In this document: positions 1 through 64,000 of the stretch, piece by piece | Numbering within the stretch: position 1 is the first letter of the stretch | Layout of the letters: each line of letters opens with the position of its first letter | From: Shigella phage Silverhawkium | Sequence record: MK562505 | DNA: 64,000 bases | Reading direction: 5' to 3' (one strand) | Notes under the pieces: generated by a model | Database searches by the model: none | What the model was told of the DNA's origin: nothing | Seen by the model: the letters and a program-made list of their open reading frames with translations, nothing else | Made by a program: the position numbers and the translations under genes

Positions 1-2373
1 TTATTCCCAACAGCTAGTGTCTTCTGGGATACTTCTTACATTAAACCCTAAGAATTTACCAACCTCTACTGGTGATACTTTATTCCAGTCTAAGTTAGAA
101 AGCAAGAAGTTTTCTTTGCGACGAACTTCAAAATACTTTTTAATCTTATCTTCCAGACGCTTCTTAGCATTATCTAGAGAGCGCTTAATCTTAGACTTTG
201 AACGTGTATGCTTACGTAACACTTCCAAAATACTTGTAGTATCTTTGTAAGCAATTGTTGCAGCAGAATAAGCCAGCTTTCCAAACATAGCCTCAATTGC
301 GTCTTCGTTACCTTCTAAGAATAGTGTCGTATCAAAATCTTTTGAATAAACATATCCTTTGGAACGTTTTTGGTTGTTAAACGTGAATGTACGAGAAACA
401 ACATGGTAATCCGTAATGTCATACTTACTTGAAGCCCACTGATAAATCAGATAACGATGGTATTCTACCCAATGAACATTGTCAATATAATCTTTGAAAA
501 CTTGCTCATTAACTTCTAACCAATCTTCAGGAACCTTCTTCCAGTTTGCTTTACGGAAAACATACACATTCTGTCCAGTTAGCTCTGCAACCAACTTTGC
601 AGCAGTTTCTGGTGAGCATGAAAAGATTCCACCAAGAACTTCATCACTCTGTGCTTTGATATACAGTTGTGGTTCTTCAATGTCATCAAAGTTTTCTTTC
701 ACCTCTTCGTAACCAATGCGACCACTTACAGAGTTCACATAAGCTTTATAGAGTTTGACTACGCCACGAGTGACAGTACGTTTTACGTAATGGTGCTCTT
801 TAGATGACATAGTTTGCACACATAACAGACTCTTGTCAAGCATGTGAAGTGCTGCAAAGTCATCAAACTCCTGCTGGCTTCCAAACACGAATACAATGCC
901 ATTGTAACGTCTGAAAGCTGGATTTTCCTGCTCTCTATCACGGCAAGCACCACGTATAATCTGGTTTTTACCAGTTGTCTTTTCAGACCCGTTTTTGTTT
1001 CGACGGTCATTGATAAGGAACAAATAGTTGCTCAACTTATCTTTACTCATTGCACCAAAGATACTAAACATTGCTGCATCTTGTGAATAAGTTGCTGAAG
1101 TTGCTCGAATACGATTCTCCAGACTGCTGTACTTGTAGTATGCTACAGGTTCATACAGATTACCAATATTAGGAACTGGATTACCATCTTTGTCAAGCCG
1201 CAAGTTACCTGCATCATCTTTCAAGAATGACGGAGAACCATCTGCTTCAGTTAACTGACCACGACGGATACCTAACAGTTTTTGTTCAAGTTTTTTCAAG
1301 TTCTGGCCTTGCCATTCCAGAGAATCTTGGACGTGAATAAAGATTTCACGAGCCTCCTTCCTCATGGTATCATAGGCTTGAGCAGCATCAATCAGAGTTG
1401 GCTTGTTAGCAATCTCTTTTACCACATCTTCTACGATTGTCTTAGTGATTTTCTTCACAGCTTCAACAATCTTGGTCTTAGTGGTCTCATTCATCTGCAA
1501 TGCTTCACGAGATGCAGCAATAGCCACTGAACCAATTGGCATGTAGATGTTAACAAGGTCTACAGCACTACGGAAGAACTGAGGCAGAATGCTTGTAAAC
1601 TCTGAACCAAGCAACTCACCCATTTCAACAGGATAAGCAATATTACCCATGATTACATTGAAATGGACGCTGTTACTATTTGAGCGCCAGTTCTCTTTGT
1701 ACTTCATTGCATCATAGACACCATCTTCACGAGAAATGGAAGTCATTGCTTCAAGAATGTCATAGTACTCAACATTACACTCTGGCTTAACTTTAAAGTA
1801 CGAGTATACATTGCTCGCTTCTTCATGAAACTTGTTGATACGGTTATTGGATACCGCTACTCGAACAGCTAAACCATTTGGCTCTGTAGTTGGGTTAGTA
1901 GTCAACTTAGTTACTTGAGGGATACCATTCTCAAGGTAAACTGAGTATTTGTTAACTACACCATCAACATAGCTTGATACAGTGAATGATTGAGCAATTG
2001 CAAACGGTGACTTTGAACCAATACCCATAGCACCGATGTAGTCATTTGAATCATTCTTTGTTGATTCTCCATAGGTCATGTAAAGTTTCATTACTTTATC
2101 ATGAGTCAGGCCAGTACCAAAATCTCGAACTTCAAAGTATGGTTCGAAGCGAGTTGGTAAATGGACTAAGAATGGCTTGTCAACATTACCTGAATCAATG
2201 TGAGTATCAACTGCGTTACAGGACAACTCACGAATTACAGCACGTTCTTTGTAGGTGTATACACCAGAACTCAGAAGACTAAACATTTCAGGTGTCATCT
2301 TAATCTGAGCTTGAGAAGTTTCTAAAGTATTTGAACTTTTGATAATCTCTGCGTGGTCATTTACCATACGCAT
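1..2373 (-). CDS. rIIA: rIIA-like protein with N-terminal GHKL-type ATPase fold
   Basis: 790 aa; N-terminal region (RAVIRELSCNAVDTH ... RDFGTGL ... GAMGIGSKSPF) matches the T4 rIIA N-terminus as I recall it; stop at 1-3; RBS AAAGAGGA upstream of the ATG. Confidence 0.8.
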   Translation of the reverse strand: MRMVNDHAEIIKSSNTLETSQAQIKMTPEMFSLLSSGVYTYKERAVIRELSCNAVDTHIDSGNVDKPFLVHLPTRFEPYFEVRDFGTGLTHDKVMKLYMTYGESTKNDSNDYIGAMGIGSKSPFAIAQSFTVSSYVDGVVNKYSVYLENGIPQVTKLTTNPTTEPNGLAVRVAVSNNRINKFHEEASNVYSYFKVKPECNVEYYDILEAMTSISREDGVYDAMKYKENWRSNSNSVHFNVIMGNIAYPVEMGELLGSEFTSILPQFFRSAVDLVNIYMPIGSVAIAASREALQMNETTKTKIVEAVKKITKTIVEDVVKEIANKPTLIDAAQAYDTMRKEAREIFIHVQDSLEWQGQNLKKLEQKLLGIRRGQLTEADGSPSFLKDDAGNLRLDKDGNPVPNIGNLYEPVAYYKYSSLENRIRATSATYSQDAAMFSIFGAMSKDKLSNYLFLINDRRNKNGSEKTTGKNQIIRGACRDREQENPAFRRYNGIVFVFGSQQEFDDFAALHMLDKSLLCVQTMSSKEHHYVKRTVTRGVVKLYKAYVNSVSGRIGYEEVKENFDDIEEPQLYIKAQSDEVLGGIFSCSPETAAKLVAELTGQNVYVFRKANWKKVPEDWLEVNEQVFKDYIDNVHWVEYHRYLIYQWASSKYDITDYHVVSRTFTFNNQKRSKGYVYSKDFDTTLFLEGNEDAIEAMFGKLAYSAATIAYKDTTSILEVLRKHTRSKSKIKRSLDNAKKRLEDKIKKYFEVRRKENFLLSNLDWNKVSPVEVGKFLGFNVRSIPEDTSCWE

Positions 2374-2407
2374 AGTAGTATTCCTCTTTGTTGTTTGGTG
2401 AGGTAAC

Positions 2408-2435
2408 TATATATTTTCATAGATACCTCTGTCAA
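2408..2435 (-). promoter_or_regulatory. sigma70-like promoter for rIIA (-35 TTGACA, -10 TATATA, 16-nt spacer)
   Basis: minus-strand TTGACA at 2430-2435 and TATATA at 2408-2413, about 35 nt upstream of the rIIA ATG. Confidence 0.45.
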
Positions 2436-2436
2436 G

Positions 2437-2616
2437 TTACTTTTTAAATTTCTTTCCAGAGCCATTGCAACAAGGGCAGCAGTGTCCAGAGCCGATGATA
2501 CCAGTACCTTCACAATAATCACACGGTTCAGTCTCTGCAAAGTACTTGCACAGTACAACTGCAATAGCCACTATACAACCTAGTGATAGGGCAATTTCTA
2601 ACCAATAACCTTGCAT
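2437..2616 (-). CDS. small membrane-anchored Cys-rich protein (59 aa), absent from the ORF track
   Basis: hand translation MQGYWLEIALSLGCIVAIAVVLCKYFAETEPCDYCEGTGIIGSGHCCPCCNGSGKKFKK; GGAG RBS; N-terminal hydrophobic helix plus CxxC/CCPCC cluster. Confidence 0.4.
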   Translation of the reverse strand: MQGYWLEIALSLGCIVAIAVVLCKYFAETEPCDYCEGTGIIGSGHCCPCCNGSGKKFKK

Positions 2617-2933
2617 AGTTTTTCTCCAACAGTCTTGTATAGCATAAAACTTCGGTCATGAACAATACTTGAAGAGACTGCAAAATTATCTTCAAGCACT
2701 TTCTTGTTCGGATTATAAAAACCTTCTAAAAACTGGTCAAGGGCTAACTGGTGATTTTGTGGTAGACCTTTTATAATAACTTTAAGTGTTACAGTTGTGA
2801 GGATTTCACTTTGTAGTTCTTCCTGTGCTGCCACTAAAAGGTTGTTAATAAACTTGTGACCATCTTCTGGATGCTTGATGTTATCCCAAGTCTCTTCCAA
2901 GATAATGTTTACATTCATCTGTTTAATCTTCAT
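2598..2933 (-). CDS. hypothetical protein (111 aa)
   Basis: ORF in the co-directional operon; no recognisable motif. Confidence 0.4.
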   Translation of the reverse strand: MKIKQMNVNIILEETWDNIKHPEDGHKFINNLLVAAQEELQSEILTTVTLKVIIKGLPQNHQLALDQFLEGFYNPNKKVLEDNFAVSSSIVHDRSFMLYKTVGEKLCKVIG

Positions 2934-3145
2934 AGAACCTCCACAATAAATTTCTTAAACTTTTTACGCAGCTTTCTGATTTGCTTTCTTGTAGGCTTTA
3001 CACAGAATTGATGACTCTCAATAATAGCTTGTCTGTCATCAGGCATATCAGCTTCTGTAAACCAGAGTACCCAATACGATTCTTGATACCCACCAAAGAA
3101 ATGATTACTACCAGCTACATAGTATAAATCTGTGTTGAACTCCAT
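2930..3145 (-). CDS. hypothetical protein (71 aa)
   Basis: ORF with 4-nt overlap to the downstream gene. Confidence 0.4.
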   Translation of the reverse strand: MEFNTDLYYVAGSNHFFGGYQESYWVLWFTEADMPDDRQAIIESHQFCVKPTRKQIRKLRKKFKKFIVEVL

Positions 3146-3160
3146 AACACTCTCCAGAAA

Positions 3161-3184
3161 TTAAAAAGGCTCCCGTAGGAGCCT
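3161..3184 (-). terminator. rho-independent terminator after the NAMPT-like gene
   Basis: hairpin GGCTCC-cgta-GGAGCC followed on the minus strand by a T-run. Confidence 0.55.
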
Positions 3185-3198
3185 CTTATAATACTTAC

Positions 3199-5016
3199 TT
3201 AGATTTGGTTGTCAATAACTTTTCGTACATCACGAAGGTTAACATAACCATATGGTTGTGAATCACAGAAGACAAGATTCAGAGCGCATTGAGGGTTGTC
3301 AAGGATACCTTCAAACTCTGCAAATCCAAACCCATCTACAGCTTCTAACTTATCTCCATCCCACATTGGAACGACACCACCAAATGCAGACTTCTTCAGA
3401 CCACTATCTGTTTTCGGGTCTTTTGCCAGCATGATTTCTTCACCATCCATCTGAGCAAGTGTAGCCTTCACAGCAAATGCAAAGGTGTCACGAGTCAAGT
3501 ATTGGTAGGTGTAAGAACCTACACCAAACACTACGTTAGAGCTTGCAAAACCTTTTTCAGCAAGACGGCTAAGAATCTCTTCAGCACGTTCTAGCGTGAT
3601 AGAATCACCATAGATAAGACCAATATGCTCATCAAGAACTTTGTAGCCTTTGTCATTAACGGTTCCTCCAAAGATGTTATACAGTGTCTTGATAGCACCA
3701 TCAATTTCTGCTGTTAGCATTGGCTTGATAACCACGTTTCCAGTTTTATAAACATCTTTCAGGTTAACTGTATCAGCAACGTTGAAGTCTTCTGCATCAA
3801 CAACTAATTCATAACCCTCTGAGATTAACCATGCAGAGAACCCATAACCCATATCCGACATAGAGCAATTTAAGATTGCATCTAGTAAGAATGTGTTATT
3901 TGGAGAAATAGTTTGCATGTGCTTGTAATACATGCTCTTTGCATTCTCCCACTCAATAGCACGATAGCCAGTTACAATGTGTACAGGGTCACCGGAATCT
4001 GGACGGATTACCAGTTTGCCATCACGTTTCAATATTACTTCACGAAGTTCTGGAAGAATCTCTGTAACTGTACGCCAGAAGTTATAAGTGTCAGAAACTA
4101 TACTTGCAATACCAGTTGGATAAACATCAACTAACAGACGTTTAAAAGTGTCTACCTCACCACGCCAACGCATTGCATCTAGCAGGTTATCAGATTGCAT
4201 AAGATGCCAATCACTAACTTCTTTAGAGGTACTATTCCATGAAATGTTTGCACACATCACAGAGTGTTCAGTTGCTGGTACAGAGTTGCCAATATCACTG
4301 ATTGTCATAAACTGACCATAAGCACGTTTAGCAGTATACACAGCAGGGAAGCTGTCAGTACCTTTAAAGCTGGTCAAGTGACCTACAGCATTAAAAGCAT
4401 CATCTGTGAAGCCAGACATACCACGCATTGCAAAATCATGACACTGCCAAGGCAAGTGAAAGTCATTATCACAGGTTACATCAGCCCAATTCTTACAGAT
4501 ACGTTTGTAGTGCAGTGCAATAGTTGCAATGGTACAAGCTTTCCAGATTTCAGCAGAGAAAGCATCTTCCAGATAACCAGCTACCCAATGGAAACCTTCA
4601 ACAGTGTTTTTGAAGACAATCATTGGTACACGCATAGGCACTACAATACCTTCTTCAACAGAGTATACAGCAACTGGCAAGTATCCTAAATCGTGAAGTG
4701 CTTCCCAATGTTCACGACCAATGGCATTTTCACCAAGAACACCATTCATAACCTCTAAGATTTCATCGACAACTTCTTTCTTGTCGCGCTCAAAGAATGT
4801 TGCGTTCCAATGGTCTACCAGATAGTCTTTTACAAAACGTTGGATACCAAAAGCAACTACACCATCAACTTCCAAAGGACTGTTAAACCACTTATCACCA
4901 CGAGGTGTAAGGTTTAGCATCAGGTACTGTGTAGCACTTGGGTACTGGTAAATATGACCTGCCTTGTAAGCATCTGCGTTAAGACCTGCTGGGACTGCAT
5001 AGATTGATTTAGTCAT
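3199..5016 (-). CDS. nadV: nicotinamide phosphoribosyltransferase-like enzyme (NAMPT/NadV family; Namat-like alternative possible)
   Basis: 605 aa; N-terminus NADAYKAGHIYQYP resembles the conserved DSYKVTHYKQYP start of NAMPT enzymes; GAGAGAGA RBS. Confidence 0.8.
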   Translation of the reverse strand: MTKSIYAVPAGLNADAYKAGHIYQYPSATQYLMLNLTPRGDKWFNSPLEVDGVVAFGIQRFVKDYLVDHWNATFFERDKKEVVDEILEVMNGVLGENAIGREHWEALHDLGYLPVAVYSVEEGIVVPMRVPMIVFKNTVEGFHWVAGYLEDAFSAEIWKACTIATIALHYKRICKNWADVTCDNDFHLPWQCHDFAMRGMSGFTDDAFNAVGHLTSFKGTDSFPAVYTAKRAYGQFMTISDIGNSVPATEHSVMCANISWNSTSKEVSDWHLMQSDNLLDAMRWRGEVDTFKRLLVDVYPTGIASIVSDTYNFWRTVTEILPELREVILKRDGKLVIRPDSGDPVHIVTGYRAIEWENAKSMYYKHMQTISPNNTFLLDAILNCSMSDMGYGFSAWLISEGYELVVDAEDFNVADTVNLKDVYKTGNVVIKPMLTAEIDGAIKTLYNIFGGTVNDKGYKVLDEHIGLIYGDSITLERAEEILSRLAEKGFASSNVVFGVGSYTYQYLTRDTFAFAVKATLAQMDGEEIMLAKDPKTDSGLKKSAFGGVVPMWDGDKLEAVDGFGFAEFEGILDNPQCALNLVFCDSQPYGYVNLRDVRKVIDNQI

Positions 5017-5030
5017 CTTATTATCTCTCT

Positions 5031-5053
5031 CAAAAGTGGGGCTATTCAGCCCC
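5031..5053 (-). promoter_or_regulatory. intercistronic hairpin (possible attenuator) between Prs-like and NAMPT-like genes
   Basis: GGGGCT-attc-AGCCCC stem-loop at 5038-5053 with only a weak U-run, immediately upstream of the NAMPT RBS. Confidence 0.4.
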
Positions 5054-5063
5054 TTTAATGGTT

Positions 5064-5945
5064 TTAGTCGATATTTAGTACAGTCAATTGACCATAACGT
5101 GTTAAGCCACGGTCTTCAATATTGCCTAATGAGTTTGTAGTGTAGATGTGGTCAATACCATTGTCAAGTAGGTTCTCAATACCTTTAGAGAAAATACCAT
5201 GAGTGACATACAGTTCTACACGTTCTGCTCCAGCTTCACGAAGATACTTTGCAGCCTCAATGAAGGTTCGACCACCATCACAGATATCATCAAGAATCAT
5301 GACGGTCTTGCCAGTTAAATCTACATCATCAAGGATTCGCATACCAGTGATTTCACCAGTTTTCAGGTTGCGAACCTTAGACATTGTGATGTAGGGTTTC
5401 TCTACATCTTTTGCTGTTTCTTCGGTCTTCTTGGCTGCACCTGCATCTGGAGCTACCAAATAGTCAATACGGGAGTCACTTGCAATGTGTGATGCAACTT
5501 CCTTCTGAGGTATGCAATGGAAGCACTTAAATAGATTTTCTGCGACATTACTATGAACATCCAGAGAGCATACTGCATCAAATTCCATTGCATTCACCAG
5601 ATTGGCAAATACCTTGAGTGCTGCTGCATCACCTTTAAACATGTGACGGTCATAACGGGCATTTGGTAAGAACCCGAACAGAACAGTCTTCATAGCTGAA
5701 CCTTGAGGGATGAGTTTGTCAACTGCCTCTTTAGCTAAAGCTAAGGCAAACAAGGTGTCTTTGTCATAACCCTGCACAGTAAAGATGACATTCTCAATCT
5801 TACCAGCGAAGCTTTCAGCAAACTGTACAAAGTCTTCAGAGAAGTTACCACCAATCTCACCAGATGGAAACTGAATAATATTGAAGGCTTCTTCTAAATT
5901 ACCTTTAGTACTTGAGCTAATAAGAACTCGGATAGTTGTTTTCAT
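5064..5945 (-). CDS. prs: ribose-phosphate pyrophosphokinase-like enzyme (Prs family; Adps-like alternative possible)
   Basis: NARYDR, MILDDICDGGRT (PRPP-binding loop) and VTHGIFSKG motifs parallel E. coli Prs; ORF-track start is TTG at 5963, ATG with GAGAGAAA RBS at 5945. Confidence 0.8.
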   Translation of the reverse strand: MKTTIRVLISSSTKGNLEEAFNIIQFPSGEIGGNFSEDFVQFAESFAGKIENVIFTVQGYDKDTLFALALAKEAVDKLIPQGSAMKTVLFGFLPNARYDRHMFKGDAAALKVFANLVNAMEFDAVCSLDVHSNVAENLFKCFHCIPQKEVASHIASDSRIDYLVAPDAGAAKKTEETAKDVEKPYITMSKVRNLKTGEITGMRILDDVDLTGKTVMILDDICDGGRTFIEAAKYLREAGAERVELYVTHGIFSKGIENLLDNGIDHIYTTNSLGNIEDRGLTRYGQLTVLNID

Positions 5946-5955
5946 AATATTTCTC

Positions 5956-6234
5956 TCAATCAAAAGTTACGTTGGTTACTGCCATTGCAGATTTACATTT
6001 TGCAGGGTCTACAGTGTGATAGAGAACACTACAGTTTCCTGTGCTATCTGGTACAGGTTTGACCCATTGGTGTTTAATATTTGGTTCTCCAAAGTCTTTG
6101 TAGGAACCATCTGTATAATGGTCTACCATCTCAATAGCAAGTATCTCTGGGACGTGACCACGTATCATATACATCTCACAACCATTCCCACCTTCACTTA
6201 CTAATGGTAAGATTTCCCATCTCTCTTTAGCCAT
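5956..6234 (-). CDS. hypothetical protein (92 aa)
   Basis: ORF in operon. Confidence 0.35.
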   Translation of the reverse strand: MAKERWEILPLVSEGGNGCEMYMIRGHVPEILAIEMVDHYTDGSYKDFGEPNIKHQWVKPVPDSTGNCSVLYHTVDPAKCKSAMAVTNVTFD

Positions 6235-6742
6235 GATAAGTTGCCCTATAAACTGTCTCGAACTTCAACAAGAGAGATATTGCCAGAGTCACATACTCCT
6301 TGTCAAGCATTGGTGGCATATTATTTTTGATATATTCCTCCTGTTCTTCATAGGTCATCTTAGGAGTGTCCAGAATAGTTTCTCCCTGCTTCTGGTTATC
6401 AAGTTGAGTCTGGATAAACCAGTTAGAGCAATGATGCTCACCACCCTTTGTGACGGGCTTGTGGTGGCCTAATGTGAAGGCTTGCTTACCAGAGTATCTG
6501 CATAGTTTGTTAAGTGATGCAATAGTGTTCTTGACAACACAGTACTCGTATAGGTTGTCTATGGTGTAGTGAGGGTAGTATCTGAAGAGTGATTTGTCAC
6601 GGAAGCTTCCATGATTCCAAAGAACCATGTGATTAGAGTTTGAAGGGTCATATTTGTGGGAGTCTATAAATTCTTGACGCTCATCAAAATCGAGACGCAG
6701 AACAGACATTGCAGCAGAGCGCTTAAGATTTGCAAGATACAT
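6227..6742 (-). CDS. HNH-motif endonuclease-like protein
   Basis: 171 aa; GHHKPVTKGGEHHCSNW...N fits the HH-x2-P-x3-GG-x-N HNH core. Confidence 0.45.
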   Translation of the reverse strand: MYLANLKRSAAMSVLRLDFDERQEFIDSHKYDPSNSNHMVLWNHGSFRDKSLFRYYPHYTIDNLYEYCVVKNTIASLNKLCRYSGKQAFTLGHHKPVTKGGEHHCSNWFIQTQLDNQKQGETILDTPKMTYEEQEEYIKNNMPPMLDKEYVTLAISLLLKFETVYRATYHG

Positions 6743-6794
6743 ATTTTCTCCAAAATAAAAAGGGAACCTTTTACAGTTCCCTAATCATAATCTA

Positions 6795-7106
6795 TTACTG
6801 GATGGCTTTCAAGACTTTGATGAACTCATCTTCACCGATATTCTCTTTCAAAACTTCGGTAGGTTTGATGTAGTGGTTTAAGCAAACAATCTTCTTACCT
6901 TTTTTATCGTAAGTCAGCTTCAACTGTTTTAACTCTTTGTCATCATTGTCATGCTCATTGTAGAGCTTAACAGCCTCTTTGAAAGGGGTATACTTTCGGT
7001 CAAAACTCAGGAAGCCAGTACCACAATAGTGAGCATTGTGTTTGTCAAGCATGAACTGGCAAAGTGCTAAAATCTGAATCTTACGAGTATTGTGAATCTT
7101 TTCCAT
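6795..7106 (-). CDS. hypothetical protein (103 aa)
   Basis: ORF in operon. Confidence 0.4.
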   Translation of the reverse strand: MEKIHNTRKIQILALCQFMLDKHNAHYCGTGFLSFDRKYTPFKEAVKLYNEHDNDDKELKQLKLTYDKKGKKIVCLNHYIKPTEVLKENIGEDEFIKVLKAIQ

Positions 7107-7117
7107 TTGAATATCCC

Positions 7118-7376
7118 TTACTTGCTACGTTTACGGTTGCGAGCTTTTTTAGCTGCACGTTTAATTGCTGCTGCACCAGATTGACGATGAGCCTGTTTCT
7201 TACCACCTTTACCACGTCCAACGTAAATGTAAGGTTGCTGTTCAACTTGGCTTGCAAGAACCTGTGCAACTGCTGAAGCGTCCACACCAACTTGTTTACC
7301 AGTCATTGAAACGATTGCTGCCGCTTTTGCTAGTGCCTTTAAGAAACCAGCTTTCATATTACCTAAAATTCCCATT
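7118..7376 (-). CDS. small protein with strongly basic C-terminal tail
   Basis: internal ATG (MGILGNMK...) avoids overlap with the upstream ORF; C-terminus KGGKKQAHRQSGAAAIKRAAKKARNRKRSK. Confidence 0.4.
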
Positions 7377-7391
7377 TTAATATCTCTCTTG

Positions 7392-7667
7392 CTAAAGTTT
7401 AATACAGAACTTATTAAGTTCTTCTTCGCTGATACCGATTGGAGTATTACCTTCTCTGATATTTTGAATCCTGTAGAAGTCTCCAAACTTATCTGATTCA
7501 TGGATGACAAAGATAACGTTCTTTACCATTGTTGCAAGAGCACCTAGTGAACGCTCACCAAATTTCTCTCTTGTATAAATCATCCAAGCATCTAGCTTGT
7601 TAATGTTGTAAGTCCACTTACCAGAATAATTACTCTGCTCGCCATTGACAATCGCCTTGCCATCCAT
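7392..7667 (-). CDS. hypothetical protein; start uncertain, overlaps nrdG 3' end
   Basis: ORF 7392-7748 overlaps the nrdG C-terminus in another frame; may be shorter or spurious. Confidence 0.25.
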   Translation of the reverse strand: MDGKAIVNGEQSNYSGKWTYNINKLDAWMIYTREKFGERSLGALATMVKNVIFVIHESDKFGDFYRIQNIREGNTPIGISEEELNKFCIKL

Positions 7668-8115
7668 ACTCTTTTCTCCACAAGTTTTGGTTGTCTGAAC
7701 CACGATATGGTTTATTCGTTGGTTTAGAAGCATCATACTTACCATCAATCACTACGTCAACATATTTCATCACTTCTTTGTTAATTTTTTCATGAAGCTG
7801 AAACCCTGTCCATAGCCATATAGTTTTGTCTGGATAGATAGACTTAACCTTCTGACAAATCTTGGTGACTTCTTCAATATTACGGTCATCGAGTGGTTCT
7901 CCACCTAAAATTGATAAGCCGCTCAGTGAGTCATCTTCCAAGAGTCTTAGAATGCCATAAAGATTTGCGTAAGTAAATTCTTTTCCAGCATTAAACTTCC
8001 AAGATTCTTTATTAAAGCAACCTTCACAATGGTGTTTGCAGCCAGCTACAAAGAGACTAACACGAGCACCTTCACCATTTGCAGTATCAAATTTTCGTAT
8101 TTCCATATAGTTCAT
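7630..8115 (-). CDS. nrdG: anaerobic ribonucleotide reductase activating protein (radical SAM)
   Basis: 161 aa; CKHHCEGC radical-SAM cysteine cluster; sits next to nrdD. Confidence 0.8.
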   Translation of the reverse strand: MNYMEIRKFDTANGEGARVSLFVAGCKHHCEGCFNKESWKFNAGKEFTYANLYGILRLLEDDSLSGLSILGGEPLDDRNIEEVTKICQKVKSIYPDKTIWLWTGFQLHEKINKEVMKYVDVVIDGKYDASKPTNKPYRGSDNQNLWRKEYGWQGDCQWRAE

Positions 8116-8510
8116 TCTACTACCTCCACTTCAATCTTCTCATAAGACATAACATATTCTGGACAGTGTTTGTAAATGAAGTCTTGCAAGATTTTACTAT
8201 CTTGTGCATCAGTCATCAAGGCTACATACTTAGGATTCATCTTCTGAATGTAGCTGTAGAATGAGATATCACCAATCTCAGTTCCCCAATCATCGTCCCA
8301 AGTACCTGTTATGATAATGATTTTATCGAGTAACCAATCAGGGACTACTAAGCTTTCGTCCTCTTTGATTGAGTCAATTAACTCTTGAGTGATTGTGAGT
8401 TCACTGGTGATGTAAAAGCTTGAACCACGACGATGCTCTTTCTCACACTTTCCATCATCTAACGTGCATTCCTTCAGCACTTCCATTAACGCTTTGGAGA
8501 TTTTAAACAT
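8112..8510 (-). CDS. hypothetical protein (132 aa)
   Basis: ORF between nrdG and the HNH endonuclease. Confidence 0.4.
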   Translation of the reverse strand: MFKISKALMEVLKECTLDDGKCEKEHRRGSSFYITSELTITQELIDSIKEDESLVVPDWLLDKIIIITGTWDDDWGTEIGDISFYSYIQKMNPKYVALMTDAQDSKILQDFIYKHCPEYVMSYEKIEVEVVE

Positions 8511-8664
8511 TTTAACTTTCCTCTTAAGTCACAATAAAGGAGTCCTAGAAAGAACCCTAGTGAGATAGAACCGATGAATAAACCAATTATGTTCTCTGCC
8601 ATATCTAACATCCAATAAAAAGGTGATGCAAGCCTATCAAGACCTACACCACCTTGTCAACTAC

Positions 8665-9120
8665 TTACTTAAACCTACAACAATCTTTGTGGAGTTCCTT
8701 TCTCAGTTTCTTCATAAAATCAACAGCTTCCTCAAACTTTTCAAATCTTCTTGAAACCGTTTTCTTGTTATATGTTACTGAAGCTCTCCATCTTCTTCTT
8801 GTAGAGTCCCAAGATACACCTTTAAATCCAGTTTTGTTATCCTCTCGCAATTTAGCATTGCAAGCATTGTCAACTTTGTTAGAGGCTCTTAGGTTTATCC
8901 ACCTGTTATCATCCTTGATACCATTTATGTGGTCTACTAATTCAGGAGCATCTTCACCCATCAAAGTGAAAGCTAATCTATGAGCATACTGTTTTGAACC
9001 ATCTGGTAGTTCAATTAGTATGTATCCACTAGTTATCCTGCTTCCAGCCACATCTCCACTATCTTTCCATCTTATCTCCCCATTATCCGGGTTATAGTCA
9101 AGAAAATTAGCTACATACAT
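8665..9120 (-). CDS. free-standing HNH homing endonuclease with AP2-type DNA-binding domain
   Basis: YAHRLAFTLMG...VDHINGIKDDNRWINLR (HNH) and GFKGVSWDSTRRRWRASVTY (AP2-like); inserted between nrdD and nrdG. Confidence 0.7.
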   Translation of the reverse strand: MYVANFLDYNPDNGEIRWKDSGDVAGSRITSGYILIELPDGSKQYAHRLAFTLMGEDAPELVDHINGIKDDNRWINLRASNKVDNACNAKLREDNKTGFKGVSWDSTRRRWRASVTYNKKTVSRRFEKFEEAVDFMKKLRKELHKDCCRFK

Positions 9121-11255
9121 ACTCTGTCCTTAATTTCTGCAATTTTTGCATCATTCATTCTTGAAGTACCTTTTATTTTAGTCCACCCAAGATAACCACA
9201 AACACGATTGATAACTGAAATGTCATGTGAATGGCACTTAGGGCACTCATCAACATCTTCGTTAGGTCTATGTCCACAATTTTCACAGATTGCTAAGTCA
9301 AAGTTAACACCTTGATAGAAACCTTTACCCATACCTCGTGAGACACAAGCACTAATAGCTTTTTTGTTCTCTGGGTTTGCCATTCTAGAGTAAATGATGT
9401 GACCACCATTGCAAGAATGGAAGAATGGTTCTTCTAAGTCTTGCTTCTCAAATGGTGTAATCTCTGCTGCTACGTTCATATGGAAGCTGTTTGTAAAGTA
9501 CTCTTTATCAGATACCCCTTTGATTACTCCAAACATGTTACGGAACTGCTTTAATTGCGTACCACAAAGGCTCTCAGCAGGTGTCCCATAAAGGGCATAC
9601 AAGAAGCCATCTTCTTGCTTAAACTGCTCCAGTTTGTGGTTTAGGTGCTCCATAACTTGATGTGCAATACCTTTTGAGTTTGCCTCATGAAGTCTACCTT
9701 CTCCCGCAAGAACTGATAACTCATCTAATGCAGTAACACCAAACGATGCTGTGAAAGACTTCACTGTTTCCCAACCAATCTTATCAGTAGGTTTCTTATT
9801 ACCTTTATAGAGTCCACCTTGTGTGAATGCAAGAGGGTTTGAGCTTGCTGGCATGTTAGCAATCATCTCATACCGTTTTTGATGGAACACCCTAATCATT
9901 TCAAGATATTTGTCAATCTCTGCAAAGAAGTCAAGTTGATTCTCCTTAGCATACTGGTAAATCATCGGTAGATTTAGTGATACAGCACCAATGTTTGCAC
10001 GACCAACATAAAACTCTTTACCATCTTCATCAAAATATGGTGAGAGGTAAGCCCTGCACCCCATTGGCGAGATAACCTTACCAGAACGTTTGAAAGCATC
10101 TGCAACAGCACCATGACCAGATACACTCAAGAAGTCTGGGTACATTGCTTTTGAACAACACTCAATAGCTTTGCTGTATAGCTGACCTTGCCAGATATCC
10201 AGATTATGTCGTGTCTTATCATAGATATAGACAAGTTTTGGAAACACTACTGGCTTCTTAGCTTTTCCTTGTCCATTCATTCGAACATCAAGAATTGTCT
10301 TAGCAATCATGTACTGGAGTCTGTTATCTTCATTTGCCATATCTGGTTCCAGTAAACCAAAAGTCAAAGTTGTGAATGCAAAATCACCACGGCTACATGG
10401 CACTGTATTCAATTTCATTTCCAGTGACTGAAAGCCTTGTGTTAATTCAATTTGCAACTGGTTTTTAACATAATGGTAAATGTTTTCTTTAGGGATTCCA
10501 TAAGCAATAGCCATCTCTTCATGGTATTTTTGAGACTTCTTAGCATATGGCACTAGCACCTTATCAATCTCTGGGATAGTGAATCCACCAAATTGTTGAG
10601 CAGTGGCTGACAAAACAACATCACCAATAACCTGCAAGGCTGACAGAACAGACTTAGGTTCACAGTATTCAATGCCTGACATTTCAAAGCCACCTTCTAA
10701 GACTTTGCCAATGTCAAACAAACAGCAGTTAATTCCGCCAAATACTAAGTCCCTCAAGTCATGAATATAGATAAAACCTTCTTCAATAGCTTTTGCCTCT
10801 TCAGGTGTCAAGTGATATTGTTTAAAGATTTCTTTAGTCAGATAACCACGGATAATAGAACCTTTAGTAGAGATTAAACTACTGTCAAAGTTAGCGTTTT
10901 CACGGTCTCCTAAGAACAGTGTATCTTTAGTCTTCTGATAGAGTTCATCCCAATTCTGTGCAACCTCTTTACGGTAGTTGCGATAGGTTGAGTAAGATTC
11001 GTAAATCTCGTGATTAACTTCTGCTAAAGCCCCTTCAACAATGCTGTGAATATCATCTACAGAGATTAGCATAGTGTTCTGATTACAAGCCTTGACAAGA
11101 ATACGCATAAAAGCTGATTCAAGGGCATGAGCAACCTCTAATGGGAGTTCTTTATACCCCACTCTATTAGCTGACTTTGTAACTGCTGCTAAAACTTTTT
11201 TAATATCTGGTTCTTCAAGTGAGCCATTCTTTTTAATAATTTGTACTTTGACCAT
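9111..11255 (-). CDS. nrdD: anaerobic ribonucleoside-triphosphate reductase
   Basis: C-terminal glycyl-radical region RVCGYLG and Cys-rich metal site; start moved to MVKVQ with AAGGAG RBS (ORF-track start 11357 lies upstream of a terminator). Confidence 0.85.
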   Translation of the reverse strand: MVKVQIIKKNGSLEEPDIKKVLAAVTKSANRVGYKELPLEVAHALESAFMRILVKACNQNTMLISVDDIHSIVEGALAEVNHEIYESYSTYRNYRKEVAQNWDELYQKTKDTLFLGDRENANFDSSLISTKGSIIRGYLTKEIFKQYHLTPEEAKAIEEGFIYIHDLRDLVFGGINCCLFDIGKVLEGGFEMSGIEYCEPKSVLSALQVIGDVVLSATAQQFGGFTIPEIDKVLVPYAKKSQKYHEEMAIAYGIPKENIYHYVKNQLQIELTQGFQSLEMKLNTVPCSRGDFAFTTLTFGLLEPDMANEDNRLQYMIAKTILDVRMNGQGKAKKPVVFPKLVYIYDKTRHNLDIWQGQLYSKAIECCSKAMYPDFLSVSGHGAVADAFKRSGKVISPMGCRAYLSPYFDEDGKEFYVGRANIGAVSLNLPMIYQYAKENQLDFFAEIDKYLEMIRVFHQKRYEMIANMPASSNPLAFTQGGLYKGNKKPTDKIGWETVKSFTASFGVTALDELSVLAGEGRLHEANSKGIAHQVMEHLNHKLEQFKQEDGFLYALYGTPAESLCGTQLKQFRNMFGVIKGVSDKEYFTNSFHMNVAAEITPFEKQDLEEPFFHSCNGGHIIYSRMANPENKKAISACVSRGMGKGFYQGVNFDLAICENCGHRPNEDVDECPKCHSHDISVINRVCGYLGWTKIKGTSRMNDAKIAEIKDRVCM

Positions 11256-11274
11256 TTGTGCTCCTTTATATACG

Positions 11275-11296
11275 AAAAAGGTCTCCGAAGAGACCC
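11275..11296 (-). terminator. rho-independent terminator, GGTCTC-cgaa-GAGACC
   Basis: perfect 6-bp GC-rich stem, minus-strand U-run; same hairpin recurs at 15397-15420. Confidence 0.6.
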
Positions 11297-11301
11297 TTAT
11301 A

Positions 11302-11508
11302 TTAATTCTTTTTGAAAACCTTATCAAGAAACTTTTTGAGTTTTCCGCTAAGGTCAAGATGGATTTCTAGAATCTCAAAGATTAACCATACTAGCATTAC
11401 CCCAAACATAAAACCTTGTTTAAAGTCAATGAACATATTCATTGTGAAGATGATAATCAGAAGCATGACAGCATCTACTTTAAAACCATTTATAATTTTC
11501 TCAAGCAT
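11302..11508 (-). CDS. small hydrophobic membrane protein (68 aa)
   Basis: VMLLIIIFTMNMFIDF / FMFGVMLVWLIFEIL hydrophobic segments. Confidence 0.4.
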   Translation of the reverse strand: MLEKIINGFKVDAVMLLIIIFTMNMFIDFKQGFMFGVMLVWLIFEILEIHLDLSGKLKKFLDKVFKKN

Positions 11509-11743
11509 TGTTCACCTCTGCCATAAAGTCTTGTAGTGTGCCAACAGGAATCAAAGTAGTGTCATCAGTCTTCATAATGAAAGGCATCTGACGAACTGGC
11601 ATCTTTGCAATATCCATTAAGTCGGAGAGTTCATAATCCTGACCCAACATTCTTACAACGTGGTCAATACCACGAGCCTTTGCAAAGTTCTTCGCTGTTT
11701 CACACTGAGGGCAACCAGTTTTTGAATAAATTACGTAAGTCAT
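11501..11743 (-). CDS. glutaredoxin/NrdH-like redoxin
   Basis: 80 aa; N-terminal CPQC active-site motif; adjacent to nrdB. Confidence 0.7.
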   Translation of the reverse strand: MTYVIYSKTGCPQCETAKNFAKARGIDHVVRMLGQDYELSDLMDIAKMPVRQMPFIMKTDDTTLIPVGTLQDFMAEVNNA

Positions 11744-12816
11744 TAAGGAACCTCTAAATATCCTGAATTTAAATCATCTACAACAGTATTCAACAAGTAT
11801 GCACCGTTCTGCTGCTCTTGGTTAGCATTCTGCTCTTTATCAATCTCCATCTTCTTAATCATATATTTCAAAGGTGGTTCTTTAGGAGCTACGAAGTCTC
11901 TTGGAATACCAAACATATCATACAGTGGTGCAGCATTATAGTAAACCCATTCATGCAACAATTTTGTGTTTAGGCCAACCACTGCACGACCTTCAGAGAA
12001 GATATAATAAGACCATTTCTCTTCACTTTCAACTACTTCATCAAGAATTACTTTGATTTCTGGAAGAACCTGACGGAAAGCTTCTTGCCACTCTTCATCT
12101 TTCAAAGTTTCTTTCAGTGCTTCAATGTCAATCTTCGTGTGAAGGATTTCATCAAGCATGATTTTTTGTACTGCCTGAGCAATACCTTGGAACTTATCTT
12201 GTGCATCAAGTGCAAAAGTACATGCAAAGGATGCCATAAAAGATACACCTTCCAAGGCTGTCACTGCGAACAGACCTTTCAGAATCACTTTGTGAAAGTG
12301 TAGAGGGTCTTTCTCAAGTAGTGCATCACGAACATAGGTTAGACGGTAGTTTATACCTTCGTCGAGTAATTCTTCCAGTGCTCTGTTAACAGTCTTCAGA
12401 CGGTCTTGTACAGCAGCATTTTGATTAATCTCATCAAGGATTGTGTCTGGGTTCTTGATACACTGACGTACAATCTCTGAGTAAGTTAATGCGTGAAGAT
12501 TCTCAATCTCAGACTGTTTCATAATTGCAGTTGCGTAGATATCATCAGAGATGAATGGTGCAAATGCAAATGCCAAACTTTTAGCAACCTGTGTGTCTGC
12601 TTCCCATTGCCACTTAAGAATCTCAAGCATTACACCAGACATTGATTCTGGTACACTTTCAAAGTCTAATCGTGACTGCTCAAATGGAAACTCATCTTCA
12701 GACCAGTCCTGTGCTTTCTGCTGTTTGTACAATTCAAAGATTTTTGGATAGTGTTTGTTGAGTGAGTCAAAGGTTTTACGCTCACCACCTAAAAAGATTG
12801 GATGTTGGTTAATCAT
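11743..12816 (-). CDS. nrdB: ribonucleotide reductase class Ia beta subunit
   Basis: 357 aa; R2-like fold with conserved acidic/His iron ligands; directly downstream of nrdA. Confidence 0.85.
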   Translation of the reverse strand: MINQHPIFLGGERKTFDSLNKHYPKIFELYKQQKAQDWSEDEFPFEQSRLDFESVPESMSGVMLEILKWQWEADTQVAKSLAFAFAPFISDDIYATAIMKQSEIENLHALTYSEIVRQCIKNPDTILDEINQNAAVQDRLKTVNRALEELLDEGINYRLTYVRDALLEKDPLHFHKVILKGLFAVTALEGVSFMASFACTFALDAQDKFQGIAQAVQKIMLDEILHTKIDIEALKETLKDEEWQEAFRQVLPEIKVILDEVVESEEKWSYYIFSEGRAVVGLNTKLLHEWVYYNAAPLYDMFGIPRDFVAPKEPPLKYMIKKMEIDKEQNANQEQQNGAYLLNTVVDDLNSGYLEVP

Positions 12817-13088
12817 AATGGTAATTTTCCTGTTCTGAACATATCTCTAGCAGCTTGTCTTGTGAGGACTAGCCAGTTTTCCATATTAAATAACTCAGGT
12901 GCTCTAACATATTCTTTACCGCCATTAAAGCAGTCAATATATCTCACACATTTCTTCCAAGAATCATCATCCTGTTTTACCATTACCTCTGTACTGGCAA
13001 CATAGTAAAGTGTGTTTCTTGGCTTATACATTAGATAAACAGATTTACCCTCTGCTTTATTTCTTGCGGATTCTATTAAGTCTATCAT
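12813..13088 (-). CDS. hypothetical protein between nrdA and nrdB (91 aa)
   Basis: internal ATG with GGAGAG RBS, preceded by hairpin GAGGGTC-N6-GACCCTC at 13111-13130. Confidence 0.4.
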   Translation of the reverse strand: MIDLIESARNKAEGKSVYLMYKPRNTLYYVASTEVMVKQDDDSWKKCVRYIDCFNGGKEYVRAPELFNMENWLVLTRQAARDMFRTGKLPL

Positions 13089-13143
13089 AGACTCTCCAAA
13101 GTTAATTTTAGAGGGTCTTTTACGACCCTCATAGTTATTGAAA

Positions 13144-15378
13144 CTAAACACCGCAACCTTCGCAGTAAGCATCTTGTAGTGCTGACTTACCAACACCAAT
13201 TCTACTGTTCAGGTAGTACATAGTTTTCATACCTACAGTGTTGGCATAAATCATGTACTTTAAAGCTTGCTCTAATGATACCTTCTTAGATTTAGAGTAG
13301 TCAACATAGAAATCTGAAGAGATAGCTTGACCAGTGAATTTTTGAACAATTGCATAGCAATCAATCATATCGAATGTGTCAATGTCCCAAGCGATTTCAT
13401 AGACATACTTCAATTCTTCATAATCTGGAACAATAAACAGGACGTTACCAGTTGCAGACTTTTTGGTTAAGATAAAGTCACGGATTGGGTACAGTCCATT
13501 AGTCGTATTAGTTGCCAGTGAAGAACTCTCATTAGGCATGTAAGCCTCAAGTACAGAGTTTCGAATACCACCATTCGCCTTAATACGGTCTGCTAAGTCA
13601 TCCCAATCATAGCGAAGTTTCGCATCGTGCTTTTCATCAATCTTCTTGTTAGCTGTCTTTGGAGGAACCCAACCTTCAGGATACTTGGTGAACTGCATAT
13701 ATTCAGGCACACCACGCTCTTTAGCCAGCCTCAAAGATGCTTCATGCAAGTAGTAAGAGTGCATCTCCGCAAGTTCATGAAGTTTTGTCTTACCAGCCCT
13801 TGATGAGTAGTTCACGTAGTTCTTCGCAAGGTAATGAGCCACATTTGTAAGGCCAATCCCAACAGAACGACGCTTCTGGACGTGATTACGCATTGACGGA
13901 TACGGATACTCCATAAGGTCAATAACGGAGTCAACCATTGCCAAAGCATAATAAGCAACGTCAGCGTATTCATCTTCTGTGATTCTCCCTGCAACAAGAC
14001 TAGCTAAGAAGCAAAGAGCTACCTCACCATCCTCTTTAGCAGCATCATAGCTGTAAAGGTCTGTCTCTTTTTCAAATCCATAAACTGGAAGTACAATCTC
14101 CATGCAAAGATTTGACATTTTCAAAGGTTCTTTGAATGGTGTATGTGTATTGGCATTATTCGTAAAGAATGGATACACACGCCCTGTAGCATAACGTTGC
14201 TGAATAAACAGTTTAGCTACTTCACGAGCTTTTACCCTTTTATGTTTAACTCCAGCATGGACTGCGTGACCAACTGCTTCAGCAAACTCATCAGCAGAAG
14301 CTGTGTAGAACATGTCATAGAGCCTTGGAGCATCCTTGTAAGAGAATAGCAACCAATCTGTATCATACTGCACACATTGCCAGAAATAATCATTTGCACC
14401 AAATGAGTAGTCCATCTCATTAATACGCTTTGATGGAACAGTTGTAGGGTGCTTCAGACGAAGTAAATCTTCAATCTGAGGGTCTAGAGCAGTATAAAAG
14501 TTATTAGCTGAACCACCACGACTCTTTTGTTTATTTGCCTCTACAGCAGCACGTACAAGCTTGTAATAAGGGAGTTTCCCCATATGCTCAATAGTGTTTT
14601 GTCGAATACCATCACCAATTGTTCTGGTCTCCATAAGCATACCAATACCAGCTTGTTTAGTGGTCATATCGTAGGCTACTTTTGTAGCAATGCCGAGTGA
14701 CTCAGCAGTGTCATTAGCTTTAATCAAACAGCATGACGCATACCCAGACTTAGTAGCTCTTAAACCATTCAGATAGGGGGTAGGAGCATTAATTTTCAAG
14801 TCTGACAGATAAGTGTACAGTTTGATAACATCCTCTAAGCGTCGTTGCTTAGGCTGTCTTTCAAAGGCTTTCATAGCCATTCCCATGAACATAAATTGTG
14901 GTGACTCAAAGAGTTGTCCAGTTTTAATGTCACGAATACCGTACTTATCACGGAACTGTTTAAGTACTGCATAACCATATGAGATATCTTTTGAGTGAAC
15001 AATGTACCCTTGCAGATATTCTAACTCTTCTCGTGAGTAGTCCATCTTTTCCCAGAGTCCTAATACCTCCATATTTTTAACGAAGACATAAAGGTTTGGA
15101 ACTTTAGTGAATCCTCCAAAAGCCTCTTTATAGATGATACCCAACAGTAGTCGTCCAGCCATGTCTGAGTATTCTTGACTCTGCTTATCAATACAAACGT
15201 CAATCATAGCTTGGTGCATTTCTTTAGTTGTGCAACCTTCATAGACACGTTTCATAGCTTCCATAGTAACTTCTGACCAGATAATTCCACGTTTATCAGC
15301 CCAAGAAGCCCACTTGTTTAAACGTTCTGGTTCAAAAGTAACTAAACTTCCATTAGATTTGCGAATTGTTTTAATCAT
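13144..15378 (-). CDS. nrdA: ribonucleotide reductase class Ia alpha subunit
   Basis: 744 aa; active-site NLCMEI cysteine context and C-terminal CEGC redox pair. Confidence 0.85.
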   Translation of the reverse strand: MIKTIRKSNGSLVTFEPERLNKWASWADKRGIIWSEVTMEAMKRVYEGCTTKEMHQAMIDVCIDKQSQEYSDMAGRLLLGIIYKEAFGGFTKVPNLYVFVKNMEVLGLWEKMDYSREELEYLQGYIVHSKDISYGYAVLKQFRDKYGIRDIKTGQLFESPQFMFMGMAMKAFERQPKQRRLEDVIKLYTYLSDLKINAPTPYLNGLRATKSGYASCCLIKANDTAESLGIATKVAYDMTTKQAGIGMLMETRTIGDGIRQNTIEHMGKLPYYKLVRAAVEANKQKSRGGSANNFYTALDPQIEDLLRLKHPTTVPSKRINEMDYSFGANDYFWQCVQYDTDWLLFSYKDAPRLYDMFYTASADEFAEAVGHAVHAGVKHKRVKAREVAKLFIQQRYATGRVYPFFTNNANTHTPFKEPLKMSNLCMEIVLPVYGFEKETDLYSYDAAKEDGEVALCFLASLVAGRITEDEYADVAYYALAMVDSVIDLMEYPYPSMRNHVQKRRSVGIGLTNVAHYLAKNYVNYSSRAGKTKLHELAEMHSYYLHEASLRLAKERGVPEYMQFTKYPEGWVPPKTANKKIDEKHDAKLRYDWDDLADRIKANGGIRNSVLEAYMPNESSSLATNTTNGLYPIRDFILTKKSATGNVLFIVPDYEELKYVYEIAWDIDTFDMIDCYAIVQKFTGQAISSDFYVDYSKSKKVSLEQALKYMIYANTVGMKTMYYLNSRIGVGKSALQDAYCEGCGV

Positions 15379-15396
15379 TGTTTGAATCCTACAGGT

Positions 15397-15420
15397 GAAA
15401 AGGGTCTCCGAAGAGACCCC
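15397..15420 (-). terminator. rho-independent terminator, GGGTCTC-cgaa-GAGACCC
   Basis: near-identical copy of the 11275-11296 hairpin; minus-strand U-run. Confidence 0.6.
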
Positions 15421-15428
15421 CTTAGAGA

Positions 15429-15764
15429 TTAAATGCTAAAAATCTTTTTGTTTTCCCAGAGTTCGTAGAATCTCTGAGATACTTTGGTAATAGAGCCTTT
15501 TGACATTGCGTTGTGATACCAGTAACGCTTTCCTTCATCAAATGCAGCTTCAAGTTTTTCGTGAATATTATCTTCAATCCTTGCAATTGAGAAATTACCA
15601 CGAACCTTTGCAACAACTCTACCAAACTTAATATCACTTCGTCCTTTACAATCCTCTGTGTACATCACAAAGTCACCGAAGTGGATTGGTTCTCCGTATT
15701 TGTCAACACCTAGTTCTACACCAGATTTGACTTCATCAATGGTCAGCTTTTTAGTTTTAGACAT
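15429..15764 (-). CDS. hypothetical protein (111 aa)
   Basis: ORF in operon. Confidence 0.4.
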   Translation of the reverse strand: MSKTKKLTIDEVKSGVELGVDKYGEPIHFGDFVMYTEDCKGRSDIKFGRVVAKVRGNFSIARIEDNIHEKLEAAFDEGKRYWYHNAMSKGSITKVSQRFYELWENKKIFSI

Positions 15765-16080
15765 GGTATCTATCCAGATTACGTTTCAAATAAGTCCACT
15801 GTTCGTCAGTGCGTTCTACGCCCATAAACAGAGGTGCGACAACGACTTTACCAAATGTATTTCGATGCTGACAAATCTCGTAAGAATATTCTTTGTCAAT
15901 ATTAAAGCCATATTTGTAAAGAACAGCTTTGAGCACTTGCTCATTGTCCAGAAGTGTATCTGGAGTTTCACCATACTTCTCTAACAGTGAATCATTCATG
16001 AATACTGTCATAGAGATGTTATAGTTTGAGAAATGGCTCGCCTGAGCCACCTCTGCTTTATCAATGTTCTGTGAATCCAT
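15757..16080 (-). CDS. hypothetical protein (107 aa)
   Basis: ORF in operon. Confidence 0.4.
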   Translation of the reverse strand: MDSQNIDKAEVAQASHFSNYNISMTVFMNDSLLEKYGETPDTLLDNEQVLKAVLYKYGFNIDKEYSYEICQHRNTFGKVVVAPLFMGVERTDEQWTYLKRNLDRYHV

Positions 16081-16816
16081 TATAACCTACCCCTTTTAAC
16101 CAATTCTTCAGGTTATTTGCATCATAGTTCAACTTCGGGTATGAGGTCGTATGGAACTTCTCACCATCGTAGTAAACGATATCTGCAACCCACAAGTTAT
16201 TATCTTTACAGAAATCTCTATCAGCTTTAGAACTGATTGGAGTAACTTCTGTGAAGTTATCTACACCAAGGCTTCTCAGACTTCCTAGTAAGCCCTGACA
16301 AATAATACATGTGTCAGATACTACCACGAATAACTCTTCAGATTCAACCTCTGCAATGTAAGTTGCAAGCTGAACTTTTGGCAGATTAGATTGTTTCATA
16401 ATCTTACCGTCTGACTTACGAACAATTGCAAACCACTCTTTTCCTTCAACGATTGATTGACGGATAAAGCATTCATCACCAGTGCGTTTCTCAATGTCAA
16501 ACATTCTTGAGACAGCTTCTTGGTAGTCATCCGTATATTTCAAGTTGTTGTTGTGGCAAACAGCTTTCATAGCACCGTCATGGTCATGTTGTGACAGGAA
16601 TACTAATCCGTCTAGCACATATTGCAAGTCTGCTTGTGCATCAAGAGTTTCAACAGGGTCTTTTGCCTCAACTGCTGCAATCAACTCCTTAGCCTCTTCT
16701 AACATACAAAGAGATTGACTCTTCAGTGATTCCCAATATTCAGGGCTATATAGAACCTTGGGAGTATTACCACAACGCATGTTCCAATTTACTACTGATT
16801 CTCTGGAATTAAACAT
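16061..16816 (-). CDS. hypothetical protein (251 aa); N-terminal part weakly MazG/NTP-pyrophosphohydrolase-like
   Basis: EEAKELIAAVEAKDPVETLDAQADLQYVLDGLVFL loosely resembles all-alpha NTP-PPase helices; weak. Confidence 0.35.
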   Translation of the reverse strand: MFNSRESVVNWNMRCGNTPKVLYSPEYWESLKSQSLCMLEEAKELIAAVEAKDPVETLDAQADLQYVLDGLVFLSQHDHDGAMKAVCHNNNLKYTDDYQEAVSRMFDIEKRTGDECFIRQSIVEGKEWFAIVRKSDGKIMKQSNLPKVQLATYIAEVESEELFVVVSDTCIICQGLLGSLRSLGVDNFTEVTPISSKADRDFCKDNNLWVADIVYYDGEKFHTTSYPKLNYDANNLKNWLKGVGYNGFTEH

Positions 16817-17025
16817 TAGACCTCCTGAAACAGTTTCTGCTTAGACTCAATATAATCCAGACGGGATTTAAGTTCAACGCGTTTGTTCAACAGATGCTGG
16901 ATTTGAGACTCAAGAGCTTCCATCTCAGCTTCTGTAGTTTCTTTAGCTTTTGCAATGATTACCTTGAGGTTTTCTACGCCAGCTTCAATCTTTGCTTTAT
17001 GGTCTTGCTTGATAGTGTTAAACAT
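16816..17025 (-). CDS. small coiled-coil protein (69 aa)
   Basis: charged heptad-like sequence. Confidence 0.4.
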   Translation of the reverse strand: MFNTIKQDHKAKIEAGVENLKVIIAKAKETTEAEMEALESQIQHLLNKRVELKSRLDYIESKQKLFQEV

Positions 17026-17527
17026 GATTTTCTCTCTCGTTAAGTTTCATTATTTTTTGAATACGTTTTTCAGCTTCTTCGTAGGTTTCTTTTGTCAGAA
17101 ACTTGATAGCTGCGATATTTGCATTGTAGAAGAGTCTGAGTTTCGAGTCAATCCTTTTTGTCATAACATCGAACTTGTGTTGGAGATTTGCTTCTCCGTA
17201 GACCAATCCACCTCGCGTATAATAAGTTTGGATGATATAGAAGTCAAATTCTTTTTCACCAAAAGCTTCAATATCTTTCTTAATGTATTCAGAAGAAGTC
17301 TGGTAAACCATCCAGTCACTCTCTTTTGTGACCACCTTACGTCTTGTTTTTCCAGCAACCTTCTTCTTGGTGATGCTATTAAACTGCTTCTTACCAATGT
17401 AATACTGTCCTGTCTTCTTGCAATATACTAAGTAGACAAAACCAAACAGTTTAGCGGGGTCAATCTCCCCGCATAAAGATACCCAATGACCATAAGTAGG
17501 GCAATCCCCGAAACCTTTAATCTTCAT
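17018..17527 (-). CDS. GIY-YIG-type endonuclease-like protein
   Basis: 169 aa; FGFVYLVYCKKTGQYYIGKK resembles the GIY...YIG core. Confidence 0.45.
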   Translation of the reverse strand: MKIKGFGDCPTYGHWVSLCGEIDPAKLFGFVYLVYCKKTGQYYIGKKQFNSITKKKVAGKTRRKVVTKESDWMVYQTSSEYIKKDIEAFGEKEFDFYIIQTYYTRGGLVYGEANLQHKFDVMTKRIDSKLRLFYNANIAAIKFLTKETYEEAEKRIQKIMKLNERENHV

Positions 17528-18584
17528 TCATAGTAGGCTCCCATCCATATTTTTCAAACGTGAAATCATCCTTTGGATTTCGTTCTTGGTATGCAATCCA
17601 GAAATGCTGCTGCATTAACTCTAGTGGTGTTCTGGTAACTGTTTGACCATCCCACGACACATATGTGTAAGAGTCTTTTTTGGCATACAATTCATAGATA
17701 GCATCTAAACACTCTTTATAGGTTGTTTTACCTTCCAGAGCATTCATGACAGCAACTTTACCAGCACCCTTAAGGCCAAAGTAGTTATCTGCATTATCAC
17801 CAGCTACAGCTTGGTAGCAGAGGAATTTAAATCCTACCCCGACTGTCTTCTTAGCTTTTGGTTTAGATTTGATAGGGCAATCCCAAATCTCACCAACGTT
17901 ATTGTCAGCGATGAAGATAAGCGGTGCTTTCTCATAAGTCATATCAATACAATAAGTATTTTCTGCTTGACGAAGGTCTTTGTCAATACTCATGAGTGCA
18001 GCTTTCTTACCTAACTTTTCAGCTTTTGCAATAACGATTGAGTCAGCCTCAAAACCACCTTTGAGAAGCTTGAACTCAGGTCGTGACAGAAGATACTCAC
18101 GACAAGCAACTAAGTGCGTAGGTGTCACTGCTTCTTTTCTGTTACCTTGATACTGGTGCTCTAGACCTTTAATATCTTTGTGTTTATGAACACCCTTCTC
18201 AGTGAGGTAACCCATCCATTTACGTTCTTTACCAACAACTTTCAGCCATTCTTGTAAAACCTGCTGAGTTGCCATGATAGCTTCTTTCTCGCTTTTTGCT
18301 TCCTTCCAAGTCTGTCTTTCCCATTCTTCTTCATCAAAGTCAAGACCAAGTTCCTCCGTAAGAACTCTCTGGTCAGCAAGCCATTGTGAAGCTAACTTAG
18401 CACTATCAAAGTCTTCAGATTCTTCAGCAGTGATTTTATTCACGTATTTGTACTTTGCTTTCTCAACTACACAAGCACCTTTATAAGCAATGCTATCTGA
18501 GTCAATGAAGACATGTGTAACGCTTTCTGGGAGCTTTGTAAGTGTATATTGATTCATTGTATCCTCCATACGAAAAAGCCCCAT
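17517..18584 (-). CDS. 5'-3' exonuclease / flap endonuclease-like (RNase H family)
   Basis: HVFIDSDSIAYKG, SIDKDLRQ and AGDNADNYFGLKGAGKVAV resemble FEN/5'-nuclease acidic-residue and H3TH motifs. Confidence 0.5.
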   Translation of the reverse strand: MGLFRMEDTMNQYTLTKLPESVTHVFIDSDSIAYKGACVVEKAKYKYVNKITAEESEDFDSAKLASQWLADQRVLTEELGLDFDEEEWERQTWKEAKSEKEAIMATQQVLQEWLKVVGKERKWMGYLTEKGVHKHKDIKGLEHQYQGNRKEAVTPTHLVACREYLLSRPEFKLLKGGFEADSIVIAKAEKLGKKAALMSIDKDLRQAENTYCIDMTYEKAPLIFIADNNVGEIWDCPIKSKPKAKKTVGVGFKFLCYQAVAGDNADNYFGLKGAGKVAVMNALEGKTTYKECLDAIYELYAKKDSYTYVSWDGQTVTRTPLELMQQHFWIAYQERNPKDDFTFEKYGWEPTMNED

Positions 18585-18621
18585 ACGTTTCTGTACAGGG
18601 CTTTATATAGGTTACTGACTA

Positions 18622-19476
18622 TTATTCTTCGTCAGTTTCAAAATCTTCATCATCGTCATCCGGTGATGGCAGGTCGTCGTCATCGTCATCACTACCTTTA
18701 TCTTCATCAGAATCTTTTGCATCTTCTTCAGAGATTTCACCGTTATCTTCGACACCTGCAAGACCCAGCAGAGCCAGTTCATCTTCATCCAGTTCAGTTT
18801 CAGTAGCACCACCAGTTCCACCAGTATATGGTACAAGGGTGTCAATGATAAACTGCTCCTGAATTGGCTTAGTAAGAACATTTCCCTCGAATGTGTAGAA
18901 GTGAGTAGAAAGAATCACACTACCAAAGGAACCGTTACCTACTGCAATATCTGGACAGATAACATCATAAGTCTTGTCGTCATCGTGCTTATCAGATTTT
19001 GCTGCTTTAATCTTCTTCATAGGCTGCTTGACAGCAACACGTTTACCATTTACCTCTTCTACCAGCATTACAGGGAAACTCTGTTTTGCTGACCATACAG
19101 CACCGTCTTTGTATGCTGCTGAACGGCTCACTTTCAAGATGTGATAGGTGTCAGCTTCAAATGGTGGCTCACAACCAAACTTCTCTTCGAAGTCATCTGC
19201 ATCAACTGCCTCAGTAGTAACCTTATCCCAACCCATTGGGTTTTTCTTGGACTTGGTGAACTCTTTAAAGAGTTTGTTACCATCTTTTGCAAGGATTGAT
19301 ACGCTGTAGTTACAATCTTTCCCCGGAAAATGTTTATCTACAGATTTACCCTTCTGAGGGCGTGGAATAGTGTTCAGGTAGTAGAACCAAACATCTTTCA
19401 GTAAGTAACGAAGAGTTTCGTGCTCTTTACCATTGTACTTTTCTACCGGAGACTTCATTTTAACAACTTTAGACAT
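18622..19476 (-). CDS. putative single-stranded DNA-binding protein with acidic C-terminal tail
   Basis: 284 aa; extreme acidic C-terminus (DSDEDKGSDDDDDDLPSPDDDDEDFETDEE); placement in the replication module. Confidence 0.45.
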   Translation of the reverse strand: MSKVVKMKSPVEKYNGKEHETLRYLLKDVWFYYLNTIPRPQKGKSVDKHFPGKDCNYSVSILAKDGNKLFKEFTKSKKNPMGWDKVTTEAVDADDFEEKFGCEPPFEADTYHILKVSRSAAYKDGAVWSAKQSFPVMLVEEVNGKRVAVKQPMKKIKAAKSDKHDDDKTYDVICPDIAVGNGSFGSVILSTHFYTFEGNVLTKPIQEQFIIDTLVPYTGGTGGATETELDEDELALLGLAGVEDNGEISEEDAKDSDEDKGSDDDDDDLPSPDDDDEDFETDEE

Positions 19477-19519
19477 TTTAATACCTCTTTCTCAAATTAA
19501 CTATTCAATCAAATCTTAT

Positions 19520-19548
19520 TGGGAGTACAATCTTACACACTTCATACT
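19520..19548 (-). promoter_or_regulatory. sigma70-like promoter (-35 TTGACA, 17-nt spacer, -10 TAAGAT) upstream of the SSB-like gene
   Basis: read on the minus strand. Confidence 0.45.
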
Positions 19549-19563
19549 CCCTTGTCAAACCTT

Positions 19564-19701
19564 TTAAGCAGCTTTTTTAGCAGCTTTGCGAGCAGTCTTA
19601 CCTGTACGTACCCGCTTCATTTCATAGTGAGAAGCAGACTTACCAGCAGTTGCTTTCATGGAATCGCCAAATACTGCTTCAAAAGCTTTAGAATGTTTCA
19701 T
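19564..19701 (-). CDS. small basic protein (45 aa), absent from the ORF track
   Basis: hand translation MKHSKAFEAVFGDSMKATAGKSASHYEMKRVRTGKTARKAAKKAA. Confidence 0.3.
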   Translation of the reverse strand: MKHSKAFEAVFGDSMKATAGKSASHYEMKRVRTGKTARKAAKKAA

Positions 19702-19991
19702 TTTATTCTCCGATGTATTTCATACTCAAAAGTGTTGTTTGTCAAGGTAAAGAAGTAAATTGTTTCAAGCTCATCTATTATTAGTGCAAAGACCTCAACA
19801 CCATCTCTGCTACGATGTTCATGTTTTACTTCATGTCCCTTGTTGATGAGTACTTTAGCGAACTCTTCAATCTTAGTCAAGCACTCTTTTACAAATTTAT
19901 TGCTACTTTCTTGAGAGTGGAAGGGTGTAAACCCCTCCTTGATATAACTATCAGTCAGTTTCAAACGGGCAGTCATCTTCATCTTCCCCAA
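19698..19991 (-). CDS. hypothetical protein (97 aa)
   Basis: ORF overlapping the primase-helicase 3' end. Confidence 0.4.
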   Translation of the reverse strand: MGKMKMTARLKLTDSYIKEGFTPFHSQESSNKFVKECLTKIEEFAKVLINKGHEVKHEHRSRDGVEVFALIIDELETIYFFTLTNNTFEYEIHRRIK

Positions 19992-21936
19992 TTACAGGTG
20001 GAATTGTAGAGCTTTGACGCTGTTCTTCTGTGTAAACTTCACCAGTGGATTTGTCAAAGTCAACATCATCATATTGTGGCATAGAGTCGTCGTAGTGGTC
20101 TTCTGGTTCACCGATGCCATACTGCTGCCGGATGTTTTCTGCTGCACCATCTATATCAACACCACAACCAGCAGCCTTAATCAGACGTCCTGTTTCTGGA
20201 TTATACCAAGTGTGACCAGCGATACCAGTCGATTTACCATGACGACGGCACTTTGTTAACTTGATTTTAGTCAAGTTTTTCTTAACAGGGTCTGGGTCAA
20301 CCTTGTTACGCATCAACAAAATGTTGTTCATAGAAATCTGGAAGTATGCACCAGAACCCTTGATATCCTCTTCAGAAATATCACCACCTTCTGAGTTAGC
20401 TTTCTGACCACCTGCACTCTTACGAACGTGACATACGTTTACCTGAGCATACTGATAACGTTTGCAACGACGCAATAGTTCAGATAGAACTTCCTCTTCA
20501 TCTGTATCAGAGCGTGACAATGCCAGTGTAATAGGGTCAAGGATGATAATCTTACAATCTAGACTGTTAACAAGGTAGTCAACAAACTCTAGCAAGTTAT
20601 CTTGGTCAATAGCCCCTTGGTGGTCAACGATATGAATACGACGACCTTTCGACAATTCTGCGTGAGCAGTCTTAATCTCATCCCAATTACGCTCATCATA
20701 AGGAATCTCTGAAATCTGCTTACTCAGGTGGATTGCACAGAGCATCTCCATGAGTTCTTCGTAAGTGTCTTCCACTGGAATTACACCAATATTATATTCA
20801 GTGTCTTTCCAAGCTGTGTAAATCATCTCACGAGTATATGCAGACTTACCTACAGATGATGGTGCAGCTAACGTAGTAATCTCACCTAATCCATAACCAC
20901 CATAAGTCAGTTTGTTCAAATCCCCAAAAGATTCTGGGAATGGAATCAAAGGAATCTGACCACGATTCTTCATTGCTTCAAAGCCATCTGCAAAGTTCTT
21001 AATACCAGCAGGGCAATAACGAGGCGCATTGTAGATTCTTTGCTTAAATCCTTCTAAGACTGTTTCTTTATCTTTGAAGAATTTAGTCCACCACTCACTT
21101 AAGTCTTTAATACCTTCAGGGTACTGGAACAGACGAACCTTTTCAATTGGCAGTATACCAGCAGCTTCCTTAGTTACTTTCGCACCCGCTTCATCATTAT
21201 CAAAGCAAAGGTAAATCTCATCAAAAGATGTGATGTACTGATAATTCTCTTTGATTGATTTAACGTTTGCACCAGATGGGACAGATACATGGCAGTAATT
21301 TTTTCTGCGTGACTTATCCTTAATTGCTAAAGAAGTCATGTAGACTGCTGTAGCGCACTCCATCTCACCTTCCCAGATGAATAGGCGATTACCACCTTCA
21401 GGGGCAATCCATGAACCAAACATTGCAAGTTCACCTTTAATATCACCTACACCACCTGAGAAATCTTTTAACTTGCCACGAAGTTGCTCTTTTGGATGGT
21501 CATCAGGGTATTTGTGACGTACACGATAGCCAACATGCTTAAGCTTACCATCTTCATCTTTCTTATATGTTGGGTAAAAGTGAGCATCAATATCTCCATT
21601 TTCATCAACATCAACCTTGATTCCAAGACGCTCAAGAACCTTCGCAGGAATCTTTCTGTCTTTTAAGTCCAGTGCTTCCAGATTGTCTTTAACGTCATCT
21701 AAATCCATACCACGAAACTTACGATTCTTATTATCCGAACCTGTAGACATAGTGCTCACAATTTGACCCTTATCAAAATCCCACTCTGGAAAACCTTTAT
21801 TGCAACTGAAGCAAGTCATTGAATATGAATCGTCATCATGGTGATAGATTGAACCTGCATCAGACGAACCACACTTTGGACAAGCACAATGACCTACAAA
21901 CTGACCAGCCTCTTTTAATTTTCTAGTTTTAGCCAT
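19951..21936 (-). CDS. bifunctional DNA primase-helicase (T7 gp4-like)
   Basis: N-terminal Cys4 zinc ribbon (CACPKCGS...CFSCNKG), central TOPRIM region, C-terminal DnaB-type Walker A (APSSVGKSAYT). Confidence 0.85.
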   Translation of the reverse strand: MAKTRKLKEAGQFVGHCACPKCGSSDAGSIYHHDDDSYSMTCFSCNKGFPEWDFDKGQIVSTMSTGSDNKNRKFRGMDLDDVKDNLEALDLKDRKIPAKVLERLGIKVDVDENGDIDAHFYPTYKKDEDGKLKHVGYRVRHKYPDDHPKEQLRGKLKDFSGGVGDIKGELAMFGSWIAPEGGNRLFIWEGEMECATAVYMTSLAIKDKSRRKNYCHVSVPSGANVKSIKENYQYITSFDEIYLCFDNDEAGAKVTKEAAGILPIEKVRLFQYPEGIKDLSEWWTKFFKDKETVLEGFKQRIYNAPRYCPAGIKNFADGFEAMKNRGQIPLIPFPESFGDLNKLTYGGYGLGEITTLAAPSSVGKSAYTREMIYTAWKDTEYNIGVIPVEDTYEELMEMLCAIHLSKQISEIPYDERNWDEIKTAHAELSKGRRIHIVDHQGAIDQDNLLEFVDYLVNSLDCKIIILDPITLALSRSDTDEEEVLSELLRRCKRYQYAQVNVCHVRKSAGGQKANSEGGDISEEDIKGSGAYFQISMNNILLMRNKVDPDPVKKNLTKIKLTKCRRHGKSTGIAGHTWYNPETGRLIKAAGCGVDIDGAAENIRQQYGIGEPEDHYDDSMPQYDDVDFDKSTGEVYTEEQRQSSTIPPVIGEDEDDCPFETD

Positions 21937-22144
21937 TCACACCTCTCCGACGCAATTCTGATTTAAGACCATTTTCAATCTTATCTAATTCGTGAATTTC
22001 TTCTGCAATCTCTTTCCGACGAGAAGCGACCCTCTCAAGTCGCTCCATCATAACTTCTTTAGAAAGAGATGAGAGTTCTACACTACGGTGGTCAATAACT
22101 TTCAGATTATTATCTCTCATCTTAATTCTCTTTTCAAAGGCCAA
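21929..22144 (-). CDS. hypothetical protein (71 aa)
   Basis: ORF in operon. Confidence 0.4.
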   Translation of the reverse strand: MAFEKRIKMRDNNLKVIDHRSVELSSLSKEVMMERLERVASRRKEIAEEIHELDKIENGLKSELRRRGVNG

Positions 22145-22874
22145 TAATGGCTGTTAGTTTACCTTTAAGCTCATCCAGAGTCCCGTTATTTTGAATGATA
22201 TCACGACCAAAGTTTGTTGAGATGCCCTTCTCAGAAGAATGAGATGCAACCTGTGTAGCATTACTTCTCTTCACCTCAATGATTTGACTGTCATAACTTT
22301 GAAGGAACTCAGCCTCAATGTCAAATCGTAAGTCACAAATCAACATAACTGGTGTGTGACCTGCCTTATCACACTCTCCGTAGAACTTCTCCATTCTCTC
22401 TGCTAAATCAACAATCCAGAATCGCTCACCCAGAGTTTTTCTCACAACCTCACTGCCCCAAACCTGCTGAATTTGACGTGAAGAGATATAGTAGTCATTT
22501 CTCAAACCAAGTCGAGTCTTGATAGTTGGCTTCCCAACTTTCTTTAACTCTTTGATAAGCTTGTCAGCGATTTCACCACAAAGTTTAGAGTCTTCGTGAA
22601 TCTTTTTGCCTTTCATGTGCCTCTGGAAAGCCCAAGTGACGCGAGACTCAATATTATCAAAGTCGAGATTGAACTTCTGAGGCATCTCTTTGGTTTCCCC
22701 ATAAAGGTCTTGCCAGTTAAGGTCGAAGATTGTTCCAGCAGTGGCTTTCAGATTGTCTGCGAATGCAAAGACTTTAACAGCGTAACCTTCATCAATCAAG
22801 ATGTTTTTTACAATAGTACATGAAGTGTCTTTACCAGAACGTGCCTTACCAGTGAATGCAATAATATCTTTCAT
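22134..22874 (-). CDS. deoxynucleoside monophosphate kinase (T4 gp1-like)
   Basis: N-terminus MKDIIAFTGKARSGKDT mirrors the T4 dNMP kinase P-loop start. Confidence 0.75.
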   Translation of the reverse strand: MKDIIAFTGKARSGKDTSCTIVKNILIDEGYAVKVFAFADNLKATAGTIFDLNWQDLYGETKEMPQKFNLDFDNIESRVTWAFQRHMKGKKIHEDSKLCGEIADKLIKELKKVGKPTIKTRLGLRNDYYISSRQIQQVWGSEVVRKTLGERFWIVDLAERMEKFYGECDKAGHTPVMLICDLRFDIEAEFLQSYDSQIIEVKRSNATQVASHSSEKGISTNFGRDIIQNNGTLDELKGKLTAIIGL

Positions 22875-22930
22875 AATAACCTCTCAATAATAAAAAGCCC
22901 CCAATTAAGGAGGCTTGGGAAAACTAATGA

Positions 22931-23734
22931 TTACTGCTCAGTAGCTTGTGAGTTTTCACGTTCAGCCATTGCATCAAGCTGTTCACAGAACTCTTCACCA
23001 AAAGTAATTGCAATCTTTTCACGTACAATTGCTGCACCTGTCTGGGTGAACACTTCATAAAGCGCACCTACACTTGCACCTCCAGACATTTCTTCTACAA
23101 AGCTTGGTTCAGCATCGAGAATTTTTGATACCTCTAAAAGAGCATGGATACCCATCACACTAATCACAGCAGACAGGATTGACGTCAGTTTAATCTGACT
23201 AGTATCAATACCTGCTACAGACTCTGACGCTGCAACTTGCTCAAGTTTCTGCACTGAAGACTTAGCATACTCTTTAGCAACATCAGAGATGGCATCATAC
23301 CCCCAATCCAGCTTTTGATAGCGAGGTGAATGGTCATTCATGCGTTTCTCAAGAGAGGCCATCACAGCAGCAACTGGTGCTACAGTGGCATTTACCAGTT
23401 CTTCTTCGCTCATCTTGTCAAGCTCTTTTAAACCAGCCTCTGTGATTGCATTGTAACCACCTGCATACATCTCATTAAAGATGTACTCAGCAAAAGTGTC
23501 AAGGCCAATTACAATGGACTGTAAAGCGGCTTTACGATTGTCAAGCAAGAACTTAACCTCGTTTCGGAATTTCTCATCAGAGTCTACACCAGCCCCATCT
23601 GGACGGAGTGAGTCTGGGATTACTTTTCCAGACAGTGAATTACTACGCATAACTACAGCAAGTGTCTCCACTGTGTTAAGCAGGAAGTTCTCATTGATAC
23701 CTTTTTCAAGCAACACTTCATTTACAGTTTTCAT
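22931..23734 (-). CDS. hypothetical protein (267 aa); first 37 codons lie in a duplicated segment
   Basis: ORF; no recognisable motif. Confidence 0.45.
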   Translation of the reverse strand: MKTVNEVLLEKGINENFLLNTVETLAVVMRSNSLSGKVIPDSLRPDGAGVDSDEKFRNEVKFLLDNRKAALQSIVIGLDTFAEYIFNEMYAGGYNAITEAGLKELDKMSEEELVNATVAPVAAVMASLEKRMNDHSPRYQKLDWGYDAISDVAKEYAKSSVQKLEQVAASESVAGIDTSQIKLTSILSAVISVMGIHALLEVSKILDAEPSFVEEMSGGASVGALYEVFTQTGAAIVREKIAITFGEEFCEQLDAMAERENSQATEQ

Positions 23735-23877
23735 TTTTAATCTCTCTCATTTTTCCAGACAGTGAATTACTACGCATAACTACAGCAAGTGTCTCCACTG
23801 TGTTAAGCAGGAAGTTCTCATTGATACCTTTTTCAAGCAACACTTCATTTACAGTTTTCATTTTTAATCTCTCTCAT
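23624..23877. repeat. perfect 127-bp direct tandem duplication (23624-23750 and 23751-23877)
   Basis: base-by-base identity of the two copies; covers the 3' end of the upstream gene and the RBS/start plus 37 codons of the downstream gene. Confidence 0.9.
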
Positions 23878-24285
23878 TTTGTTAATAGTAAGTCGTGATA
23901 ATCTTAAACCTTCCTGTGAAGAGAAGTCAAGTCCTTTTTCAGACCTTGGGAAGTAATGCCTATCCCAAGTACTCTCTGCATCTTGAAGAAGTGTTGCTAG
24001 ACTAACTAAGTCTGTTCCGTTTTGCAACTTCTTTTTTAAGGTGTCTATCAAAAATGTTGTATCTTTTGCTTTACGCCTCTCAGAAGAAATCTCCTTCATA
24101 TGCTCAAAGACTGAGCACTTCATTTCTTCGTCATATCCTTCAGACAACTCTATCTCGTGCTGAACATCAACCATACGACGATGTTGATAAGCGTACTCCT
24201 TCTGTGATTCTAAGTCAAGCTTTTCGATTTTCTCTAGAGCCTCAATGAAATTCAAGATATCTGGGTGAACGTACATCCTCTGCAT
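23845..24285 (-). CDS. hypothetical protein (146 aa)
   Basis: first gene of the minus-strand operon next to the divergent promoter region. Confidence 0.45.
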   Translation of the reverse strand: MQRMYVHPDILNFIEALEKIEKLDLESQKEYAYQHRRMVDVQHEIELSEGYDEEMKCSVFEHMKEISSERRKAKDTTFLIDTLKKKLQNGTDLVSLATLLQDAESTWDRHYFPRSEKGLDFSSQEGLRLSRLTINKMREIKNENCK

Positions 24286-24376
24286 GATTGCCTCTGTTAA
24301 GTTTCTATAAAGAGTTTAATCTCTTATCTTTACGTATTCTATACGTATACTTTAAAGCTTTTAAAAGGCTATTAAA

Positions 24377-24434
24377 AGTCTTTTAAGGGTTTTAAAGAAT
24401 CTGTATAGTAAGTCTGTAAAGGGAGTCTATTAAG
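24377..24434. repeat. three direct repeats AGTCT-N-T-N-AAG in the divergent intergenic region
   Basis: agtcttttaag (24377-24387), agtctgtaaag (24411-24421), agtctattaag (24424-24434) in an AT-rich region. Confidence 0.5.
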
Positions 24435-24452
24435 ATAAAACCCACTTCGAAA

Positions 24453-24482
24453 AGATTAACACCTTGTCAAGTGCTTTGTCAA
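24453..24482 (-). promoter_or_regulatory. candidate leftward sigma70-like promoter (-35 TTGACA, -10 TAATCT)
   Basis: two tandem minus-strand TTGACA hexamers at 24465-24482. Confidence 0.3.
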
Positions 24483-24543
24483 CTTGCTTTTTCAAAAAAA
24501 GTAGAGTAGTGTATTAACCAGACTGATTTGAGAGGGAGTTAAA

Positions 24544-27243
24544 ATGGAAAATGTAGATTTTGAAAACTTGCATTTAGTTGGTGATACAGAAACTGATGGG
24601 TTGTTGCTTGAGTTCACAAAAGCTCACGTTATGGCCTTTGCAGATTACAAAGATGACAGTGACGAACCTCCTGTTTGGGTATTCACTGATGAACCTATCC
24701 TTGGTCACAAGTATACCAAATACATTAAAGGTGGCTTACGAGAAGGGGTTGAGTTTGCTTTAAAGGCAAAAAGACTTTGCATCCACAATGGTCTGGGTTA
24801 TGACTGGTGGGTGTTTAACCACATTGCACCTGATTTATGGAACTTTGATAATCCAAAGTGTAAACCTTGGGGTGATTTCTTCCAAGACTCACTTATTCAG
24901 TCTCGCGTTCAGTGGATGGATAGGCCAACACCAAAAGGCTACAAAGGTGCTCACGGATTGGCTGCGTGGGGTGCTCGTGTTGGTGTTCGTAAACCTGAGA
25001 TTGAAGAGTGGGGTGTATGGAATGCAGAAATCCTTAACCGTGTTGTTGAAGATATCCGCATTAACGCCAAAGCAAAAAGGGCTATGGATAATGAGTATCT
25101 AAAACTGAAGAAGTGTGGTGTTGATACTTATGAAACATACATGAGAGCCAAGGAAACATCTTTTTGGATGAGTCAGCAAGCAATCAATGGTTGGAAAGCT
25201 GATATCAACAAAATGAAAAGTTGTATCAAAGAGTTGGATAAGATGACTTCTGACTTAGCTTCTGAGGTAGAACCATTCTTACCACCAACTATCAAAACAA
25301 AAGGTAAAGTTACTGGTGAAGAATTTGCCAAGTCATGGAATGAGTACGTAGAGACATTTGGTGGTGCAGATGGTTTGAAGAGAATCACAAAGTACCCTAA
25401 GACAAAATATCGTCAGCAGGTTCGTAATGGTGAGATGCAAAGTTACCCTATCAAGCCATATGGAAAACCAACTACAAAGATTTTCAGCATTGAAAAAAGA
25501 AATTGCTACACTCCAACTAACACCGTTACTGGAGAAGAGTACAAAGAAGGTTTTGTAGCGATGAAAGATGCTCGTGCAGTTTGCAATGAGTTAAATGCTA
25601 AAGTGGATAAGAAGTGCAAAGATTGGAAGCCAGTTAAGACGGTGAAGATTGTGAAGTACTACAACAACCATGTAGTTAATCACTTTGGTCTTGAATCAAG
25701 TCGATACACAGGGTTGATTGATGCACCGTATACACCTATTGAGTTTGAAGTGTCACGAATGACTCAGGTGGCTGTTGTTAAGGATTACTTGAAGACTTTA
25801 GGTTGGATTCCTGATGATTGGAATTACAAGAAGGATTCAGATGGTCGTCCTGTGAAAGTTTGTCGATTCAAAGACAATAAGAAAATGATTCGCAAGCACC
25901 CAAAATGGGATGAAATGGTTGAGCGTTGTGGATTGAACTATGTTGAGCACGAAGGTATTCAGTACATTGAGCATAACTGGTCTGTCAAAAAGTACACAGA
26001 CTTGCTTGAGCCTTGCTTGATTCGTACTTCACCAAAACTGACTGAATCATCTTATGACACCATTGAAGGTGAACTTGGACAGAAGATTGCGAAGTACTAT
26101 ACTTTGATGCACCGACGTAGAACTATTGAGAACTCAAAAGATGATGAAAAGGGCTGGTTGAACCAGATTCGTCCAGATGGTCGTTTGAGTGCTGGTGCAA
26201 TGGTGTTTGGTACATCTACTGGACGTATGACGCAGTATGGTATTGTAAACGTACCTTCTGGTGCTGCCGTTTATGGGGAACCAATGAGGGCAGTTTGGAT
26301 TTGTGAAGAAGGGACAAACGTAGTCTCTGTAGATATGAACTCTGCACAGCTTGTTCTTCTTTGTAACTTTATGGGTGATAAGGATTTCACAAAGGCTGTA
26401 ACTGAAGGTAAAGAAGAGATTGAGTTTGTTCGTCAAGAAGATGGTCGTTACTATTGCAAACACTTTGATGAATACTTGAACCCTGAAGTTGACAAGTATC
26501 TTCGTTATGACCATGAAAATGACCTGTATGTAGTTTACTCAGGTACTGATGCTCATACACTGAACAGTATCTACTTTAGTTTGAATGATGAGCAGGATAT
26601 CTTGACTTGTCGTATGACTCAGGATGAAAATCTTCTTCACGAAATTAGTAAGGGTCGTAAGAAAGCTAAGAATGGTATCTATGCACTGTTGTTCGGTGCA
26701 GGTGATGAAAAGTTTGCTAAGACCATTAAAGCAGCTACCACTCAGGAAGGTGCATTAACTAAACAGACTTACTTTGTGCGTTTGCCGAAGATTAAGAAAC
26801 TGTTAGACAACTTAGAAGCCGACTTTAAAGCTACTAAGAAAGCACTGGAAGAGGTGTTTGGTAAAACTGCTGCTATCGCTAAAGGTGGTTTTGTTAAGGT
26901 TGCTGGTGCTTGGTTGTGGTGTAAATCTCCACATAAACTTTTGAACTATCTGTTGATGGGTTCAGAAGCACAAGTACAGAATGAAGCAATCAACCTTGCT
27001 TGTCGTCGTATGATTGATGAAGGGTTAATGAAACTGAATGGTCGTAAACCAGCTATTGGTGCTCGCCTACTCTGTGCTTACCACGATGAAACAAGCTGGG
27101 AATGTCCAGAGAGCATGACAGCAGAAGTCAAAGCAGTAACTGACTGGTACTACGGGCAAGCTTCTAAGAACTTAGGTCTTAAAAAAGATACCCTTGTAAC
27201 TGGTGCTGGTAAGGTTGGTAAAAGCTGGCTGGAAGTTCACTAA
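24544..27243 (+). CDS. DNA polymerase, family A, with 3'-5' exonuclease domain
   Basis: 899 aa; exo motif LVGDTETDGL; motif A-like VDMNSAQLV, motif B-like KNGIYALLFGAG, motif C-like YHDE; GAGGGAG RBS. Confidence 0.9.
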   Translation: MENVDFENLHLVGDTETDGLLLEFTKAHVMAFADYKDDSDEPPVWVFTDEPILGHKYTKYIKGGLREGVEFALKAKRLCIHNGLGYDWWVFNHIAPDLWNFDNPKCKPWGDFFQDSLIQSRVQWMDRPTPKGYKGAHGLAAWGARVGVRKPEIEEWGVWNAEILNRVVEDIRINAKAKRAMDNEYLKLKKCGVDTYETYMRAKETSFWMSQQAINGWKADINKMKSCIKELDKMTSDLASEVEPFLPPTIKTKGKVTGEEFAKSWNEYVETFGGADGLKRITKYPKTKYRQQVRNGEMQSYPIKPYGKPTTKIFSIEKRNCYTPTNTVTGEEYKEGFVAMKDARAVCNELNAKVDKKCKDWKPVKTVKIVKYYNNHVVNHFGLESSRYTGLIDAPYTPIEFEVSRMTQVAVVKDYLKTLGWIPDDWNYKKDSDGRPVKVCRFKDNKKMIRKHPKWDEMVERCGLNYVEHEGIQYIEHNWSVKKYTDLLEPCLIRTSPKLTESSYDTIEGELGQKIAKYYTLMHRRRTIENSKDDEKGWLNQIRPDGRLSAGAMVFGTSTGRMTQYGIVNVPSGAAVYGEPMRAVWICEEGTNVVSVDMNSAQLVLLCNFMGDKDFTKAVTEGKEEIEFVRQEDGRYYCKHFDEYLNPEVDKYLRYDHENDLYVVYSGTDAHTLNSIYFSLNDEQDILTCRMTQDENLLHEISKGRKKAKNGIYALLFGAGDEKFAKTIKAATTQEGALTKQTYFVRLPKIKKLLDNLEADFKATKKALEEVFGKTAAIAKGGFVKVAGAWLWCKSPHKLLNYLLMGSEAQVQNEAINLACRRMIDEGLMKLNGRKPAIGARLLCAYHDETSWECPESMTAEVKAVTDWYYGQASKNLGLKKDTLVTGAGKVGKSWLEVH

Positions 27244-27303
27244 TAGTGTTGACAAGGTGCTCATGGAAGAGTACCTTATACTATATCTTGTATAGGAGGT
27301 CAT

Positions 27304-27522
27304 ATGACACTTTCAGAGATTGAAGTACAATTGCAGTGTGCAGGTTATTCTCAAAAAGAGATTGAAGGTATGTTTATTGCTCTTTGCAGTGGTTCTAGAA
27401 ATTTGAAGGTAAACCCTGAAGTTCTGCGTAAAGTAGATATCTTTATTGCTGGTGGGAAAATTGCAAAAGATAAGACAGGCTACTTAAAAGGTGAGCACGT
27501 AGATATTGAGAGTTTACTATGA
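27304..27522 (+). CDS. hypothetical protein (72 aa)
   Basis: ORF with AGGAGG RBS. Confidence 0.4.
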   Translation: MTLSEIEVQLQCAGYSQKEIEGMFIALCSGSRNLKVNPEVLRKVDIFIAGGKIAKDKTGYLKGEHVDIESLL

Positions 27523-27728
27523 GCCACCGTGGAAGAACACATCTGGCAATGATGAAAGATGCTTCAAAGGAGACTATTAAGAACCGTAAGCAGAAGTTGT
27601 TTGAGAGGATGAACAGACTCATTGATAACACTTCTCTTTCTGGTAGTGAGAAGGTTTTCTTGAAAGGGAATCTGAAAAGTATTGCACAGGAACTTATTGA
27701 CATTGAATTTTGGAGACACCAAAAATGA
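27519..27728 (+). CDS. hypothetical protein (69 aa)
   Basis: translationally coupled ORF. Confidence 0.4.
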   Translation: MSHRGRTHLAMMKDASKETIKNRKQKLFERMNRLIDNTSLSGSEKVFLKGNLKSIAQELIDIEFWRHQK

Positions 27729-27976
27729 GCAGTAGAGAAGAAGAAGCTTTAGCAATCTTCAAGAATGAAGACAAATCAATAGCTTTTGTCTCAGAGGCTT
27801 GGTGCAGAGGTTTGGGATATGATTGGTATCTTTTCTTATGCGCTAAGAAAGATGTTAAACCAGTTGATGAAACCCGATTCAAAGAACTGTATAATATCTG
27901 CCAAGAGGGTTATGAAGAACATTACAAAGGTTCTTTGAATCCTGTAAATTCAAAAGCTTCAGATTTATTTTATTGA
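27725..27976 (+). CDS. hypothetical protein (about 83 aa)
   Basis: start set at MSSREEE. Confidence 0.4.
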   Translation: MSSREEEALAIFKNEDKSIAFVSEAWCRGLGYDWYLFLCAKKDVKPVDETRFKELYNICQEGYEEHYKGSLNPVNSKASDLFY

Positions 27977-27986
27977 GAGGTTTAAA

Positions 27987-28232
27987 ATGTTAAAATTATT
28001 GATACCAGCTTTAGCAGTCATACTGGTTGGGTGCAACCCTTCTTATGAGAATAAGGATGCTTCTTACAGACTTCCTCCAGAAATGCAAGACTGCAAGATT
28101 TATAAACTTAATGGTGATGCCATTAGCAGGGATGTTATTGTAGTTCGCTGCCCAAATTCTCAGACTACAACTTCTTACAAGTATGGAAAGAATAGTCAGT
28201 CACACACTACAGTTTTTGATGGAGGATATTGA
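27987..28232 (+). CDS. putative lipoprotein
   Basis: 81 aa; signal peptide ending in lipobox LVGC (MLKLLIPALAVILVGC). Confidence 0.5.
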   Translation: MLKLLIPALAVILVGCNPSYENKDASYRLPPEMQDCKIYKLNGDAISRDVIVVRCPNSQTTTSYKYGKNSQSHTTVFDGGY

Positions 28233-28233
28233 T

Positions 28234-28437
28234 ATGCAGGTTCTGGTAAACTTTATCTATAAGTATGAAAACATCTTCAGCACTATGACTGAAGGTCAAC
28301 GCAATCCAGTTATCCCACGAGAAGGGGATACTGTTGAGATTAATGATTGGAACCACAGAGTTGCAGGGGTCAAGCATAAACTTAAAGATGATTATGACCA
28401 CCAAGTTGTAAATGTGTATTTAGAAGGTAAGTGGTAA
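28234..28437 (+). CDS. hypothetical protein (67 aa)
   Basis: ATG 1 nt after the lipoprotein stop, GGAGG RBS. Confidence 0.4.
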   Translation: MQVLVNFIYKYENIFSTMTEGQRNPVIPREGDTVEINDWNHRVAGVKHKLKDDYDHQVVNVYLEGKW

Positions 28438-28531
28438 TGAGAATCTTACATATCATCTCTGAAGATTTTGGAGGGTGCTCTTGGCACTCATTTTTCACAA
28501 AAGGTTGTCTAGCTTGTGAGGCACGTAATAA

Positions 28532-29632
28532 ATGACAATTCTGTACAAACAAAATAAAGATGGCTCTTTTAACGTCTGGTCATGTGTTGCTGTAGGTGAC
28601 AAAGTCGTCACAACTTATGGTAAAGAAAATGGCAAGATGATGTTTGAAGAGTACACAGCAGAACCTAAGAACATCGGTAAAAAGAATGAGCGTAATGCTG
28701 AACAGCAAGCTCTCTTTGAAGTTGCTGCTAAGTACAAGAAGCAGGTTGACCGTAAAGGGTATGCTTACACAAAATCTGAAGCAGAGAATGTTGAAAAGGT
28801 TGGTGTACAGCTTGCTCAGGATGCTTCCAAGATAAGTCACAAGAAGTATCTGGTATTCCCTGCCGATGCTCAACCTAAACTTGACGGGGTTCGTTGCAGG
28901 ATTTCAAGAGATGCTGACTCAGAAAGTTTTACAGCATATTCTCGTGAGAACACGGTATACAACATTCCTGTAGAGTTGATTCCTGATGTTCTTCTTATGC
29001 TGAAGCTTCATAAAGATGTTGAAGATTTCGACGGTGAGATTTATGCTCATGGTTGGGACTTGGAAGATATTGTGTCTATGATTAAGAATGCTGACAATCC
29101 AGACCGTCACCTTCTTAAATTCTACTGGTATGATATCTGTGACAAGACTAAATCTTGGCCTGAGCGTCGTGAAGTTATTGATAATTCACCAATCGTTGAA
29201 CTCGGTGATGCTTGCAGGGTTGTACCTGTTCAGACAATCCGTGTTAACTCTTGGGAAGAATTTGATAATGCTCATGACAATTGGGTTAAACTCAAGTTTG
29301 AAGGGGCAATGTATCGGTCAATCTCACCAGATTCGTTCTATGAGTGTGGTCACCGTTCGTACTTCTTGATTAAACACAAGAAGATGCACACGCAGGAGTT
29401 CATAGTAACTGCTGTCAAGACTGATAAACGTGGTCACGGTAAGTTCGTTGTAGAGACCCTTCCTAACGTCTTTGTAGATGTTTCATGGAAAACTACCCAT
29501 GAGAAGAAGCAGCATCTTGCTGAACATCCTGAAGAGTTTATCGGGAAGCCTTTAACGGTTCAGTTCCAGAAGATGACTCGTAAGGGGTCTTTACAGTTCC
29601 CTGTTGGGCTTGTTATACGAGATTATGAATAG
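28532..29632 (+). CDS. ATP-dependent DNA ligase
   Basis: 366 aa; adenylation motif I KLDGVR. Confidence 0.8.
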   Translation: MTILYKQNKDGSFNVWSCVAVGDKVVTTYGKENGKMMFEEYTAEPKNIGKKNERNAEQQALFEVAAKYKKQVDRKGYAYTKSEAENVEKVGVQLAQDASKISHKKYLVFPADAQPKLDGVRCRISRDADSESFTAYSRENTVYNIPVELIPDVLLMLKLHKDVEDFDGEIYAHGWDLEDIVSMIKNADNPDRHLLKFYWYDICDKTKSWPERREVIDNSPIVELGDACRVVPVQTIRVNSWEEFDNAHDNWVKLKFEGAMYRSISPDSFYECGHRSYFLIKHKKMHTQEFIVTAVKTDKRGHGKFVVETLPNVFVDVSWKTTHEKKQHLAEHPEEFIGKPLTVQFQKMTRKGSLQFPVGLVIRDYE

Positions 29633-29640
29633 AGGTTAGC

Positions 29641-29790
29641 ATGTTTAGCGCAATTATCCTGTTTGTTTTTGTTGTTTTATCATTATCTTACTTCATAAGT
29701 AAACTGATAAGCATAACATACAAATCAGCCTTAGCCCTTACTCTGTTATCATTTGTAGTAAATGCAGTAGTCAGAGAATTTTTAATATAA
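29641..29790 (+). CDS. small hydrophobic membrane protein (49 aa), absent from the ORF track
   Basis: hand translation MFSAIILFVFVVLSLSYFISKLISITYKSALALTLLSFVVNAVVREFLI; GAGG RBS. Confidence 0.35.
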   Translation: MFSAIILFVFVVLSLSYFISKLISITYKSALALTLLSFVVNAVVREFLI

Positions 29791-29795
29791 AGTTG

Positions 29796-29823
29796 TTGAC
29801 ATAGAAAATTTGGTGAGTATACT
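29796..29823 (+). promoter_or_regulatory. sigma70-like promoter (-35 TTGACA, -10 TATACT)
   Basis: consensus hexamers with 16-nt spacer; transcript would run into the repeat modules. Confidence 0.55.
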
Positions 29824-29854
29824 GAGCAGCATAAACCAACGGGTACTCACCAGC

Positions 29855-30111
29855 ATCACTTAAGAGTCTTTGAAAAGGATTTTTAAGTGATATTTGGTAT
29901 GGTATGGTACGGTTCGGTGGTGTATGGTTTGGTTCGGTGGTGTAAGGTGTGGTCCGGTAAAGTATGGGTAGTTAGTCTCAGCTACATTAAAATGAGACTT
30001 ACCTTTTTAAAAGGTCTTGAAGAGGGTCTTTTAATAAGGTAGGGTAAGGTTAGGTAAGGTATGGTTGGGTTAGGTATGGGTGGATGGTAGTAGCCACGTT
30101 AAAAATCTACC
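29855..30111 (+). repeat. noncoding modular repeat region 1: two units of hairpin + phased GGTNN array + hairpin
   Basis: hairpin atcacttaa/ttaagtgat (29855-29891); 15 in-phase pentamers (29896-29970); hairpin agtctc/gagact (29974-29999); second array (30038-30088); hairpin ggtag/ctacc (30086-30111); no ORF of 60 aa or more. Confidence 0.8.
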
Positions 30112-30169
30112 AAGTTTCTAAAGAGTCTTCTGTTGAGGGTTCTTTATAAACAACTTAACAATAAACTAA

Positions 30170-30775
<606 letters not shown>

Positions 30776-30777
30776 TT

Positions 30778-31218
30778 ATGAATACAAAAGCATTAGCAGC
30801 AAAGTTTAGTTACGGTGATACTGTATCACACTCTGAGATGGACACCTTCTTAGGTATTGAGAAGCCAACTTATCAAGGTAACATTGTTAAGTACGAAGAT
30901 GAAATGAAGGCTTACGCGCTTACACGCCTAAATCGACTTGAGAAGTTTATTGAGAAGCTTCTTAAAGAAGAGAAGATTTATCTGGTTGCTTCAATGGGTG
31001 TTGGTTATCGCGTGGTTGAACCCAAACATCAAGCAACTATTGCAAAACGTAAAATGTCTAGTAAGATTGGTCGTGCTTTAAAGCAAGCCACTCAAGCGAT
31101 TGAGAATGTGAACACTATGGCACTGAGTCATCAAGAACGTTCACGACTGATTGAACAGCAAAACCATTTAGCTGCCATGAAAGCTAACATTAACAAACAA
31201 CGTAGAAAGCCTTTCTAA
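30778..31218 (+). CDS. hypothetical protein (146 aa) with basic C-terminus
   Basis: ORF 3 nt after the previous stop; C-terminus NINKQRRKPF. Confidence 0.5.
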   Translation: MNTKALAAKFSYGDTVSHSEMDTFLGIEKPTYQGNIVKYEDEMKAYALTRLNRLEKFIEKLLKEEKIYLVASMGVGYRVVEPKHQATIAKRKMSSKIGRALKQATQAIENVNTMALSHQERSRLIEQQNHLAAMKANINKQRRKPF

Positions 31219-31229
31219 GTTGATTAGGT

Positions 31230-31252
31230 AGCCTCTTCGGAGGCTCCTTTTT
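31230..31252 (+). terminator. rho-independent terminator after the cassette
   Basis: AGCCTC-ttcg-GAGGCT followed by a T-run. Confidence 0.6.
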
Positions 31253-31253
31253 A

Positions 31254-31512
31254 AAAGGTCTTTAAAAGGGTCTTTTAATAAGGCTCGGCAATGTTCGGCA
31301 TGGTCTGGTATAGTCCGGTGCTGTTCGGCGTGGTAAGGTGAGGTATGGGTAGTTAATCGGAGCTACATAAAAATTCGATTACATCACTTAAGAGTCTTTG
31401 AAAAGGGTTTTTAAGTGAGGTTTGGCTCAGTATGGTTATGTGTGGTGATGTGTGGTTCTGTAAGGTCATGTTTGGTATGGAAGGATGGCAGTAGCCTTAT
31501 AAAAAATCTGCC
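31254..31512 (+). repeat. noncoding modular repeat region 2: same module family as region 1 in a different order
   Basis: arrays at 31282-31351 and 31424-31488; hairpins aatcg/cgatt (31355-31380), atcacttaa/ttaagtga (31383-31418), ggcag/ctgcc (31487-31512). Confidence 0.8.
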
Positions 31513-31531
31513 AAATAAGCTATAAAATCTG

Positions 31532-31560
31532 TTGACAAGTCAGGTGTTATAGCTTATTTT
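31532..31560 (+). promoter_or_regulatory. candidate sigma70-like promoter (-35 TTGACA, 17-nt spacer, -10 TATTTT)
   Basis: upstream of the secreted-protein gene; TATACT also present further downstream. Confidence 0.35.
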
Positions 31561-31600
31561 TATACTCAAATGTATACAAAATTTTATATAGGAGGTAGTT

Positions 31601-31981
31601 ATGAAAAAGTTACTTGTTGGTGTCATTGCTCTTGGTATGAGTTTTAGTGCAGTGGCTATGAAGATGCCTGAAGCAAACTTTAGTGGTGTTGCTTTAGAAT
31701 CTTGTAAGATTGTACAGAAAATTGCATCAAATGCTGGAGAGTTAACTAAACCGTTGTCTGCTACGACTGTTCAAGAAATGACTGATAAGATGGTTGACTA
31801 CAACTACCATTTTATGGGAGATTACTATGACAGATTAGCAGATGAGATGGTCACTCAGAACGTTGACCTTCTTGATAGTAAAGGTATTGAGACTGTAGAA
31901 GATGTGAAAGACAACTTTATGCGTGAGTCTTTCAAAGGTGTTCAATACTTTATTGAAAATCGTCACTGCATGGGTTTATAA
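31601..31981 (+). CDS. putative secreted/periplasmic protein
   Basis: 126 aa; N-terminal signal peptide MKKLLVGVIALGMSFSAVA; AGGAGG RBS. Confidence 0.5.
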   Translation: MKKLLVGVIALGMSFSAVAMKMPEANFSGVALESCKIVQKIASNAGELTKPLSATTVQEMTDKMVDYNYHFMGDYYDRLADEMVTQNVDLLDSKGIETVEDVKDNFMRESFKGVQYFIENRHCMGL

Positions 31982-31983
31982 TC

Positions 31984-32187
31984 ATGAAGAAGAACATCTG
32001 TAGAACAGACTATGGTGAAGTGGTCGATGATGACGGAGTAGTTATTTACAGAGTTTGGGCTAATGATTTTGCAACCGTTGTAGAGTCTTTAGATAACTAC
32101 ATCAATGGGACTCGTGAAAACGTCAGAGCAACTAATCTTGATTCGTTAATCGACACTTCCAGAAAACGGAGAAAGAAAGATGAATGA
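31984..32187 (+). CDS. hypothetical protein (67 aa)
   Basis: ORF overlapping the next gene by 8 nt. Confidence 0.4.
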   Translation: MKKNICRTDYGEVVDDDGVVIYRVWANDFATVVESLDNYINGTRENVRATNLDSLIDTSRKRRKKDE

Positions 32188-32479
32188 GGTTTTTGACCCT
32201 TATGCTCCACAAGATGATTGGGAGGCAAATAGAGAGGCTGAAATGGAAAGCTATATCTGTCCAATGGATGTTGAAGAAATGAGAGAGTTCGTTTCTTACA
32301 GATTCAGAAAAGAGATTGAGAAGCGAAAGTACTCTCAAGCACAAGTTGCAAAGATTTGTGAAATATCTCAAGCAAGAGTCTCGAACATCATTAATGAAAA
32401 TGGTAAAGTAACTCTCGAATACATGCTCAGGGCATGTGAAAAACTAGGTGTAAATTTTAACTTAAGGCTGGCAGACTAA
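32180..32479 (+). CDS. helix-turn-helix DNA-binding protein (XRE-like)
   Basis: 99 aa; SQAQVAKICEISQARVSNIIN fits an HTH motif. Confidence 0.5.
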   Translation: MNEVFDPYAPQDDWEANREAEMESYICPMDVEEMREFVSYRFRKEIEKRKYSQAQVAKICEISQARVSNIINENGKVTLEYMLRACEKLGVNFNLRLAD

Positions 32480-32480
32480 T

Positions 32481-32840
32481 ATGAAAACTCAAAATGCAAT
32501 CTTCAATGACAACTTTGCTCTTGGATTTTATGGTAAACCTACAAGAGTTGAGAAATCGTTTGGTGAAGAACTCTTATCTGTTTTGAAGAGTATGTACAAA
32601 GATGGTAAGATAAAACACACTGAAAAGAAGCGAATCGCTGGATACATGACGATTGGCTCTGCTATCTCAAACATTAAACTTGAAACAACATGTGCTCATG
32701 ATGTTCGCAACAAGTTTATAAAGGAACTTTTTGACAACATTGATGGTGTTTCTGTGAAAGCTATCTGGTTAAATGTTGATGGTACTAACTACACAACATT
32801 CACTTTCAAAAACGAGGATATCAAATGTCTCTTCCCATAA
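32481..32840 (+). CDS. hypothetical protein (119 aa)
   Basis: ORF. Confidence 0.4.
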   Translation: MKTQNAIFNDNFALGFYGKPTRVEKSFGEELLSVLKSMYKDGKIKHTEKKRIAGYMTIGSAISNIKLETTCAHDVRNKFIKELFDNIDGVSVKAIWLNVDGTNYTTFTFKNEDIKCLFP

Positions 32841-33328
32841 AAATAAACTTAGTCTTTGGATTTAACGTTCTAAAGGGTCAAATACTGAGTCTCCCAAAGT
32901 CACCTTATCGCACTGATAAGGGTTCAGTGAAACGTGCTGCACACTATAACAACAATTTAGGTGCTTTGCAGTCTCTATATGAGTGGCTTGATGAGGATGG
33001 AAGACTCAATGAATACCTTCATCAACTTAATTTGACATTGGAAGAGGGCAATATGGTTTATAACCACCTTCCACAACTTTACACGCCAATGTCACCAACT
33101 CAGCAAAACTGGAATGAACGTGCTTTAGATGGGTATAGCACAATTACACACTCGAAAAGTCTGGACAGCACACCTGAGTACAGGAAACTCAGAGAGATTA
33201 TCTACCAAACTATAGGTAAGAGAGTTTCAAAAGGGCTTGGTTACAAAGAAAAGGTTGACTGGAATACACAAAAGTGTATAAAATTCTACTCATTTGATAA
33301 TGAGAAGCAGACATTTATAGAGGTTTAA
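32825..33328 (+). CDS. hypothetical protein (167 aa)
   Basis: ORF. Confidence 0.4.
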   Translation: MSLPIKINLVFGFNVLKGQILSLPKSPYRTDKGSVKRAAHYNNNLGALQSLYEWLDEDGRLNEYLHQLNLTLEEGNMVYNHLPQLYTPMSPTQQNWNERALDGYSTITHSKSLDSTPEYRKLREIIYQTIGKRVSKGLGYKEKVDWNTQKCIKFYSFDNEKQTFIEV

Positions 33329-33329
33329 C

Positions 33330-33851
33330 ATGCAAAAGATAGGATTCCTGTTGATACAACCAGAAGCTATTCTATTAAAAGGTATCATTTCAAGCCATTT
33401 TAAGAACAGAAACCTCCAAGAAGGTGAAGTTCTGATTGAGACAAACTATGAAGCTGGCACAACTGAGTTTGTTGATGCAGATACTGGAGATTCACTTTGT
33501 ATTCTCCCTTCACACTTGTTCACACCGGAGTTGAGAGATTCTAAATCAATCTCTATGAAGCTGGAGTCAAGTATTGAACTTTATGAGGATACTCAGTATC
33601 CAAGAAGCTTCAAATCTATGTTGAACATCTTCTTAGAGGATATCAAAGAGATTGTGAAACCAGAAGCAGGGAAACATATAGTGACTGCTGAGTGTCCAAA
33701 TGGGACACACATAACATTTACCGGAGATTTTGGTTCAATGGAGTTTCTGAGTTTTGTACCAAAACACTTCGTAGATTTCTTATCAACTGAGTGTGATGAT
33801 TTAGATTTCATCGTTGATATTCAACAAATATTTAAGGTAAACAAAAAATGA
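33330..33851 (+). CDS. hypothetical protein (173 aa)
   Basis: ORF. Confidence 0.4.
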   Translation: MQKIGFLLIQPEAILLKGIISSHFKNRNLQEGEVLIETNYEAGTTEFVDADTGDSLCILPSHLFTPELRDSKSISMKLESSIELYEDTQYPRSFKSMLNIFLEDIKEIVKPEAGKHIVTAECPNGTHITFTGDFGSMEFLSFVPKHFVDFLSTECDDLDFIVDIQQIFKVNKK

Positions 33852-34120
33852 AAATCTTTGAAAAGTTTGAACAATGTTACGCTCAAGATGGTGAGCCTTT
33901 GAAATGCCCCACTTGTGGAGGTTCAAACTTCCAAGGTGAAATTTCAGAGATTGTTGCTGGGAACATAGCTGAAGAGTACACACGCTGTATTGATTGCAAT
34001 AACATTGTATCTTTTTGGGCGTATGGTAGCTATCAACCACAACCTAAGCTGGTGTACCATCCGGTAAAAATCATCAAAGATATTGCAAACTGGTTTGTAA
34101 TTAAGGGGTTCACACAATGA
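33848..34120 (+). CDS. small zinc-ribbon protein
   Basis: 90 aa; CPTCG ... CIDCN cysteine pairs. Confidence 0.45.
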   Translation: MKIFEKFEQCYAQDGEPLKCPTCGGSNFQGEISEIVAGNIAEEYTRCIDCNNIVSFWAYGSYQPQPKLVYHPVKIIKDIANWFVIKGFTQ

Positions 34121-34662
34121 TTCGTTTAGTATTTGCAAGTGGTAGAAAAGGTGAGTTTGGTTGCCCTAGTGGGATGCCTTGGGAACGTAACCGTGAAGAC
34201 ATGAAGGAGTTCAGGAAACTTACTGAAAACCAACTAGTGGTTATGGGTAATGAGACCTTTAAAAGCCTTGGTAGAAAGCCTTTACCAAACCGTGAGAACA
34301 TGGTTTTATCAAATAACCTACCATACTATGGTATAGATTTTGATAATGAAAACTTTGTCATTGCAAAGGTTGAACCAGACTCTTTTGGTGCATTCCTTAA
34401 AAAGATTGATAAGCAAATTGATGAAGATGTTTGTGTAATCGGTGGTGCAAATATCTTGAAAGCTGCCTTACCATTTGCTGATGAGGTTTACCATACAGTA
34501 ATTTATGAGATTACTAAGGAACCGACTGTCTATTTACCTGAAGAGGGTTTCTTTGAGTATTTGCATGAGAAAGAGTTATTTGCTAGAATACAATCTAAAC
34601 CGTTAGCTGACAAATCTGGTGTAGTTAACTTTTATGTACCACAAGTAAGAGGACGTTTTTGA
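34117..34662 (+). CDS. frd: dihydrofolate reductase
   Basis: 181 aa; N-terminal MIRLVFASGRKGEFG...GMPW and later VVMGNETFKSLG resemble the DHFR fold motifs; directly upstream of thymidylate synthase. Confidence 0.75.
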   Translation: MIRLVFASGRKGEFGCPSGMPWERNREDMKEFRKLTENQLVVMGNETFKSLGRKPLPNRENMVLSNNLPYYGIDFDNENFVIAKVEPDSFGAFLKKIDKQIDEDVCVIGGANILKAALPFADEVYHTVIYEITKEPTVYLPEEGFFEYLHEKELFARIQSKPLADKSGVVNFYVPQVRGRF

Positions 34663-34663
34663 T

Positions 34664-35563
34664 ATGTCACAAGCAGATGTAAGTTACAAAGGGATACTCA
34701 ACCATGTTCTTTCTGTTGGAGAAGAACGTAAAACAAGAACTGGAAAGGTAGTATCTACATTCGCACCACCTGAGTTTCGATTTGATATGCGAAGCGGGTT
34801 TCCATTAATAACTTCGAAGCAAACATTTATGCGTCAAGTTTTAGGTGAAGCTCTATGGTTCCTCAACGGAGAAAACAAACTAGGTCACTTACGTTACAGG
34901 ACTTGGGGTGAAAACGATGGAGAGCGTTGGACTATCTGGTCAGATGATTTTGAACGTTGGCTGAAGACAACTTATGCAACTGAAACAGATTGGTTGGAAG
35001 ATGCAGGTGGAAGAATCTATGGAGTCCAATGGAGAGCCTACGAAGGTCATGGAGGGGTTGTTGTTGACCAGCTAACCAATCTTGTAGAGAAGATGAAAAA
35101 CTCTCCTACAGACCGTTATATGCTGGTTAATGCGTGGAATGCAGCAGATATTGCAAGCAACTCTATGGCATTAGCACCTTGTCATGTTCTGTTTCAGATT
35201 TATATCTCTAACACTGGTGAGGTTGACTTGAAATGGTATCAACGTTCCTGTGATACATTCTTAGGTTTGCCATTTAATATTGCATCGTATGGGTTTATTT
35301 TGGAAGTTTTGTGTAAGATGACAGGGTTGACTCCACGATACCTCATTGGTACTTTTGGAGATACTCAAATCTACATGAACCATATGCAACAAGTTTACCA
35401 GTTGCTTGCAAATGAGGATTACCCAGCACCTAAGTTCGAGATTGGTATCAACCTACACAGCATGGAAGACTTAAAACACTTAACAGCAGATGATTTTATT
35501 GGTGGTTTAACAGACTACCGACATGCTGGTAAAATTGAAGCTCCACTGTCAGTAGGTAAGTAG
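34664..35563 (+). CDS. td: thymidylate synthase
   Basis: 299 aa; active-site region LAPCHVLFQIY and folate-binding region; no intron interruption seen. Confidence 0.85.
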   Translation: MSQADVSYKGILNHVLSVGEERKTRTGKVVSTFAPPEFRFDMRSGFPLITSKQTFMRQVLGEALWFLNGENKLGHLRYRTWGENDGERWTIWSDDFERWLKTTYATETDWLEDAGGRIYGVQWRAYEGHGGVVVDQLTNLVEKMKNSPTDRYMLVNAWNAADIASNSMALAPCHVLFQIYISNTGEVDLKWYQRSCDTFLGLPFNIASYGFILEVLCKMTGLTPRYLIGTFGDTQIYMNHMQQVYQLLANEDYPAPKFEIGINLHSMEDLKHLTADDFIGGLTDYRHAGKIEAPLSVGK

Positions 35564-35571
35564 AAACAAAA

Positions 35572-35595
35572 AAGGCTCCCATAAAAAGGAGCCTT
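35572..35595. terminator. bidirectional terminator hairpin between convergent modules
   Basis: AAGGCTCC-N8-GGAGCCTT with A/T runs on both sides. Confidence 0.55.
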
Positions 35596-35599
35596 ATAA

Positions 35600-35974
35600 C
35601 TATTTGTTTTTATTGTTCTGTGTATTTTGCTCAGTAATTGCTTGCAAAGCTGATACAGATTGTGCTAAGTTGTTAACACTGTCAGAGAATTTATCAAGGG
35701 TTTTGGTCAACTTAGCGTTTTCACCCTTTACGTTCTCTAGCTGAACTTTCTGGTTCTCCATCCCTAACTGTAAAAGTTTCATATCAGATTGCAAATCACG
35801 AATTGCTGAGTAGTTACCTTTAGAGTAACCATCCAACTGCTGTAATTTTGTATTGATAGAAACTTCCTGCTTACCGTCAGAGACCTGCATCGTAGTGTAC
35901 ATTCCAATCACACTGAAAATACCCACAACAATTGCACCAATGTTATTCTTAAAAGCCTCTTCAATCCACTTCAT
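35600..35974 (-). CDS. membrane-anchored coiled-coil protein (i-spanin-like topology)
   Basis: 124 aa; N-terminal TM helix then coiled coil. Confidence 0.3.
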   Translation of the reverse strand: MKWIEEAFKNNIGAIVVGIFSVIGMYTTMQVSDGKQEVSINTKLQQLDGYSKGNYSAIRDLQSDMKLLQLGMENQKVQLENVKGENAKLTKTLDKFSDSVNNLAQSVSALQAITEQNTQNNKNK

Positions 35975-36168
35975 TATTTCTCACCCTTAAAAGCCTTTTC
36001 CAAGGTATCTACAAATTCATCATCAATAGGTGTATCAGTCTTACTCGCAAGGTATCTTGCAAGCTTGAAGAACACTTTTTCAATCATGTATTCACTAAGA
36101 AGAGAAAGTAGAAGCTTCCAGAAGAATGCCCCAAGATTTTTCATGAGGATTGCTAGGATAGTCGGCAT
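35974..36168 (-). CDS. small membrane protein (64 aa)
   Basis: N-terminal hydrophobic helix, charged C-terminus. Confidence 0.3.
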   Translation of the reverse strand: MPTILAILMKNLGAFFWKLLLSLLSEYMIEKVFFKLARYLASKTDTPIDDEFVDTLEKAFKGEK

Positions 36169-36254
36169 TTAATCACCTTACTTCTTGAGCCAAGATGGTG
36201 AGAATACCTACTAAGAAATATTAACACCATCTTAACAATTAGTCAACAAGGTAA

Positions 36255-38618
36255 TTAAGCAGTTCTAACCCAAGCCATCAGTTTGATGTAACTGTTTAAC
36301 ACACTGAATGCAGAACCAGAACCAGTTGCACCAGTATTACCACTCACTGTATGGTTGTGAGCACCAATACCAACGTTGTGTGCATGGTTACCAGTTGTGT
36401 TGGTTACACCTGTCCAAGTTCTTGATGCGTGGAAATCAACTGGAGCACCATAAGTGAAGTTAGAACCTGTGAAGCCGTGTGAAGCCTGACTACCACCCAT
36501 AACAAACGCACCACTCGCAGTGTAGAATGCACCGTTATCACTTCTGAACCAACCAAACACACCAGAGATTTCCATGTTACCCCTATCATGAGCGTGGTTA
36601 CCTGCTGCCGTTGTTCCTTTAGTACCATAGTCGAACGTTGAAGTTGTACCAGAGAAGCTATGAGTGTGTGAAGGAATATGCCCTACAGACAGTGCTACAG
36701 AGTCTGCACCACCAACCTGCTTGATATCTGAACCGTTTGCTGCACCAATTCTGATAGTTCTTCCTGCACCCTCTGACAAATAAGTCCAAGTAGTGCCTGG
36801 GAAAGCAGTATTTGGGTTTGTGTTTGCTGCAAAGAATGTTACAATCCCAATTGGATAAATCTTCTTAAGGTCTGTTGAATCTGTTACAGCAGCAGCAATC
36901 TTCTGGTCAGTTTCAGCTTTAGTGTATGCACCAATATCTGAAGGTGTAGGTTTGTTCTTCTCTGTATAGAATTGGGTGAATGGTTCTTCAAAACCAAGAC
37001 CATCTCTTGAAGACCTATACCACACTCCACCATTTTTATAGTTGAATTTCAACTGTGCAGATGGTGTTGAGCTTGCCCCTTGATATAGCTGTAGGACAAG
37101 GTTAGTAGAGCCTCCAGAAGAAGTTGTTACATTGTAAAGTCCTGTTTTAGCATTCCAAGCAATACCATCTCCACCTCCAGCTTCAGTACCTGTACCAGTT
37201 GCACTAGCCAGCATGAATCTTGCATTTGCAGAGCTTTGAGTAAAGTATCTTGAATCTAGGTTAGACCAGTCAGAAGGTTGCACCTGTCCAGAAATTGCCA
37301 GAGTGGTATTAAGTTCTGCTGCTGAACCAATGCTAAGACCTTTACCTGTCTTGTAGTTATACAGGTTTAAGATATCACTGGCATCACCGTTACCAATATA
37401 CCACTTGCTGGTTCCATCAGCAGCCTTACCTCTAATGAACAATGACGTGGCAGTTTTTGCTTGCAACGCAAGGGCTTCACCATCAGAGTTGATAATCTGC
37501 TGTACAGAGAATGTGTTAACAGCATTAGTTCTTGCTAGGACGTTTGTCAGAGAACTTGGAACATATCTTGAATCAAAGTTAGCAAAGTCACTTGGTTTTA
37601 CTTGACCAGTTACATTAATTGCTTTATTGAAAGAAAACTCAGTAGCAATCTTAAAAGCAACGTTAGTCATCTGGTTAACCAGAGCAATCTCAGACTGAGT
37701 ACCATCTGCTTGACCAACATACCAAGTCCCTGTATTAGCACTATTGTACCCACGGATAAACAATGCAGCATTCTCTGTAGCTGCTCTTAAGTTTAGGGCA
37801 TTGCTATCTGCAATAACGTAAGTCTTACCATTAAAATTGTTAACACCTACAAAGTTGTTATTTGCAGACAGTCTTGCAAATCTCTGGTCAGCAGCAGTTT
37901 GAGTAAAGTATCTTGCATCTAGGTTAGACCAGTTGTTAGGCTGGACTTGACCATTAATTTCCAAGTTCTTATCAAAACTAGCAGAGTTTGTACCAAGAGT
38001 CAATGTTGCACCCTTGCTATTAACTAAGGTTACATCAGAGCTTGAAGTCAGGTTACCAACTGTGAATCTCAAAGCATTTGAAGAATCTCTTGCTTCAATA
38101 AATGCACCACCATCAGGTAGGATACTTTTCAGAGTCAGACCAACACCATTGATATTAATAATTTGTCTTGCTAAGAAAGTGTTTTCAGTTGCTTTCATAG
38201 CATATCTTGCATCATTCTCTGCATTTGTTCTCATGCCAAGTTCATTAGGAGTTGGTTTGTTCAAAGTGTGATAAACATTTGCAGACCTTGTAGCATCATT
38301 AACAGTAAGTCTCAAACCATTTGCATTAATTCTAAAAGTTTTTGCAACATCACCAAGAATAACCTCAGATGCACCTGTTGGGTCAAGTAAATCATTCCCA
38401 CCATAAGTTAACTTCACAATACCAAGATTACCTGTCATAGTCCCACCAGTTAATTGCAGGAATCTTTGAAGGTTAAAAGAGGCTAGGAAGTTTGCATAGG
38501 TCATTTTACGGTCTTCGTCACCTAACATGTCAGACCTTTTAATAATTCTTAGGTGAAGCAAATCTTCTGAGCGAACTGTATCAATACTGTTTAGTTCACT
38601 TAGCTTATATTCAGCCAT
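36255..38618 (-). CDS. tail fibre protein with His-rich (HxH) C-terminal tip
   Basis: 787 aa; C-terminal HSFSG...GNHAHD...GNHAHNVGIGAHNHTVSG motifs; C-terminus ...WVRTA. Confidence 0.7.
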   Translation of the reverse strand: MAEYKLSELNSIDTVRSEDLLHLRIIKRSDMLGDEDRKMTYANFLASFNLQRFLQLTGGTMTGNLGIVKLTYGGNDLLDPTGASEVILGDVAKTFRINANGLRLTVNDATRSANVYHTLNKPTPNELGMRTNAENDARYAMKATENTFLARQIININGVGLTLKSILPDGGAFIEARDSSNALRFTVGNLTSSSDVTLVNSKGATLTLGTNSASFDKNLEINGQVQPNNWSNLDARYFTQTAADQRFARLSANNNFVGVNNFNGKTYVIADSNALNLRAATENAALFIRGYNSANTGTWYVGQADGTQSEIALVNQMTNVAFKIATEFSFNKAINVTGQVKPSDFANFDSRYVPSSLTNVLARTNAVNTFSVQQIINSDGEALALQAKTATSLFIRGKAADGTSKWYIGNGDASDILNLYNYKTGKGLSIGSAAELNTTLAISGQVQPSDWSNLDSRYFTQSSANARFMLASATGTGTEAGGGDGIAWNAKTGLYNVTTSSGGSTNLVLQLYQGASSTPSAQLKFNYKNGGVWYRSSRDGLGFEEPFTQFYTEKNKPTPSDIGAYTKAETDQKIAAAVTDSTDLKKIYPIGIVTFFAANTNPNTAFPGTTWTYLSEGAGRTIRIGAANGSDIKQVGGADSVALSVGHIPSHTHSFSGTTSTFDYGTKGTTAAGNHAHDRGNMEISGVFGWFRSDNGAFYTASGAFVMGGSQASHGFTGSNFTYGAPVDFHASRTWTGVTNTTGNHAHNVGIGAHNHTVSGNTGATGSGSAFSVLNSYIKLMAWVRTA

Positions 38619-38663
38619 TTGTAAATCCTCTTATTAGGGGCTGTGTAGCCCCTTTAAAAATAA

Positions 38664-39839
38664 TTAAGCAGTTCTCTTCCAGACATATACAACATAAGAT
38701 GGTTGTTCAATATTAAATGCTTGTCCAGAACCAAATGCACCAGTTGTACCTGAGTGTGTATGCTCAGAAGACTGTACAGTTACTGTACCAGAGTGGCTAT
38801 GAGCACCAATTGCAACACTATGACTGTGAGCACCAATATACACAGAGTGGTTGTGGTTACCTGCTGCTGAAGAGTTGACGTTGAATGTATGTGTATGAAC
38901 ACCGTCAAAATCAGTGTAGGAAGCATTACCAACACCAGCATCAGAAGAAGCTGTGATACCATTAGAGCCGGGTCTGTCATTACCACGCAACGGGATTCTG
39001 TGACTGTGATTACCAGCACTACTTACAGAACCATTAACATTGTGAGCGTGATTACCACCGTCAGTTGTTGCCTTAGAACCGTAGTCGTAGCTTGAGGTGT
39101 TCTTGCTACCATAATCAAAACTTGAAATACTGACCGTTGCTCCGTGAGTATGTCCACCACCAGTTAAATACACCGAGTGTGTGTGACTTGGGATGTTGTT
39201 CTGTGTAAGTGAAACCGTAGAAGAACCAAATACAGACTCTACAGGTCTTTCATCAGAATCGTAACCAACCAGTGACCTTCCTTTAGAAACTAACTCCCAA
39301 GTACCACCACAAAGTAAATATGTAGCTGGGTTTGCAGGGTTAACTGATAAGTGAATAGTACCAATTGGGTAGCTATTCTGAATAGCTCTATACAGAGCAT
39401 TAACAGCCCTTGCACTAGCATATTTGTCAGCATCTTCAGAGTAAGAGTTTGTGTAAGTCCAGTTTTGGATATTTCCAAGACCAACTTGAATTTTAGTAAC
39501 GTTGTGAGGGTTATTCTTGTCATCAATGTGAGCTTGAATAAGTGCATTCACTTCATCACTAGAAAGGATTCCTAAGTTTGTTCTTGCCTCTTCAACACTA
39601 ACCACATCTGATAAGTTATTTGCCGCAACTAATTGCAGGGCGTTAATAACACTACTCAGACCAACTTGAGACTTTGTAACTCCATGAGGGTTATTTTTAA
39701 GTGATGCGTGAGGTGCAAGTAACTGCTCTAATGTGCAGCGTTTATCCTCAATACCTTGCTTTAAGTGAAAGATATCACTCATATCAATTGGCAAGGAAGC
39801 TTGAGGTAACGCACTAATTTGAATTTCACCAACTGCCAT
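38664..39839 (-). CDS. second tail fibre protein, paralogous C-terminal tip
   Basis: 391 aa; HTHS, GNHAHNV, GNHSH, HTHTF, GNHNHS, GAHSHS repeats; C-terminus ...VWKRTA. Confidence 0.7.
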   Translation of the reverse strand: MAVGEIQISALPQASLPIDMSDIFHLKQGIEDKRCTLEQLLAPHASLKNNPHGVTKSQVGLSSVINALQLVAANNLSDVVSVEEARTNLGILSSDEVNALIQAHIDDKNNPHNVTKIQVGLGNIQNWTYTNSYSEDADKYASARAVNALYRAIQNSYPIGTIHLSVNPANPATYLLCGGTWELVSKGRSLVGYDSDERPVESVFGSSTVSLTQNNIPSHTHSVYLTGGGHTHGATVSISSFDYGSKNTSSYDYGSKATTDGGNHAHNVNGSVSSAGNHSHRIPLRGNDRPGSNGITASSDAGVGNASYTDFDGVHTHTFNVNSSAAGNHNHSVYIGAHSHSVAIGAHSHSGTVTVQSSEHTHSGTTGAFGSGQAFNIEQPSYVVYVWKRTA

Positions 39840-39841
39840 TA

Positions 39842-40141
39842 TTAGCCCCCTACATATTCATATGTGTATAGGTTGGTTGTGCTTGTACTTGCAGTCCCTG
39901 TTACGGTATCAATCAGAGTCCAACCATTTGATACAAGGTCTGGTTGTTCAGTAGCAAAAGAACGAACCTCCCCAACCGTACCATTTACTTTATTAAGCAG
40001 ATAGTTGATAATATAGTTAAACCACTGACGACCCATAGGTTCACCCCTTAATAGACCAGTGGCTTGAATTTCAGGAGGTGGTAAAACTTTAAGCTGGTTA
40101 CCATCAGCATCAACTGTATCTGTAGACCATTCAAGAGCCAT
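39842..40141 (-). CDS. tail-associated protein (99 aa)
   Basis: position between baseplate and fibre genes. Confidence 0.35.
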
Positions 40142-40998
40142 TATGAGCTTCCTTCTTGTTGGGATTTATCTTTTCTGCCTTTGATGATTTGTGCAACTTC
40201 AGCCATAACACCATAATCACCACCTGCAACCGTTTCTTTGCCAGCAATAAAGTAATCATTACTATTATTTGACTTGCTGACCTGCATATAATCTTTGCTT
40301 GTGCTATCACCAGTTTTATCAACTCTGACATAGCCATCTCTTACACCAGCATCTGCTAAACTACCGAGCATGTTTGCTTCAAGAGAACCACCTGTGTTGT
40401 TTGTGATAAGACCCTTGTTAGTGTTCGTAACAAACCAGTTATTCTGTTCATCTGTGATTGCTAAGGCTGAGTCAGCAACCTCTACAGGAGTCCACGCAGT
40501 TCCATTAAGTGTTACATCTCTCAAGATAACTGCTGAACCAATAGTTGTTGCAGCAATCTTTGAAAGTGTGTATGCTGTATCTACAACGTTATTCCTTGTG
40601 TTAACCCTGATTACCACCCCACCAGTCATTGGTGTAATATGCTCAAACACTTGGCTAAAAGTGGCATCATAAAGGGTCATAATAGCTTTCTGGAGGAATG
40701 CTGGAGTTGTGTCAGAACGTCTTAGAAAGATTTGGATGTAGAGGATTGCTCTATAGGTTTCGTCATCAGCACCAATAGGACGAGGGACTTTAATCAAAGC
40801 CCCAATATTGTCAAGCTGCTTACCAACACCTGTACGGATATTTCTTTCAGTAAATAACTGACCACTAATATCCTCTAATAATTGTAACTCATTTGTAATA
40901 GATTTCAATAGACTAGTGTAAATAAACTTATCTTTGAATTGAGTTACAGTCCTTTCATCCAATGTTTTCTCATAAAAGTTTTCAATCTTTTGAAACAT
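40141..40998 (-). CDS. baseplate/tail-fibre attachment protein
   Basis: 285 aa; position downstream of the J-like gene. Confidence 0.4.
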
Positions 40999-41000
40999 TG

Positions 41001-42470
41001 TTACTCCTTAGTGATTGTGTACTGTGAACTTTCCCAAACAGTATACTGGTCACCATCAATAGTCACCCTTGCTGTTGTATATTGGTCATCAGCAGGTGGA
41101 GTTGCTTGGTTGTTTGACAGAGCAACTTTAATCTCATTAATCTCAATACCCTGAATAACATCATAGATGTATCCATAGATTCTATTTGGAATTACGTCAT
41201 TACCAACCTTTAGAGTCCTACCATAAGCATTAATACCAGTTACAATTCTATCATGGATATCCTGTTCAGGGATGTTTAAGCTTTCTTCATCGTATAATGA
41301 GTAGGTTACCTTCACAAATACATACTTCGGCATAGGTCTACTAAAGTATACATTATGAGGAAGTCCACCTAAATCATATGCAGTACCAAAGATAGAGCCA
41401 TAGGCACGAATACCAGCAGGTTTTGTATCCCAGATTGCTTGTGCGATATTATCATTCTGACCACCAACAACGACAATCTTAAATGATTTTGGAGGTAAAC
41501 CATCTGACGTAGTAGTTTCTGTATCGTTCTCTACTCCAGAAGCATCAGATACACCTTGGATTCTCTTGACAGCAGCAACGATAGCATCTAAAGTACCAAC
41601 ACCAGTTACTGCAAGAGACTCTAGGTAGCGTTGTCTTAACTCTGTGTCAGTTTCTTCATCTCTACCAGTTGTTAGGTCATATCTGTTAAACACGCTATCA
41701 AGACCATCTACAGTTGTTTCAATCTCAATAAGTGTCCCTGCCAAGGTCTGAATAGCACCAGTTTCTTCAGCTACAACGTCACTAATAGTAATAACCTTTG
41801 TAAATGTTAAGAAGGTTGTAGCAGTAACAACCATAGGGTTTGTTCTCGCAACAATATCACCAGTGTCTTTATAAATTCTTAACAGGGAACCATTTTCAAT
41901 TACTTCTGCTTTTGCAGTCAGTCCACCATTAATAGCATCTGCTAACTCTTGAAGGAGAGTAGTGATAGTGTCTGAGCTAGTTGGTTGGTATGAGTATTCA
42001 ACGTTATCAATGATAATAACATAATTTGTGTCTGGACGCAAAGAGTTTACTTCTAAATTTGCTTCAACACAGTAAGAGGGTGTCAGTGTAAAAGTTGATA
42101 CAGGGTAAAAGATATTCCCTGCTGTACTTCTTAGTCGTGTTGTTACTGGAACCTGAGCACCAGTGTTACCACTAAATTCTGCTTGTCCTCTTGTAGCTTG
42201 AGCAACAAATCTATAGACAGCATTCAAAGCTGTTACATCGTCTAAACTGAAACCTTCAGCTTTATCAATAGTTCCACCATCATAGATTTCTGATAGAATC
42301 TCATGAACATCTGCAAGACCTCTACAAACCGAAGCTAAGAAGAGGCCAAGTTCACTATCTTCCGAAACGTCAAGGTTTGGAGAAATATCTCTATATAGAC
42401 TTGCTTTTACATCATCAAGAATCTCTTGGTATCTTTTTGTCTGCAAACCTGTACTAGTTAATCCAGCCAT
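41001..42470 (-). CDS. baseplate J-like protein
   Basis: 489 aa; size and synteny. Confidence 0.45.
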
Positions 42471-42885
42471 TAAATATTCACCTCTTCATTAATTTCAACT
42501 TCATTAGTAGAAGTCGTTGCATTAAATCTCACCGAAACTTTCCTCAGTGCATTATCCATTGTTGAAGAGTAGTTATAGATGTTTGTTACATCCCTTGTAT
42601 CAACAAGGTAACTCTTCATGTAATTGTCAAAAATAGAAGTCTTTTGCTTGAACTTAGCAAGCTGTAAATAAGGGAAGCCAGCAGATGTGTTAAAGAACAC
42701 TTCACCAGCCCTTAATAGACACCTAATATGTAATCTTTGTGCAACCTGTGTAGCTTTGTCATCTTCTGGGATGATTCTAATCTGGTTACCAACAATTTTT
42801 AAATCTCCGTGAGCTACATAAACAGAATCATTTCCTAGTTTTGCTACGTAGTCACCGCCAAGGTTAATTGCAAAATCTGTTTTCA

Positions 42886-42886
<1 letters not shown>
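42470..42886 (-). CDS. baseplate wedge protein (W/gp25-like)
   Basis: 138 aa; synteny. Confidence 0.4.
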
Positions 42887-45629
<2,743 letters not shown>

Positions 45630-45630
<1 letters not shown>

Positions 45631-47846
45631 TATTCATCCTCTGGGTAGCTAGAGTTTAACAAAATATCTTCCTGATTCTTATCAGTGATATCAACCATCT
45701 TAGTAGCAATCTGCTTACCATCCAGATTAAACGAGACATTAAGAGTTTGCTTAGTTTGCATTGGGAATCCAGAAGGTGTCATCATCATAGGTGTCTGGTT
45801 AAACTTAGTTGCAAAGTTGTTTAGAGACTCAGACAGGTTATTCATAATAATATCCCAATTCGACAAACCATTATCAACTCTCTGAATATTTCCAGAGGCA
45901 TCTGTGGTATATTGTGCAAACTGGAGTTGTCCATTCTGGTCAAAGAACATAGGGCGTTTAGCATTGGTAATCCCAGCAGTAGCTTCGTTGAAAGGATTTG
46001 GTGTATTAACATCACTAAACCTCTTTCCAGCATTAGGGTCAGAAGACCTAGATAGTGCCATTGTTGCCAAGGCTACCTTTACTTGAGGTGGCATTAAAAA
46101 TGGAGATGCTCTTGGTGCAACTTTCTCAGCCACCTCAATGCCAAATCTCTGAAGAATCTTTCGTACAATTGCTGTATCAAAGAATCCAGTGATAAGCTTC
46201 GCCACTTTAGCAACGGTTGCTACAGCACCACCAATAGCAACAACCGTTGCAAGGAACTCTGAAGCTTCTTTCACTAACTTCTGCTGTCCAGCATCCATTT
46301 CCTTGTAATAACCCATTGCTGTGTAGTACAATGAAGAAATGCGGTACATAATATCTGTCACGAAGTCTAGAAAGTTACTAGCACCTTTCAAAAGGTAACC
46401 AATACCAGTACCAAGAGCTTCAGAAGTACCTAAAGAGCCTTGCAAGAACATTGCAACTGAGTTAGATAGCTGTGAAATACCATCACTAGAGTTATTAAAC
46501 AGGGCTACCAGAGTGTTATCCCACATAGCCTTTGCCTGACCCATAGATGTTGCTGTCTGCTTGGAAACGGCATTCATACCACCTGCTGCATCCACCAACT
46601 CTCTCATTTTCTCAGAGACTTTTGGAAGAACATCTTTAGCAAGCAACTTACCGTCTTGCATCAACTTATCAAGCTCCTGTGGAGTCTTGCCAATAGCATC
46701 AGAGAATAACTGAACAGCACCTGCTAAACGGTCACCTAACTGACCACGAAGTTCTTCAGCCTGAATCTTACCTTTAGATGCCATCTGTTGGAAAGCAACC
46801 ATGATACCTTTCAAGTCTTCATCAGATGCCCCTCTAATACGAGAGAACATTGCAGCATTTTTATAGAACTCTTGAGTACCCTGAAAACCTAGTGTTGGTT
46901 GAGCACCAGCAGCAAAGTTTGAGTACTGTTTCATAGTGTCTGTATAGTTCTGACCAATCTGGTGAGCGAACGTTGCAGCGAACATTCTAGCTTGCTGTGT
47001 ATCTCCACCAAAAATAGCTGTGGAAGCTAATTGTGCAGACTGTCTTTTAATACCAGCATCAATTGTCTTTTGAGCTAATTCAATCATAGCATATGCAGAT
47101 ACAAATCCACCGATTAACTGTCTCAGTGATGAGTTTGCTCTATCCTGTAGCCATGCTGATTCTTTGACTGCCTTAAGTCTAGCATTTTCTGCAATAACCC
47201 AACGTTTGGTTGTGTCAATGAGCTTTTTAACTTCCATCTCATATTCACCAACCTTTCCACTCCCTTTATACTTGTTATAGATGCCTTGTAAGTTTCCTCT
47301 AAAGGAAGCAGCCATTTGGTTTCCTTGTCCACCAATTGTTTCAAGACGACGAGTTAACCCAGAATAGAAGTTGTTATTAAACATCCTTTCCATCTGTCTC
47401 TGAGCAATATCCGGTCTTACTCTTGGTGAACCACCACTACCACCTGTTGGTGGAATATTATTACCACGGCCTTTACCAGTTCCACCACGAATATTAACTT
47501 TACCTTCAACATTCATAGCTTGTCTTAAAACCTTGTTAATTTCTTTGGCTGTTTTCTTACCTTGTGTCTCTAATTTACGGAGAGACTTAACACCTTGAGA
47601 ATCCAAGTTTAGGGCGTTATTTAGGGATTTATTGATTCTGCCCGAAGCAGTCTGAGCGTTTTTAACAAGTCTGTTTAAAGCTTCTTGAGAACTTTTATTA
47701 GGCTTCACATCAAAAGCTTTGTTAATATTTCTTTCAATACGTTGAGCGGATTGCATAGCCATCTTTTCAACTCTTTGTAAGCCTTTAACTACTTTTTCAC
47801 TGAATCCAAGTTCAACAATAAAACTATCAACTGTATACTGTGCCAT
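45630..47846 (-). CDS. tail tape measure protein
   Basis: 738 aa; long helical, Gly/Ala-rich, low-complexity; located after the chaperone pair. Confidence 0.7.
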
Positions 47847-48073
47847 TAAATTTTACCTGCCTTTCTAAGTTCGTTGTAGGCCATTTCTTCTTTGTATGAC
47901 TTTTGAATTTCAAGGTATTGACGAAGAGATAATAGGTCAACGAAAGTCATTGAGAAAAGTTGGTCAAGTGTTTCTTTACACCCTTCCATACCATAAATGG
48001 CAAGCACAAATTTCATCTCATCTGCTTCTTCATAAGTTGCTTCTACAGCCCCGTCAGTCAGCGGGGTCTGCAT
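47846..48073 (-). CDS. tail assembly chaperone, downstream ORF of pair
   Basis: 75 aa between the chaperone and tape measure genes. Confidence 0.4.
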   Translation of the reverse strand: MQTPLTDGAVEATYEEADEMKFVLAIYGMEGCKETLDQLFSMTFVDLLSLRQYLEIQKSYKEEMAYNELRKAGKI

Positions 48074-48081
48074 AGCATATC

Positions 48082-48489
48082 TTAAGCTTCCTGAGAAGTT
48101 AGGCTTTTGAAAATGCTTGCCTCGAAAAAACTTCCGAAGTTTGCCTCCAAAGCAAATGCCAAGAAGTCAATAAACTCACCATAGTTTGCTTGGAAGTAAC
48201 TATCAATTTTTAGTGGGAAATCATCTACCGTTGCTCCCTGAAAAAGCAACTCTGCCATTGAGTCAAGATTTAACTCATCAATTTTATCAAAGCAAGCTTC
48301 CACAAGTTCTTTGAAAGGAACTTTAGGAGCATCAGCATTTCCATCTTTTCCAGCAAGACTTGTCATCATCTGAGCAAATGTTGGAACAACTACTTTACCA
48401 AGCTTCATAGAAATCTTGATACCTTCTCTTGCACCAAGAAGAATGATTGTTACCTTCTTGCCGTTAATAATTTTAGTTTCTGTTTTCAT
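48082..48489 (-). CDS. tail assembly chaperone
   Basis: 135 aa acidic protein between tube and tape measure genes. Confidence 0.45.
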   Translation of the reverse strand: MKTETKIINGKKVTIILLGAREGIKISMKLGKVVVPTFAQMMTSLAGKDGNADAPKVPFKELVEACFDKIDELNLDSMAELLFQGATVDDFPLKIDSYFQANYGEFIDFLAFALEANFGSFFEASIFKSLTSQEA

Positions 48490-48566
48490 TGTGATTCCTT
48501 AAATTTTGGTGGTATAAAAACACAAAAGGGGAAGACCTTTTACAGTCTCCCCCTTATTAGGATATT

Positions 48567-49013
48567 TTAAACACTTGACGCAGGAATTGTTGAAGTGTAG
48601 TCTAGCTTCTCACAACCGAAAATCCAAGTTTTGGAGTTCTGGTCACGACCTAGTTCAATCTGTGGCAGTTCTTGCAACCAAGCATTAATACCTGTTGCTA
48701 AGACTGAACCAGATGGGTCGTAAATAACGAAGTTAGAAGAGATATCTTCTTCAAGTTCCATATCATCTTGTTTAGCTTGAATTGCAGAAAGCATCTGATT
48801 AGAGAGTGAAGTTTGCATTAACTCAATCTCAATAGTACCTGTCTTATCTGCGTTTCTTGTCAGAGCTACTTGACCACCTGCACCTACAACTGGCGTAACA
48901 AGTGGAGAAGTTCTCTGAAGACGTAAGAATGAATCTGGGGCAAAGCCTTCAATGGCAATACCATTCCAGCTACAAACTACATCTTTAGGGGAATATTGCT
49001 GATACATAGCCAT
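48567..49013 (-). CDS. tail tube protein
   Basis: 148 aa directly downstream of the sheath gene. Confidence 0.5.
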   Translation of the reverse strand: MAMYQQYSPKDVVCSWNGIAIEGFAPDSFLRLQRTSPLVTPVVGAGGQVALTRNADKTGTIEIELMQTSLSNQMLSAIQAKQDDMELEEDISSNFVIYDPSGSVLATGINAWLQELPQIELGRDQNSKTWIFGCEKLDYTSTIPASSV

Positions 49014-49028
49014 TCCTAATTACTCCTT

Positions 49029-50381
49029 TTATTCGTAAGCCACTGTGCCTTTCAAGTCAACATCCAAGATAGCCCCTGCAAGAATACCGTGGAAGGTAAT
49101 ATCTTTCAGAATACGTGCTTTCTTATCTGCCAATGATACTTGTGAGGCTTTAGGAACAGTAACGGTATAAGTAGACAAAAAGTTTCTGTTAACTGCTCTC
49201 TGAAGAGATGTTTCAATGACCTGACGAATACGGGTAATACCAGTATCATCATAAGTAATCTTACCACCCTTCTGATTAATTAGCAAGTCTCTCAGAGAAG
49301 TTTTCAAATCAGATTCTAACCAGTCAACACCACGAATGATATCAATCCATTCTCCACCAGAAGTGATACCTCTACGCACAACTGGAACGCCACCATCAAG
49401 GTCAACGAAGTTACAGCTACGTGCATCAAGAGCAGACTTCTGAATGCTTGTCAGAGGTCTCTGATTAGCTGGCTGCAAAGATGCTTCCACACCAGTTAAC
49501 TGAGCGTTACCCCAAGCAATTGAACCTGCATCATATGGAGCACCATATGCAATGTAAGCCATTTCTGGATAGTCAAACTGTGCAGTGTGATGCCATAGGC
49601 AAACTGTACGAGTGTATTTGCTCTTAGCAAGTTGTGCTGGTACGTCTGTAGCAGACTCTAGCTCAGTTCCTTGCAGGGCTTTCACATCAGCGTTAGCTGT
49701 GAAGAAAATCTTCTTACGAGCTTGAATCTCTGAAGCCATTGCCAATACAAACTGTGAAGTTCTATCTTCCGTGGCAATGAAATACCAATCAGTTGAATAT
49801 GCTTCGATAGAGGCCAATGCAGTCGATGCTGTGTCGGCAGTCGTTGCAGCTACTGAAACTGTCTGTGTAGTTGTGGTAACTTTTACGAAGTCATTGTCAC
49901 CAGCTTTTGTGATAATCATCGTTGCTGAAGAACCTGAACCAGTTACGCTAACAGATACACCCTCACTAATTGATGGCTGTGCTTCAATCTGTGTTTTGAA
50001 CTCTCCAAGAACAATTTCAGCAGTGTCGTCAGCTTTAGCTGTATACTGGAATGGCTGAGAAATACCACCACCAATAGCAACTGTCAGTGAATATTCTTTA
50101 CTTTCTTCAACTGTGTCTGGGATTGAAACTGTATACTGCATAGTACGTCTACCAATATACAACTGAGTTACTTTTGGAGTTTGACTCCATAGCTGTTTAG
50201 CAGCTTTATACGCAGCAGTATCTTCATCAAAGTCTTCGGCTACTTCAGATAGGGAAGTGTAACCACGAACTCTCTCTTCAAAGTTATCAGTTGAAGCGAG
50301 GAACAATGGTAAACCAAACCCTTCTCTCGTAGTCCCTGCTGTGTTCAATGTAATATCTACATTAACAATTGGATTCCACAT
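49029..50381 (-). CDS. contractile tail sheath protein
   Basis: 450 aa; size and position upstream of tube. Confidence 0.55.
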   Translation of the reverse strand: MWNPIVNVDITLNTAGTTREGFGLPLFLASTDNFEERVRGYTSLSEVAEDFDEDTAAYKAAKQLWSQTPKVTQLYIGRRTMQYTVSIPDTVEESKEYSLTVAIGGGISQPFQYTAKADDTAEIVLGEFKTQIEAQPSISEGVSVSVTGSGSSATMIITKAGDNDFVKVTTTTQTVSVAATTADTASTALASIEAYSTDWYFIATEDRTSQFVLAMASEIQARKKIFFTANADVKALQGTELESATDVPAQLAKSKYTRTVCLWHHTAQFDYPEMAYIAYGAPYDAGSIAWGNAQLTGVEASLQPANQRPLTSIQKSALDARSCNFVDLDGGVPVVRRGITSGGEWIDIIRGVDWLESDLKTSLRDLLINQKGGKITYDDTGITRIRQVIETSLQRAVNRNFLSTYTVTVPKASQVSLADKKARILKDITFHGILAGAILDVDLKGTVAYE

Positions 50382-50981
50382 TTATTTTACCCCTTTGGAG
50401 TCTACATCTAGATGGATAGTATATTCTGGTGGCTCCTGTCCTTCCTCATAAACCAATTCACCATCAACAATGATACGTTCAATAATATTTCCACGTTCAT
50501 CTTTTAATACTGAATTTTTTACAAGTGTTACAACAAGAGGTGCAGAATTTTCAAAGTCTGTGTTAAGATAAGTATAGTCATTTGGGATAGCTCCAGTGTC
50601 TAAGACTGTTGCTCCAGTTTCTTCAAGAATTAAATCTCTTGTAGTACTCATCTCTAACCTTTGTTTCAACTCAAGCATAATGCTATGAGCACCTTTACCA
50701 TTTACCGTGATTAATACTGGAATCTGGAAAGCAATTCTGTAACAAACTACATCATCTTCCACGAATTTATCAAGAACCCACCCGTAAGGTGTTGTAGCAT
50801 CTTGACAGTAAACAGTAATAAATGGCTGGTCAGGTTTTAAACCTTTATCATTAGAGTTGTCAGAAGGGTAAGCCCTAATAACATTTGGTCTGTTATTCTT
50901 ATCTCGTGCTAAACGGTGTCCAATAACATCTACCAAAGTTCTAACAATCCCTTTCTCAAGTTCTGCTGTTTCTAACTGCAT
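50382..50981 (-). CDS. tail completion/terminator-like structural protein
   Basis: 199 aa; synteny. Confidence 0.35.
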   Translation of the reverse strand: MQLETAELEKGIVRTLVDVIGHRLARDKNNRPNVIRAYPSDNSNDKGLKPDQPFITVYCQDATTPYGWVLDKFVEDDVVCYRIAFQIPVLITVNGKGAHSIMLELKQRLEMSTTRDLILEETGATVLDTGAIPNDYTYLNTDFENSAPLVVTLVKNSVLKDERGNIIERIIVDGELVYEEGQEPPEYTIHLDVDSKGVK

Positions 50982-51357
50982 TCATTTTATCCCTTCTAAT
51001 GATGATATATTCATAATGGGATGTGTGAGCTAACTGATTAGACCAATCCATAGTCATAAATACCTCATATTCGTGACCATCAATCATTACAATATCTGCC
51101 TCTGTCCATTCAACATCATCAGAGGTTCTCAGTTTAGCTACAGTGAAAAGGATTCTTGTATCTGTAAGTCTGATACCTTCAGGTAAAACAATCTGTGTAC
51201 CATTCTTTACAGAACCCTTAATGTAAGGTTGAATATTACCTTTGCAGTTCACTTCCACAATATCCTGAGAAGATACCCAATCACCATCGGCATTGTAATA
51301 ACCATCTTCAGAGACCTTGCGTTTGACTACAAAGCTGTGTCGATTTAAGAGTCTCAT
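50956..51357 (-). CDS. head-tail joining protein
   Basis: 133 aa; synteny. Confidence 0.35.
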   Translation of the reverse strand: MRLLNRHSFVVKRKVSEDGYYNADGDWVSSQDIVEVNCKGNIQPYIKGSVKNGTQIVLPEGIRLTDTRILFTVAKLRTSDDVEWTEADIVMIDGHEYEVFMTMDWSNQLAHTSHYEYIIIRRDKMNAVRNSRT

Positions 51358-51836
51358 TTCTTAATACCCTTTTTAGTAGAAATTTTATAAGCAAGGTTAT
51401 CTCGTAAATCTCCAGTCTCCACTAGAGGTGCATTAAAGCCTTTCTTTTTAACAGTGGAAGGAGCATTAGGAGGAAGGATAGCAGTATTACCAAAACCTCT
51501 CTTAATAGACTTTTGAGCACCTTTTGCAAATGCCTCTAAAGTATCTGAGGGGTCTACATTAAGACTGTTTAGTTGCTTATAGAGATTCTTCTTAGTCTGC
51601 TCTAACAAGGTCTGTCTAGATAACATCATAGTAATTTCGAACAGCCTACGATACACTTTACCAGAAGCTGAGGGAACACCTATAACTTCGTGTAAGTACA
51701 TTAAAGCAGGATAAGAAAAACCAGAGCTATGTTGACCTTGTTCTTGAAAATACCCAACTTGAGCATTAGCCGTTCGCAAGTTCTTCATAGCCCCGACTAA
51801 TTTAGCTCTAGCGGGGTGAATAACCCTTTTTACCAT
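51354..51836 (-). CDS. head-tail connector/completion protein
   Basis: 160 aa; synteny. Confidence 0.35.
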   Translation of the reverse strand: MVKRVIHPARAKLVGAMKNLRTANAQVGYFQEQGQHSSGFSYPALMYLHEVIGVPSASGKVYRRLFEITMMLSRQTLLEQTKKNLYKQLNSLNVDPSDTLEAFAKGAQKSIKRGFGNTAILPPNAPSTVKKKGFNAPLVETGDLRDNLAYKISTKKGIKK

Positions 51837-52285
51837 TATTCATCTCGCTCAATAATAAATACGCCATTGACACGTTCACAGTAATCTCTACCGTTGTATC
51901 TAGCAGCATCGCCATATTCAGTGTATTTCTTGACAGAGCAAGGATTACGACGACGCATATCAATATCACACTGATTAATACCACCCGCATAGGGAATACC
52001 ATTAACAGAGCTTTTAACTAGGTCGTCGTAGACAGCTTTCAGAGATTTAAATCTGGAAGAGTTACGTAAATAAACACCACCAACTTTCTCATCTCCCATC
52101 TTGGCTACTTGAAAGAGTAAATATTTAAGAGCTTTGATGGCTGCTTTCTTTTCATCCTTTCCAGATTCTAGATAGAACCACTCTAGCACCGATTGTTCAA
52201 TAAGAATTTCATCGTTATTGGTATCGGTGCAGAGGATTCTAACTCTATCAAGAGGGTTATTGGCTGGGTCGCCTGTATAACACAT
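51836..52285 (-). CDS. head-tail adaptor-like protein
   Basis: 149 aa; synteny. Confidence 0.35.
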   Translation of the reverse strand: MCYTGDPANNPLDRVRILCTDTNNDEILIEQSVLEWFYLESGKDEKKAAIKALKYLLFQVAKMGDEKVGGVYLRNSSRFKSLKAVYDDLVKSSVNGIPYAGGINQCDIDMRRRNPCSVKKYTEYGDAARYNGRDYCERVNGVFIIERDE

Positions 52286-52306
52286 TTATAACCCTCCTTA
52301 TCTGAA

Positions 52307-53410
52307 TTACTCTGCGTCTGAACGAACGTCAACCAGCAGTTGAGGACGTGTGCAGTATGGCAGCATGTAAGAGTGAGCTTCGAAGTCAATACCTTCGTCA
52401 CGGTCTTTTTCGTATTCAAATACGTACAGTTCCTGACCAAGAGTATTTGCATAACCCATCTTAGGACATGGAGCGTAAGCCACTTCAAAGATGTTGTTTG
52501 CTTCACCCAGCATTGCTACGTTAGGGAAAGCATGACCTACACCAACGTTAGTATCAGAAACACCATCAATGCTAACCAGAGTGTGAGTCTTACCACGCTT
52601 GTCTTTGAACTTACCGTTGTACTGTACGAATACAACACCACCGTAGTAGAAACGGTTCATGTGAGCCTGAACACCGTCAGCCCCACCAGTTCTCAGAGAA
52701 CCAGTAATCTGTTGCCAAGCCAGCGGAGTCTGCTGTGCAAGGTATGCATCACGAATCTTAGGATGCTTGATAAGCTTGCTGAAGAAAGTTCTGTCAACAA
52801 CGATGTGAATTTCTTCACCGTTGATTACAGTACCTGTCTTAGCTTCGTCTTCCATGTGCATACGCAGGTCTTCGATATGAGCATCGATATCAGAGTTCGG
52901 GTTGTCCAAGTCAAAGTAGATAGTCTTCTTAGTTACATCGAACTGCTTGTACAGGTCTGCGTACAGAACACCGTTAGCGTCGATAACTTTACCCTTCAGA
53001 GCTTGCATGAACAGGAACTCACGAGTAATATCAAACTTGGTACGAATCTTCATCAGCTTCTTAGCACGTACAACTGCTTCAGTAGTCAGTTCATTTGCAG
53101 TGCCTGGCTGACGAACACCCTGAATCTCATCAGGAGTAATGCTTTCAACTTCCTTGAAGTACATCATTGGGAAGCTAATCTGACGAACACGTTCAGGAGC
53201 GCTAGTCTCAGCTTTACGGCTAGTGCGGTCTACAGCGTCAAGCAAGCTGATATCCCAATCAGTCAGGTCCATCAGGAAAGTCGTCGTAGTTTGTGGAGCA
53301 GAACGGAACAATCCCAGACCAGAGATATATCCGTAAGTATTTGGAATAGACTGGACTTCACCAGTTAAATCAGCAAGGAAAAATCTGCTTTTTTCAGAAT
53401 TAGTCAACAT
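52307..53410 (-). CDS. major capsid protein
   Basis: 367 aa; position between decoration/protease genes and connectors. Confidence 0.6.
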   Translation of the reverse strand: MLTNSEKSRFFLADLTGEVQSIPNTYGYISGLGLFRSAPQTTTTFLMDLTDWDISLLDAVDRTSRKAETSAPERVRQISFPMMYFKEVESITPDEIQGVRQPGTANELTTEAVVRAKKLMKIRTKFDITREFLFMQALKGKVIDANGVLYADLYKQFDVTKKTIYFDLDNPNSDIDAHIEDLRMHMEDEAKTGTVINGEEIHIVVDRTFFSKLIKHPKIRDAYLAQQTPLAWQQITGSLRTGGADGVQAHMNRFYYGGVVFVQYNGKFKDKRGKTHTLVSIDGVSDTNVGVGHAFPNVAMLGEANNIFEVAYAPCPKMGYANTLGQELYVFEYEKDRDEGIDFEAHSYMLPYCTRPQLLVDVRSDAE

Positions 53411-53441
53411 TGTAAAATTCTCCAGAATGTCTTATTATTAA

Positions 53442-53819
53442 TTACAGGCCAGTTGGGACGAAATCAATACCTTTCGCCTTCAGAGCAGTCTTGACAGCAG
53501 CAGCATCAACGCTTTCTGCCAAAGTCAGCATGTCTTTCAGTTCAGCGTCACGGTAGATACCAACGACTTTTAACTGACCATGATAAGACAGTTGCAGGTC
53601 TGCGTAGAAGTTGACGATACATACAGAGTCTGCCTGAGATTCTTCACCTGCTGCGACCTTAGTACCATCAGCTTTCAGAACTTCACCTACACGGTATTCT
53701 GTGCTGGCTACTGGAGCGTACTCTTTACGAGAATGTCCAGTTGGTGTAATCTGTTCCCAAAGGATAATATCGTTAAGAGGTTCTCTGTTACCTAATTTAG
53801 TAAAACCTTGATATGCCAT
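53442..53819 (-). CDS. head decoration/accessory protein
   Basis: 125 aa between protease and capsid genes. Confidence 0.4.
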   Translation of the reverse strand: MAYQGFTKLGNREPLNDIILWEQITPTGHSRKEYAPVASTEYRVGEVLKADGTKVAAGEESQADSVCIVNFYADLQLSYHGQLKVVGIYRDAELKDMLTLAESVDAAAVKTALKAKGIDFVPTGL

Positions 53820-53831
53820 TATTTGTGTTCC

Positions 53832-55178
53832 TTATTTGATAAGAGTTTTCAAAGCATTCTGGAGAGCCAGTTTGCGTTGGTCAGCGTTAGCATTAGCATT
53901 TGCTTCTGGAGCGGTGTCTTTACCGTCATCCACTTCTGCTTCACCGTCATTTCCAATTTCTTCCATTGCGGTAGAGTGTTCCAGAACAGCACCAGCAGTT
54001 TCTTTCAGCTTAGTGATTTCTGAATCTTTCTCTTCCATTGCAGAAGCATGGGACGCGATAGTTTCATTAAGTTTCTGGTTAGCACCTTCCATAGCATTCA
54101 TAAACAGAACACTCAGAGGGTTGTCAAGACCAGCACCTAAAATAGCTGTTGCAGCTTCTTTTGCATCAAACCCGAAAGCTTCAGCAGAAGCAGAAATCTT
54201 GCCAGTTAAATCTGACAGTGCAGCTTCCTGTTCTTTAGCTTTCATTTGAGCAACCTGAAGACGCAGAGCTTCTAGTTCTTGCTTTTCTTGTTCAGTCATT
54301 TCTTCACCTGAATTGTTAACGTTTAAACTTACAGGAGCCTCTTCAGAACCTTGTAAGTAATTTAAGAAATCATCTTGAGACATGATTGAGTTAATTAAAC
54401 CAAGTTCAAGAGCTTCCTGAGCAGAATAAACATTCGCCTCAGTATTCTTTACAGCTTCTTCAGAGATGTTACGAGACTCCGCTACAAAACCTGTAAAGGT
54501 TGAATAGGTGTCGTTAATTCTCTTTTGAAGTCTTTCTTTGCTTTCTTCTGAAAGTGCTTGGAATGGAGAACCCATACCTTTAAATTCACCAGCTTTGATA
54601 ACGTTAATAGTAACGCCATTCTTTTCAAATGCCTTGGTCAATTCTTGGTGAACCATAATTACACCAATTGAACCAACGTCTGCATCTGGTGATGCAATAA
54701 TTTCTTCAGCAGAAGATGCAAGAGCATATGCAGCGGAACAAGCGAACTCATCTACATAAGCGATAATTTTCTTTTGGCCTCTTGAAGCCATAATGTGACG
54801 TGCCAACTCAAAGCAACCTGACGCTTCACCACCACCTGAGTCAACGTGCAGTACAATTGTCTTAATAGATTCATCTGCTAAGGCTTCATCAAAACCTCTG
54901 CGTAAACCTTCATAAGAACTCAGACCACCTGTACACATTGCATCCATGAATGTCATACGATGTGTTAGGCCACCCATAATAGGAATAATAGCAATATCAT
55001 CTTTAACTTTTAAAAGACTTCTTGCTTCACCTTTAGGTTTATCAAAATTGACTGCTGCTTGAACTTCACCTAGCAAACGGTTATTAACATACGTCGCTGC
55101 TGAGTGAGCTAATGATTCAGTGGCTAGTAAAGGTTGGTTGAATAATCTATCAGCAAGTCTGAAGATATTCGAACTCAT
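53832..55178 (-). CDS. prohead protease (S49/ClpP-like) fused to scaffold-like C-terminal domain
   Basis: 448 aa; LHVDSGGGEASGCFE serine-protease region; C-terminal Ala/Glu/Lys-rich coiled coil. Confidence 0.6.
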   Translation of the reverse strand: MSSNIFRLADRLFNQPLLATESLAHSAATYVNNRLLGEVQAAVNFDKPKGEARSLLKVKDDIAIIPIMGGLTHRMTFMDAMCTGGLSSYEGLRRGFDEALADESIKTIVLHVDSGGGEASGCFELARHIMASRGQKKIIAYVDEFACSAAYALASSAEEIIASPDADVGSIGVIMVHQELTKAFEKNGVTINVIKAGEFKGMGSPFQALSEESKERLQKRINDTYSTFTGFVAESRNISEEAVKNTEANVYSAQEALELGLINSIMSQDDFLNYLQGSEEAPVSLNVNNSGEEMTEQEKQELEALRLQVAQMKAKEQEAALSDLTGKISASAEAFGFDAKEAATAILGAGLDNPLSVLFMNAMEGANQKLNETIASHASAMEEKDSEITKLKETAGAVLEHSTAMEEIGNDGEAEVDDGKDTAPEANANANADQRKLALQNALKTLIK

Positions 55179-55189
55179 TATTACTCACC

Positions 55190-55522
55190 CTATTTGTTTA
55201 AATCAACGGACACTGAAGAGATAACATAGATACCTTCTTCAGCAAAGAACTGAGGACTACTCAAAGCACCTGTTGCCATGCACTTATCATTGTCATCCCA
55301 TAGGCTAAAATGTGAAACCGTTGCAGAAGCCGGAACAGTAATGTTTACCGTATCTTCCGAGGCGATTAAGCCGTTATTAGGTTCCGAAAAGAAGATAGCC
55401 ACTGGCTGAGTAACCTTATTTGCTGTAGGGTCTGCCGTTGGGTCTACGTTGTGTAATACAATAGTCGTTGGGGTTAGTGTGGCTAGGATTTTATTCTTAC
55501 CATCAATAGTTAATGTTCCCAT
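55190..55522 (-). CDS. hypothetical head-associated protein (110 aa)
   Basis: ORF between portal and protease. Confidence 0.35.
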   Translation of the reverse strand: MGTLTIDGKNKILATLTPTTIVLHNVDPTADPTANKVTQPVAIFFSEPNNGLIASEDTVNITVPASATVSHFSLWDDNDKCMATGALSSPQFFAEEGIYVISSVSVDLNK

Positions 55523-56022
55523 TAATTAAACCTTACTTTTTGTTTAAGGACTGTTGAATGGTTACCAGATTCATCCACCACATTTACAATCATATCATAA
55601 ACTTTACCTTTGACAAGTACTTTGTAATCATTTTGTGAAAAAATGTATTCAAGTCTGTTAGTGACTTTGTTTACTGTCATAGGAGATTGAAATGCTGTAT
55701 CAATGGTAATGAAAGCAGCTTCAACACTATTAACGTTAACACGTTTATTCTCACAGTTATATAACTTTACACCCAAAAGGCATGAACTGTCAAATGGAAT
55801 TTTAACAATTTCGTTACAATTGTTTGAAATAAACGAATTTCCGCTCATTGGAGCATCAAGTAACCTGCAAATAGTGAAAACGTCAGAGGTTCCACCATCA
55901 CTAACATAACCTGAAAGGCTGACTCTTGAGCCAGCCCTTACAGATAATTCATCAGTAATGATTAAGACACCTCTATAAGAATGCACTCTCGTAGCATTTG
56001 AAATAGAGATAACTTCTGCCAT
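55522..56022 (-). CDS. hypothetical head-associated protein (166 aa)
   Basis: ORF downstream of portal. Confidence 0.35.
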   Translation of the reverse strand: MAEVISISNATRVHSYRGVLIITDELSVRAGSRVSLSGYVSDGGTSDVFTICRLLDAPMSGNSFISNNCNEIVKIPFDSSCLLGVKLYNCENKRVNVNSVEAAFITIDTAFQSPMTVNKVTNRLEYIFSQNDYKVLVKGKVYDMIVNVVDESGNHSTVLKQKVRFN

Positions 56023-57488
56023 TATTTGTTTGCCTTGTTAGCTGTACTTGGGTCTTTTGCTGAAGGAGTCTTAGCAGTCCCTTCTCCAGCAGTCTTATAA
56101 CCATCACCAGAGCGACTCTGAGTGTTTGGAGATAATGTCTCAGATACTGGTTTTGATTCATCAGCAGGTTCAAGGTCAAGGTATTCTCTAAGCTTGTTAG
56201 ACAGAGGTTTGTCAACTTCAAGAGCACCGACTGCAACTGTCTTCTGAATAAAGGAAGCAATAGCTTCTAAATCAGGGGTTTCAATATCATCATAAACAAT
56301 CTCAACATGTTCTTCATCGTCCCACATATTCAGAGCATAAGTCTGAGCTACTAGGTCACGATTAATGACATTCTTGATTTGTTTTAAGAGAATATCTACA
56401 GACATTGCAAGTAAGCTTGTCTTAGAATCTGCTAGAGAGAATGAACCATATTTTGATTGTCCCATTGCAAGAATATCAGACATAAATGCCATCATAATCT
56501 GCTTAGAATATCTGTCAATGATTGCCCCTGTGTCATAAGCTTTAGCACCCTGTCTAGACACTAATGAGAACTCAAAAATATCCTCTTTAGTTTCTGGGTC
56601 AATAAATCTAGGCCAGATAATACCTGCCCTGTCATTTGCAATCATATCATTAACGATATCTTTGCAGTATTGTACGAAAGCTTTCTTCTCAGGTTCTGCA
56701 TTCTCATCCAGATAATCTGGTGGAAGACCAATCTTAGGCATACCCACTAAGTCTCTGGAAACACCAACTGCTTCATACTCTTCAATCTGTACTTTATATT
56801 TCCAAGGTACATAAGCATTAAGTAATGGTGAACGACCTTCTGGGTTACCATATTCATCATCATACTTAAACAGTAAGAATTTACTTCTTGGGAGTTTTCT
56901 TGTTAGTGGTTGTTCTGCAAGATTCATTGCTCCAGTGATGTATGAGATGTTTCTAAGGTTCTGTCTAACTCCAGTAACTTTTCTGTAGTCAGCATCAAAA
57001 TACCACTTATCAAGAGTGGATTGGTTTCTGATTGGTAACTTAGCCCAACCAATTAAACCGTCATTATATTTTGATGGATATTTCCCTTTCTTACCTTGAC
57101 GCTTTTTGTAAACTTTTTCATTGACACAGAAGCCATAAGTGCAGAATGACATTACAGAGTTAATAAAGTCAGCCCAATCATGCTCCATGTCATTCATTAA
57201 TGAGTTGAAGAACTCTGCTCTTTCAATAAGCTTTGCATCTTTCTCTTTACCCTTCGGTGGTACGAATCTCCAGTTTACCTTTCTAACAAACATTTTAATA
57301 ATGTTCACAGATGCAGCTACTGCTGGGTCTCGCATCATAAGTTGGAAAGTCTTAATACTTTCTGGGAATCTTAAAGCCTGTCTAGGTTCTTCATAGATTC
57401 TTCCTGAACGAACTTTAAGGCCAAGACTCCCAACCTCACCCATTCTGAATGGAGGAAGGCTTTCTTGTGTTTCTGTGATATCTGCCAT
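56022..57488 (-). CDS. portal protein
   Basis: 488 aa immediately downstream of large terminase. Confidence 0.6.
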   Translation of the reverse strand: MADITETQESLPPFRMGEVGSLGLKVRSGRIYEEPRQALRFPESIKTFQLMMRDPAVAASVNIIKMFVRKVNWRFVPPKGKEKDAKLIERAEFFNSLMNDMEHDWADFINSVMSFCTYGFCVNEKVYKKRQGKKGKYPSKYNDGLIGWAKLPIRNQSTLDKWYFDADYRKVTGVRQNLRNISYITGAMNLAEQPLTRKLPRSKFLLFKYDDEYGNPEGRSPLLNAYVPWKYKVQIEEYEAVGVSRDLVGMPKIGLPPDYLDENAEPEKKAFVQYCKDIVNDMIANDRAGIIWPRFIDPETKEDIFEFSLVSRQGAKAYDTGAIIDRYSKQIMMAFMSDILAMGQSKYGSFSLADSKTSLLAMSVDILLKQIKNVINRDLVAQTYALNMWDDEEHVEIVYDDIETPDLEAIASFIQKTVAVGALEVDKPLSNKLREYLDLEPADESKPVSETLSPNTQSRSGDGYKTAGEGTAKTPSAKDPSTANKANK

Positions 57489-57500
57489 TCTTTCTACCTA

Positions 57501-59102
57501 TTAGAATCTTAGCCCCTGATATGGGTTGCTTCTTACAATATCTGTGTGAGAACCCATTGAAGGTGGCTTAAATAGTTTAACTTCGTTTAGACTGTTGAAA
57601 GCATCACTGGTAGCATCCACTTGGTCATCCTTAGTTCGACCATCACCACAAAAACCTTCTAGTTCTTGAAAGTAAGCCTCATTCCAAGAGCCTCTCACAA
57701 TTTTTACAAGACCAGCTTCTGAAGCAGCAGAGAAACCCGCAAAACGGGTAACTTTATCTTTATTGGTAGGTTTAGCTCTTGCTCTATAGCCTTTCTCAGC
57801 AAGTTTTCTAATAAGAGATGTTGCGTAGGATTTACCAGCAGCGCCTGGGTCTTGTGGGATAAAAATACCAGTGCGTTTACCATCACCTTCAGCAGTCAGG
57901 TTAATTTGTGTCTCAACTCCAGAAGGTCTATCTCTAAATCTTACTACGTTAATTACATAATAGCAACCATCTTTTTTAGATTTACCCATTTTAACACCTG
58001 CTGTCCAGTCAGGGTTAGGGTTAACTTCAGAAGGTAATGTTGCAGCCAAGTCCCAAGCTCGAACATCAAATACATCTGCTGGAACACTATCAACAATCTC
58101 ACACCATTGTCTTTGCCAATAGTTTGAACCTTCTGCACGAGCTTTCCAGTTACCGAAACGAAGTCTTGCAACGTTGACTGGTGTATTGTTTTCCAATTTA
58201 CCACGATATTTTGGTTCTAAGAAGTCAAGGATTGGATTATCATCAATCGTACCAGAAATAAAGGTGTATGTTTGAGGAATCTCAAGAGGGAACATTTCAA
58301 GAATCTTATTCTTATCCCAATCAGAAATCATAACACCATCACTCATTACATACCAACGAATCCTACCGCATTTAGCTGGGTCTGGATAACCTTCTTCATC
58401 CAAGAATGGTTCTACCCAATCGTAAATAAAGTGGTCTCTATCTGGGTTCATTGAAATCTTCATATATGAGTCACCTTCAGCACCAGAACGTAAACGTGTC
58501 TGTAGATAAGAAATCTGTGAAGCTGAGAAGTGAGTCCCTTCATCGAAATAGATAGCGGAATACTCAATCCCTTGGTGACCCTCTGAGTGCTTTTCAAGTT
58601 CCAAATAAGTGAACTTGATAGTTGCCCCTGAAGGGAATGTAATAGTCATCTTCTGTTCATGTGGGATTCCACCGAACTTACCAAATAACTTTTTAGCTGC
58701 TGGCCACAAACCACCCTGTAACTGTGTAGTGTTTCTACGGAAATATACAGCATTATAGTTAGGGTCATCAATAAATCTTAGAGAGTCCATTAAAAGGGCA
58801 GCAGTCTTACCAGCACCAGCAGCACCACCATATAGCACTAGGTCAGCATTAGTGTTCAAGAATACCTCTTGAGAGCCAGGCTGAGGGGCTACATAGTTCT
58901 TGTCAGTCATCAATTTAAAGATGAGTCTTACTTGGTCTGGGGTGTATCTTAATAAAGTCAGAATTTGAGTTGGAAGGAATTTAGAGGGGTCTTTACCAAA
59001 TGATTTGATAATTTCTTTTACTTCTTCAGAAAGCCCCAACTCACCAGCTAGGACTTTCCTTACATCTTCCACTCGCTTCTGCTTAATAGCATTTAAGTCC
59101 AT
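57501..59102 (-). CDS. terminase large subunit
   Basis: Walker A LYGGAAGAGKT; C-terminal nuclease-type acidic residues; ATG with GAGGTG RBS at 59102 (ORF-track TTG at 59117). Confidence 0.8.
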   Translation of the reverse strand: MDLNAIKQKRVEDVRKVLAGELGLSEEVKEIIKSFGKDPSKFLPTQILTLLRYTPDQVRLIFKLMTDKNYVAPQPGSQEVFLNTNADLVLYGGAAGAGKTAALLMDSLRFIDDPNYNAVYFRRNTTQLQGGLWPAAKKLFGKFGGIPHEQKMTITFPSGATIKFTYLELEKHSEGHQGIEYSAIYFDEGTHFSASQISYLQTRLRSGAEGDSYMKISMNPDRDHFIYDWVEPFLDEEGYPDPAKCGRIRWYVMSDGVMISDWDKNKILEMFPLEIPQTYTFISGTIDDNPILDFLEPKYRGKLENNTPVNVARLRFGNWKARAEGSNYWQRQWCEIVDSVPADVFDVRAWDLAATLPSEVNPNPDWTAGVKMGKSKKDGCYYVINVVRFRDRPSGVETQINLTAEGDGKRTGIFIPQDPGAAGKSYATSLIRKLAEKGYRARAKPTNKDKVTRFAGFSAASEAGLVKIVRGSWNEAYFQELEGFCGDGRTKDDQVDATSDAFNSLNEVKLFKPPSMGSHTDIVRSNPYQGLRF

Positions 59103-59123
59103 TAAGCACCTCTGCAAATAGAA

Positions 59124-59327
59124 TTATTCAGGTTGAACTTCTTCTGGTTTAGCTTCTACACCAAATTTAGCATCCACTAAATCCAGAAGCTTATCCATAG
59201 TTGCTTCTTTAGGGTCAATACCCGTAGCATTAATCAGTCGTTCAGCAACAGCCATAACAGTTGTCTTCAACATTTCAGCGTGTTTCTGAGTTTCATAAAG
59301 TTCTTTGTAAACGTTAGTCTCATTCAT
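59124..59327 (-). CDS. hypothetical small protein upstream of terminase
   Basis: 68 aa from ATG with GGAGAAAA RBS. Confidence 0.35.
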   Translation of the reverse strand: MNETNVYKELYETQKHAEMLKTTVMAVAERLINATGIDPKEATMDKLLDLVDAKFGVEAKPEEVQPE

Positions 59328-59451
59328 TGTATTTTCTCCAAAAGTAAAGTTAATGGTTCCTCTGAAAAAAGACGGCGCAGAGACCGTCAAGGAGAAACCA
59401 CAATGTATGCCAGAGACATACTGTATAAGTCTTCTTATAAAGTATAACTCT

Positions 59452-59512
59452 ATAAAAAAGCCCTGTCTAAAAATACTCTCCGGTAGCGAAAGGGAGAATA
59501 CTCATAGCAGGG
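59452..59512 (-). terminator. long structured rho-independent terminator ending the tRNA array
   Basis: outer stem GCCCTG/CAGGGC with inner CTCC/GGAG stem, then minus-strand T-run. Confidence 0.5.
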
Positions 59513-59545
59513 CATATAATAACTTTGAGAGAGATATTATTAAAT

Positions 59546-59621
59546 TGGAGTATCGGAAGGGACTCGAACCCTCATAAACCTGTTTTGCAGACAGGAACAT
59601 ATCCATTTCTGTCACCGATAC
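59546..59621 (-). tRNA. tRNA-Cys (anticodon GCA)
   Basis: manual cloverleaf; anticodon loop CTGCAAA; T-loop TTCGAGT; CCA encoded. Confidence 0.7.
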
Positions 59622-59627
59622 ATAATT

Positions 59628-59720
59628 TGGAGGAAGATACCAGACTTGAACTGGTACGCCGATTTCTCGGTTACTGGCAGTTTAGCAAACTGCTCCCTTA
59701 CCTGTTAGGGTTAATCTTCC
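59628..59720 (-). tRNA. tRNA-Ser (anticodon GCT), long variable arm
   Basis: anticodon loop TTGCTAA; type II variable arm; T-loop TTCAAGT. Confidence 0.65.
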
Positions 59721-59722
59721 AG

Positions 59723-60457
59723 TTATTTGTTAAGTGCATCTTTCATTTCTGGTGTAGAGATAGAGTCAATAACACCAGTCTTACAAGCATCATCAAACCA
59801 GTCTGGTAAGACATTTGCAAGAAAACCGTTAATGTTTGTCTTAAGATACTCAGCCATCAATGCTACTTCATCAGCAATCATCTGTGTGACTTCTGAAGCG
59901 TATGCAGTAATCTTTGACATACCTTCATTAATCGCTGTAACAGCTTGTGAGGCTAAATCTTCGATTGTATCAAGCCCTTGGTCAATTGCATCTTGTAAGT
60001 CGCTTAGAACGCCGTTTACAGCGTCTATGGAGGTGTTTATAATCTCCATAGCTTTGTTACCATACTCAGTAGCAACTCCCATAATCCCACTGAATGGCGT
60101 ACAACCAACTTGTTCACCTGCTGCTCCCATTACATTAGAGTAGCCTTTTGCCACCTGCATTCGTTGAGAGAACTCATCTACAGATTTCTGACCATACTCA
60201 GTCAGTGTAGTGGTTGTTGAAGTTGTACTGCCAAGACTTGTTGTGAAGCTACTTAAGAGTGCTGCTGTTAATCCAGCCGCAATAAGCTTATCTTGCACAG
60301 TCGGGTCTGTTACGGAACTAATAGAGTTTACTAATGACTGAGAGGCAGCAATTGTACCACCAAGGACTGCTGCACCAGTAATAAGAGGGTTTGAGAAACC
60401 ATTACCAGTTTTAAGGAGATTAAAAATCTCTTTACTTTGTTCTGTCATCTCTTTCAT
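59723..60457 (-). CDS. membrane protein embedded in the tRNA array
   Basis: 245 aa from MKEMTEQ (TAGGTG RBS); two hydrophobic segments, Ser/Thr-rich stretch, acidic helical C-terminal domain. Confidence 0.5.
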   Translation of the reverse strand: MKEMTEQSKEIFNLLKTGNGFSNPLITGAAVLGGTIAASQSLVNSISSVTDPTVQDKLIAAGLTAALLSSFTTSLGSTTSTTTTLTEYGQKSVDEFSQRMQVAKGYSNVMGAAGEQVGCTPFSGIMGVATEYGNKAMEIINTSIDAVNGVLSDLQDAIDQGLDTIEDLASQAVTAINEGMSKITAYASEVTQMIADEVALMAEYLKTNINGFLANVLPDWFDDACKTGVIDSISTPEMKDALNK

Positions 60458-60473
60458 TATGCACCTATAAAGT

Positions 60474-60546
60474 TGGTAGCCCATCGGGATTTGAACCCTG
60501 TTCTCATGTTTTTCAGACAAGCGCTTTAACCATATAAGCTAATTGA
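60474..60546 (-). tRNA. tRNA-like element, isotype unresolved (possibly aberrant)
   Basis: acceptor pairing and TTCAAAT T-loop present; no canonical anticodon stem or D-stem found. Confidence 0.3.
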
Positions 60547-60547
60547 G

Positions 60548-60624
60548 CTATTAAATTGGGGTGACCTACGGGAATCGAACCCGTATAGACCATGTTCACA
60601 GCATGGGTCATTATCCATTTATGA
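60548..60624 (-). tRNA. tRNA-His (anticodon GTG)
   Basis: anticodon stem CCATG/CATGG, loop CTGTGAA; T-loop TTCGATT. Confidence 0.7.
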
Positions 60625-60664
60625 TAAGGCCACATTTAAGGACTCTCGTAAGAACCCTTAGAAG

Positions 60665-60740
60665 TGGCAGCAGTATAAGGATTTGAACCTTAATCTTTCA
60701 GCTTCAGAGGCTGGAGCATTGCCAGTTATGCTATACTGCT
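60665..60740 (-). tRNA. tRNA-Gln (anticodon CTG)
   Basis: anticodon loop CTCTGAA with one stem mismatch; T-arm TAAGG/CCTTA. Confidence 0.55.
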
Positions 60741-60746
60741 AATATT

Positions 60747-60817
60747 TGGTACTCCATATCGGATTCGAACCGATACATAACACAGATTTTAAATCTGGCC
60801 TCTCTGCCAATTGGAGT
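60747..60817 (-). tRNA. short tRNA-like gene, anticodon unresolved (possibly TAA)
   Basis: good acceptor and T-arm (ATCGG-TTCGAAT-CCGAT); anticodon region folds non-canonically. Confidence 0.4.
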
Positions 60818-60827
60818 AATGGAGCCT

Positions 60828-60903
60828 TGGCGGGGGATGATGGAATTGAACCATCTTCTTCGATTTCAAAGACCGAGGTTTTAACCTTGTAAACTAATCC
60901 CCT
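60828..60903 (-). tRNA. tRNA-Gln (anticodon TTG)
   Basis: anticodon stem TCGGT/ATCGA, loop CTTTGAA; A1-C72 mismatch. Confidence 0.6.
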
Positions 60904-60911
60904 ATTAAATT

Positions 60912-60988
60912 TGGTGCAGAATAGAGGATTCGAACCCCTAACAAACAACTTCGTAGATTGCTGTTCTATCCATTTGAACTAATTCTGC
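60912..60988 (-). tRNA. tRNA-Arg (anticodon ACG)
   Basis: perfect acceptor GCAGAAT/ATTCTGC; anticodon loop CTACGAA. Confidence 0.6.
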
Positions 60989-60989
60989 A

Positions 60990-64000: not shown

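Follow-up and report, generated by a model that had tools for sequence, protein, structure and literature searches.

A very probable NARP1 operon, already tabulated in the literature, in Shigella phage Silverhawkium, with two insertions in its Namat

NAD+ reconstitution pathway 1 (NARP1) was defined by deletion of the gp79-80 operon of Bas63 (Escherichia phage JohannRWettstein; bas63_0079 and bas63_0080), which sensitised this phage to SIR2-HerA (Osterman et al. 2024, bioRxiv 10.1101/2024.02.11.579819). In Bas63, the operon and the defence system both had to be present for ADPR-PP to be detected, and the protection was independent of the host genes pncC and nadR (Osterman et al. 2024). Anti-defence activity has also been reported for FADO, against DSR2, and for SBSphiJ with a knocked-in NARP1 from SpβL1, against Thoeris (Osterman et al. 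2024). The in vitro chemistry is known from the proteins of the Bacillus phage SpβL1, because the Bas63 enzyme purified poorly. SpβL1 Adps produces ADPR-PP from ADP-ribose with zero Prs activity, and SpβL1 Namat, offered both donors, uses ADPR-PP alone (Osterman et al. 2024). Namat keeps a PRPP-to-NMN activity in vitro (Osterman et al. 2024; PMC12774641), so that it may also make some NMN.

In the mechanism proposed for Silverhawkium, a host defence (SIR2-HerA/Nezha, Thoeris, DSR1/2, SEFIR or Kongming) would split NAD+ into ADP-ribose and nicotinamide. Adps, a Prs-family pyrophosphokinase, would form ADPR-PP by transferring pyrophosphate from ATP to the free ribose of ADP-ribose. Namat, a Nampt-family transferase, would then replace the pyrophosphate with nicotinamide to yield NAD+ directly, making an NMN adenylyltransferase unnecessary. 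The selectivity clamp of Namat, composed of the loop residues K42-W43 and the aromatic helix motif GSYTYQYLTRD, would grip the adenine at the pocket entrance, and the preference of Namat for ADPR-PP over PRPP would follow from this hold. Both clamp elements are encoded within namat.

The window analysed here, a 64,000-nucleotide stretch of the genome of Silverhawkium (Ounavirinae; MK562505), carries the two genes on the minus strand, with adps first:

5945..5064, minus strand: adps (ATG at 5945, stop at 5064), 293 aa, gene 1 of the probable NARP1 operon, predicted ADP-ribose pyrophosphokinase (ADPR-PP synthetase)
5016..3199, minus strand: namat (ATG at 5016, stop at 3199), 605 aa, gene 2 of the probable NARP1 operon, predicted nicotinamide ADP-ribose transferase

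The initial annotation had described an adjacent, co-oriented NAMPT-like and Prs-like pair with a hairpin in between. Exact coordinates, Pfam and PHROGs matches and a 47-nt same-strand spacer (5017-5063) containing the hairpin bear out this description. The pair very probably constitutes a NARP1 operon, as observed orthology, gene order, conservation of catalytic and clamp residues, and fold all indicate. The Silverhawkium proteins would thus be expected to have the NARP1 activities and to protect their own phage. Both the pathway and these two genes are already in print (Osterman et al. 2024): NARP1 was published in 2024 from the sister phage Bas63 and the Silverhawkium genes were tabled, and the locus therefore adds no new biology.

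Bas63 is the closest described system. It shares with Silverhawkium its subfamily, gene order and flanking genes, the clamp residues K42-W43 and GSYTYQY-TRD together with both Namat insertions, and the intergenic hairpin stem, GAGAG ribosome-binding sites and downstream terminator. However, it belongs to another genus-level lineage, and its Namat has 593 aa compared with 605 aa, insertion 1 being longer by 11 aa in Silverhawkium. SpβL1, whose Namat has been crystallised (9W5X, 9W5W; PMC12774641), has the same two-gene order, catalytic and NAD+-contact residues and class of selectivity-clamp helix (SCH). In contrast, its Namat lacks both insertions, stacking in its selectivity-clamp loop (SCL) is provided by Arg40 rather than Lys42-Trp43, and its adps and namat overlap instead of being separated by a spacer with a hairpin.

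Adps matches the Prs-family Pfam models PF00156 (3.6e-11) and PF14572 (2.9e-10), both above the gathering score, and PHROGs phrog_619, ribose-phosphate pyrophosphokinase (3e-97), which is also its database name. It is 82% identical in amino acids to Bas63_0079 (gp79) over all 293 aa and 34% identical to SpβL1 Adps. Its K190 (MSKVRN) aligns with the catalytic K162 of SpβL1 Adps (GHKQRN) and with the flexible-loop Lys of the archaeal Prs 4TWB. The protein falls below every NCBIfam Prs equivalog cut-off (best NF002095, 110.2 bits versus 296 needed) and passes only the broad subfamily TIGR01251 (128.3 versus a cut-off of 113). Its complete sequence is MK562505_00006 in Supplementary Table 1, 'Adps homologs', of Osterman et al. 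2024. A Namat homolog directly adjoins Adps in 97% of the Adps clade (Osterman et al. 2024), and one adjoins it here. From sequence, the protein is thus predicted to belong to the phage Adps clade, not to cellular Prs; as the literature offers no sequence determinant that tells Adps from Prs, this assignment draws on the published list of the authors and on phylogeny, on adjacency and on orthology.

For Namat, the Pfam matches are PF04095 (NAPRTase) and PF18127 (NAMPT_N), the PHROGs match is nicotinamide phosphoribosyl transferase (4e-196), and the database name is nicotinamide or nicotinate phosphoribosyltransferase. The protein is 100% identical to the one that NCBI assigns to Shigella phage Silverhawkium. 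It is 76% identical in amino acids to Bas63_0080 (gp80) over the full length and 46% identical to SpβL1 Namat. The latter is its top PDB sequence match (9W5W/9W5X, 1e-124), with weaker matches to Xcc Nampt (3e-50) and human NAMPT (3e-38). The AF2 model (pLDDT 92) likewise has 9W5X/9W5W as its best Foldseek matches, at a target-normalised TM of 0.94-0.95. The printed ~400 aa of the protein appear as MK562505_00005, tagged 'Adps-associated', in the Namat table of Osterman et al. 2024.

The initial annotation had proposed a comparison of active-site and substrate-pocket residues, and this proved informative: the catalytic, NAD+-contact and clamp residues of Namat are conserved, as is the catalytic Lys of Adps. 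The Namat core, defined in SpβL1 numbering by F189, R192, D215, the catalytic His, R306 and D308, is kept as F195, R198, D221, H251, R338 and D340 in the alignment to SpβL1. The mapped NAD+ contacts are D15, Y17, F195, R198, D221, A248, H251, R338, D340, G470 and D471, followed by G500, S501, Y502, Y506, T508, R509 and D510. Two contact positions are substituted relative to SpβL1 (S190 to A196 and A362 to S472), both also in Bas63.

The two elements of the clamp map as follows:

3487..3519, minus strand: codons of the selectivity-clamp helix (SCH) motif, G500-S-Y-T-Y-Q-Y-L-T-R-D510 (GSYTYQYLTRD)
4888..4893, minus strand: codons of K42-W43 of the selectivity-clamp loop (SCL), with K42 aligned to SpβL1 R40

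The helix sequence GSYTYQYLTRD agrees with the Namat-specific motif GSXΦXΦXΦTRD (PMC12774641). The third Φ, mainly Asn or Val (PMC12774641), is Leu in Silverhawkium and Met in Bas63. In the loop, the third position is Arg, Lys or Tyr, the stacking residue is that residue or the next one, and Lys followed by an aromatic is the Bas63 type (PMC12774641); Silverhawkium has K42 and then W43, the same as Bas63. The equivalent of the SCH reads GGALLQKVDRD in the true Nampt of Xcc, GAQTYQRNTRD in HdNadV and GGGLATGDLDRD in the Nmnat-associated CcrRogue protein. Tyr occupies both adenine-stacking SCH positions in Silverhawkium, but not in Xcc Nampt, HdNadV or the Nmnat-associated phage Nampt, and a canonical Nampt/NadV devoid of adenine-stacking aromatics was rejected on this basis.

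These residues bear on a classical salvage route, in which the Prs-like enzyme would make PRPP from ribose-5-phosphate, the NAMPT-like enzyme would combine PRPP and nicotinamide into NMN, and host NadD, NadR or PncC would finish NAD+. Pfam, PHROGs and NCBIfam give names that agree with this route, the NF006629 equivalog cut-off is passed, and the catalytic core is common to Nampt. Cellular Prs and Nampt/NadV (H. ducreyi NadV 9KE8, Xcc Nampt 7YQO, human NAMPT) also share the folds and the core phosphoribosyl-transfer chemistry, although their sequence scores are far weaker and the Silverhawkium Adps is shorter than Prs. The route is nevertheless extremely improbable. The orthologous Bas63 operon is protective in a ΔpncC ΔnadR host and generates ADPR-PP in vivo; the SpβL1 Adps is without Prs activity, and Namat given both donors took only ADPR-PP. 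Moreover, the adenine clamp motif, missing from true Nampts, occurs in the Silverhawkium Namat, and the Silverhawkium Adps reaches at most 110 bits against Prs equivalog cut-offs of at least 296 bits. The initial annotation had favoured an Adps/Namat-type reconstitution of NAD+, and Bas63 orthology, the clamp motif and the listing in Osterman et al. 2024 agree with it. It had also held that sequence alone cannot separate the PRPP-to-NMN route from the ADPR-PP route; this view is overturned by Bas63 orthology, GSXΦXΦXΦTRD with the clamp loop, and the table listing, which do separate them.

Other phage systems combine related enzymes with different partners. In NARP2 (Vibrio phage KVP40 Nampt/NadV and Nmnat), a phage Nampt-family enzyme also restores NAD+ against NAD+-depleting defences; however, this Nampt prefers PRPP, has Nmnat as its partner and is not beside an Adps, whereas Silverhawkium has an adjoining Adps and the clamp motif. 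No Nmnat (CTP_transf_like Pfam) was found in 46 window proteins, comprising the pair, 10 neighbours and 34 other early-region ORFs, and the G.F.P.H.GH motif has zero occurrences in all six frames of the window. With Adps adjoining namat and no Nmnat in the 46 proteins scanned, a NARP2 identity was rejected. The window holds all but about 25 kb of the genome, and the Pfam scan kept to the early region, outside the structural genes.

The core Adps and Namat are shared with NARP1-AP (Vibrio phage Gary: Adps, the Macro phosphatase Adpp and Namat) and with NARP1 plus RyDEP (mycobacteriophage DyoEdafos), but Silverhawkium is without a Macro-domain or RyR-domain gene among the ORFs scanned. The only ORFs between or flanking adps and namat are small ones free of Macro matches, no Macro-domain Adpp was found among the 34 further early-region ORFs, and the NARP1-AP identity was rejected accordingly. 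The RyR domain PF02026 has no match in the neighbours or the other early ORFs, which led to the rejection of NARP1 with RyDEP. Since no Macro-domain gene was found among the ORFs scanned, aRES-type cleavage, which yields ADPR-1''-phosphate, is predicted to be still effective on Silverhawkium. The conserved upstream 92-aa gene was also rejected as a NARP1 accessory, being dissimilar to the same-position gene of Erwinia phage phiEa21-4; the differing SeKF_80 neighbourhood is a second point against it.

The operon is accompanied by several putative RNA and translation elements:

5953..5957, minus strand: GAGAG RBS-like element of adps, overlapping the stop codon of the upstream 92-aa gene
5038..5053, minus strand: intergenic hairpin GGGGCU-GAAU-AGCCCC with a 6-bp GC-rich stem, then ACUUUU
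5025..5031, minus strand: GAGAGAG RBS-like element upstream of namat, kept in relatives
3164..3187, minus strand: intrinsic-terminator-like hairpin and U-run directly after namat (terminator scan: 10 pairs, then TTTTTAATTT)

The intergenic hairpin has a folding energy of -11.6 kcal/mol (z = -2.5 versus shuffles). Its stem is invariant in four related Ounavirinae phages (Bas63, Sf14, DaR-2019b and SP116), and covariation support is impossible because only the loop varies among the five sequences. It was discarded as a canonical intrinsic terminator, as the terminator scan made no call, passing over it because only 4 U follow; it could act as a weak attenuator or influence mRNA stability. The hairpin after namat (-18.2 kcal/mol) is identical in sequence in Bas63. 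GAGAG lies 8-9 nt before the ATG of both adps and namat, and the same TTGATTGAGAGA is found at the adps upstream element in Bas63. The unusual GAGAG site that the initial annotation saw as shared by the pair is therefore present before both genes, but it precedes 7 of the 71 ORFs of the window (~0.01 expected per ORF), which rules it out as a pair-specific signal and makes it a phage-wide ribosome-binding-site variant.

The gene order in Silverhawkium is NrdG, five small genes, Adps, Namat, three small genes and rIIA, and the phage is ~83% identical in nucleotides to Mooglevirus and Suspvirus phages. Adps homologs are encoded in 1402 phage records. In a second alternative, the NARP1 chemistry would mainly serve housekeeping metabolism instead of a specific counter-defence: it would maintain high NAD+ levels for phage replication and reuse ADP-ribose whatever its origin. 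The operon lies within a nucleotide-metabolism block (nrdA/B/D/G, thyA, DHFR and dNMP kinase), it is kept universally across Ounavirinae, chromosomal enterobacterial homologs carrying the Namat motif were found, and bacterial NARP1 is on record with an unknown physiological role (PMC12774641), all of which would suit such a function. It is very unlikely to be the main one, given that ADPR-PP in Bas63 is seen only with a defence system, that the deletion phenotype is defence-dependent, and that the supply of ADP-ribose, which builds up chiefly once NADases have acted, limits the pathway.

Apart from its clamp, the Silverhawkium Namat stands out by its size. The initial annotation had put it about 100 aa above the typical length, and it does exceed the usual length in the family by ~110 aa (605 aa versus 491 aa in SpβL1 Namat). 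The extra length does not mark a different enzyme, as it is lineage-wide in the Ounavirinae Namats, Bas63 included. It is due to two Ounavirinae-specific insertions:

4159..4245, minus strand: insertion 1, aa ~258-286, helical, straight after the strand of the catalytic His (ATEH251SVM)
3703..3966, minus strand: insertion 2, aa ~351-438, an alpha/beta domain of ~88 aa

The AF2 model predicts helices around insertion 1 at 251-262, 269-274 and 278-298. Insertion 2, an autonomously folding domain, lies between the strand with R338/D340 and the strand with G470/D471. At the site of insertion 2 (aa 351-438), the SpβL1 Namat loop reads GDPEAKDELVRK. No relatives of insertion 2 outside long-form Namats were detectable by sequence or fold, and its profile retrieved only Namat sequences and three weak partial matches from 1.84 billion representative proteins. 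One of these three, a GWELV-type repeat protein (E = 5e-4), was not taken as an established homolog. The structural study with a model of Bas63 Namat (PMC12774641) makes no mention of the domain in its text, and this part of the long Ounavirinae Namats appears to have been examined by nobody so far.

The strand order, with loops following active-site strands, suggests where the insertions would lie relative to the active site. It is conceivable, if rather unlikely, that they build an additional lobe at the catalytic side of the barrel and thereby give the protein a function missing from the characterised SpβL1 Namat of 491 aa. Possible roles include a lid at the adenine entrance, the capture or channelling of labile ADPR-PP from Adps, and a regulatory or partner-binding site. 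The inserted domain may also account for the different purification behaviour of the Bas63 enzymes.

As of 2026, Pfam, PHROGs and NCBIfam still name the pair Prs and nicotinate/nicotinamide phosphoribosyltransferase, and NARP1 is therefore missed in routine annotation. A reliable way to recognise the pathway is the combination of the motif GSXΦXΦXΦTRD with an adjoining short Prs-like gene. NARP1 is an important anti-defence strategy in which a virus rebuilds the metabolite destroyed by host immunity.

The analysis of nucleotides 3199-5945 confirmed two adjacent, co-oriented genes of the Prs-like and NAMPT-like types proposed in the initial annotation, both intact, in a region of even G+C content (0.37-0.42):

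5945..5064, minus strand: adps, 293-aa ORF (ATG at 5945, stop at 5064), Prs family (Pfam PF00156, PF14572)
5016..3199, minus strand: namat, 605-aa ORF (ATG at 5016, stop at 3199), NAPRTase and NAMPT_N families (Pfam PF04095, PF18127)

In PHROGs, the corresponding assignments are ribose-phosphate pyrophosphokinase (3e-97) and nicotinamide phosphoribosyl transferase (4e-196). The Adps and Namat families are absent from Pfam and PHROGs, and Namat passes the NCBIfam equivalog NF006629, "nicotinate phosphoribosyltransferase" (463.6 bits against a cut-off of 405). The genes of NAD+ reconstitution pathway 1 (NARP1) at this locus are thus still misnamed by curated libraries.

The first phage in which NARP1 was identified is the Felixounavirus Bas63 (JohannRWettstein, MZ501086; genes 79-80), with its chemistry shown for the enzymes of Bacillus phage SpβL1 and its in vivo phenotype for Bas63 (Osterman et al. 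2024, bioRxiv 10.1101/2024.02.11.579819). The Silverhawkium proteins are full-length matches to those of Bas63 (Adps, 82% identity to Bas63_0079; Namat, 76% to Bas63_0080), and both phages share the gene order NrdG, five small genes, Adps, Namat, three small genes, rIIA. Both also carry TTGATTGAGAGA 5´ of adps, an identical terminator 3´ of namat, and an intergenic hairpin whose stem is common to the two while its loop differs. The supplementary tables of the discovery paper include MK562505_00006 among the Adps homologs, identical to the 293 residues found here, and MK562505_00005 among the Namat homologs, flagged "Adps-associated", with the ~400 residues printed matching our protein. This listing settles the identity of the pair as Adps and Namat. 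The 605-residue Namat also shows 100% identity to the Silverhawkium protein in NCBI. Ounavirinae (Felix O1-like) phages, among them Citrobacter phage Moogle, are collinear with the window, with ~83% nucleotide identity from rIIA onwards; the best full-length match in the phage collection searched, from which MK562505 itself appears to be missing, is only ~83% identical.

Without the operon, Bas63 became sensitive to SIR2-HerA; ADPR-PP was seen only when operon and defence system were both present, and protection was kept in a ΔpncC ΔnadR host (Osterman et al. 2024). A housekeeping role based on the same chemistry is very improbable, and the Bas63 data argue against it.

The initial annotation considered classical PRPP-to-NMN chemistry and the ADPR-PP route to be indistinguishable by sequence alone. 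This no longer applies: the 2026 structures of SpβL1 Namat (PDB 9W5X, 9W5W) defined the differences between Namat and Nampt, whose catalytic core is conserved (PMC12774641), and the Silverhawkium protein is Namat-like in selectivity-clamp helix motif, selectivity-clamp loop and NAD+ contacts. The helix motif reads G500-S-Y-T-Y-Q-Y-L-T-R-D510, and the loop is K42-W43, of the Bas63 type. All NAD+-contacting residues of the crystal structures map to identical or conservatively changed residues (D15, Y17, F195, R198, D221, A248, H251, R338, D340, G470, D471, G500, S501, Y502, Y506, T508, R509 and D510), and Bas63 Namat has the same two substitutions, S190 to A196 and A362 to S472. True Nampts differ in the helix motif, which is GGALLQKVDRD in Xcc Nampt, GAQTYQRNTRD in H. 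ducreyi NadV and GGGLATGDLDRD in a Nmnat-associated phage Nampt. PDB sequence searches ranked SpβL1 Namat first (1e-124), followed by H. ducreyi NadV (1e-100), Xcc Nampt (3e-50) and human NAMPT (3e-38). The AlphaFold2 model (mean pLDDT 92, pTM 0.90) best matched the Namat crystal structures (E = 2e-52, TM 0.94-0.95 normalised to target), then HdNadV and human NAMPT. A classical Prs plus Nampt pair making NMN from PRPP is a most unlikely reading, conceivable at best as a side activity.

Adps is 34% identical to its SpβL1 counterpart, and its K190 aligns with SpβL1 K162, whose replacement by alanine abolished activity (Osterman et al. 2024). The sole Prs model that it passes is the broad subfamily TIGR01251; it falls far under every Prs equivalog cut-off (e.g., 110 bits against 296). 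The literature searched gave no published determinant of ADP-ribose specificity at the sequence level, so that the assignment as Adps rests on orthology, the authors' clade listing and adjacency to Namat.

Related pathway variants comprise NARP2 (a PRPP-preferring Nampt paired with Nmnat, without Adps), NARP1-AP (NARP1 plus a Macro-domain ADPR-1''-phosphate phosphatase) and a mycobacteriophage NARP1 variant with a RyR-domain glycosidase. In contrast to NARP2, Adps here adjoins Namat; no Nmnat-type domain was detected in the 46 window proteins scanned, nor a Nmnat motif in any frame of the window, and Macro and RyR domains were absent from the operon, its neighbours and the other early ORFs scanned. 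On these scans the locus matches none of the three variants and is a plain two-gene NARP1. By published logic, it would give no counter to aRES-type defence.

The hairpin described between the genes is present in their 47-nt spacer, with an ACUUUU run and a ribosome-binding-site-like GAGAGAG after it:

5038-5053: GC-rich 6-bp hairpin in the adps-namat spacer (-11.6 kcal/mol, z = -2.5)
3187..3164: stronger terminator-like hairpin 3´ of namat

The GAGAG element is indeed common to both genes, 8-9 nt 5´ of each ATG, but is not peculiar to them. It precedes 7 of the 71 window ORFs, where a U-rich run leads into TTGAGAG(A/G) (starts at 5016, 5945, 21936, 22874 and 23734, minus; 24544 and 27987, plus), so it does not mark the pair and looks like a phage-wide Shine-Dalgarno variant. 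The equivalent spacer (5017-5063) holds only the hairpin in the window and Felixounavirus phages. A gene for an HNH homing endonuclease fills it in Citrobacter phages Moogle and Mijalis (Mijalis KY654690, 1191-1479), which makes the spacer a homing site in some relatives. Other features of the window are:

6227-6742, minus strand: conserved 171-aa ORF two genes upstream of adps (phrog_3500), weakly HNH-endonuclease-like (phrog_2214, 4e-5) and containing an HH...N...N motif
8665-9120, minus strand: 151-aa HNH endonuclease ORF (PF13392, phrog_99), abutting nrdD (9111-11357) at its 3´ end; the Bas63 nrdD is annotated as a joined CDS, with a homing endonuclease inside it
59546-63896, minus strand: cluster of 24 tRNA genes (ARAGORN)

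The ~100 residues by which the NAMPT-like protein had been noted to exceed typical enzymes are accounted for by two insertions relative to 491-496-aa Namats:

4159-4245, minus strand: insertion 1, aa ~258-286, directly after the catalytic-His strand
3703-3966, minus strand: insertion 2, aa ~351-438, between the R338/D340 and G470/D471 strands

Both follow active-site strands, which would place them on the catalytic face of the barrel. All long-form homologs have the two insertions, down to 46% identity, including those of Felixounavirus, Mooglevirus, Suspvirus, Kolesnikvirus phiEa21-4, and Yersinia and Pectobacterium phages. Bacillus-phage and enterobacterial chromosomal forms lack both, the latter keeping the Namat motif. 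These enterobacterial homologs (P0065-P0120; 495-496 aa, ~45% identical to the Silverhawkium protein), from Klebsiella, Cronobacter, Phytobacter, Kluyvera, Erwinia and others, carry GS(F/Y)TYQYNTRD and may represent bacterial or prophage NARP1.

Insertion 2 is confidently modelled within the whole protein (pLDDT 91-95) and, predicted alone, forms a compact alpha/beta unit (pLDDT 90.9, pTM 0.81). Its profile gave six matches at E <= 0.001 among 1.84 billion representative proteins, three to Namats and three weak and partial; the only credible ones are long-form Namats. No relatives were found in Pfam, PDB or the viral structure library BFVD, and the text of the structural paper (PMC12774641) makes no mention of an insertion. 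In its C-terminal half, insertion 2 has a EGYELVVDAEDF...TVNL part with a weak match (E = 5e-4) to P0125, a 247-aa protein with GWELVAVTEDADAFYTLFFKR repeats; the match may reflect chance or a shared small beta-rich motif.

The system itself is already known, with this exact phage listed in the discovery paper. The initial reading as an Adps/Namat-type pair is supported by Bas63 orthology, the supplementary-table listing and the clamp motifs, and two-step rebuilding of NAD+ is very probably the mechanism. Adps would use ATP to pyrophosphorylate the ADP-ribose freed by NADase effectors of host defence, and Namat would join the resulting ADPR-PP to nicotinamide, yielding NAD+ with no need for an adenylyltransferase. 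From orthology, gene order, conservation of motifs and residues, and fold, we infer that the Silverhawkium proteins share NARP1 activity and its protective effect.

Follow-up and report, generated by a model that had tools for sequence, protein, structure and literature searches.

How did a gene for an HNH endonuclease come to lie between nrdD and nrdG, the anaerobic RNR genes of a FelixO1-like phage, and does it promote its own spread? The source phage is an Ounavirinae (FelixO1-like) myovirus, and the whole 64-kb stretch of its DNA analysed here (the window) has Enterobacteria phage CHB7 (Suspvirus) as its best GenBank match. The two are collinear, with 75–89% identity in most alignment blocks and 79–88% in the long ones. 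The original prediction placed a free-standing HNH endonuclease with an AP2-like DNA-binding domain between nrdD and nrdG, a location that the coordinates in Table 1 confirm, and it took this position as the signature of a homing endonuclease that had invaded a conserved pair of genes.

The nrd region and its intergenic interval

All genes of the nrd region lie on the minus strand and are transcribed in the order nrdA, nrdB, glutaredoxin, a small membrane ORF, nrdD, the putative homing endonuclease gene (HEG), a terminator-like hairpin, a 41-aa ORF, a 132-aa ORF and nrdG (Table 1). For nrdD we adopted the ATG start used in relatives, where the annotated length is 2142 nt. The premise that nrdD and nrdG are normally adjacent has to be given up: insert-free relatives keep the terminator together with the 41-aa and 132-aa ORFs between the two genes, and the distance from the nrdD stop codon to nrdG is 551 nt in empty alleles against 996 nt in the window. 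The 132-aa ORF was present in all relatives examined and always separates nrdD from nrdG in the Ounavirinae, and the 41-aa membrane ORF was found in relatives both with and without HEG. A conserved TTGACA that overlaps the terminator was considered as a promoter of the downstream genes, and the consensus scan made no such call.

Table 1. Features in and around the nrdD–nrdG interval of the window
Feature	Position	Strand	Basis
nrdA	13144-15378	-	
nrdB	11743-12816	-	
nrdD, anaerobic RNR large subunit, 713 aa	9111-11252	-	Pfam NRDD 5e-116, ATP-cone, Gly_radical
Predicted recognition/immunity site in nrdD	9381-9401	-	HEG-linked codons; predicted target role
Shine-Dalgarno-like AAGGA in nrdD codons Lys-Asp	9127-9131	-	6 nt upstream of HEG ATG; putative function
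HEG start codon within last nrdD codons	9118-9120	-	sequence, allele alignment
Putative free-standing HNH-AP2 HEG, 151 aa + stop, ATG start	8665-9120	-	ORF, Pfam, PHROG, AlphaFold2
Insertion relative to empty alleles, 446 bp	8666-9111		alignment with insert-free pEC-M719-6WT.1
Mismatch-free tract with CHB7, 933 bp, candidate co-conversion tract	8478-9410		window–CHB7 alignment
Intrinsic-terminator-like hairpin and T-run	8612-8655	-	16-pair stem 8655-8620, then TTTATTGG
41-aa membrane-protein ORF	8486-8611	-	phrog_20082 6.5e-21; annotated in pEC-M719-6WT.1
Conserved 132-aa protein, function unknown	8112-8510	-	phrog_4382 4.2e-55
nrdG, anaerobic RNR activase	7630-8115	-	Pfam Fer4_12 5.5e-44, Radical_SAM

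A coding insertion between the nrdD stop codon and its terminator

Alignment with the empty allele of pEC-M719-6WT.1 delimits an insert that is entirely coding, is bounded by a 3-nt GTA repeat and separates the stop codon of nrdD from its terminator. In that empty allele nrdD ends with ...TCT ATG TAA, and directly thereafter follow GTAGTTGACAAGG and the terminator. The empty site is precise (...ATGTA/AGTAGTTGACAAGG, with the slash at the point of insertion), and in all 23 empty loci examined the junction takes the same form, in which the terminator stands directly after the nrdD stop codon. A search for a phage with a closely related backbone but no HEG found none, so that the state of this lineage before the insertion is not directly visible.

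In the window the end of nrdD reads GTA TGT ATG TAG, as against AAA TCT ATG TAA in the empty allele, and the HEG start codon lies inside these last codons in another frame than nrdD, so that the two genes overlap by 10 nt. The G at 9118 turns the penultimate NrdD residue from Ser into Cys, and the C-terminus ...EIKDR[VI]CM* is encoded by all 10 HEG-carrying alleles. Because both the HEG ATG and the AAGGA motif lie within the last nrdD codons, translation of HEG is probably coupled to that of nrdD, and as a promoterless cassette placed before the nrdD terminator HEG would be transcribed together with nrdD. At its other end the HEG stop codon abuts the terminator, whose hairpin begins 10 nt past the stop and is invariant across the five phages aligned. 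We also considered an endonuclease encoded by an intron or intein; this was rejected, as nrdD is uninterrupted and has its own stop codon at 9111-9113.

Occupied and empty junctions among relatives

With a 701-nt junction query, 296 records of GenBank phages match, and only two of them carry HEG, namely CHB7 (100% identical) and Shigella phage SFPB (∼79%). The remaining 294 (>99%) are without this gene and most are precisely empty; thus insert-free alleles are the large majority, and the finding that could have spoken against invasion, a gene carried by all relatives at this locus, was not what the comparison of junctions gave. The CHB7 copy (gp14, QBP32967.1, 'HNH endonuclease') is the same gene at the same locus with a 100% identical protein, and the protein of SFPB (SFPB_061), also at the same locus and with the same 10-nt nrdD overlap, is 74% identical. 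The database entries for these two copies give a generic name only, and among the papers found by our literature search none treats this gene with regard to homing, a target site or co-conversion.

Six orthologue clusters (64–99% aa identity) were recovered, five of them from metagenome or SRA assemblies and the sixth being that of SFPB. Wherever an orthologue was looked up (four clusters, CHB7 and SFPB), its position and the 10-nt overlap were unchanged, even in a lineage with an NrdD of just 63% identity. This lineage (L014/L015) has a HEG protein of 64–65% identity. A search of IMG/VR for close relatives of HEG returned two distant loci only (36–44% identity). The wider HNH-AP2 family is much larger, with tblastn matches in 3083 phage records, nearly all below 60% identity. 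There is no HEG paralogue within the 64-kb window, and CHB7 by contrast has three HNH-AP2 genes.

The same junction can hold another element. In an evenly spaced sample of the matches to the junction query, 13 of 51 Ounavirinae rows have a different insert of ∼570 nt at this junction; in phage radambza it encodes a 185-aa protein with NUMOD3 above the Pfam cut-off and a sub-threshold colicin-DNase-type HNH match, and it is an unrelated HNH/NUMOD3 HEG. The nrdD–terminator junction of the Ounavirinae is thus a hot spot for at least two unrelated HEG families.

Two further endonuclease-like genes had been assigned to the same module. The gene at 17018-17527 does encode a SegE-type GIY-YIG domain (4.6e-27), but it is a core gene and not an insertion: of the 298 phage records that match, at least 257 contain the stretch, where presence means at least 80% of a 1.2-kb query made of the gene and its flanks. 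The HNH-like gene at 6227-6742 has a weak PHROG HNH match (3.8e-5) but no Pfam match, and it is likewise a fixed core gene, conserved at the same position in all relatives examined.

The encoded protein combines an HNH nuclease domain with an AP2-like fold

The ORF that had been called an HNH endonuclease is an exact minus-strand ORF, and its HNH assignment is solid. The protein matches Pfam HNH_3 at aa 45–86 with 37.6 bits (cut-off 24.8) and PHROG family phrog_99, 'HNH endonuclease', with E=2.6e-51. In an alignment of 54 sequences (the window protein and 53 homologues) H46, D62, H63, N71, N75, L76, R77 and N84 are invariant and N87 is conserved in at least 90%. The catalytic residues are all present in the window protein (...VDHINGIKDDNRWINLRASNKVDNACN...), and the predicted D-H...N...N catalytic motif is intact. 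A search of PDB sequences and of NCBIfam gave no significant match for the protein. The dN/dS ratios of orthologue pairs are 0.06–0.11, and 0.25 for the closest pair; judged by these ratios HEG is under purifying selection, and the reading that the ORF is not a gene was rejected on dN/dS together with the domain evidence.

The AP2-like domain that had been predicted is borne out by fold and by homologues but not by the profile score. The match to Pfam AP2 (PF00847), at aa 97–126, reaches 19.5 bits, below the cut-off of 33.3, and covers only profile positions 1–30 of 54, and this sub-threshold match was counted against the HNH-AP2 reading. Precomputed PF00847 matches are present in many HEG homologues that are 42–50% identical and below. 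An AlphaFold2 model built from the homologue alignment (pLDDT 91.5) has intron-encoded I-HmuI as its top Foldseek match in PDB (1u3e; prob 1.00, E=1.7e-3, TM 0.49/0.43, 147 aligned columns), and the next matches are AP2 domains of Plasmodium (3igm, prob 0.90; the AP2 domain of SIP2, 6sy0, weak at prob 0.20). The modelled C-terminus (aa 101–146) consists of strands 101–104, 109–116 and 119–125 and a helix at 128–146, and this beta-beta-beta-alpha arrangement fits the AP2 fold.

An identical tract on divergent backbones

The window and CHB7 agree without a mismatch over 933 bp, which comprise HEG, 290 nt of the 3′-end of nrdD and 187 nt downstream, whereas the backbone outside this tract is only ∼80–88% identical. 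It is the longest perfect run in the 64 kb, the next being 217 and 123 nt, and the longest run expected by chance at 82% identity is ∼47 nt. Comparisons among L009–L013, SFPB and CHB7 showed reciprocal incongruence between tract and backbone: L010 and L011 are 99–100% identical in the HEG tract and 64–86% in mid-nrdD, and the pairs SFPB/L011 and CHB7/L009 have backbones 94–100% identical and HEG tracts 68–90% identical. Counted from the HEG ATG, the left breakpoints of five pairwise comparisons all lie in the range −279 to −333. These alignments indicate that HEG has been reshuffled between phage backbones, with the 933-bp segment as a candidate co-conversion tract.

nrdD substitutions linked to HEG and a predicted target site

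We compared 34 loci at the 3′-end of nrdD, 10 with HEG and 24 without it (empty or with other inserts). All 10 HEG-carrying loci encode GGHI[IV]YSR and the end ...[VI]CM* in NrdD, and all 24 HEG-free loci encode GG[HR]IQY[IV]R and ...SM*. Over the final 420 nt of nrdD, just six columns discriminate perfectly between the two groups. Five of them lie within 8 nt (9395-9393 and 9389-9388), a clustering with a chance of ∼1.5e-6, and the sixth, 9118, is the G of the HEG ATG. The codons at the clustered site read H-I-I-Y-S-R-M in the window, versus H-I-Q-Y-[IV]-R in HEG-lacking alleles; this site falls within the tract shared with CHB7, 15 nt from its left end.

Because five nucleotides separate all HEG-carrying from all HEG-free alleles, we tentatively propose, at somewhat less than even confidence, that the nrdD sequence for GGHIQY(I/V)R, ∼270 nt from the insertion point, is the target of the enzyme, that replacement of Q by I/V and of I/V by S would confer immunity, and that the Ser to Cys change would be forced by the HEG start codon. 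Alternatively, the linked substitutions could have hitch-hiked with the co-transferred segment rather than conferring immunity. If the proposal is true, the selfish element moves as a unit of 720 bp or more that extends from the resistant site to HEG and rewrites the protein of an RNR subunit wherever it lands.

Searches beyond these loci bear on the usual state of the motif. In a protein search with the NrdD C-terminus, whose matches are mainly short metagenomic fragments in which the presence of HEG cannot be scored, GGHIQY[VI]R is the usual state of related fragments. Two distant NrdD fragments break the pattern, one with GGHIVYNR and ...SM (P0091) and one with GGHIQYVR and ...CM (P0100), and at the same place NrdD proteins of solved structure read GGHI[SF]YVE. 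A degenerate DNA pattern of the 'resistant' nrdD allele had no match in IMG/VR or JGI metagenomes. A tblastn search of GenBank phages with a 43-aa NrdD peptide, a comparison of whole peptides that leaves individual residues unresolved, placed CHB7 and SFPB at the top and all others at 86% or less.

Probable homing and other possible histories of the locus

We think it likely that the gene is a free-standing ('intronless') HNH_3 + AP2 homing endonuclease gene, active now or until recently, and predict that it homes. During mixed infection with a HEG-lacking relative, the enzyme would bind DNA via its AP2-like and N-terminal beta domains, and its I-HmuI-like HNH site would nick or cut the naive nrdD allele; the GGHIQY(I/V)R sequence, ∼260–280 nt ahead of the HEG ATG, would be the site of recognition or cleavage. 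Repair by recombination, with the HEG-carrying genome as template, would then copy the segment from the break through HEG, and carrier genomes would be protected by the Q to I/V and I/V to S changes at 9388-9395. The invasion signature of the original prediction is supported by the precise empty site, the 933-bp tract on a divergent backbone, the intact catalytic residues and purifying selection.

Several observations were counted against homing. Ounavirinae genomes are mosaic throughout, so that ordinary homologous recombination could shift the segment without any nuclease. The nrdD 3′-ends of HEG-carrying loci may share ancestry through travel with HEG, the independent HEG-carrying lineages are few (∼6 clusters), and the similar divergence of HEG and NrdD in L014/L015 also fits long vertical co-inheritance.

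The best surviving alternative, which we nevertheless consider unlikely, is a nuclease gene that is a passive passenger, maybe inactive or otherwise employed, and is shuffled by ordinary recombination with no self-promotion. Identity between the window and CHB7 does fluctuate everywhere, from 59 to 100% across 100-nt bins; yet no other perfect run in the 64 kb reaches a quarter of the length of the 933-bp tract, not even the second perfect block, of 217 nt, that lies nearby and can be taken as a sign of such shuffling. Other variable ORFs fill the nrdD–nrdG interval in some relatives, as passive exchange would allow. It would not lead one to expect that the five left breakpoints cluster within ∼55 nt or that the HEG-linked substitutions are confined to 8 nt in a conserved NrdD motif, and an intact catalytic motif under strong purifying selection is unexpected for a non-functional passenger.

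A gene ancestral to the Ounavirinae at this site and repeatedly lost, such that the polymorphism reflects deletion and not invasion, would account for the exact same position and 10-nt overlap of every orthologue and for the parallel divergence of HEG and NrdD in L014/L015. We judge this very improbable: given that >99% of the matching GenBank records are without HEG and that the empty junction is uniform in 23 loci, it would need many independent exact deletions. Moreover, the linked NrdD codons and the Cys-to-Ser change would have to revert each time, and an identical tract on backbones ∼80% identical is not explicable by loss. Least probable of all is a domesticated protein that acts through its AP2-like domain and does not propagate itself, be it a DNA-binding regulator, for instance of RNR operon transcription, or a competition or defence nuclease that might exclude co-infecting phages. 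HEG-derived AP2-type domains have been co-opted as DNA-binding regulators (PMC10448857), HEG cleavage also gives marker exclusion of competitors (PMC2988022) and HEG is under strong purifying selection. But a gene absent from nearly all relatives is not needed for RNR expression, the catalytic residues of its HNH domain do not vary, and marker exclusion works by homing's own mechanism and is no alternative to it.

What the locus adds

Homing, the reading we prefer, makes the element correct but ordinary as a finding, since it is a well-known kind of phage mobile element. It matters little alone, because free-standing HNH endonucleases next to RNR genes belong to the textbook picture of lytic phages and the gene was already annotated in CHB7. 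Its value is modest: outside the T4 group it offers a clear natural case of a cassette without non-coding DNA that borrows the start-codon context, the transcript and the terminator of nrdD. The prediction of the site and the clean candidate co-conversion tract are the sole new contributions. Shared tracts of this kind distort local phylogenies and are therefore relevant where FelixO1-like phages are used for therapy or typed.

Relation to other phage endonucleases

The best structural match, I-HmuI of Bacillus phage SPO1, has the D-H...N...N catalytic motif in common with the HEG protein, but sequence identity is 18% and I-HmuI is encoded in an intron. I-HmuI is a nicking endonuclease, and its C-terminal DNA-binding part is helical (helix-turn-helix) and not AP2-like.

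In domain architecture, by which we judge membership, the protein resembles IPA-HNH, a named HEG class that combines HNH with AP2 and has RNR genes close by in 18% of the neighbourhoods surveyed (PMC10448857, Barth et al. 2023): both have an N-terminal HNH and a C-terminal AP2 domain and both are free-standing and phage-encoded. IPA-HNH genes are enriched beside essential genes including RNR and at boundaries of genetic exchange, and the survey highlights Barbaviruses, Flaumdraviruses and ICP1 rather than Ounavirinae (PMC10448857). According to work cited there, an HNH-AP2 family had earlier been identified in protists, cyanobacteria and phages, and phages of the FelixO1 type are known to carry several HEGs (PMC8300805).

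A counterpart in another phage group is mobC of T4, a free-standing HNH HEG between nrdG and nrdD whose target is listed as unknown (PMC2988022, Edgell, Gibb & Belfort 2010). Both genes are promoterless and lie between nrdD and nrdG in lytic myoviruses of enterobacteria, although the two phage families are unrelated (Tevenvirinae versus Ounavirinae). The anaerobic RNR genes are known targets of seg and mob genes, and promoterless seg/mob cassettes of T4 depend on upstream transcription (PMC2988022; for MobE, PMC2790892), with which the expression predicted here for HEG would agree. Like the gene described here, MobE, SegF and SegG are free-standing HEGs beside RNR or other conserved genes; they cut or nick within the neighbour and carry flanking markers. 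SegF and SegG differ in being GIY-YIG enzymes, and the cleavage sites of all three were mapped experimentally whereas the site here is predicted from polymorphism. MobE nicks nrdB and mobilises flanking DNA (PMC2790892), and SegG, as cited in PMC2988022 from Liu et al. 2003, co-converts from a distant cleavage site. A predicted site ∼270 nt from the insertion point would follow the same logic of acting at a distance as SegG and MobE.

The nrdD junction and its surroundings

The junction between the nrdD stop codon and the nrdD terminator (window 9111-9113 / 8655) is a hot spot for insertion. An unrelated 185-aa homing endonuclease gene (HEG), whose product has NUMOD3 and a weak, sub-threshold match to colicin-DNase-like HNH domains, occupies the same junction in 13 of the 51 sampled Ounavirinae records, and phiSUSP1 likewise carries an insert directly 3′ of the nrdD stop codon. 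The terminator-like hairpin that follows nrdD (window 8612-8664) hardly varies among phages whose sequences are otherwise 20% apart. A perfect TTGACA opens it and might point to an overlapping promoter that serves the genes downstream; scanning for consensus promoters gave no call at this motif.

Loci with the HNH-AP2 HEG encode NrdD with GGHI[IV]YSR and a CM end, and loci without this HEG encode GG[HR]IQY[IV]R and an SM end. This pairing of motif and end is broken in two distant C-termini from metagenomic NrdD fragments, P0091 (GGHIVYNR with a VSM end) and P0100 (GGHIQYVR with a KCM end).

Outside the 933-bp perfect tract shared with phage CHB7, identity between the two phages is patchy (8111-8477), with 16 mismatches at 8328-8477 and a second perfect block of 217 bp at 8111-8327, a pattern suggestive of mismatch-repair patches or of another exchange event. 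In other phages that carry the HEG, additional small ORFs (112 + 35 aa or 60 + 85 aa) lie between it and the conserved ORF of ~130 aa, indicating that the variability extends to the interval downstream.

Other endonuclease-like genes and DNA absent from CHB7

The 64 kb of the window contain a single HNH-AP2 gene. CHB7 has two more: gp26, flanked by the GIY-YIG-like gene and the exonuclease, and gp37, directly after DNA polymerase; the matching window sites are empty. From the DNA ligase gene to the next shared gene, ~2 kb of the window (29631-31601) has no CHB7 counterpart.

At least 257 of the 298 matching records contain the stretch with the GIY-YIG gene, and hence this is a core gene. Its product is labelled 'NAD synthetase' (phrog_447) in many records, which looks like a propagated mis-annotation, and the protein is possibly a nuclease domain of HEG origin that has been domesticated.

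Coordinates of features in the window and in other phage loci
Feature	Sequence	Position	Remark
SegE-type GIY-YIG domain protein, 169 aa	window	17018-17527	
Unrelated 185-aa HEG	phage radambza (L004)	3374-3931	at nrdD-stop/terminator junction
Extra small ORFs	HEG-carrying locus L009	4521-4966	downstream of HEG
Extra small ORFs	HEG-carrying locus L010	4528-4964	downstream of HEG
Empty sites versus CHB7 HNH-AP2 genes	window	17517-17527 and 27221-27248	
ORF, 200 aa	window	30173-30775	within ~2-kb stretch
ORF, 146 aa	window	30778-31218	within ~2-kb stretch

Follow-up and report, generated by a model that had tools for sequence, protein, structure and literature searches.

Tandem duplications arising at short direct repeats are well known in phages, the classical examples being those of T4 rII and of lambda, and short junction microhomology is usual in real duplications formed by slippage or illegitimate recombination. 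A perfect direct repeat of 127 nt in a lytic phage is readily lost by homologous recombination. Direct repeats are also generated by sequence assembly: a circle that closes in a de Bruijn graph is given as a linear contig with k nucleotides common to both ends, and 127 is the maximum k-mer that SPAdes accepts.

"127 bp artificial overlaps" on SPAdes contigs of phages have been documented and are routinely trimmed (PMC5923482, PMC9331655, PMC8104045). They have been described as "127 bp artefactual DTRs" and removed as an assembly artefact (PMC9331655), and in one genome announcement a 127-bp terminal repeat was removed and the genome re-opened only afterwards (PMC8104045). The Phage Annotation Guide counts repeats that have ended up mid-sequence among the common submission errors (PMC8785237). 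Genuine direct terminal repeats (DTRs) have been reported for Felixounavirus phages by PhageTerm (PMC11737134; PMC8303462), and the length reported in one Felixounavirus is 581 bp (PMC8303462).

The window analysed here, i.e. the whole stretch of 64,000 nucleotides from Shigella phage Silverhawkium (MK562505), belongs to a FelixO1-like myovirus of the genus Mooglevirus and is colinear over its whole length with Shigella phage Sf13 (NC_042017). It carries a perfect tandem repeat that shares with the SPAdes end overlaps a length of exactly 127 nt, 100% identity of the copies and occurrence in a phage genome with a circular assembly. It differs from them in that its copies adjoin each other within the sequence, whereas the known overlaps lie at the two ends; rotation of the contig to the rIIA start before trimming would account for this position. 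The head-to-tail order and the intact flanking genes are features in common with the T4 rII and lambda duplications, as may be the short TTT microhomology, but here the repeat length equals an assembler parameter, near-identical genomes lack the duplication and there is no sign of selection. Like the DTRs of Felixounavirus and other Ounavirinae, the repeat is a direct repeat of a genome segment, which can be misplaced within a submitted sequence; unlike these (~581 bp), its unit is coding and lies in an operon of overlapping genes. We consider it very likely that the duplication is an artefact of assembly or re-orientation and not a biological event.

The repeat and the genes at its edges

Base-by-base comparison confirmed the identity of positions 23624-23750 (copy 1) and 23751-23877 (copy 2) noted in the preliminary description: the two form a tandem of a 127-nt unit with 100% identity, for which TRF gave a period of 127, 2.0 copies, 100% matches and a score of 514. 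At an offset of 127 the run of matches was 130 nt long, since copy 2 is followed at 23878-23880 by the TTT with which the unit begins, a junction microhomology of 3 nt, while the same scan revealed no extension of the repeat to the left. An exhaustive scan of the 64 kb, covering unit lengths of 20-2000 nt, found no other perfect tandem duplication, which excludes a chance origin. The novel junction between the copies (23741-23760) reads TCTCTCTCAT up to the join and TTTTCCAGAC beyond it, and the junction-spanning sequence diagnostic for the tandem form is TCTCTCTCATTTTTCCAGAC.

Two genes of the minus strand meet at the repeat. The first, at 23845-24285, encodes a gp102-like protein of 146 aa (phrog_4039, function unknown) ending in ...MREIKNENCK, and the second, at 22931-23734, a gp101-like protein of 267 aa (phrog_4251) beginning with MKTVNEV.... 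They are the counterparts of gp102 (phrog_4039) and gp101 (phrog_4251) of Sf13, which overlap by 17 nt and sit between the genes for dNMP kinase and DNA polymerase. Read on the minus strand, the unit comprises the last 10 codons and the stop codon of the gp102-like gene, followed by the RBS, the ATG and the first 37 codons of the gp101-like gene. Copy 1 runs on into the rest of the gp101-like gene, of which it carries the real RBS, ATG and first 37 codons, and copy 2 is continuous with the gp102-like gene and carries its real last 10 codons and stop; both full-length genes are thus intact despite the duplication. Between them, an ORF of 47 aa (23718-23861, minus strand) joins the first 37 codons of gp101 in frame to the last 10 of gp102. 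The anatomy given earlier for this region (10 plus 37 codons, a duplicated RBS and start, a 47-codon chimeric ORF) is therefore correct in the sequence, with the genes placed on the minus strand.

An exact-protein search found the 47-aa ORF on record in no assembly, and this ORF is, together with the duplicated initiation region, very probably absent from the real phage. The exact 267-aa gp101 protein was not on record either, and a gp101 protein search of viral contigs gave no match. No domain was found in gp101 or gp102 by a Pfam search, and the PHROGs matches of the two proteins yield family names only. The label "minor tail protein", which PHROG and RefSeq give to the gene at 22931-23734, is odd amid a replication module and looks unreliable.

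Copy number in related phages

The preliminary description had proposed a comparison with related phage genomes as a check, and this comparison revealed a single copy of the unit in all relatives compared. Matches to the region were present in 40 INPHARED records, representing ~34 phages, and in each of the 40 the region matched in one place and in one piece. The identical 146-aa gp102 was encoded on six independent contigs (Logan assemblies SRR36525998, SRR33454302, SRR29213559, SRR24723887 and SRR20303004, and the NCBI assembly GCA_033239445.1), in all of which gp101 lies next to it with the normal overlap. In an alignment of the region, the six contigs as well as Sf13 displayed a clean gap of 127 columns, and the exact 127-mer occurred once in each of four of the six; 38 further relatives likewise lack the second copy. 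The contig L005, with a single copy, is 99.6-99.8% identical to the window at the nucleotide level on both sides of the repeat, a figure that comes from L005 alone, L006-L010 having been compared by DNA search and alignment rather than by BLAST.

The contig from GCA_033239445.1 (L006, ABONIR010000004.1) is 89,262 bp long, i.e. the length of a whole phage; it encodes the identical gp102 and, over the 375 positions aligned, shows a single difference to the window. It may be the genome of a phage that was carried into that assembly.

Neither a 39-mer nor a 20-mer spanning the junction was found in ten loci that make up seven relative regions (six contigs and Sf13), and the 39-mer was also absent from the viral contigs of IMG/VR. 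A 41-mer internal to the unit gave no match in IMG/VR viral contigs, JGI metagenome contigs or GTDB genome contigs, so that the metagenome and GTDB contigs hold no carrier of the exact unit sequence in which the junction could be tested; a search of E. coli genomes and plasmids likewise gave no match. Most likely, the phage has a single copy of the 127-nt unit.

Origin of the second copy

The artefact would have arisen during the handling of a circular assembly. A de Bruijn-graph assembler (presumably SPAdes, or one of its wrappers Shovill and Unicycler) run at k = 127 would have closed the genome circularly and written it as a linear contig, with the 127 nt at its beginning recurring at its end. 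If the submitter then cut this contig at the conventional rIIA start and pasted the old ends together, leaving the 127-nt overlap untrimmed, a perfect tandem duplication would have resulted, with these ends meeting head-to-tail at 23750/23751. Pasting two graph-adjacent SPAdes contigs end to end with the k-nt overlap kept would have the same effect. In the phage itself, the unit would then be present once, gp102 and gp101 would overlap by the normal 17 nt, and the 47-aa ORF would be missing.

The unit length of 127 nt, equal to the maximum SPAdes k, and the 100% identity of the copies are both in agreement with this mechanism; if the lengths of real duplications are broadly distributed, the exact length would favour an artefact by a few hundred-fold. 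A little more weight is added by the evidence for rotation. The window opens on an rIIA homologue (1-2373, minus strand) with its stop codon at base 1, and this base aligns with base 1 of the Moogle, Mijalis, Michonne, KPS64 and 3HA14 records. The start common to these records means that the sequence was rotated and that the ends of the original contig are now interior; we infer that they were joined at 23750/23751. The preliminary description had left the choice between a very recent event and an assembly artefact. The length of 127 nt, the rotation and the single-copy relatives strongly favour the latter.

The Sf13 record itself (NC_042017.1/MF158040.1) has identical ends: its bases 1-248 equal 87323-87570, in a stretch coding for tail chaperone / tape measure. 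Probably, an end overlap left by assembly was not trimmed here, which would mean that such overlaps do occur among the public records of the clade.

A real, very recent tandem duplication, private to this phage, appears improbable; it would have arisen by replication slippage or illegitimate recombination at two TTT triplets that lie 127 nt from each other, and would have given the 47-aa chimeric ORF an RBS of its own. The 3-nt TTT microhomology at the junction argues for such an event, which it was estimated to favour roughly tenfold, an extension of at least 3 nt being expected by chance at 5.9% of positions for hypothetical 127-nt overlaps in a single-copy version of the window. Moreover, a real duplication would be viable, given that it leaves both flanking genes intact, and its absence from relatives would fit an event confined to one lysate. 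However, a real duplication offers no reason for a length of exactly 127 nt (~10−3 under a broad length distribution), and the same absence extends to six contigs with an identical gp102 and to ~34 more distant relative phages. The copies show zero divergence, the junction was never met elsewhere (IMG/VR contigs, seven relative regions), no selective benefit is evident, a perfect 127-nt repeat is prone to loss in a lytic phage, and the record shows the very rotation that an artefact needs. A more specific version, in which TTT slippage a few generations ago, beside a recombination-prone junction (~35 nt from an edge of Sf13 identity), gave a 47-aa chimeric micro-ORF between normally overlapping genes, seems, if anything, slightly less plausible. 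If true, the duplicated translation-initiation region would show a lytic phage in the act of forming a new ORF de novo.

It is highly unlikely that the repeat is a genuine short DTR whose terminal copies were both kept and then rotated to abut; the tandem order would even then be an artefact of representation, but the site would mark the physical ends of the genome. The DTRs reported for Felixounavirus phages lend this explanation some basis, as does the remark in the Annotation Guide that terminal repeats may land inside contigs (PMC8785237), but the unit fails to match the known termini of the group in length (127 nt against 581 bp) or position. It is wholly coding and spans the gp102 stop and the gp101 start, in a replication module where these two genes overlap, an unlikely site for packaging ends; six contigs from independent samples read straight through it, and 127 would be the k of the assembler. 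Equally slight is the probability that contigs from two phages of a mixed lysate were joined into a chimera, in which the overlap would mark the passage from a divergent left part to one on the right that resembles Sf13. Identity to Sf13 is indeed ~81% for 20 kb leftwards of the repeat (about 67-87%, including the unit) and 100% for ~2.6 kb rightwards from 23915. However, the same mosaic (a divergent gp101 allele beside an Sf13-identical gp102) was found without the duplication in the six independently assembled contigs, which shows that the combination of left and right parts is natural; the unit itself lies in the divergent block, the switch in identity falls ~35 nt outside the repeat, and the presence of ~9 blocks of 100% identity in the window is ordinary phage mosaicism.

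With a single copy being most likely, the duplication has almost certainly no biological weight. The MK562505 record is probably 127 bp too long and carries a spurious 47-aa ORF, and an untrimmed overlap of this kind would lead comparative or machine-learning scans to false calls of a "recent duplication" or a "novel small gene". In a re-opened genome, a perfect tandem unit equal to a common SPAdes k (55, 77, 99 or 127) is a simple general flag for the error.

Mosaic structure and other features of the window

Against a background of 80-90% identity, the window contains ~9 blocks that are 100% identical to Sf13 (1013-1847, 23915-26513, 27304-27807, 29336-29592, 32146-35286, 46726-47045, 53776-53942, 60521-60825 and 61902-63201). 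Judged from the sequences, this fine-grained mosaic indicates recent recombination between Moogleviruses. Given ~9 blocks, the chance of a repeat lying as near to a block edge as the duplication does to the one at 23915 is roughly 2%. Since this edge is shared by the six single-copy relatives, it is older than, and unrelated to, the duplication; the coincidence therefore weighs equally on the artefact and on a real duplication.

Two readings of the identity pattern around the repeat were rejected. The jump from 81% to 100% had been considered as a scar of chimeric assembly or of recombination, which is contradicted by the mosaic of the single-copy contigs and by the distance of ~35 nt to the switch. 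A homology boundary at the edge of the repeat had been suggested by the megablast matches, all of which start at query position 852, the first base of copy 2; with blastn, copy 1 together with the left flank aligned to the very Sf13 bases that copy 2 matches, so that the megablast start merely reflects a cut by the junction.

At ~27250, just after the DNA polymerase gene (24544-27243), the window is without the HNH homing endonuclease gene gp104 of Sf13 (68091-68618 in Sf13). The flanks of this site are 96-100% identical to Sf13, which points to a presence/absence polymorphism of the homing endonuclease within a recently exchanged block.

The region 29855-31480 contains four copies of a composite intergenic module (starting at 29855, 30002, 31246 and 31383), each consisting of a stable hairpin-forming palindrome of ~35-40 nt followed by a GGT-rich array of ~60 nt (TRF periods of 15 and 20 nt). 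Enclosed by these copies are the genes at 30173-30775 (phrog_4652) and 30778-31218 (phrog_5926), both of unknown function. This stretch of ~2 kb is missing from Sf13 and matches 248 other phage records, nearly all of them Ounavirinae (103 over at least 80% of its length), and is thus ordinary for the subfamily. The repeats may be terminator or promoter modules.

Finally, 24 tRNA genes are clustered on the minus strand at 59546-63896, an arrangement that is typical of FelixO1-like phages and colinear with the tRNA array of Sf13.

Follow-up and report, generated by a model that had tools for sequence, protein, structure and literature searches.

What does the 258-bp gap between the DNA polymerase gene of a Felix O1-like phage and the leftward operon beside it do: does it control early transcription, does it start replication, or both? 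The gap lies at 24286-24543 of the 64,000-nt stretch of Shigella phage Silverhawkium DNA analysed here (record MK562505; hereafter the window), which comes from a Mooglevirus, a Felix O1-like myovirus of the Ounavirinae. It is homologous to the gap between ORF96 (polymerase) and ORF97 of Felix O1, where divergent promoters were supposed to start early transcription, although the authors found no sigma-70-like sequence there and temporal control was not understood (PMC3185647). RT-PCR timing showed RNA of ORF96 to be present within 5 minutes of infection (PMC3185647). We found no transcriptome, start-site, footprinting, binding or origin report in the literature on the Felix O1 group or the Ounavirinae. 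An initial annotation of the sequence had described three direct repeats, palindromes and tandem TTGACA hexamers in the gap, and had proposed a shared regulator-binding site or an origin-like element. Our analysis suggests that the gap probably holds back-to-back host-type promoters and a conserved row of about ten 8-base repeats, and we favour, with a probability of roughly 0.6, its reading as the early promoter and leader control module of the replication gene cluster, with repeats that would be read by a putative factor.

The region 23800-25300 shares 98.6% identity with Shigella phage Sf13 and is matched by more than 230 Ounavirinae records; the remainder of the window is a mosaic with 82-98% identity to Sf13. 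The leftward ORF at 23845-24285 (phrog_4039) is the first gene of an operon with dNMP kinase, primase-helicase and exonuclease genes. The junction of this ORF with ORF 22931-23734 is spanned by a perfect tandem duplication of 127 bp (23624-23880; 2.0 copies, 100% match), which may be very recent or may have arisen in assembly; the Sf13 counterparts of the two ORFs overlap instead. Beyond the polymerase gene, the window (27244-27303, compared with L033 23091-23618) is without the HNH homing endonuclease gene that sits there in Sf13 and in Felix O1, and 24 tRNA genes are clustered on the minus strand at 59546-63896, with promoter-like sites between them at 62377 and 62810. Within and around the gap the following features are distinguished.

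24286-24543, unstranded: divergent intergenic region, read here as a control region, with the leftward ORF 23845-24285 on one side and the DNA polymerase gene 24544-27243 on the other
24294-24312, + strand: two further repeat units, CTGTTAAG at 24294 and CTATAAAG at 24305, assigned by pattern match
24332-24346, unstranded: 15-bp palindrome ACGTAT-TCT-ATACGT, inside tandem 11-mers at 24327-24348
24339-24408, unstranded: long imperfect inverted repeat with 35-nt arms, built of self-complementary units
24350-24434, + strand: main array of eight same-orientation CTNTWAAG units spaced 8-13 bp, about one helical turn, which includes the three repeats annotated initially
24453-24482, minus strand: P_L, predicted leftward promoter, with -35 TTGACA (24482->24477), an 18-bp spacer and -10 TAATCT (24458->24453)
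24483-24500, minus strand: A/T-tract stretch upstream of P_L, TTTTTTTGAAAAAGCAAG, which resembles an UP element by sequence only
24484-24512, + strand: P_R, predicted rightward promoter of the polymerase gene, with -35 TTGCTT (24484-24489), a 17-bp spacer and -10 TAGTGT (24507-24512)

The three direct repeats are real, since AGTCTTTTAAG (24377-24387), AGTCTGTAAAG (24411-24421) and AGTCTATTAAG (24424-24434) all lie on the + strand, and the motif-enrichment check proposed for them came out in their favour, with five matches to AGTCTNTWAAG in the window against 0.56 expected and none of 100 shuffles reaching five. They are three of about ten same-strand CTNTWAAG units (up to one mismatch) about 11 bp apart, which start at 24294, 24305, 24350, 24358, 24369, 24380, 24390, 24401, 24414 and 24427. 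Exact CTNTWAAG occurs six times within the 258 bp, compared with 31 times on the + strand of the entire 64 kb, and the gap is the sole cluster of at least three exact copies in the window; no cluster of at least three units arose in 30 dinucleotide-preserving shuffles. The units at 24294 and 24305 lie just upstream of the Shine-Dalgarno sequence of the leftward gene (+ strand GCCTCT, 24290-24295) and keep their positions in Felix O1 and Moogle, two phages that also agree with the window in the number and phasing of units.

Conservation was assessed in an alignment of 28 distinct relatives as the fraction of invariant positions per position class. Invariance reaches 84% over the seven specified positions of the unit cores versus 38% for the spacers between units, and the reference rates in the flanking genes are 73-77% for codon positions 1 and 2 and 25-27% for codon position 3. 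The AG of AGTCT belongs to the variable part, G24378 being A in at least 90% of the relatives, so that the repeats are present and non-random but AGTCT is a lineage-specific form and not their conserved core. The initial observation thus stands, in that the features it described are where it placed them and exceed chance, while its description of the motif needs revision. Arrays of CTNTWAAG in the same orientation are also found upstream of the polymerase gene in a Hafnia Zyzzx-like phage, in Erwinia phage M7 and in Pectobacterium phage Arno18, which has six units 12-14 bp apart; the polymerase of these phages is only about 60% identical, yet the arrays have been kept. These patterns show sequence-specific selection on the repeats.

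Such a row could in principle do without a dedicated factor, if flexible or curved AT-rich DNA served as an UP-like element for a proximal promoter or as a target of nucleoid proteins. The gap is indeed AT-rich, AA dinucleotides recur in 24335-24444 with a period of about 10.75 bp (rank 69 among 12,779 windows), and a proximal leftward candidate matching 9 of 12 consensus positions is present, with -35 TTAAAA at 24364->24359, a 17-bp spacer and -10 TAGAAT at 24341->24336. The periodicity rank is good, however, and not extreme, and in each unit C, T, A, A and G are conserved position by position next to variable spacers, more than composition or bending alone would call for, so we consider this explanation quite improbable.

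The tandem TTGACA hexamers exist, but on the minus strand only (24482->24477 and 24470->24465), the + strand reading TTGTCAA, and the best reading of them is as a -35 region that belongs to a leftward sigma-70 promoter, not as origin elements. Taken alone, a single tandem in 64 kb lacks significance (0.34 expected; at least one in 28 of 100 shuffles), and its weight comes from recurrence in whole genomes, not from the window count. The most conserved block of the gap, AAAACCCACTTCG.AAAAGATTAACACCTTGTCAAG...TTTGTCAACTTGCTTTTT, is found here. In the 28 relatives the two TTGACA boxes never vary (100% invariant), while invariance is 33% in the 6 bp that separate them and 83% in the P_L -10 hexamer; for P_R, the -35 is 100% invariant, the -10 67% (T1, A2, G5 and T6 fixed) and the spacer 29%. 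Hexamers that are 67-100% invariant are therefore set off from spacers at 29-33%, near the level of codon position 3. Both P_L and P_R have -35- and -10-like hexamers 16-18 bp apart, the hexamers are kept while the spacer sequence is free, and the paralogous modules and the distant relative L028 likewise space their hexamers by 17-18 bp. Pairs of the form TTGACA-N16-18-TANNNT number 20 in the window against 4.5 expected.

We infer that both promoters are used, with transcription starting at about 24446 from P_L and about 24519-24520 from P_R, the latter ahead of a Shine-Dalgarno sequence, GAGGGAG, at 24532-24538. The two are arranged back to back with their -35 elements 1 bp apart, and the A/T tracts at 24483-24500 overlap the P_R -35 hexamer and the start of the P_R spacer. 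P_L matches the consensus at 9 of 12 positions, its -10 at only 3 of 6; P_R is weaker, with only 6 of 12 (T1, A2 and T6 in the -10). In distant relatives the place of P_R is taken by TTGCAA-17-TACTAT (L028), TTGACC-17-CATACT (Arno18) or an extended -10, and the rightward promoter predicted there is stronger than P_R. A consensus promoter scan of the window left P_L and P_R both below its threshold, which may explain why they were missed in 2010. The second TTGACA, inside the P_L spacer (24470->24465), is invariant too, which a simple promoter does not explain. An extended -35 context, TTGACAAGGTG, is common to promoter-like sites at 8660(-), 24470(-) and 27249(+), and the site at 31532(+) has a related one, TTGACAAG-TCA-GGTG; several promoter-like sites also carry an inverted repeat over the spacer and start region, e.g. 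19530-19558 and 29796-29850.

From P_L the transcript would have a leader of about 160 nt with 72% A+T. A Rho rut site was considered for this leader and rejected because it is not C-rich (16% C, 13% G; C/G 1.19, with 0.85-1.12 in the paralogous leaders); the pattern of five C residues at N10-12 intervals is also absent from the window leader and occurs no more than once in the paralogous leaders.

The complete Sf13 genome has three copies of the tandem TTGACA, at 65320 (the polymerase gap), at 18525 (the other divergent gap) and at 29775 (between two leftward early genes). Each has a TANNNT at 17-18 bp, followed by an AT-rich leader of CTNTWAAG units and then by a gene on that strand, usually with a short palindrome between the unit array and the gene, and a stretch similar to the A/T tracts of P_L, TTTTGAAAAA, lies upstream of the 29775 copy. 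Felix O1 has the same three copies, with the paralogues of the polymerase-gap module at 11269 and 21515, the latter being promoter P41 of Whichard et al. (PMC3185647). The orientation of the units relative to transcription is constant in all three modules of both phages. In IMG/VR the pattern CTTGTCAAG-N3-6-TGTCAA retrieved mostly unrelated contigs among the matches listed.

Both genomes also contain a 1.6-kb gene-free stretch full of CTNTWAAG units (26630-28235 in Sf13, L032; 12306-13927 in Felix O1, L156), in which unit density is 9-13 per kb compared with 1.1 per kb genome-wide, or 8-12 times the genome average. It adjoins the direct terminal repeat (DTR) near the genome end, the position of the repeat being that mapped in UAB_Phi87 (PMC4837284). 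In Felix O1 the stretch comprises two unit blocks in opposite orientations, and RNA made there along incoming transcription would be C-rich (C/G 1.6-1.75). In all modules and terminal blocks, RNA made by an incoming polymerase would read CUUWANAG.

Unit selection, persistence in distant Ounavirinae and recurrence at other regulatory sites of the same genome make a shared recognition element a reasonable idea; what the earlier proposal of a regulator-binding site had wrong was the definition of the motif.

Whether the gap also starts replication is a separate matter. The suggestion of an origin-like element is favoured by 24291-24440 (73% A+T), where the duplex is less stable than in any other 150-bp stretch of the window, and by a local minimum of the cumulative GC skew at 24344; against it, the gap 24286-24543 lacks GATC, an exact IHF consensus and any DnaA box (TTATNCACA with one mismatch allowed), no initiator gene was recognised among the nearby proteins examined, and the module is not unique. 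The skew minimum carries little information, since it coincides with a switch in gene orientation. On the sequence evidence a replication start here is possible.

A classical iteron origin, in which the repeats would bind a nearby-encoded initiator as in lambda ori or iteron plasmids, would account for phased direct repeats in one orientation next to an AT-rich stretch and replication genes. Iteron units are typically 17-22 bp long, and a search for at least three direct repeats of about that length found in the gap only the 8-bp cores at 8-13 bp spacing, about 11 bp over the row. Moreover, the arrays occupy three promoter-leader sites per genome, with dozens of further units in the 1.6-kb gene-free region, whereas an iteron origin would be a single locus; no Rep- or O-like initiator gene was recognised among the proteins examined near the gap, and the replisome is T7-like, T7 using no initiator. 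The short units, the multiple arrays, the lack of a recognised initiator and of DnaA, IHF and GATC sites make such an origin unlikely, and we give it very little chance.

Another kind of origin would be compatible with a promoter role. The replisome genes beside the gap encode a T7 gp4-like primase-helicase, a family A polymerase and a gene 6-like exonuclease, and the transcript from P_L might invade the AT-rich array and prime leading-strand synthesis by this T7-like replisome, in the manner of T4 oriF/oriG or the T7 primary origin. The predicted P_L, a strong-looking promoter, does point into the unstable duplex at 24291-24440, and a candidate gp2.5-like SSB (described below) is encoded in the window. 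The skew minimum speaks for it too, subject to the reservation already made. T7 origins each need a promoter and T7 has several of them (PMC8373140), so three modules per genome are no objection, and the T7 origin includes an A/T-rich cluster (PMC12839067). On the other hand, a mere unwinding element needs no sequence-specific conservation of unit cores, and a pair of small early genes flanks one of the paralogous modules. A promoter-plus-AT-rich origin of the T4 or T7 style is possible, though we rate it as fairly unlikely. The T7-type primase site has a conserved 5'-GTC-3' with an A/T-rich 3' flank (PMC12839067); a reading of the repeats as primase sites was discarded, GTC being present in the three AGTCT units of the window but replaced by ATC, AAC or ACC in most relatives.

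The units may be recognised in duplex DNA, which fits their helical spacing, or in RNA, which fits their fixed polarity and the resemblance to the T4 gene 32 operator. In the latter case the A/U-rich leader, with its repeated UUAA(A) units and a small hairpin, could be coated cooperatively by a single-strand-binding protein that controls translation or decay of the early mRNA. Unit orientation is fixed relative to transcription in three modules and two opposed terminal blocks, the minus-strand leader is only weakly folded (z -1.5), and the palindrome at 24332-24346, which is centred on the possible proximal leftward -10 TAGAAT, reads ATGTAT-GTT-ATACAT in Moogle and Michonne, a symmetric double change that keeps the pairing. 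In the T4 gene 32 operator, a folded nucleation element is combined with over 40 nt that contain UUAAA/UAAA repeats and the ribosome-binding site (PMC535899). Several points weigh against an RNA operator: the three modules precede unrelated genes, none of them an identified SSB, the spacing of about 11 bp suggests recognition along one face of a DNA duplex, UUAA is a palindrome and frequent wherever sequence is AT-rich, and a candidate binding protein was not recognised among the proteins examined. An RNA-level operator seems to us unlikely.

With respect to possible binders, the adjacent 146-aa protein (23845-24285) gained no support as an initiator or regulator: its phrog is of unknown function with only 9 close homologues, it has no Pfam match, and its AlphaFold model, a helical hairpin (pLDDT 72), gave no Foldseek match in the PDB with E <= 0.001. 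None of 13 neighbouring proteins carries an SSB or regulator annotation; they belong to function-unknown phrogs, with the exception of an HTH protein, one 'minor tail protein' phrog and one NAD synthetase/homing-endonuclease match. The initial annotation had named the HTH protein at 32180-32479 as one to test for binding, but a link between it and these sites is not supported. At 18622-19476 on the minus strand, a 284-aa protein (phrog_3877) has an extremely acidic tail (...DDDDDDLPSPDDDDEDFETDEE), which we take to resemble the C-terminus of T7 gp2.5-type SSBs, and it is possibly a gp2.5-like SSB, an annotation that is absent in Felix O1-like phages.

The CTTT/AAAG palindromes were confirmed as CTTTAAAG (24350-24357) and CTTTTAAAAG (24358-24367), and on the + strand 24350-24397 can form a 21-bp hairpin with four G-U pairs, with a fold energy of -22.6 kcal/mol (z -7.1) compared with -8.8 kcal/mol (z -2.3) for the minus strand. 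The initial annotation had also noted a motif shared by the gap and both GGTNN repeat regions, and this holds: [AG]GTCTT-N3-8-[AG]GG[GTA]T occurs nine times in the window versus 2.35 +/- 1.5 in shuffles, six of the nine being intergenic and on the + strand (24377, 29865, 30013, 30124, 31257 and 31393). The GGTNN regions are part of a cassette at 29790-31600 that resembles small-RNA genes, with a strong sigma-70 promoter sequence (TTGACA-16-TATACT, 29796-29823), + strand hairpins at 29856-29888 (z -6.0) and 31384-31416 (z -3.6), four (GGTNN)n arrays each with a terminal hairpin, and two ORFs of unknown function (phrog_4652 and phrog_5926). At least 111 phage records carry at least 80% of the cassette, which is reduced to a single unit in Felix O1 and missing from Sf13, and it has no Rfam match.

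A structured + strand RNA or single-stranded DNA hairpin at 24350-24397, related to those of the cassette, could account for the strand difference in folding and for the motif shared with the cassette hairpins 29856-29888 and 31384-31416, both downstream of the sigma-70-type match at 29796. Yet the search upstream of 24350 turned up no rightward promoter, most relatives show little or no strand bias, and none of the 24 predicted pairs of the long palindrome shows compensatory changes among them. An Rfam 15 search of 23800-32000 at a permissive E-value found no family, the best hit being a chance miRNA-precursor match over the palindrome (E = 0.055; 26.5 bits against a gathering score of 100). 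Because strand bias is weak, covariation and an upstream rightward promoter are lacking and the units are self-complementary, the hairpin is likely a by-product, and a function of its own is very improbable.

We therefore return to the early promoter and leader control module, which is favoured by homology to a region where promoters were expected, the hexamer footprint, promoter enrichment, recurrence of the module, selection on the units and their non-random clustering. Host RNA polymerase with sigma-70 would start at both promoters, P_L with its preceding A/T tracts serving the leftward operon (dNMP kinase, primase-helicase, exonuclease) and the weaker P_R the polymerase gene. The P_L leader would present about ten helically phased 8-bp units around the 15-bp palindrome, and we infer that these are recognition sites for a putative phage or host factor acting cooperatively along the array. 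Such a factor may tune early expression by shut-off, by activation of the proximal promoter or through the leader RNA. Counting against this explanation are the modest consensus matches of P_R and of the P_L -10 given above, the invariant second TTGACA, for which a simple promoter gives no account, the failure to recognise a candidate binder among the proteins examined, and the fact that the anatomy also fits an origin made of a promoter and an unwinding element.

A broader and more tentative scheme, which we think improbable as it stands, would make CTNTWAAG the recognition code of a nucleoprotein system of the Ounavirinae, in which a phage protein polymerises on the module and terminus arrays and couples early shut-off to promoter-dependent initiation of replication. 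It would be a gram-negative myovirus counterpart of phi29 p6, or else a T4/T7-like origin with sequence-specific repeats.

Felix O1-like phages find wide application in the typing, biocontrol and therapy of Salmonella and E. coli. New here are predicted promoter positions for the replication genes, in a gap that the Felix O1 paper had left open (PMC3185647), and a family of conserved 8-bp repeats by which three early control regions and terminus-proximal non-coding DNA are marked. Divergent early promoters as such are ordinary; what seems not to have been described before in Felix O1-like phages is explicit promoter positions for this gap, the strongly footprinted family of 8-bp units and the module in three copies. 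If a binder exists, the units would offer a handle on the early-to-late switch and possibly on replication initiation, and promoters and leaders of this kind are useful parts for engineering these phages.

The locus can be compared with back-to-back divergent sigma-70 promoters of phage early regions, which likewise have two outward-facing promoters with adjacent -35 elements, TTGACA and TANNNT 17-18 bp apart and early flanking genes; Felix O1 P41 even has the same double TTGACA (TTGACAAAGCACTTGACA; PMC3185647). Unlike ordinary divergent promoters, the gap combines weak -10 elements with a second invariant TTGACA in the spacer and a long leader of phased repeats, and its promoters are predicted. 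T4 oriF/oriG, each a promoter with a downstream AT-rich unwinding region, and the T7 primary origin resemble it in having a promoter followed by an easily melted AT-rich stretch, replication genes nearby and several sites per genome. The differences are that host polymerase would have to supply the primer transcript and that the AT-rich part of the gap is a conserved repeat array. With lambda ori and iteron plasmids the gap shares same-orientation, helically phased repeats beside an AT-rich region, but its units are 8 bp long, its arrays are not unique, and neither an initiator nor DnaA boxes were recognised. As in the T4 gene 32 operator, a small folded element is followed by an unstructured A/U-rich, UUAAA-like run that reaches the ribosome-binding site, whereas the downstream genes do not encode an SSB, the module serves three unrelated operons and no pseudoknot is predicted. 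Finally, short CCTAAAG-type arrays lie adjacent to the terminal repeats of T7, and binding arrays of phi29 p6 are placed at the genome ends and early promoters. Although their sequences differ, and the orientation relative to transcription appears opposite to that in T7, these arrays likewise bring short phased repeats to the vicinity of a genome terminus and to early promoters.

What the first reader, a model, noticed from the sequence alone, without database searches (positions are those of the whole stretch)
27987..28232. Early-region lipoprotein: candidate superinfection-exclusion or receptor-masking factor
An 81-aa ORF next to the DNA polymerase has a signal peptide ending in a lipobox (LVGC). 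Phage lipoproteins in early regions can block the phage's own receptor to prevent superinfection and progeny inactivation.
Basis: inference. Interest (0 to 1): 0.45.

Follow-up and report, generated by a model that had tools for sequence, protein, structure and literature searches.

The report
Widespread uncharacterised early phage lipoprotein
The 81-codon gene is a real, conserved lipoprotein of a FelixO1-like phage and belongs to a large phage family of unknown function, but nothing links it to the known receptor-blocking lipoproteins, so the proposed role is untested and its receptor-masking form is unlikely.

Summary
Window 27987-28232 (+) encodes 81 aa with a textbook lipoprotein signal (K3, hydrophobic core, lipobox LVGC, Cys16). 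It is the only credible lipoprotein signal in all six frames of the 64 kb.

The window is a Mooglevirus (FelixO1-like myovirus), and the protein is identical to Shigella phage Silverhawkium gp40, annotated 'hypothetical'.

The gene is a member of a large, uncharacterised family (phrog_902):
- 634 clusters at 50% identity and 596 phage genomes, in Ounavirinae, Vibrio T5-like phages, Vequintavirinae, T4-like Aeromonas phages, jumbo phages and Acinetobacter phages.
- In 150 diverse members the lipid-attachment Cys and two further Cys (36 and 55) are invariant.

It is not the spanin; a close relative carries a separate i-/o-spanin pair. It is not related to T5 Llp or to Cor beyond the signal peptide. 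It has no match among solved folds.

An Llp-style receptor plug is disfavoured:
- It is not next to the tail-fibre genes and does not co-vary with them (95-97% identity where the fibre is 57-80%).
- Published work gives LPS core as the Ounavirinae receptor.
- Relatives in other enterobacterial phages carry Asp at +2, which predicts inner-membrane retention.

My best guess, at low confidence, is a periplasm-tethered binder of a conserved envelope component, most plausibly exclusion after adsorption. This is a moderately interesting lead.

The parts
27975..27980 (+). Shine-Dalgarno GAGAGG, 6 nt upstream of the ATG. The upstream ORF's TGA stop (27974-27976) overlaps it.
   Evidence: Sequence read. 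An RBS is annotated at the equivalent place in Citrobacter phage Maleficent.
27987..28232 (+). Coding sequence of the 81-aa lipoprotein precursor (stop TGA at 28230-28232). Identical to Shigella phage Silverhawkium gp40.
   Evidence: phrog_902 at E=8.5e-17. 634 homologous clusters.
27987..28031 (+). Signal peptide, residues 1-15 (MLK + LLIPALAVILVG).
   Evidence: The signal peptides of solved lipoproteins FlgP and BamD are the only PDB sequence matches to the family profile.
28023..28034 (+). Lipobox L13-V14-G15-C16. The Cys16 codon TGC is at 28032-28034 (predicted diacylglyceryl attachment and signal peptidase II cleavage site).
   Evidence: Cys invariant in 150/150, G/A/S at -1 in 150/150, Leu at -3 in 112/150. 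Pfam LPAM_1 is hit by 26 of 150 members.
28035..28070 (+). Variable tether, residues 17-28 (NPSYENKDASYR). Asn at +2 predicts Lol sorting to the outer membrane in enterobacteria.
   Evidence: High column entropy. The +2 residue varies across the family: N, S, T, E and D each 20-24 of 153 scored.
28071..28214 (+). Conserved compact domain, residues 29-76. Predicted strands are at 37-42, 50-54, 60-66 and 69-75; a fifth short strand at residues 19-22 lies in the tether.
   Evidence: AlphaFold2 models with mean pLDDT 68.2 and 68.8. Conservation profile.
28092..28094 (+). Cys36 codon (D-C-K motif), the first of the invariant mature-domain cysteine pair.
   Evidence: Invariant in 150/150. It lies just before strand 37-42.
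28149..28151 (+). Cys55 codon (V-V-R-C-P-N-S), the second invariant cysteine. Inferred disulfide partner of Cys36 across the base of the strand 2-strand 3 hairpin.
   Evidence: Invariant in 150/150. The disulfide itself is inferred.
28140..28190 (+). Most conserved polar stretch: V52 V53 R54 C55 P56 N57 S58 x T60 x T62 ... G67 K68. Candidate binding surface.
   Evidence: Each of V52, R54, P56, S58, T60, T62, G67 and K68 is kept in at least 80% of 150 members from unrelated phage groups.
24544..27243 (+). DNA polymerase gene, the start of the same-strand tightly packed gene run (context).
28532..29632 (+). DNA ligase gene downstream in the same run (context).

Best explanation
What it is (well supported): a phage gene, translated together with the replication genes, whose product is exported by Sec. 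It is predicted to be lipid-modified on Cys16 and cleaved by signal peptidase II. [quoted passage not shown] The mature protein is 65 aa: a tether of about 12 residues followed by a small beta domain. The domain is probably stapled by a Cys36-Cys55 disulfide made in the periplasm. It belongs to a very large stand-alone gene family of phages that infect Gammaproteobacteria and has no characterised member.

How it most likely works (inferred, low confidence): the tethered domain uses its invariant polar face (R-C-P-N-S-x-T-x-T ... G-K) to bind an envelope component that is conserved across hosts and is reachable from the periplasm. It does not bind the phage's own receptor. The most plausible consequence is protection of the infected cell against secondary attack at a step after adsorption, such as wall penetration or genome transfer across the periplasm. 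That would make it a functional analogue of T4 Spackle/Imm rather than of T5 Llp.

Shown: the ORF, the signal, family conservation, synteny, lack of homology to known families, and lack of co-variation with the fibre. Inferred: lipidation, localisation, the disulfide, timing, target and phenotype.
For: ORF and lipobox.

Family size and spread: 596 phage records and 634 clusters at 50% identity. C16, C36 and C55 are invariant in 150 members, with a conserved polar motif.

Synteny between polymerase and ligase in Maleficent and FelixO1. Genes are tightly packed, and promoter- and terminator-like sites are no more frequent than in shuffles.

In nine unrelated phage groups the only shared gene in the neighbourhood is the lipoprotein itself, always among small genes of unknown function.

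The lipoprotein tracks the replication core, not the fibre. It is 96% identical to Maleficent, the polymerase and ligase are 93%, and the fibre is 58%.

LPS core is the reported receptor of this phage group.

The Asp+2 variants in E. coli, Enterobacter, Erwinia and Yersinia phages suggest that the anchor membrane is not critical. That fits a target within the periplasm.

There is precedent for early periplasmic exclusion proteins that act after adsorption: T4 Spackle inhibits the gp5 tail lysozyme (PMC7677548).
Against: There is no direct evidence for any phenotype, partner or localisation. No member of the family has been studied: every source name is 'hypothetical', 'phage protein' or 'lipoprotein', and no paper mentions the family identifiers.

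The structure models are of only moderate confidence (pLDDT 68), so the 'new fold' and the disulfide geometry are tentative.

The conserved motif could be purely structural, leaving variable loops (residues 40-51) to recognise different partners.

The +2 rule is validated only for Enterobacterales.

Early timing is inferred from gene order, not from transcript data.
Confidence: 0.35

Rival explanations
1. Host-envelope manipulation or counter-defence unrelated to exclusion. The tethered domain would bind and inhibit a conserved host periplasmic or envelope factor, for example a peptidoglycan hydrolase, an envelope-stress or lipoprotein/LPS-transport component, or an envelope-sensing defence system. 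This would keep the cell intact or productive until lysis.
For: The same facts that point to a conserved, receptor-independent target: invariant polar motif across phages of Vibrio, Acinetobacter, Aeromonas, Erwinia and Escherichia hosts; a stand-alone gene with no conserved partner gene; placement among early-type genes; both +2 anchor types.
Against: No similarity to any known inhibitor family or to any defence or anti-defence model (PADLOC, Pfam and NCBIfam all negative). No fold match to the known periplasmic lysozyme inhibitors, which are in the PDB. Purely inferential.
Confidence: 0.25
2. One reading: an Llp/Cor-type lytic-conversion lipoprotein that binds the periplasmic face of the phage's own outer-membrane receptor and switches it off, preventing superinfection and loss of progeny on debris.
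For: [quoted passage not shown] Asn at +2 predicts outer-membrane sorting. The residue 40-51 loops are variable and could confer specificity. One chromosomal homologue sits beside a cI-like repressor gene, a position typical of lysogenic-conversion genes.
Against: Similarity to Llp or Cor is confined to the signal peptide. No fold match. The gene is not at the receptor-binding-protein locus, where such genes usually sit; the fibres are at 36255-39839 on the other strand. No co-variation with the fibre. The receptor of this phage group is LPS core, which a periplasmic lipoprotein cannot plug. In the Vibrio T5-like phage JSF12 the homologue lies beside thymidylate synthase and DHFR genes, with no tail gene in the 8-kb stretch examined. 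Asp+2 variants occur in other enterobacterial phages.
Confidence: 0.12
3. A lysis function: either the outer-membrane spanin subunit or a periplasmic regulator of lysis timing.
For: It is the only lipoprotein signal in the 64-kb window. There is a weak PHROG match to Rz-like spanins (E=0.2, residues 3-42).
Against: The flanking ORFs have no transmembrane i-spanin features. The close relative Maleficent has a separate overlapping i-spanin/o-spanin pair at 86.0-86.6 kb, and its endolysin is at 68.4 kb; both lie outside the part of the genome that the window covers. The gene lies in the replication block, not a lysis cassette. The mature part is predicted to be a folded beta domain with only 4 Pro, unlike o-spanins.
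Confidence: 0.06
4. A spurious or decaying ORF with no function.
For: None beyond its small size and 'hypothetical' annotation.
Against: Conserved from FelixO1 to Mooglevirus at the same locus. 634 clusters with invariant cysteines and a conserved motif. Good Shine-Dalgarno.
Confidence: 0.01

Closest known systems
T5 Llp (lytic conversion lipoprotein; PDB 7QJF, 8A60)
   Same: A small phage lipoprotein precursor (77 vs 81 aa) with a lipobox signal and one disulfide in the mature part. Llp is made early and faces the periplasm.
   Different: No sequence similarity outside the signal peptide. No fold match. Not encoded next to the receptor-binding protein. The host receptor here is LPS core rather than a TonB-dependent transporter. 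The family is spread over many phage groups with different hosts.
Cor (T1, phi80, N15, HK022; phrog_1119)
   Same: A small phage lipoprotein associated with exclusion through an outer-membrane receptor.
   Different: The PHROG match has E=0.28 and covers residues 1-21 only, i.e. the signal peptide. Cor-type genes of small siphoviruses sit at the receptor-binding locus; this gene does not.
T4 Spackle (Sp)
   Same: An early-expressed protein that works in the periplasm. It gives exclusion after adsorption by inhibiting the incoming tail lysozyme (PMC7677548). This is the kind of receptor-independent mechanism that the evidence here favours.
   Different: From my own knowledge, Spackle is a soluble, helical, non-lipidated protein. 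No sequence match of the family profile to any solved structure, Spackle included. Analogy only.
o-spanins (lambda Rz1 and equivalents)
   Same: A small outer-membrane lipoprotein encoded by a phage of a Gram-negative host.
   Different: No adjacent or overlapping i-spanin gene. The close relative Maleficent carries a separate annotated spanin pair elsewhere. Predicted to be a folded beta domain rather than Pro-rich and unstructured. Located in the replication block.
phrog_902 (PHROGs v4, unknown function)
   Same: Direct family membership: E=8.5e-17 over residues 1-76.
   Different: Nothing differs, but the family carries no functional annotation.

Membership tests
Bacterial-type lipoprotein precursors (PROSITE PS51257 / Pfam LPAM_1 class) | Basic n-region, uncharged hydrophobic h-region, lipobox [LVI][ASTVI][GAS]C with the Cys at residues 15-35 | tested here: met
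   K3, LLIPALAVILV, LVGC, Cys16. The Cys is invariant and -1 is G/A/S in 150/150 homologues. LPAM_1 is matched by 26 of 150 members.
Bacterial-type lipoprotein precursors (PROSITE PS51257 / Pfam LPAM_1 class) | Actual diacylglyceryl modification, signal peptidase II cleavage and membrane anchoring | not testable with these tools
   Needs globomycin sensitivity, palmitate labelling and fractionation.
T5 Llp family | Homology of the mature domain to Llp | tested here: not met
   hhalign of the 150-sequence profile against Llp aligns 18 columns, all within the signal peptide. The Llp sequence was verified against PDB 8a60_B and 7qjf_A.
T5 Llp family | Llp-like fold | tested here: not met
T5 Llp / Cor-type receptor-blocking lipoproteins | Gene at the receptor-binding-protein locus and co-varying with it | tested here: not met
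   The fibres lie at 36255-39839 on the minus strand, about 8 kb away. The lipoprotein is 95-97.5% identical where the fibre is 57-80% identical.
T5 Llp / Cor-type receptor-blocking lipoproteins | The phage uses an outer-membrane protein receptor that can be plugged from the periplasm | tested here: not met
   Literature only: LPS core is reported or proposed for Felixounavirus and Mooglevirus. A second, protein receptor has not been excluded for this phage.
T5 Llp / Cor-type receptor-blocking lipoproteins | Expression blocks adsorption of the parent phage | not testable with these tools
   Needs an adsorption and plating-efficiency experiment.
Cor (phrog_1119) | Profile match over the mature protein | tested here: not met
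   E=0.28, residues 1-21 only.
o-spanin | Gene embedded in, overlapping or adjacent to an i-spanin gene within the lysis genes | tested here: not met
   The neighbouring ORFs lack a transmembrane segment. A separate i-/o-spanin pair is annotated at 86.0-86.6 kb in Maleficent.
T4 Spackle | Sequence or fold homology to Spackle | tested here: not met
   No PDB sequence match beyond lipoprotein signal peptides. No fold match.
phrog_902 | Significant profile match over most of the protein | tested here: met
   E=8.5e-17, residues 1-76.
Pfam PF16225 | Match to the Pfam model | tested here: inconclusive
   The precomputed label PF16225.11 is attached to every homologue. hmmscan of the query and of 150 members against the Pfam-A copy here never lists it. 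No paper mentions it.

The most novel reading that the evidence does not exclude
phrog_902 could be a previously unrecognised, very widespread class of phage periplasmic lipoproteins with its own small disulfide-stapled beta fold. It would act on one conserved envelope target of Gammaproteobacteria. That would be a receptor-independent exclusion or envelope-protection mechanism shared by FelixO1-like, T5-like, T4-like, rV5-like and jumbo phages.
Probability: 0.3. Interest if true: 0.65.

Novelty: new variant of a known kind. Interest (0 to 1): 0.42.

Why it matters
Small early lipoproteins are one of the few ways a virulent phage can remodel the envelope of the cell it has just entered. Only Llp and Cor are understood, and both work on protein receptors.

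This family is far more widespread. It is found in hundreds of sequenced phages of at least seven unrelated groups, is kept at one locus from FelixO1 to Mooglevirus, and also occurs on Acinetobacter plasmids. It is found in phages whose reported receptor is LPS.

If it does exclude or protect, it must do so by a different route and probably through a conserved host component. That would matter for phage-cocktail design, because FelixO1-like phages are common in Salmonella, E. coli and Shigella cocktails. It could also provide a small, portable envelope-targeting module.

If it has no such role, it is still a clean, cheap target for assigning a function to a top-ranked 'unknown' PHROG.

Tried and rejected
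Searches that found nothing:
- Pfam, NCBIfam and PADLOC scans of the protein gave nothing meaningful. The weak Zn_ribbon_InsA hit (E about 0.01-0.1, below cutoff) reflects the Cys/Thr-rich stretch and was rejected.
- The precomputed PF16225 label could not be reproduced.
- PDB sequence search matched only lipoprotein signal peptides.
- No Rfam match on either strand at 26500-30000.
- Literature searches for PF16225 and phrog_902 found no paper. A Felixounavirus + lipoprotein search returned six papers, none on this gene.

Checks that gave no signal:
- Promoter- and terminator-like sites are at chance level, so there is no sign of a private promoter.
- Base composition is even, so there is no sign of recent import.
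- A second structure prediction on the mature domain alone did not raise confidence (pLDDT 68.8 vs 68.2).

Limited or failed searches:
- The search for related loci with the broad alignment failed for lack of a conserved stretch.
- A degenerate DNA pattern for VVRCPNSxT[ST]T over 185,579 genomes gave one true hit (Hylemonella) and one chance hit. The pattern was too strict to measure how common the family is in bacteria.

Ideas rejected:
- The o-spanin idea, because of the separate spanin pair in Maleficent.
- A conserved partner gene, after all-against-all comparison of neighbourhoods.

Full report
**1. The observation**

Window 27987-28232 (+) is an ATG-started ORF of 81 codons: MLKLLIPALAVILVGC|NPSYENKDASYRLPPEMQDCKIYKLNGDAISRDVIVVRCPNSQTTTSYKYGKNSQSHTTVFDGGY. 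It is preceded by GAGAGG at 27975-27980, six bases before the ATG. The upstream ORF stops at 27976, and the next ORF starts at 28234, one base after the TGA. The N-terminus has one basic residue, an 11-residue hydrophobic core and the lipobox L-V-G-C with Cys16.

I applied a PROSITE-PS51257-like rule to every possible ORF start of at least 35 aa in all six frames of the 64 kb. It returned only this ORF and one antisense ORF with an acidic N-terminus. The signal is therefore not something this sequence produces by chance.

One detail of the finding needs correction. The gene is not directly beside the polymerase (24544-27243). Three small ORFs lie in between, and it sits between the polymerase and the DNA ligase (28532-29632).

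**2. What genome this is**

The 8 kb around the gene matches FelixO1-like myoviruses of the genus Mooglevirus. The best match is Shigella phage KPS64 at about 90% DNA identity, and 277 records match in all. The protein is identical to Shigella phage Silverhawkium gp40 (QBP33127.1), annotated 'hypothetical protein'. Citrobacter phage Maleficent annotates its orthologue as 'hypothetical protein; membrane lipoprotein', so the lipoprotein character has already been noticed in a public record.

FelixO1 itself has the gene as ORF91 at the same position between polymerase and ligase. The run from polymerase through the small ORFs and ligase to DHFR and thymidylate synthase is on one strand and tightly packed. 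Promoter- and terminator-like sites are no more frequent than in shuffled sequence. I therefore infer co-expression with the replication genes, but I have no transcript data. There is no Rfam match on either strand, and base composition is even.

**3. The family**

tblastn finds the protein in 596 phage records. About 196 of these are Ounavirinae-level matches of at least 60% identity. The rest include:
- Vibrio T5-like phages (Demerecviridae JSF12, and a large set of 114-kb Vibrio phages)
- Escherichia, Erwinia and Yersinia jumbo phages (Asteriusvirus, Eneladusvirus)
- a Vequintavirinae phage of Enterobacter
- Acinetobacter Obolenskvirus and Saclayvirus
- T4-like Aeromonas phages

A profile search of 1.84 billion cluster representatives gives 634 clusters with E<=0.001 and 85 with E<=1e-10. 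PHROGs places the protein in phrog_902, function unknown (E=8.5e-17). All names given by sources are 'hypothetical', 'phage protein' or 'lipoprotein'.

A precomputed Pfam label (PF16225.11) is attached to every member. hmmscan of the query and of 150 members against the Pfam-A copy available here never reports it. I therefore treat it as unverified.

In an alignment of 150 diverse members (32-94% identical to the query), three columns are invariant: C16, C36 and C55. Residues P30, D35, V52, R54, P56, S58, T60, T62, G67 and K68 are kept in at least 80%. The consensus reads Y-x-L-P-x-E-L-x-D-C-K-x-Y ... V-V-R-C-P-N-S-x-T-x-T ... G-K. Variable regions are the tether (residues 17-28), the loops at residues 40-51, and the C-terminus. 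A subfamily (28 of the sequences scanned) has a second Cys pair (C-G-K-N-C), and many members carry a C-terminal V-V-I-D-G-V-x-Y extension.

Two invariant cysteines in the mature part of an exported protein point to a periplasmic disulfide. In the models they flank the hairpin formed by strands 37-42 and 50-54. The disulfide itself is inferred.

**4. Structure**

AlphaFold2 gave the same five-stranded beta arrangement in both runs, at moderate confidence. With the 150-sequence alignment, mean pLDDT was 68.2 and pTM 0.46. With a mature-domain alignment, pLDDT was 68.8.

No solved structure resembles it:
- Foldseek against the PDB: best E 2.2.
- Profile search of PDB sequences: only the signal peptides of FlgP and BamD.
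- BFVD: only members of the same family.

**5. What it is not**

It is not the spanin. Neither neighbour has a transmembrane segment. Maleficent carries an overlapping i-spanin/o-spanin pair at 86.0-86.6 kb, and its endolysin is at 68.4 kb; both lie outside the part of the genome that the window covers.

It is not an Llp relative. The Llp sequence was checked against PDB 8a60_B and 7qjf_A, and a profile comparison aligns only 18 signal-peptide columns.

It is not a Cor relative. The phrog_1119 match has E=0.28 and covers residues 1-21 only.

PADLOC and NCBIfam give no match.

**6. Tests of the receptor-masking idea**

(a) Locus. Exclusion lipoproteins of small siphoviruses lie at the receptor-binding-protein locus (PMC11990801). 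Here the fibre genes are at 36255-39839 on the other strand. In the Vibrio T5-like phage JSF12 the homologue lies near the thymidylate synthase and DHFR genes.

(b) Co-variation. Lipoprotein identity compared with long tail fibre identity, both relative to the window:

| Phages | Lipoprotein identity | Long tail fibre identity |
|---|---|---|
| Sf13, Sf15, Sf17, Sf18, KPS64 | 97.5% | 78-79% |
| Sf14, Sf16 | 96.3% | 79.9% |
| Michonne, Mordin, Maleficent (Citrobacter) | 95.1% | 58% |
| mistaenkt (E. coli K-12) | 95.1% | 57.3% |

Polymerase and ligase are 93% identical to Maleficent. The gene therefore tracks the replication core, not the adsorption apparatus.

(c) Receptor. LPS core was shown experimentally to be the receptor for four Felixounavirus phages (PMC13196588). 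It is also the working model for Sf14-type and Henu12 Moogleviruses. A protein on the periplasmic face cannot plug it, and PMC11990801 argues that inactivating abundant glycan receptors during lytic growth would be futile.

(d) Breadth. The same polar motif is kept in phages of Vibrio, Acinetobacter, Aeromonas, Erwinia and Escherichia.

(e) Anchor. The window protein has Asn at +2, which predicts outer-membrane sorting under the enterobacterial +2 rule (established knowledge). Homologues in E. coli Asteriusvirus, Enterobacter Certrevirus, and Erwinia and Yersinia jumbo phages have Asp at +2, which predicts inner-membrane retention. Overall, 20 of 153 scored sequences have Asp at +2. With a tether of only about 12 residues, a common target would have to be reachable from either membrane.

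None of these points is decisive alone. Together they make an Llp-type plug unlikely.

**7. Context elsewhere**

I compared 6-10 kb neighbourhoods from nine unrelated phage groups all-against-all. The lipoprotein is the only shared gene. It always lies among small genes of unknown function, often close to replication or nucleotide-metabolism genes. It is therefore a stand-alone, mobile, single-gene module.

A strict DNA-pattern scan of 185,579 bacterial genomes found one true chromosomal copy, in Hylemonella gracilis. It lies beside a cI-type HTH gene, a truncated ComM-like gene and an ABC-3C defence gene, which looks like an integrated element. Acinetobacter baumannii plasmids of about 112 kb also carry a member.

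**8. Most likely mechanism**

Well supported: the protein is a Sec-exported, lipid-anchored, disulfide-stabilised periplasmic mini-protein made from the replication gene block.

Inferred: its conserved polar face binds an envelope component common to many Gammaproteobacteria. The payoff is most plausibly protection of the infected cell from secondary attack after adsorption, as T4 Spackle does by inhibiting the incoming tail lysozyme (PMC7677548). I give this about 0.35.

Rivals:
- Host-envelope manipulation or counter-defence: 0.25.
- A lysis role: 0.06.
- A non-functional ORF: 0.01.

The remainder is 'something else'.

**9. Novelty and verdict**

The gene and its lipoprotein signal are already in public records, and the family is catalogued but has no known function. 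It resembles Llp and Cor in format only and fails their membership tests, so I rate it a new variant of a known kind (early phage envelope lipoproteins).

It is not very surprising, but it is a well-defined, cheap and widely relevant experimental target. Interest 0.42.

Noticed in passing
window 31601-31981 (+): A 126-aa ORF begins MKKLLVGVIALGMSFSAVA, a Sec-type signal peptide without a lipobox. It is a second exported protein in the same plus-strand block and belongs to phrog_4332, function unknown.
   Followed up: partly
window 29641-29790 (+): A 49-aa very hydrophobic ORF lies directly after the ligase (phrog_22006). The Maleficent orthologue is noted as 'membrane protein'. The replication block therefore carries three envelope-targeted small proteins.
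   Followed up: partly
window 27243-27304, compared with L001 3424-3954 and L013 2288-2791: Maleficent and FelixO1 carry an HNH homing endonuclease gene just after the DNA polymerase. The window has none there, so this is a presence/absence polymorphism of a homing element.
   Followed up: no
L011 4568-4846 (Hylemonella gracilis ATCC 19624 contig): A true family member sits in a betaproteobacterial chromosome. Its neighbours are an HTH_3 repressor-like gene, a truncated Mg-chelatase/ComM-like gene, an Exo_endo_phos gene and an ABC-3C CTD10 gene. This is probably an integrated element or defence island.
   Followed up: partly
Protein clusters (P0018, P0215-P0218): Acinetobacter baumannii records of about 112 kb, some labelled as plasmids, encode a family member. 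They may be phage-plasmids.
   Followed up: no
All family members: The precomputed Pfam label PF16225.11 is attached to every homologue. hmmscan against the Pfam-A copy provided does not reproduce it for any of 150 members. This is a database inconsistency worth checking.
   Followed up: partly
Family alignment A2: There are subfamilies. 28 of the sequences scanned have an extra Cys pair (C-G-K-N-C) at the last turn. Many have a C-terminal V-V-I-D-G-V-x-Y extension, and a few have longer tails, including charged, possibly helical ones.
   Followed up: no
window 59546-63896 (-): A cluster of 24 tRNA genes, as in other FelixO1-like phages. It includes two tRNA-Met and three tRNA-Leu.
   Followed up: no
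L013 1422-1679 (FelixO1 ORF91): The FelixO1 orthologue is annotated from an upstream GTG (VNNKVKSCVKAMVALGVIFLAGC...). Several metagenomic gene calls also have N-terminal extensions of up to 46 aa (P0008, P0009). The start-codon calls for this gene are inconsistent across records.
   Followed up: no
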